From: a virus
UHGV virus genome: UHGV-0786930
Strand: one strand, 5' to 3'
DNA: 5,386 bases
Numbering within the stretch: the stretch's first letter is position 1; the number at the start of each line of letters is the position of its first letter. The notes under the pieces were generated by a model. The model was not told the origin of the DNA, did not search any database, and was given only the letters and a program-made list of their open reading frames with translations. Shown one piece after another: positions 1 to 5,386 of this stretch. Position numbers and translations under genes: made by a program.

Positions 1-331
1 CGCTCGGCAGTCTTGGATGGATAGCCTGTCAGAAGGTGGCACACAAATACTTGAAGCTCTTATGAATAAAGGTCTTGGCATAGCTGGTGCTCGTGTATAT
101 AAGAACAGGCTTGTTTTGGCCGATGGCTCAGTTTATGATTTGGCAGATATTAAGAGTTCTGGTTTCCCTATGCTCGTTTTTGACTATAACGCTAAAGCTA
201 CTCAAAAACTTAAAGATAAAACTAGAATTCAAAATTTGACTCCGTCTCAGCGTAAGCAGTATAAAAATGACATTCGTAAAGCTGGTGAGGACGCTTATCA
301 GCGTGCTTTACAAATGGGATATGGAGAATAA
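1..331 (+). CDS. VP2: DNA pilot / minor capsid protein VP2-like, C-terminal part. The ORF is open to the window start and continues from the window end if the molecule is circular.
   Basis: Frame 2 has no stop between position 2 and the TAA at 329-331. It is in the same frame as the open ORF that starts at 4815 when the window end is joined to the start (5385-5386 'ga' + 1 'c' = GAC). Mixed charged/hydrophilic composition typical of pilot-protein C-termini. Confidence 0.7.
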   Translation, partial: ARQSWMDSLSEGGTQILEALMNKGLGIAGARVYKNRLVLADGSVYDLADIKSSGFPMLVFDYNAKATQKLKDKTRIQNLTPSQRKQYKNDIRKAGEDAYQRALQMGYGE

Positions 332-352
332 CTATGAAAGGAGGTAGACGCT

Positions 353-457
353 ATGGCTTTCGGTTTTTATCACACACGCAAGCGTGGCAAGCGCAGAGGT
401 ATAAAAAAGCTTATACGCAAGTTAAAAAGGCGACTCCGTCGCAGACGAAGACGGTAA
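353..457 (+). CDS. Small arginine/lysine-rich DNA-binding protein (J / VP5 / ORF8-like), 34 aa: MAFGFYHTRKRGKRRGIKKLIRKLKRRLRRRRRR. Absent from the supplied ORF track because it is short.
   Basis: Strong SD AGGAGG (339-344) with an 8-nt spacer to ATG 353. Extreme Arg/Lys content ending in R6. Sits immediately upstream of the Rep gene, as do the small DNA-packaging proteins of Microviridae. Confidence 0.55.
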   Translation: MAFGFYHTRKRGKRRGIKKLIRKLKRRLRRRRRR

Positions 458-474
458 TGTATAATTCTCCTTTT
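458..474 (+). promoter_or_regulatory. Candidate promoter for the Rep gene: perfect TATAAT -10 hexamer (460-465) with TG immediately upstream. No convincing -35.
   Basis: 'tgTATAATtct' directly after the J-like stop codon. GGAGG SD at 499-503, 6 nt before ATG 510. Shares the decamer GTATAATTCT with the MCP promoter at 1521-1530. Confidence 0.3.
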
Positions 475-509
475 GGTCGTCTTATTCTCGGTAAGTGTGG
501 AGGTTGTAA

Positions 510-1526
510 ATGACCTCTGCGCCTATTAAATTTCAAAAACTTATTTGTCAGCGCCCTTATTTTTCGGTTCTCCATAATGCTGTATTCCCTTGTGGCAAAT
601 GTGTATTATGCAGGTCACGGCGCGCTCGTCAATGGACTCATAGATTATCACTTGAAGCGACCGATTGGCGTCGTGTATGTCATACTACTTTAACATATGC
701 TGCGCGTGATGACGGTTACGATATGAACTTTAATTATTCGCATGTCCAGCTTTTTATGAAGAAGTTTAGAAAATTTTTAGATTCCATAGGTTACGGTAAA
801 ATTAAGTTCTTCTGTGCTGGTGAGCGTGGAGAGAATGGCACTCAGCGTGTCCATTTTCATGTTCTCTTATTTGGAGTTGATTCTGCTATGCGTGATGTTA
901 TTCGTCAAAAATGGGAGCATGGCTTTGTTAAACTTAGGACAGTTGATAGTGCCAGAGGTATGCGTAAGGTAAGCGCATATGTATCTCAATATGTTTTAAA
1001 GAAGATTGGTGACAAAAAGGACGGTATGCAGCACTGTTCCCGTGGTATAGGCTTAAAAGCTTGTATTCGTTTATTTAAAGAGACTTTTCTTGCCCATTAC
1101 CAAAAGTTTGGTGACTTTCAGCCTATTGTCTGGCAAGGCGAGACATTGAGATTTGATAGATATTTAAAAACTAAGATGGCTGAGTGTTTAGGAATTTTAG
1201 AGGAGATTAAATCTCGTTGGAAACAGAAAACGAAGGATTTCTTAGAGGAAATTTTATCAATATACGATACTTTCGGCAGTGATTACCCATTTGGTCGCCC
1301 TGTTTATCCTAGATTTATTCTTGGAGGACATTATGAAACACAAGCGTTTATTGATTGGAAGGATTCTGTGGATGGCAAGATTTTTCTAAACTACTTGAAG
1401 TATATCAATAGTGCGGTTGAATTCGTTGGTAAATCGAAGTTTGAGGCTTATTCGCAAATGGTTGAGTTGAGACAAAAGAAAAATAATCGCGGATTTTTTG
1501 CTAAAGTTACTAAAAAAGTGGTATAA
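510..1526 (+). CDS. VP4: Rolling-circle replication initiation protein (Microviridae VP4 / gene A-like, superfamily I HUH endonuclease), 338 aa.
   Basis: Motif I 'TTLTY', motif II 'HFHVLLF' (HxH) and motif III 'YVSQYVLKK' (YxxxY, two catalytic Tyr, cf. phiX174 A 'YVAKYVNKK'). Also a Cys-rich N-terminus 'CGKCVLC'. SD GGAGG at 499-503. Confidence 0.92.
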   Translation: MTSAPIKFQKLICQRPYFSVLHNAVFPCGKCVLCRSRRARQWTHRLSLEATDWRRVCHTTLTYAARDDGYDMNFNYSHVQLFMKKFRKFLDSIGYGKIKFFCAGERGENGTQRVHFHVLLFGVDSAMRDVIRQKWEHGFVKLRTVDSARGMRKVSAYVSQYVLKKIGDKKDGMQHCSRGIGLKACIRLFKETFLAHYQKFGDFQPIVWQGETLRFDRYLKTKMAECLGILEEIKSRWKQKTKDFLEEILSIYDTFGSDYPFGRPVYPRFILGGHYETQAFIDWKDSVDGKIFLNYLKYINSAVEFVGKSKFEAYSQMVELRQKKNNRGFFAKVTKKVV

Positions 1527-1527
1527 T
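1498..1527 (+). promoter_or_regulatory. Sigma70-type promoter for the major capsid gene: TTGCTA(1498-1503) - 18 nt - TGgTATAAT (extended -10, 1519-1527).
   Basis: Perfect TATAAT hexamer with an upstream TGn extended -10 motif and an A-rich upstream tract. It overlaps the Rep stop codon (TAA 1524-1526). AAGGAG SD at 1539-1544 sits 6 nt before ATG 1551. Confidence 0.45.
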
Positions 1528-1550
1528 TCTTTTAAAAAAAGGAGTTCCAT

Positions 1551-3356
1551 ATGAAACTTAGTAAATTTAACTTGTCGCATAGGCACCATACTACTATGGA
1601 GATGGGTAAATTGGTGCCTTTCTATGTTCAGGATTGTTTGCCTGGTGATATATTTCGTATTTCTAATCAGGCTATTTTTCGCGCCCAGCCTATGGTTGCG
1701 CCTGTTATTTCCCAGATAAACTGGGTTACGCAGTATTATTTTGTGCCCTACCGAATACTTTGGGATAACTGGACTGAATTTATTACCGGTGGTGATGACG
1801 GTCTCTCAAATCCTGCTTACCCTACGGTTACCGCACCAGAAGGAGGATGGCAAGCTAACTCGCTTGCTGACTATTTTGGTTTTCCTATAAAGCAAGCTGG
1901 CATTGAAGTATCAGCACTTCCATTCCGTGCTATGGCTAAAATTTGGAATGACCATTATAAAATTGATGATATTGAGGTTGATGTTGAATTCTCTACCACT
2001 GACGGCCCTGATTCTTCTACGCCGACCGAACTTATGCCTGTTCACTGGAAGCGTGATTACTTCACAAAGGCTAAACCATTTACTCAGCGTGGTGCACAAA
2101 TCAGCGTCCCTGTCATCCCTGCCGTTAAAGTAGGTTCAGCATACCCTGTCTATTCGCCTTTGGTCGTTAAGGATGGTGATATTACCCAAACAGAACCCAC
2201 AGGCTCTCAGCTTGTAGGCACTGCTACTTGTGATTATCAAGGTAAATTAACCTCATTCGTCATTGACCCTGCTGTTAAGCCTACTTTGAGCAGTGGCTAT
2301 ATAAAATTTGTTTTCAATATGACCTCTGCTGGCATTGATAGTTCTGCTGCTGGTTATTCTGTTTGTCCTAACAATCAAACTGTCAATACTATTTTTTATG
2401 TCCCTGTTAAGATAATTTGGGGTAACCCAAATTCTTATAGTGACTCTCCTGTATTTCAAGGCAGCTGCACAACAACTGTTAAAACTGCTAAATGTTTTGC
2501 GCCTGTTTCTGGCGCTAGGAAACCTAGTTTTTATTATGTTGCAGAATTTACTGATGTTGTATTTGCTTTTACACAAGTATCAGCAAATGAAAAAGTCGAT
2601 TTGGGTTCATCAGGTGCTATTAATATGCGCGATTTGCGTGTTGCGAGTGCTTATCAACGCTTTAATGAGAGGAGTTTAAAATATGGAGCAGAATATGAGG
2701 ATTATTGTCGTATGGAATTCGGCGTGCGTCCGCGTGATAGCCGACTCAACAAAAGTGAGTATCTCGGCGGTAATAAAGCGCCACTTCAAATTAGCGAAGT
2801 CATACAAACAGCTCCTGGCGCACAAGGACAAACCCCACTTGGAAATATGGCTGGTATGGGAATTGGACAAGCCAGACAGCGTCGTATTAAGTATTTCTGC
2901 CCTGAACACGGTATTATTATTGGTTTCGCGTCTATTCGACCAGAAACTATCTATACGCAAGGCATCGATAGAGCGTGGCTTAAACGAAATAGATTTGACT
3001 ATTTTACTTACGAGTTTGCTAACATCGGCGCACAGGAGATTATGCAGCAGGAGCTTTATGCCACCAAAGACAATAAAAATTCTGTATTTGGATATGCTCT
3101 TAATGGCAATTACAACGAGTATCGACATCAAGAGAGCCGATTATCAGGAAATTTTAGAACCGATTTGTCGTTCTGGCACTTGGGACGTCAATTTGCTGAG
3201 GCGCCTGTCCTCAATCAGTCATTTATGAAAATGAATCCGCGCAAGGATATCTTTGCTATTACCGACGATAGCTTGCCTGCTTTCTTGGTTATGCTGCAAA
3301 ACAATATCATTGCTTATCGCCCTATTCCTAAGCGGGCTAAAAACATTTTAAAGTAA
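1551..3356 (+). CDS. VP1: Major capsid protein (Microviridae VP1/F-like, gokushovirus-sized), 601 aa.
   Basis: N-terminus 'FNLSHRHHTTMEMGKLVPFYVQDCLPGDIF' matches the conserved start of Microviridae major capsid proteins (…H..T…G.L.P……PGD…). 601 aa is in the gokushovirus VP1 size range. Strong SD and its own promoter. Largest ORF, with antisense ORFs only as shadows. Confidence 0.92.
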   Translation: MKLSKFNLSHRHHTTMEMGKLVPFYVQDCLPGDIFRISNQAIFRAQPMVAPVISQINWVTQYYFVPYRILWDNWTEFITGGDDGLSNPAYPTVTAPEGGWQANSLADYFGFPIKQAGIEVSALPFRAMAKIWNDHYKIDDIEVDVEFSTTDGPDSSTPTELMPVHWKRDYFTKAKPFTQRGAQISVPVIPAVKVGSAYPVYSPLVVKDGDITQTEPTGSQLVGTATCDYQGKLTSFVIDPAVKPTLSSGYIKFVFNMTSAGIDSSAAGYSVCPNNQTVNTIFYVPVKIIWGNPNSYSDSPVFQGSCTTTVKTAKCFAPVSGARKPSFYYVAEFTDVVFAFTQVSANEKVDLGSSGAINMRDLRVASAYQRFNERSLKYGAEYEDYCRMEFGVRPRDSRLNKSEYLGGNKAPLQISEVIQTAPGAQGQTPLGNMAGMGIGQARQRRIKYFCPEHGIIIGFASIRPETIYTQGIDRAWLKRNRFDYFTYEFANIGAQEIMQQELYATKDNKNSVFGYALNGNYNEYRHQESRLSGNFRTDLSFWHLGRQFAEAPVLNQSFMKMNPRKDIFAITDDSLPAFLVMLQNNIIAYRPIPKRAKNILK

Positions 3357-3366
3357 GGAGATTCAT

Positions 3367-3831
3367 ATGGCTTCTAGAATTACTAATAAACAAGCAGAAG
3401 GCTTGTTTGAAATTCAGGCTACTGTTGGGCGCACTGGTTGTTATGCGCCTCGTCCTATTGTCACTGAAGAATTAGACCCTGAGTCTATTGTCGATATAGT
3501 GCATGCACCTGATACTCTGTCGTCTGCTCTTGATAGAATCAATCGAGGCTCTATGACTTACGAGGAATTTCAAACTCTCCACGGAGGTGGTGAATACGAC
3601 TATGACGATATTGATGATATAGATGATGATTTTGATGAGGAGGAATACTATGTCGATAAAGATAGAGACACCGTTGACCGCAGAGGCAAATACTACGACA
3701 AAGACAAAGAATCTCGTATTTTGGCGGCCGAGTCTAAGAACGCAGGTAAAAGCGATACAAGCTCACACAAAAAGGATAAACCGCGAAAAGTGGATAGCGA
3801 ATCAGATTCGATTGATAAAGGAACTGAATAA
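3367..3831 (+). CDS. Acidic 154-aa protein with a D/E/Y low-complexity tract. Possible internal scaffolding protein (VP3-like). Function uncertain.
   Basis: AAGGAG SD 6 nt upstream of ATG 3367, immediately after the MCP stop. The tract 'GGGEYDYDDIDDIDDDFDEEEYY' and a Lys/Asp-rich tail. The position right after the capsid gene and ~150-aa size fit a scaffold protein. Confidence 0.7.
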   Translation: MASRITNKQAEGLFEIQATVGRTGCYAPRPIVTEELDPESIVDIVHAPDTLSSALDRINRGSMTYEEFQTLHGGGEYDYDDIDDIDDDFDEEEYYVDKDRDTVDRRGKYYDKDKESRILAAESKNAGKSDTSSHKKDKPRKVDSESDSIDKGTE

Positions 3832-3838
3832 TGCTTGA
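3650..3838 (+). CDS. Candidate overlapping (+1 frame) gene inside the acidic-protein gene: 62-aa basic protein MSIKIETPLTAEANTTTKTKNLVFWRPSLRTQVKAIQAHTKRINREKWIANQIRLIKELNNA.
   Basis: Perfect SD GAGGAGG (3637-3643) with a 6-nt spacer to ATG 3650. The ORF is open to 3838. Overlapping genes are characteristic of Microviridae. Caveat: the SD-like string is produced by Glu codons (GAG GAG GAA) of the host frame. Confidence 0.3.
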   Translation: MSIKIETPLTAEANTTTKTKNLVFWRPSLRTQVKAIQAHTKRINREKWIANQIRLIKELNNA

Positions 3839-3868
3839 ATTCATAATTGTGTTTGCTTTTTTATCGAT

Positions 3869-3896
3869 TTGCGCTTTATTTGCGTATCACTATTAT
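3869..3896 (+). promoter_or_regulatory. Weak candidate promoter for the small-peptide gene: TTGCGC(3869-3874) - 16 nt - TATTAT(3891-3896).
   Basis: AT-rich intergenic stretch with -35/-10-like hexamers placed to start transcription just upstream of the SD at 3907-3915. Confidence 0.25.
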
Positions 3897-3921
3897 AAAT
3901 TTTGGAAGGAGGTGATTATCA

Positions 3922-4008
3922 ATGAATAAAGAGAGAATTGGTTTGTGGATTGCAGCACTTACTGGCGCTATAAATGCTATTTGGGAACTTGTTAAAGGTC
4001 TTATATGA
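3922..4008 (+). CDS. 28-aa hydrophobic/amphipathic membrane peptide MNKERIGLWIAALTGAINAIWELVKGLI. Candidate lysis peptide or type-I-toxin-like peptide.
   Basis: Very strong SD AAGGAGGTGA (3906-3915) a few nt before ATG 3922. Charged N-terminus 'MNKER' followed by a ~23-residue hydrophobic helix. Small residues spaced i, i+4 (G7-A11-G15-A19, glycine-zipper-like) and two flanking Trp. An intrinsic terminator follows immediately. Confidence 0.5.
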   Translation: MNKERIGLWIAALTGAINAIWELVKGLI

Positions 4009-4039
4009 GCGCGCGGCTTTTTGCTTAAAAAAACGCTAG

Positions 4040-4067
4040 CCCGTCCAGCAATGGACGGGTTTTTTTT
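4040..4067 (+). terminator. Rho-independent terminator: 8-bp GC-rich stem CCCGTCCA/TGGACGGG, GCAA tetraloop, T8 tract.
   Basis: cccgtcca-gcaa-tggacggg-tttttttt, perfectly paired stem followed directly by eight T. 32 nt downstream of the peptide stop. Confidence 0.8.
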
Positions 4068-4123
4068 GCCCAAAAATTGCCCGAAGGGCGCGGCTTTCAT
4101 TTATGAAAACACTCTACCGATTG

Positions 4124-4161
4124 CGAAAAAAAGTCGCGGGGGCGCACCGTTAAGCCCCCGC
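4124..4161 (-). terminator. Possible minus-strand intrinsic terminator: hairpin A followed on the - strand by GAC + T7-8.
   Basis: The + strand reads 'gcgaaaaaaagtc-GCGGGGGC…GCCCCCGC', so the - strand has the stem-loop followed by gacTTTTTTT. The 3-nt gap between stem and U-tract weakens it. Confidence 0.25.
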
Positions 4162-4240
4162 ACCTACGCGCTCACCATGCGCGAAGCACGCTGTGGTGTG
4201 AGCGCGCATGGGGGTTATAAGGGGGCTTGCCCCCTTATAT
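4124..4240. other. GC-rich non-coding cluster of three consecutive stem-loops. Hairpin A 4136-4161: 8 bp GCGGGGGC/GCCCCCGC, 10-nt loop. Hairpin B 4167-4211: two alternative 9-bp pairings around a 19-22-nt loop containing CTG. Hairpin C 4216-4239: 10-bp stem, CTTG tetraloop.
   Basis: Inverted repeats read directly. Composition (G5/C5 runs, GCGCGC) contrasts sharply with the AT-rich remainder. Located between a + terminator and a + promoter. No SD-led ORF. Confidence 0.55.
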
Positions 4241-4241
4241 A

Positions 4242-4270
4242 TTGACAAATTACCGAAAAAATTGTAAAAT
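4242..4270 (+). promoter_or_regulatory. Strong sigma70 promoter: TTGACA(4242-4247) - 17 nt - TAAAAT(4265-4270), TG immediately upstream of the -10.
   Basis: Consensus -35, optimal 17-bp spacer and a 5/6 -10, in an AT-rich block immediately after GC-rich hairpin C. Predicted TSS ~4277-4278. Confidence 0.7.
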
Positions 4271-4277
4271 TTTTTCG

Positions 4278-4324
4278 GCACAGACTACAGACTTGATGAC
4301 TCTGTGCTAGATGACACCATCTAG
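4278..4324 (+). promoter_or_regulatory. Structured 5' leader / operator: hairpin 1 (GCACAGA 4278-4284 / TCTGTGC 4301-4307, 16-nt loop) abutting a perfect 18-bp palindrome CTAGATG-ACAC-CATCTAG (4307-4324) whose 3' arm overlaps the SD AGGAG (4323-4327).
   Basis: Inverted repeats read directly. GATGAC direct repeat at 4295-4300 and 4310-4315. The palindrome lies between the predicted TSS and the RBS of the basic-protein gene. Confidence 0.5.
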
Positions 4325-4332
4325 GAGAAATA

Positions 4333-4815
4333 ATGGTTTGGAAATTTTTAACTCGTTCAAAAAGGCGAAATAAGGGCCGTAGGCGTGCCTTAAAGCCACA
4401 AAGTCGCCAAAATATCGTTTCAAAAACGATTACAGATGTAAGGAAAATATCAAAGCCGCAGACGCTTTTATTGCCTGGTCTTATAAAACATAAATATAAC
4501 CAAATTACTGGGTTGCACCCCAAAAAGCGATTAGCTTTTGAAATCGCAAAGCGTAGAAATAGGCGTTTGAACTCGATTAGAGATAATTTGAAGAATTCTT
4601 TGCACTCATTAACCAAAAATATGTTACAATCTCGTTTAACGGATGAGCAGAGGCGTGAGCGTTATGCGCAGAGGATTTGCGTTGAAAGAAGGTTACGTCG
4701 TGATGAGATTATGCGGAAAACGCATGGAAAAGGTCTTAAAATTAAAAATGCCATCTGGACGCCTGAGTCTAGGCTTGTCCGTTGTGAAAAAGATAAGGTT
4801 AAGAGGAGAAGGTAA
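4333..4815 (+). CDS. Highly basic 160-aa hypothetical protein (Arg/Lys-rich, no hydrophobic core). Probable nucleic-acid-binding / internal virion protein with no recognisable family.
   Basis: SD AGGAG 5 nt before ATG 4333. Its own strong promoter. The stop overlaps the VP2 start (TAATG at 4813-4817). Composition 'RSKRRNKGRRR…RRERYAQRICVERRLRRDE…KDKVKRRR'. Confidence 0.75.
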   Translation: MVWKFLTRSKRRNKGRRRALKPQSRQNIVSKTITDVRKISKPQTLLLPGLIKHKYNQITGLHPKKRLAFEIAKRRNRRLNSIRDNLKNSLHSLTKNMLQSRLTDEQRRERYAQRICVERRLRRDEIMRKTHGKGLKIKNAIWTPESRLVRCEKDKVKRRR

Positions 4816-5386
4816 TGGACCCATTGACTGGTAGTTTGTTATTTGCAGGCGGCAGCGCCCTTCTTGGTGGTATAGGTAGCTGGTTTAATGCTAAAGAAAA
4901 TCGTAAAGCTCAGTCTAACGCTAATAAGTCTAATTATCAAGCACAAAAAGAGTTTTATCAAAATTCTGTTGGTTGGCGTGTTGCTGACTCTAAGCGTGCG
5001 GGAGTTAATCCTATCTATGGTCTCGGTGCCGATTCAGCGAGTTTTAGTCCCTCTTTTCAATCTGTTGGAAATTCTGGTATCGGTGACGCATTAAATTCAG
5101 TATCACAAGCTGGTTTAGCTATGTCTCAAATTGTTGCTCAGCGTGATATGATGGAGGCTCAAACTAAGATGTATGACGCAGAGGCTCGTTATAAGGACGC
5201 CCAGATTAAGACGCTTGAAAAATCAAAAGAATCTCCAAATTCGGCTCCTTCTTTTACAAAAATGACTAAATCAGGCTTGCAAGGCCTTTCAATGAAGGAT
5301 TTCACGTCGGTTGAAAATACCCCTTATTCTATTATGAACTTGTCTGCTGATGGCTCTCAGTTTGGATTAACCCTTACAGAAAAGGA
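4815..5386 (+). CDS. VP2: DNA pilot / minor capsid protein VP2-like, N-terminal part. The ORF runs open to the window end (190 codons + 2 nt) and continues in frame at position 1.
   Basis: ATG at 4815 in a TAATG overlap with the upstream gene, preceded by AGGAGAAGG. Gly/Ala-rich hydrophobic N-terminus 'LTGSLLFAGGSALLGGIGSW'. Conserved gokushovirus VP2 motif 'RVADSKRAGVNPIYGLG' (R.AGxNP). No stop through 5384. Confidence 0.8.
   Translation, partial: MDPLTGSLLFAGGSALLGGIGSWFNAKENRKAQSNANKSNYQAQKEFYQNSVGWRVADSKRAGVNPIYGLGADSASFSPSFQSVGNSGIGDALNSVSQAGLAMSQIVAQRDMMEAQTKMYDAEARYKDAQIKTLEKSKESPNSAPSFTKMTKSGLQGLSMKDFTSVENTPYSIMNLSADGSQFGLTLTEK

Follow-up and report, generated by a model that had tools for sequence, protein, structure and literature searches.

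Among the microviruses, the mechanism of lysis has been worked out only for protein E of phiX174. Some other lineages of these phages carry M15 peptidases or a lysin, and the role of small peptides in microviruses remains unverified. Gut and environmental viromes are rich in microviruses, and for those other than phiX174 the exit route is an open question. The 37-residue LysM consists of a single helix and lyses cells by wedging into the lipid II flippase MurJ. Protein E of phiX174, a single-gene lysis protein that inhibits MraY, is 91 aa long, has a C-terminal basic domain and is overprinted inside the scaffold gene D. Holins, which work together with an endolysin, typically measure 60-150 aa and have between one and four transmembrane domains.

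Here, we describe pep28, a gene of 28 codons in a microvirus genome of 5,386 bases (the whole stretch of DNA that was analysed, hereafter the window). In the ORFs scanned against Pfam, PHROG and NCBIfam, neither a peptidoglycan hydrolase nor a member of the phiX E or holin families was found, in agreement with an initial annotation that had described gokushovirus-like microviruses as lacking a phiX E-type lysis gene; the lack of a muralytic enzyme in the scanned ORFs is a feature shared with phages that use single-gene lysis proteins. Pep28 resembles phiX174 E in being a small microvirus protein that would have one membrane helix as its active part, in a phage that likewise has no muralytic enzyme. 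It differs from E in having only 28 aa and no second domain, in being encoded by a separate ORF downstream of the gene in the scaffold position, in possessing the top ribosome-binding site (RBS) of the genome, and in the lack of a match to the Pfam E family (E <= 0.1).

The levivirus M protein LysM/SglM shares with pep28 a very short single helix without signal sequence, and it binds a host membrane protein in a residue-specific manner. LysM is the best functional analogy for a peptide with every residue conserved, although it belongs to an ssRNA phage, has no sequence similarity to pep28 and is 9 residues longer. Holins and pinholins, such as S21 68 with its glycine-zipper helix, have a comparable small-xxx-small motif, and high expression of pep28 would be compatible with mass-action triggering; however, pep28 is one 28-residue helix, matches no holin family and comes from a 5.4-kb genome devoid of an endolysin. 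Microviruses have other small proteins predicted to lie in the membrane and to which no structural role has been assigned, among them phiX174 K (56 aa) and Ebor Gp1 (45 aa); these two have no sequence relation to pep28, are longer and are not known to be universally conserved.

Genome organisation and expression of pep28

The window is a complete microvirus genome, circularly permuted, and its Phage_F capsid, rolling-circle Rep, pilot protein and circular genome of ~5 kb place it in the Microviridae. The features discussed below are the following:

4815 across the window junction to 331, + strand: pilot protein gene, 300 aa, uninterrupted (pilot-protein PHROGs)
353-457, + strand: J-like basic ORF, 34 aa, with an RBS among the genome's two strongest
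510-1526, + strand: rolling-circle Rep gene (E = 3e-18)
1551-3356, + strand: Phage_F major capsid protein gene (Phage_F E = 9e-93)
3367-3831, + strand: acidic gene, 154 aa, occupying the place of an internal scaffolding protein gene behind the Phage_F capsid gene, an order also seen in annotated relatives
3831-3929, + strand: 32-aa hydrophobic ORF, MLEFIIVFAFLSICALFAYHYYKFWKEVIINE, whose ATG overlaps the upstream stop (TAATG) and whose stop overlaps the pep28 start
3906-3915, + strand: Shine-Dalgarno (SD) site of pep28, AAGGAGGTGA, 6 nt before the ATG
3922-4008, + strand: pep28, 28 codons, ATG at 3922, TGA stop at 4006-4008, product MNKERIGLWIAALTGAINAIWELVKGLI, found in 16 of 16 distinct related genomes
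4008-4009, strand not applicable: deletion scar of a 62-64-aa gene, with ATATGA joined straight to GCGCGCGGC
4038-4069, + strand: intrinsic terminator, a hairpin at 4038-4061 followed by T8
4242-4270, + strand: best promoter-like site, TTGACA-17-TAAAAT preceded by TG (11/12 match), kept in relatives

Every plausible gene of the window lies on the + strand, in the order ORF160, pilot protein, small basic ORF, Rep, capsid, scaffold-position gene, 32-aa ORF, pep28 and terminator; the acidic 154-aa gene in the scaffold position has no family match. Transcription is likely to start from the promoter-like site at 4242-4270 and to stop at 4069 one genome turn later, and one transcription unit can span the circle from ~4270 round to 4069. 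Going round the circle, no convincing promoter lies nearer to pep28 than this site; the nearest promoter-like sequence, at 3473-3500, is weak (9/12 match), which speaks against the independent cassette that had been proposed.

The SD site, the ORF and the hairpin with its 8 T are found where the initial annotation had placed them. The terminator stem comprises 10 pairs (6 G-C, one G-T at the base) closed by a 4-nt loop, and in the relatives the stem is invariant and the loop variable. It had been regarded as belonging to pep28 itself; in relatives in which the 62-64-aa gene comes after pep28, the same terminator follows that gene instead. The terminator closes the genome-long transcription unit and is common to the operon, not specific to pep28. 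Pep28 is the last cistron of a polycistronic late transcript and not a stand-alone module, a description that also overlooks the 8-nt overlap between its start and the 32-aa hydrophobic ORF.

With regard to translation, the RBS had been ranked as one of the best in the window and is in fact the best. The duplex of the SD site with the 16S 3' end has an energy of -23.3 kcal/mol, the strongest among the window's 110 ATGs, all of which were scored, compared with -17.5 kcal/mol for the next-best ATG and -8.8 kcal/mol for the capsid gene; the J-like basic ORF and pep28 have the two strongest RBSs of the genome. A fold of positions 3895-4075 placed no significant RNA structure over the pep28 RBS; the terminator is the sole stable element of this region, which is otherwise not unusual (z = -1.25).

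This arrangement bears on the proposal that pep28 works as an addiction or abortive module of the type I toxin-antitoxin kind, which we consider very improbable. The proposal draws on the size of the peptide and its amphipathic hydrophobic helix, which recall TisB and other toxins of 27-35 aa, and on the fact that pep28, with 28 aa and a Kyte-Doolittle 19-residue mean (KD19) of 1.61, has the properties of a small hydrophobic toxin of <60 aa. TisB (29 aa) in particular is similar in length, in hydrophobicity and hydrophobic moment on crude scales, and in having charged residues inside the helix. Nonetheless, the minus strand between 3656 and 4933 contains no promoter-like site for an antisense RNA, no Rfam match was found, and all genes are on one strand, as expected of an ssDNA phage. 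Pep28 has no nearby promoter of its own and ends a late operon, and its RBS is very strong and unmasked, whereas type I toxins are translationally repressed. Furthermore, pep28 differs from TisB in being neither chromosomal nor plasmid-borne; it is a core gene that is never missing from the related phages, its genome is of lytic type, and no homologue was found among 185,579 bacterial and archaeal genomes.

Conservation of pep28 and turnover of its neighbours

Relatives were gathered by a capsid search of a large protein collection, which yielded uncultured phages graded from 82% to ~48% identity whose contigs were then fetched, and a back-translated pattern scan of metagenomes added 7 more loci, giving a total of 16 distinct genomes. 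Pep28 is present in all 16, reaching down to 50-60% capsid identity. Among 11 distinct close DNA versions, 24 of the 28 codons vary, and the residue changes at only 2 positions (I17V and V24I/F). Pairwise pS values are 0.5-0.9 against pN values of 0-0.06 (dN/dS < ~0.05), so that neither an absence from relatives nor a dN/dS of ~1, the outcomes that would have counted against the gene, was observed. The SD site is retained as well: (G)AAAGGAGGTGAT is kept upstream of pep28 in the 11 close versions, and while the full AAAGGAGGTGAT form is limited to this close group, distant relatives have a shorter AAAGGAG(G) core, and an SD of the AAAGGAG(G) type is found in 16/16 genomes. By the pattern of substitutions, pep28 is a genuine coding gene with a start of its own, as had been claimed, and the purifying selection on it is very strong; it is better supported as a gene than could have been known from the window on its own, and the framing as an autonomous module is wrong.

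Readings without a functional protein, in which the ORF arose by chance, acts as a leader peptide controlling the terminator or is conserved for the sake of a DNA or RNA element, could appeal to the very short ORF and to the highly structured non-coding region beside it. Their chance of being right is negligible, for synonymous sites are saturated and the amino-acid sequence is fixed, and the regional RNA fold is ordinary except for the terminator. The remaining five reading frames over pep28, antisense included, contain stops or vary freely. The substitution pattern and this variation rule out an overlapping frame or DNA structure as the cause of conservation, and the attenuation idea is likewise ruled out, as the 62-64-aa gene separates pep28 from the terminator in many relatives.

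Close relatives (capsid 69-82%) encode MNKERIGLWIAALTGA[IV]NAIWEL[VIF]KGLI, and distant ones (capsid 50-60%) encode, for instance, MNQSTKERISLWITAICGAIGTLWEMIKNLI and MPESTKAKISLWITAITGAIGTIWECLKNLL. Across the family, residues K3, L8, W9, I10, A12, G15, A16, W21, E22 and K25 are invariant, and the pattern of small residues [GS]7-xxx-[AT]11-A12-xx-G15-A16-xx-[AGT]19 is kept. Of the four residues that had been assigned to a glycine zipper in i/i+4 register (G7, A11, G15, A19), G15 is invariant, and positions 7 (G/S), 11 (A/T) and 19 (A/G/T) remain small without being strictly Gly or Ala.

Searches beyond these relatives found no homologue. Pep28 and its distant homologues match no Pfam or PHROG family at E <= 0.1 and nothing above an NCBIfam threshold. 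The only NCBIfam entry listed for pep28 is PSM alpha-1/2 (E = 0.061), and an identity as phenol-soluble modulin alpha was rejected, with 13.1 bits against a cut-off of 30. The PDB contains no true relative, a match to a designed repeat protein being spurious (weak repeats summed), and tblastn of two pep28 variants against 50,697 GenBank phages gave chance matches only (E >= 2). In IMG/VR, neither back-translated patterns nor a broader degenerate DNA pattern recovered a homologue, and the capsid relatives present there, all at 33-35% identity, are without pep28. The bacterial and archaeal reference genomes contain no capsid relative either, and thus offer no prophage and no clue to the host. 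A search of 1.84 billion cluster representatives recovered the cluster of the family itself and nothing else apart from an ankyrin-repeat artefact; three concatenated variants had no match in a protein database whose index seems to be without such short products. No GenBank phage is a near match to the whole genome, and the best capsid identity to any of them is 44%. The clade is previously undescribed and absent from GenBank phages, and pep28 is a new orphan family among small phage-encoded membrane peptides.

Within the genome, pep28 is the most conserved product, with 93-100% identity where the capsid has 69-82%, Rep 66-77% and the scaffold-position protein 72-83%. No other protein of the phage evolves so slowly, which argues for a partner under tighter constraint than these, be it pep28 itself, lipid or a host protein, and favours one from outside the phage proteome. 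This has consequences for the idea of a virion or assembly component, in which the helix would sit on capsid or scaffold, or would be packaged and released at infection to aid the membrane crossing of the pilot protein. Such a role would suit the position of pep28 directly after the capsid and scaffold genes in the same transcript, its clade-wide presence, which is that of structural genes, and the J-like 34-aa ORF, whose RBS is the other top site and which would be a stoichiometric virion protein. Furthermore, the hydrophobic helix of pep28, rich in Gly and Ala, resembles the N-terminal segment LLFAGGSALLGGIGSWF of the pilot protein. We nevertheless judge this role unlikely, because the proteins that pep28 would have to fit, namely capsid, pilot and scaffold, evolve much faster than it does, and because the next-closest microviruses (capsid 33-44%), with the same overall gene order, lack pep28 and assemble without it. 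Mass spectrometry of the Ebor virion lists only capsid, pilot and a basic protein. To our knowledge, no microvirus virion contains such a peptide. The more specific version, in which pep28 is packaged stoichiometrically in the T=1 capsid and released at infection as a membrane-penetration peptide aiding the pilot protein, is distinctly improbable; pep28 would then correspond, in a phage, to the lytic peptides known from animal viruses without an envelope, such as nodavirus gamma and picornavirus VP4.

The neighbours of pep28 behave differently. A soluble protein of 62-64 aa (MILWDLDYxTWRKLW...) is encoded beside it in 10 relatives, and with this protein as query only three clusters were matched, all inside the same clade. 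In most carriers the gene lies between pep28, which it overlaps at ATATGA, and the same terminator; in three genomes (L018, L019 and L027) it precedes pep28. Where present downstream, it starts at the ATG within ATATGA (4005-4007 in the window) and ends just before GCGCGCGGC. A comparison of the window with L001, L005, L007, L008 and L013, which have the gene, and with L010, L014 and L015, which have partial remnants, shows that it has been cleanly deleted in the window, as it has in L004. The differing remnants suggest that the gene has been lost more than once.

The 32-aa ORF upstream, which the initial annotation overlooked, is more classically hydrophobic than pep28. Its hydrophobicity is clearly that of a transmembrane segment (KD19 2.34, Hessa sum -0.7). 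Counterparts occur in only 3 relatives: ORFs starting with MIEL before pep28 in L004 (MIELLFGLTAGLVAFFGGYHCAKGGDDDE) and after it in L020 (MIELIGGIVIGIISVLGIHRATKKETEVT), and a truncated remnant in L003. The ORF is sporadic and fast-evolving, and its status as a gene is uncertain. Because pep28 is always kept while the 62-64-aa gene and the 32-aa ORF come and go, it is the indispensable member of an otherwise variable cassette.

This turnover also weighs on a non-lytic role at the membrane, whether as a modulator of burst size like phiX174 K, in superinfection exclusion or in the anchoring of replication or assembly, possibly together with the 62-aa protein. The physical properties of pep28 would serve such a role as well as lysis, and its high conservation and expression are ill-suited to a typical toxin. 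Moreover, pep28 always adjoins the 62-aa gene where this is present, in either order and with an ATGA-type overlap, and other microviruses have small membrane proteins without an assigned role, such as the 45-aa Gp1 of Ebor, which was not detected in virions. Accessory modulators are, however, usually dispensable and patchy, as are the 62-aa gene and the 32-aa ORF, whereas pep28 has been lost in none of the 16 genomes; and if pep28 were not lytic, the sole remaining lysis candidate would be a sporadic ORF. On balance, we hold a non-lytic role to be somewhat unlikely.

Predicted structure and chemistry of the peptide

AlphaFold2, run on the single sequence, predicts one continuous helix covering residues 2-29 of a 30-residue query (mean pLDDT 89.6). 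The hydrophobicity of pep28 is borderline for a transmembrane segment, with the KD19 of 1.61 given above and a crude, position-independent Hessa sum of +3.4 kcal/mol. The single helix of transmembrane length that had been proposed is supported by this prediction as regards the helix, with only borderline hydrophobicity for the membrane span. With a moderate hydrophobic moment of 0.41, pep28 lies in the range of TisB, melittin and M13 pIX when the same crude scales are applied to these reference peptides. Phenol-soluble modulins (PSM) and delta-lysin are likewise short amphipathic cytolytic helices, but pep28 is much more hydrophobic and less amphipathic (moment 0.41 versus 0.60-0.66), and it is also unlike the strongly hydrophobic phiX E helix.

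Drawn as a helical wheel, the peptide has G7, A11, T14, G15, N18, E22, K25 and G26, all small or polar, on one side, and A12, G15, A16 and A19 form a small-xxx-small patch. The net charge is +1 at the N-terminus in all variants and -1 at the C-terminal end, a distribution that weakly favours an N-in orientation. The two Trp residues had been assigned to the two membrane interfaces; W9 and W21 are 12 residues or ~18 A apart, too near for both edges of a perpendicular span. As modelled, pep28 would consist of one helix whose face of small residues is conserved, as a membrane peptide could well have.

A candidate membrane-acting lysis effector

Our preferred reading is that pep28 is a candidate for the phage's membrane-acting lysis effector, which we put forward tentatively, as possible rather than probable. 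Pep28 would insert into the host cytoplasmic membrane with its N-terminus in and its C-terminus out, without a signal sequence, and would pack tightly through its small-residue face. Its partner may be pep28 itself, which would give an oligomeric holin- or TisB-like pore lined by T14, N18, E22 and K25, or it may be a conserved host membrane protein, as in the case of LysM with MurJ. The peptide would build up late and either poison the envelope or make it permeable, allowing the progeny to escape. Because the phage has no muralytic enzyme, failure of the wall would have to follow, in a speculative last step, from a block of wall synthesis or from host autolysins freed by depolarisation.

Several observations point towards the lysis reading. 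Pep28 is always kept while the neighbouring 62-aa gene has been lost in several relatives, the genome has no other recognisable lysis candidate, and a 37-residue single-helix lysis protein provides a precedent. On the other side, pep28 belongs to an orphan family with no homology link to lysis. Lysis proteins usually evolve fast, and pep28 is the slowest-evolving gene of the genome. In phiX174, E is weakly expressed; the top RBS of pep28 suits a toxin no better than it would suit a structural product or one made in stoichiometric amounts. Its hydrophobicity is borderline for autonomous membrane insertion, and the adjacent 32-aa ORF encodes a more canonical transmembrane peptide. In addition, pores alone do not lyse a cell with a wall unless a muralytic activity is supplied, and the genome encodes none. 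The lysis reading stays tentative because slow evolution and strong translation signals are atypical of lysis genes and a pore alone is insufficient. A bolder version, in which pep28 (28 aa) acts on a specific conserved host target and replaces LysM (37 aa) as the shortest single-gene lysis 'protein antibiotic' known, has in our view a low probability.

Taken as a whole, the initial annotation was right about a real gene, a single predicted helix and the want of a recognisable lysis gene, and mistaken about the stand-alone cassette, the dedicated terminator and the type I toxin. What emerges is a concrete, comparatively validated candidate for an exit (or entry) factor, universally kept and nearly invariant, in a clade that encodes no wall-degrading enzyme. 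Pep28 is short enough for chemical synthesis, and should it prove to bring about lysis through a specific target, no smaller lysis effector would be known and a weak spot among the membrane proteins of the host would be revealed. Gene callers often overlook pep28, which is called in only some of the relatives, and in L027 a 58-aa ORF is called in another frame; similar core peptides may therefore hide in other small phages.

Hairpins of the non-coding region upstream of ORF160

When folded as single-stranded DNA, the non-coding region 4009-4332 gives a chain of hairpins, with a minimum free energy of -78.7 kcal/mol, compared to -46.5 +/- 3.8 kcal/mol in shuffled sequences (z = -8.6). An alignment of this region between the window and its relatives, comprising eight genomes, revealed 12 predicted pairs with two-sided changes that preserve the pairing. 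For instance, the stem of the hairpin at 4136-4160 has a wholly different sequence among relatives. This stretch may serve as the origin of the complementary strand or for its priming. The following elements were considered in it and at the corresponding position in two uncultured relatives, L003 and L008:

4252-4277: perfect hairpin, CCGAAAAAATT-GTAA-AATTTTTTCGG
4278-4307: hairpin GCACAGA...TCTGTGC, with CTTGATG in the loop
4308-4325: conserved hairpin CTAGATG-ACAC-CATCTAG, directly against the Shine-Dalgarno site of ORF160 (4333-4815)
L003 3836-4190 and L008 4375-4720: non-coding region that differs completely from the window's and separates the small-gene cassette from the conserved promoter

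The best promoter-like site has its -10 hexamer, TAAAAT, within the first hairpin (loop and 3' arm), and this hairpin presents a compensatory A-T to C-G change in relatives. The minus-strand origins of filamentous phages have a hairpin that mimics a promoter in single-stranded form; a likeness to these origins is proposed for 4252-4277, which could be a promoter mimic of the same kind. With regard to the second hairpin, the CTTGATG of its loop is invariant across all relatives, including L011, and is similar to the nick-site core of the phiX174 origin, CAACTTG^ATATT. Rep, the rolling-circle replication protein, may cut here, which would make this hairpin the plus-strand origin. In L001 and L015 the third has A-T in place of a G-C pair, a compensatory change; it may be involved in the translational control of ORF160, the first gene of the transcript.

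The non-coding region of L003 and L008 is entirely different from that of the window, with another set of hairpins, and a T-run terminator of the window's type is absent from both. Since these two relatives carry a wholly different region, the sequence comparison points to the exchange of the intergenic region as a module within the clade.

Small ORFs adjoining pep28

Two small ORFs adjoin the 28-codon membrane-peptide gene pep28 (3922-4008), the second of them in relatives only:

3831-3929, +: second small ORF, product MLEFIIVFAFLSICALFAYHYYKFWKEVIINE, with a clear transmembrane-type segment
L001 2903-3091, L005 3073-3264 and L018 3163-3357 (window deletion point 4008/4009): gene of a soluble protein of 62-64 aa

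At its two ends, the ORF at 3831-3929 overlaps its neighbours (the stop of the gene upstream, the start of pep28); its product may act with pep28 as an accessory partner. ORFs of this 'MIEL...' type were found in L004 (4114-4203 region) and L020 (3675-3764), and a shortened remnant in L003; the distribution among relatives is patchy and evolution rapid.

The 62-64-aa gene adjoins pep28 in most relatives. In the window and L004 a clean deletion has removed it; L010, L014 and L015 have lost part of it. Matches to its product (consensus MILWDLDYxTWRKLW..PYEMTGD..FTE..IRSCK.DEELF.KF.WE) are restricted to this microvirus clade and carry no protein name.

Overprinted and overlapping ORFs

2683-3228, +: 181-aa overprinted ORF, +1 frame within the capsid gene
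3623-3838, +: 71-aa basic ORF (...KNLVFWRPSLRTQVKAIQAHTKRINREKWIANQIRLIKELNNA), alternative frame, 3' half of the scaffold-position gene
334-513 and 353-457, +: pair of small, mutually overlapping ORFs, located between the genes for the pilot protein and Rep

The frame at 2683-3228 is open at 177-189 aa in every close relative and is not open in L011, L018, L019 and L020. No part of the capsid gene is more conserved than the one that holds this frame, so nucleotide conservation may have kept it open incidentally. The ORF at 3623-3838, which is open in all close relatives and has a recognisably similar product in L011, may be an overprinted gene.

The 353-457 ORF has the second-strongest ribosome-binding site of the genome (-17.5) and encodes a 34-aa product (MAFGFYHTRKRGKRRGIKKLIRKLKRRLRRRRRR) that shares an extremely basic character with the DNA-binding proteins J/VP8. 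At this locus in relatives, gene callers picked the other frame (52-64 aa).

Follow-up and report, generated by a model that had tools for sequence, protein, structure and literature searches.

Priming of complementary-strand synthesis on single-stranded DNA follows several routes: directly by DnaG in phage G4, by the PriA primosome in phiX174, and by RNA polymerase in the Ff phages and at the plasmid origin ssoA. We know of no sequence consensus for the PriA primosome assembly site. The intergenic region of the Ff phages is ordered as terminator, hairpin cluster, plus-origin nick hairpin and next gene, with the nick site following directly on the minus-strand signal, and the Ff packaging hairpin sits beside the origins. 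To our knowledge, phiX174, G4 and related phages of E. coli are the only microviruses in which a complementary-strand start has been mapped.

Mini-hairpin motifs are present at the priming sites of G4, St-1, alpha3 and RSF1010 ssiA, that of ssiA being CCGAAGG (PMC13037366). In phiX174, the plus strand is nicked between G4305 and A4306, and the terminator T_F overlaps the minus-strand origin (10.64898/2026.07.25.740675). In rolling-circle (RCR) plasmids, the single-strand origin (sso) is separate from the double-strand origin (PMC5703833, PMC5714925). Its position relative to rep is flexible, and the sso cassette limits the host range of the plasmid (PMC5703833).

Among other microviruses, the roodoodoo- and reekeekeeviruses possess conserved intergenic hairpins with compensatory substitutions, which were proposed as negative-strand initiation sites, their function being uncertified (PMC9865509). 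Predictions of minus-origin hairpins already exist, then, for other microvirus clades, and the locus described here represents a further lineage. Unlike the present locus, those clades, which differ in sequence, have one or two hairpins and not a GC-rich triple cluster by a phiX174-like nick hairpin, and module exchange was not reported there (PMC9865509).

The window, i.e. the whole stretch of 5386 nt that was analysed, was a complete circular microvirus genome. The open reading frame from position 4815 ran off the 3' end and continued in frame into positions 1–331, and the alignment to a 93%-identical contig (L319) spanned the junction of the circle. All genes were carried on the + strand, and for this reason we take the + strand to be the packaged one, as in Microviridae generally. 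They included Rep (510–1526, +; PF23343), the major capsid protein (1551–3356, +; Phage_F) and a basic 160-aa protein, p160 (4333–4815, +). The nearest named capsid was that of Chicken microvirus mg8_102, at 44% identity. The phage is not demonstrably a gokushovirus, and the 'gokushovirus-like' label given to it in the preliminary description was replaced by 'unclassified microvirus'.

Searches of 50,697 phage records, by near-identity with the whole genome and by a distant search with the intergenic region, returned no relative. A capsid pattern search of IMG/VR from the single sequence gave no match, and a capsid alignment search of IMG/VR gave only relatives of at most 45% identity, with intergenic regions that could not be aligned. 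Capsid homologues, their contigs and a DNA-pattern scan led to nine more genomes that share the intergenic element of the window; their capsids were 69–94% identical to that of the window. Three more genomes (L004, L009 and L012) had the same gene order and a different intergenic sequence.

The cluster of interest, at 4124–4240, had been described as a GC-rich, strongly folding and non-coding island between a terminator and a promoter, and all these properties were borne out. The GC content was 62.4% in the 117 nt from 4124 and reached the genome maximum of 65% at 4117, whereas the genome as a whole averaged 40.8%, which placed the cluster at z = 4.0; the next-best region reached only 53%. As single-stranded DNA, the + strand of 4120–4245 folded with −35.5 kcal/mol (z = −3.7 against dinucleotide shuffles, equalled by 0 of 200) and the − strand with −36.8 kcal/mol (z = −5.1); as RNA the region gave −64.3 kcal/mol (z = −4.3), the z-scores being computed in the same way. 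The cluster was the most stable 120-nt fold of the genome (mean −10.7, sd 4.6 kcal/mol). The + strand was not favoured thermodynamically over the − strand, which counts against reading the cluster as a minus-strand origin.

The 74-aa TTG open reading frame at 4021–4245 was not conserved, and indels broke its frame even in the 93%-identical relative. ARAGORN detected no tRNA in the cluster, which occupies the only terminator-to-promoter gap of the genome; both flanking signals were present and conserved.

The intergenic region (4009–4332) consisted of ten hairpins in the order H0, terminator, H1, H2, A, B, C, D, E and F. Hairpin H0 (4013–4036, +) paired GCG with CGC and TTTTT with AAAAA, and its stem was conserved and its loop variable in 10 relatives. 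It is opened by the first of two GCGGCT copies, the second of which (4090–4095) precedes H2. The intrinsic terminator (about 4039–4067, +), GCCCGTCC with GGACGGG(T), had its stem at 4039–4060 followed by T8; it was the best terminator-like site in the scan, with a stem that was invariant and a loop that varied among relatives. Mini-hairpin H1 (4079–4089, +), GCCCGAAGGGC, holds CCGAAGG at 4081–4087, and one of its pairs covaried from C-G to A-T (GCACGAAGTGC) in 7 of 10 sequences. Hairpin H2 (4095–4108, +) reads TTTCAT-TT-ATGAAA and was replaced in relatives by the stems TTTCCT/AGGAAA and TTTCCA/TGGAAA.

Downstream of the cluster lay a sigma-70-type promoter (4242–4270, +; TTGACA-17-TAAAAT), the best in the genome with 11 of 12 matches and conserved in relatives of module types I and II (see below). 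Hairpin D (4253–4278, +), 11 AT-rich base pairs closed by a GTAA loop, overlapped the spacer and the −10 element of this promoter. One of its pairs covaried from A-T to C-G in 4 of 10 sequences, and L012 had a different AT-rich hairpin of 12 bp at this position. Hairpin F (4308–4323, +), TAGATG-ACAC-CATCTA, abutted AGGAG, the Shine-Dalgarno sequence of the p160 gene. One pair of this hairpin covaried from G-C to A-T, and L012 had CAAGTG:CACTTG instead.

Within the cluster, three adjacent hairpins of 8, 9 and 10 bp had been proposed. The first and the third were found as described. Hairpin A (4136–4161, +) had an 8-bp stem of GCGGGGGC with GCCCCCGC (4136–4143 : 4154–4161) and a 10-nt loop. Both sides changed in 6 of its 8 pairs, and the sequence identity of the hairpin was only 37–50%, near that of silent capsid sites. 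The variants GCGGTGGC, GTGGGGTTGCC, GTGAGGTTGCC and GCGGAACCGCC each folded, giving five different stems in all, and the loop sequence TTCATT was kept in L005 and L006 on different stems. The single-stranded spacer that follows, ACCTA (4162–4166, +), contributes to a CCTAC that was invariant in 10 relatives. In G4 the primer start follows a similar CCCTAC, a likeness of only 4–5 nt.

The second hairpin was different from the one proposed. The fold conserved in the family, hairpin B (4167–4206, +), was an interrupted stem made up of three helices of 8, 5 and 3 bp (16 pairs in total), with a 2-nt bulge between the first two and a 1-nt bulge between the last two. It was the minimum-energy fold in all relatives. 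Fifteen of the 16 pairs were invariant, and the remaining one had a C-to-T change giving T·G. Its identity was 91–93%, against 46–57% at four-fold degenerate capsid sites. The perfect 9-bp stem of the proposal, hairpin B' (4175–4211, +), in which CCATGCGCG (4175–4183) pairs with CGCGCATGG (4203–4211), arose by window-specific changes at 4178 and 4208–4209, as seen from the 93%-identical L319. It was broken by the loss of two pairs in 8–9 of 10 relatives, in which it was 4–6 kcal/mol worse than the family fold, and was isoenergetic with the family fold in the window alone (−15.0 vs −14.7).

The CTG triplet at 4191–4193 had been thought to be exposed in the loop of the second hairpin. That exposure depends on the window-only fold: in the conserved hairpin B the C and G of this triplet were paired and the T was bulged, and the triplet was partly exposed only in B'. 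The CTG itself was invariant, like nearly all of hairpin B. The GCGNNAGC/GCGNAGC mini-hairpin of G4-type priming hairpins was looked for, and GCGAAGC occurred at the apex of hairpin B (4181–4187) in 6 of 10 relatives; the other four had GCGAAGA, which counts against the minus-origin reading.

An unpaired G5 tract (4210–4214, +), conserved in all relatives, lies upstream of hairpin C (4216–4239, +), whose 10-bp stem (4216–4225 : 4230–4239) carries a CTTG loop and terminates 2 nt before the −35 hexamer. The stem was invariant save for a G·T in L006 and a T·G in L008, and the loop-closing C..G was replaced by T..A in L215 and L149.

The conservation of the structures was assessed in an alignment (A3) of 10 sequences, representing few independent events, in which 96.7% of the cells in the ten helices were paired. 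Changes on both sides occurred in 12 pairs, a number reached by 0 of 500 shuffles, and sliding the 3' partners by 1–3 columns reduced the pairing to only 35–59%. Hairpins B and C taken together were 88–94% identical in genome pairs whose four-fold degenerate capsid sites were 46–57% identical. The sequence of B and C is therefore under selection in addition to their structure. As judged from the alignment, hairpin A is constrained in structure only, and B and C are constrained in sequence too. Selection has kept the hairpins in these relatives, through compensatory changes in A and through strong sequence conservation in B and C.

All one-sided stem changes produced G·T on the + strand, and none produced A·C. 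They comprised T4178 in the window, a single change in hairpin A (in L005) and two in hairpin C (one in L006, the other in L008). Another two G·T pairs were invariant. By sequence, these changes favour the packaged + strand as the one that folds. The + strand is the mRNA sense as well, and roles in DNA and in RNA are inseparable by this pattern.

About 40 nt downstream of hairpin C, hairpin E (4278–4307, +) carried ACTTGATG (4291–4298) in its loop. The stem covaried, and the loop motif was kept in all three module types. The ACTTGAT of this hairpin also occurs in phiX174 at the plus-strand origin, which is annotated there at position 4306. Similar hairpins were found in distant microviruses, for example gcacctataGACTTGATGAtataggtgc in L301. 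From the covarying stem, the phiX174-like loop and these distant counterparts, hairpin E is probably the plus-strand origin. By analogy with phiX174, the nick is predicted to fall between G4295 and A4296.

The F-G intergenic region of G4 was analysed with the same scripts. It had a GC content of 58% against 46% for the genome, three hairpins and the most stable fold of G4. The cluster thus resembles the G4 oric in being non-coding, in lying on the packaged strand and in combining three adjacent GC-rich hairpins with a local GC peak and the top fold of the genome. The same double signature, a GC maximum and a fold minimum, at a proven origin supports the minus-origin reading. The two are also alike in having CCTAC-like bases after a hairpin and, as far as the 6 of 10 relatives with GCGAAGC go, a GNA-type mini-hairpin at a hairpin apex (GCGAAAGC in hairpin I of G4). 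On the other hand, the location relative to the genes is different, and the sequence similarity was not significant (local alignment score 19, null 16.1 ± 2.3, p = 0.12, for G4 as the only phage of its kind in the test). In G4 the annotated primer start is a CTG 4 nt beyond GCGAAAGC, in the single-stranded spacer 3' of hairpin I, whereas the A-B spacer here reads CCTACG. No conserved CTG was present in any single-stranded spacer; CTG is the start triplet of G4, and may not suit the primase of the host of this phage.

The pentamer CGAAG, common to GCGAAGC in hairpin B and CCGAAGG in H1, occurred twice in the intergenic region of the window and of each relative examined save L009, which had one; the expected number was 0.26 for the window and at most about 1.0 for the relatives. 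Extra-stable DNA mini-hairpins of this sort would suit an element that acts while the DNA is single-stranded.

In phiX174 the minus-strand origin likewise consists of hairpins that share an intergenic gap with a terminator, and a host enzyme reads their structure and not a long consensus, as is proposed here. The phiX174 F-G region also contains GCGAAGC (2358–2364). Unlike the present cluster, it is not GC-rich (43% vs 45%) and its fold energy is less extreme, and the similarity between the two was not significant (p = 0.40). The lack of significant similarity to G4, phiX174, plasmids or known phages counts against the minus-origin reading.

The order of elements in the Ff intergenic region, where the function is strand-specific, is the same as that found here. 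The RCR origins ssoA, U, T, W and L are about 120–160 nt of folded DNA and form unrelated, interchangeable cassettes among related replicons (PMC5703833), as does the present cluster (see below). The Ff and sso signals differ from it in being primed by RNA polymerase via promoter-like hairpins or RSB and CS-6 motifs. We found no promoter-like site on the − strand in 4000–4330, no TAGCGW (the CS-6 motif) on the + strand of the intergenic region, and no sso-like homologue in the plasmid search.

The hairpin cluster was exchanged between genomes. The window and its nine relatives carried type I; L004 and L009 had a second cluster in common (type II), L012 had a third (type III), and L338 and L339 had yet other clusters. 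Similarity between types I, II and III was not above that of shuffled controls, and a 'GAACGCT core' once thought common to them was dropped as unsupported. Type I contigs encoding P0125–P0142 also exist outside the 10-sequence alignment. The module type contradicted the capsid tree: L004 was closest to L002 (84%) and L009 to L011 (85%), yet L002 and L011 are of type I. The presence of unrelated clusters at one position, incongruent with the capsid and Rep trees, parallels the interchangeable sso cassettes (PMC5703833). Of what this analysis adds, the exchange of modules and the nick hairpin beside the cluster are the most useful. Canonical terminators were absent from the type II modules, and the cluster is therefore probably transcribed in those genomes, which goes against the minus-origin reading.

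Rep similarity did not track the module type, which argues against the cluster as a Rep binding site and for another factor as its reader. The clades of p160, in contrast to the capsid and Rep, followed the module type: type I proteins were 69–99% identical to one another, those of the two type II genomes were 70% identical, and comparisons across types gave 47–57%. This co-segregation counts against the minus-origin reading, since a purely host-read signal would not need p160. Only about 100 nt separate the module from p160, and adjacency alone could explain why they segregate together.

We tentatively propose, as the best of the readings considered and one that we hold to be quite possible, that hairpins A, B and C, probably with those at 4079–4108, form the initiation signal of the complementary (minus) strand. 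The proposal is drawn from conservation, strand, position and analogy. The priming site put forward in the preliminary description is supported by the conserved non-coding hairpins, the fit to the + strand, the position and the G4-like signature; its exposed CTG did not stand, and a sequence likeness to G4 or phiX174 was not supported. Use of the cluster for priming is inferred by analogy, with DnaG, the PriA primosome and RNA polymerase as candidate enzymes. In such a mechanism, host SSB would coat the packaged + strand on entry into the cell, and the extra-stable hairpins would resist melting and stay as a landmark. A host priming enzyme would recognize this landmark and lay the first RNA primer, and DNA polymerase III would then turn the circle into the double-stranded replicative form.

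The complementary-strand start decides whether an injected genome establishes itself in a given host. The present locus is a tractable case, with a delimited candidate of about 120 nt and a likely plus-strand origin alongside it, and it comes with natural controls in the stem-swapped hairpin A, the invariant B and C, and otherwise similar genomes in which three unrelated modules take its place. If confirmed, the signal would give a sequence-level handle for origin annotation in thousands of uncultivated microvirus genomes, and one could then test if the origin cassette is what sets the host range, as sso does in rolling-circle plasmids.

Another reader of the cluster would be a phage protein. 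The site could nucleate packaging or DNA condensation, or act as a replication switch, and it could be bound by p160 or itself serve as an accessory to Rep at the nearby plus-strand origin. We consider this rather unlikely. It would account for the p160 clades that follow the module type where the capsid and Rep do not, and for the constraint on the sequence of B and C beyond their structure, and it has a parallel in the Ff packaging hairpin beside the origins. Yet Rep did not covary with the module, and over a separation of about 100 nt a single recombination could move the module and p160 together with no functional link. Moreover, we know of no packaging signal in Microviridae apart from the origin. 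Nor did p160 itself help, as it had no relative in Pfam, PHROG, NCBIfam or PDB, and its AlphaFold model was of low confidence (pLDDT 64), too weak for a fold search. A more specific version, in which the cluster and p160 form an exchangeable two-part module and p160, possibly in the virion, reads its cognate cluster for initiation, packaging or host range, seems to us improbable; if true, it would mean that the phage itself encodes a specificity factor for a step that, in Microviridae, is regarded as left entirely to the host.

A role in transcription has a similarly small chance, whether as a backup terminator or insulator for read-through past the terminator at 4039–4067, as a stabilizer of the 3' end of read-through mRNA, or, in the double-stranded replicative form, with hairpins C and D as operators on the promoter at 4242–4270. 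Both C and D are perfect palindromes and flank or overlap this promoter, C ending 2 nt before the −35 and D overlapping the −10. A possible use as operators bound by a protein in duplex DNA counts against the minus-origin reading, and the symmetric changes of C and D would also be expected with a dimeric DNA-binding protein. The RNA fold of the region was strong as well (−64.3 kcal/mol), and roles can coexist, as T_F and the minus-strand origin overlap in phiX174 (10.64898/2026.07.25.740675). Against these points, hairpin B is interrupted by bulges and is no palindrome, and the wholly replaced stem of hairpin A with its loop kept (TTCATT, L005 and L006) is the opposite of an operator pattern. 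Little RNA should arrive past the strong canonical terminator upstream, and hairpins A, B and C lack a T-run, for which reason their identity as intrinsic terminators was rejected; only the site at about 4039–4067 qualified. A small non-coding RNA gene or a structured element gained by horizontal transfer, the alternative named in the preliminary description, would suit the anomalous composition and the swapping of the intergenic module between lineages, but is very improbable. No promoter was predicted on either strand between the terminator at 4039–4067 and the promoter at 4242–4270 (that is, inside 4067–4241), Rfam covariance models gave no match in 4124–4240 even at E = 10, and extended similarity was confined to relatives of the phage. 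The recent foreign insertion once considered likewise gave way to an element common to the whole clade, though the intergenic module swaps between lineages. That the cluster has no specific function is in our view a slim prospect.

Several other identities were set aside. The best matches to the 28-bp dif motif of XerCD/dif-type integration sites, as used by temperate microviruses, had 10–12 mismatches, no better than shuffles, and lay outside the intergenic region. The 14-mer GGGGGCTTGCCCCC was set aside as non-specific, since it occurred in many unrelated phages among viral contigs. A Dipodfec virus and Gallibacterium plasmids contained 30-mers resembling hairpin C, with E-values of 0.1–0.3; they were treated as chance matches because the extended motif of G5 and hairpin C had 15 viral matches, 0 of them in microviruses. 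Searches with a 19-mer of hairpin B, run on collections of viral sequences, metagenomes and genomes, turned up for the most part chance matches in GC-rich bacteria that did not extend. The true relatives among its matches were L149, L199 (the same contig as L011), L211 and L215.

Hairpin E (4278-4307, + strand) consists of a covarying 7-bp stem and a loop with the motif ACTTGATG, which matches the nick sequence of the phiX174 plus-strand origin (ACTTG/AT, with the slash marking the nick). This loop motif was found in all three types of intergenic module (3/3), and similar hairpins were also present in the distant microviruses L301, L294, L298 and L317. We interpreted hairpin E as probably the plus-strand origin. 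The phiX174 origin lies inside the Rep gene, whereas the candidate origin in the window lies outside it.

On either side of hairpin E are two further hairpins. Hairpin D (4253-4278) is an AT-rich stem of 11 bp closed by a GTAA loop, and it shares bases with the spacer and the -10 element of the promoter. One of its pairs covaries (A-T to C-G), and in L012, the genome with the type III module, it is replaced by a different hairpin of 12 bp. When the strand is single-stranded, the predicted hairpin D would sequester or reshape the promoter. Hairpin F (TAGATG-ACAC-CATCTA, 4308-4327) covaries among the relatives. It adjoins, and in part contains, the Shine-Dalgarno sequence of the gene for the 160-aa protein. 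Hairpin F could be an element acting on translation or mRNA stability.

The product of this gene, p160 (4333-4815), is a basic protein of 160 aa that is predicted to be all-helical. It had no relative in Pfam, PHROG, NCBIfam or PDB, and a search of a collection of 5.8 billion sequences returned just 19 homologues. The p160 clades followed the type of intergenic module, not the capsid or Rep phylogeny.

The intergenic region also carries the hexamer GCGGCT on the + strand, at 4013-4018 and 4090-4095 in the window. Exactly two copies, 62-78 nt apart, were present on this strand in every relative, regardless of module type; elsewhere there were only 0-2 copies per 5-kb genome. Each of the two copies in the window opens a repeated unit, about 30 nt long, composed of GCGCGGCTTT, a small hairpin and AAAC. 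The pair may be a protein-binding repeat.

Hairpin B is bistable in the window because of substitutions at 4178, 4197 and 4208-4209, which are specific to this lineage when compared with the 93%-identical relative. Here the alternative fold, the perfect 9-bp stem B', is isoenergetic with that of the family.

Non-coding 30-mers similar to the G5 tract together with hairpin C were found in Dipodfec virus OQ686866 and in two small Gallibacterium anatis plasmids (L001, 3501-3531; L321, 2500-2535), with E-values of 0.1-0.3. These matches were probably due to chance, since the motif was not restricted to microviruses in a pattern scan.

A database contig with a capsid identical to that of the window is 5831 nt long, presumably reflecting terminal redundancy from assembly of a circular genome. 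The window's own length, 5386 nt, is also that of phiX174; the sequences are unrelated and the equality is a coincidence.

Two small ORFs (353-457 and 334-513) overlap each other 5' of Rep. The predicted product of the 34-aa one is extremely basic, ending in RRLRRRRRR, and resembles the J-type DNA-condensing proteins of other microviruses.
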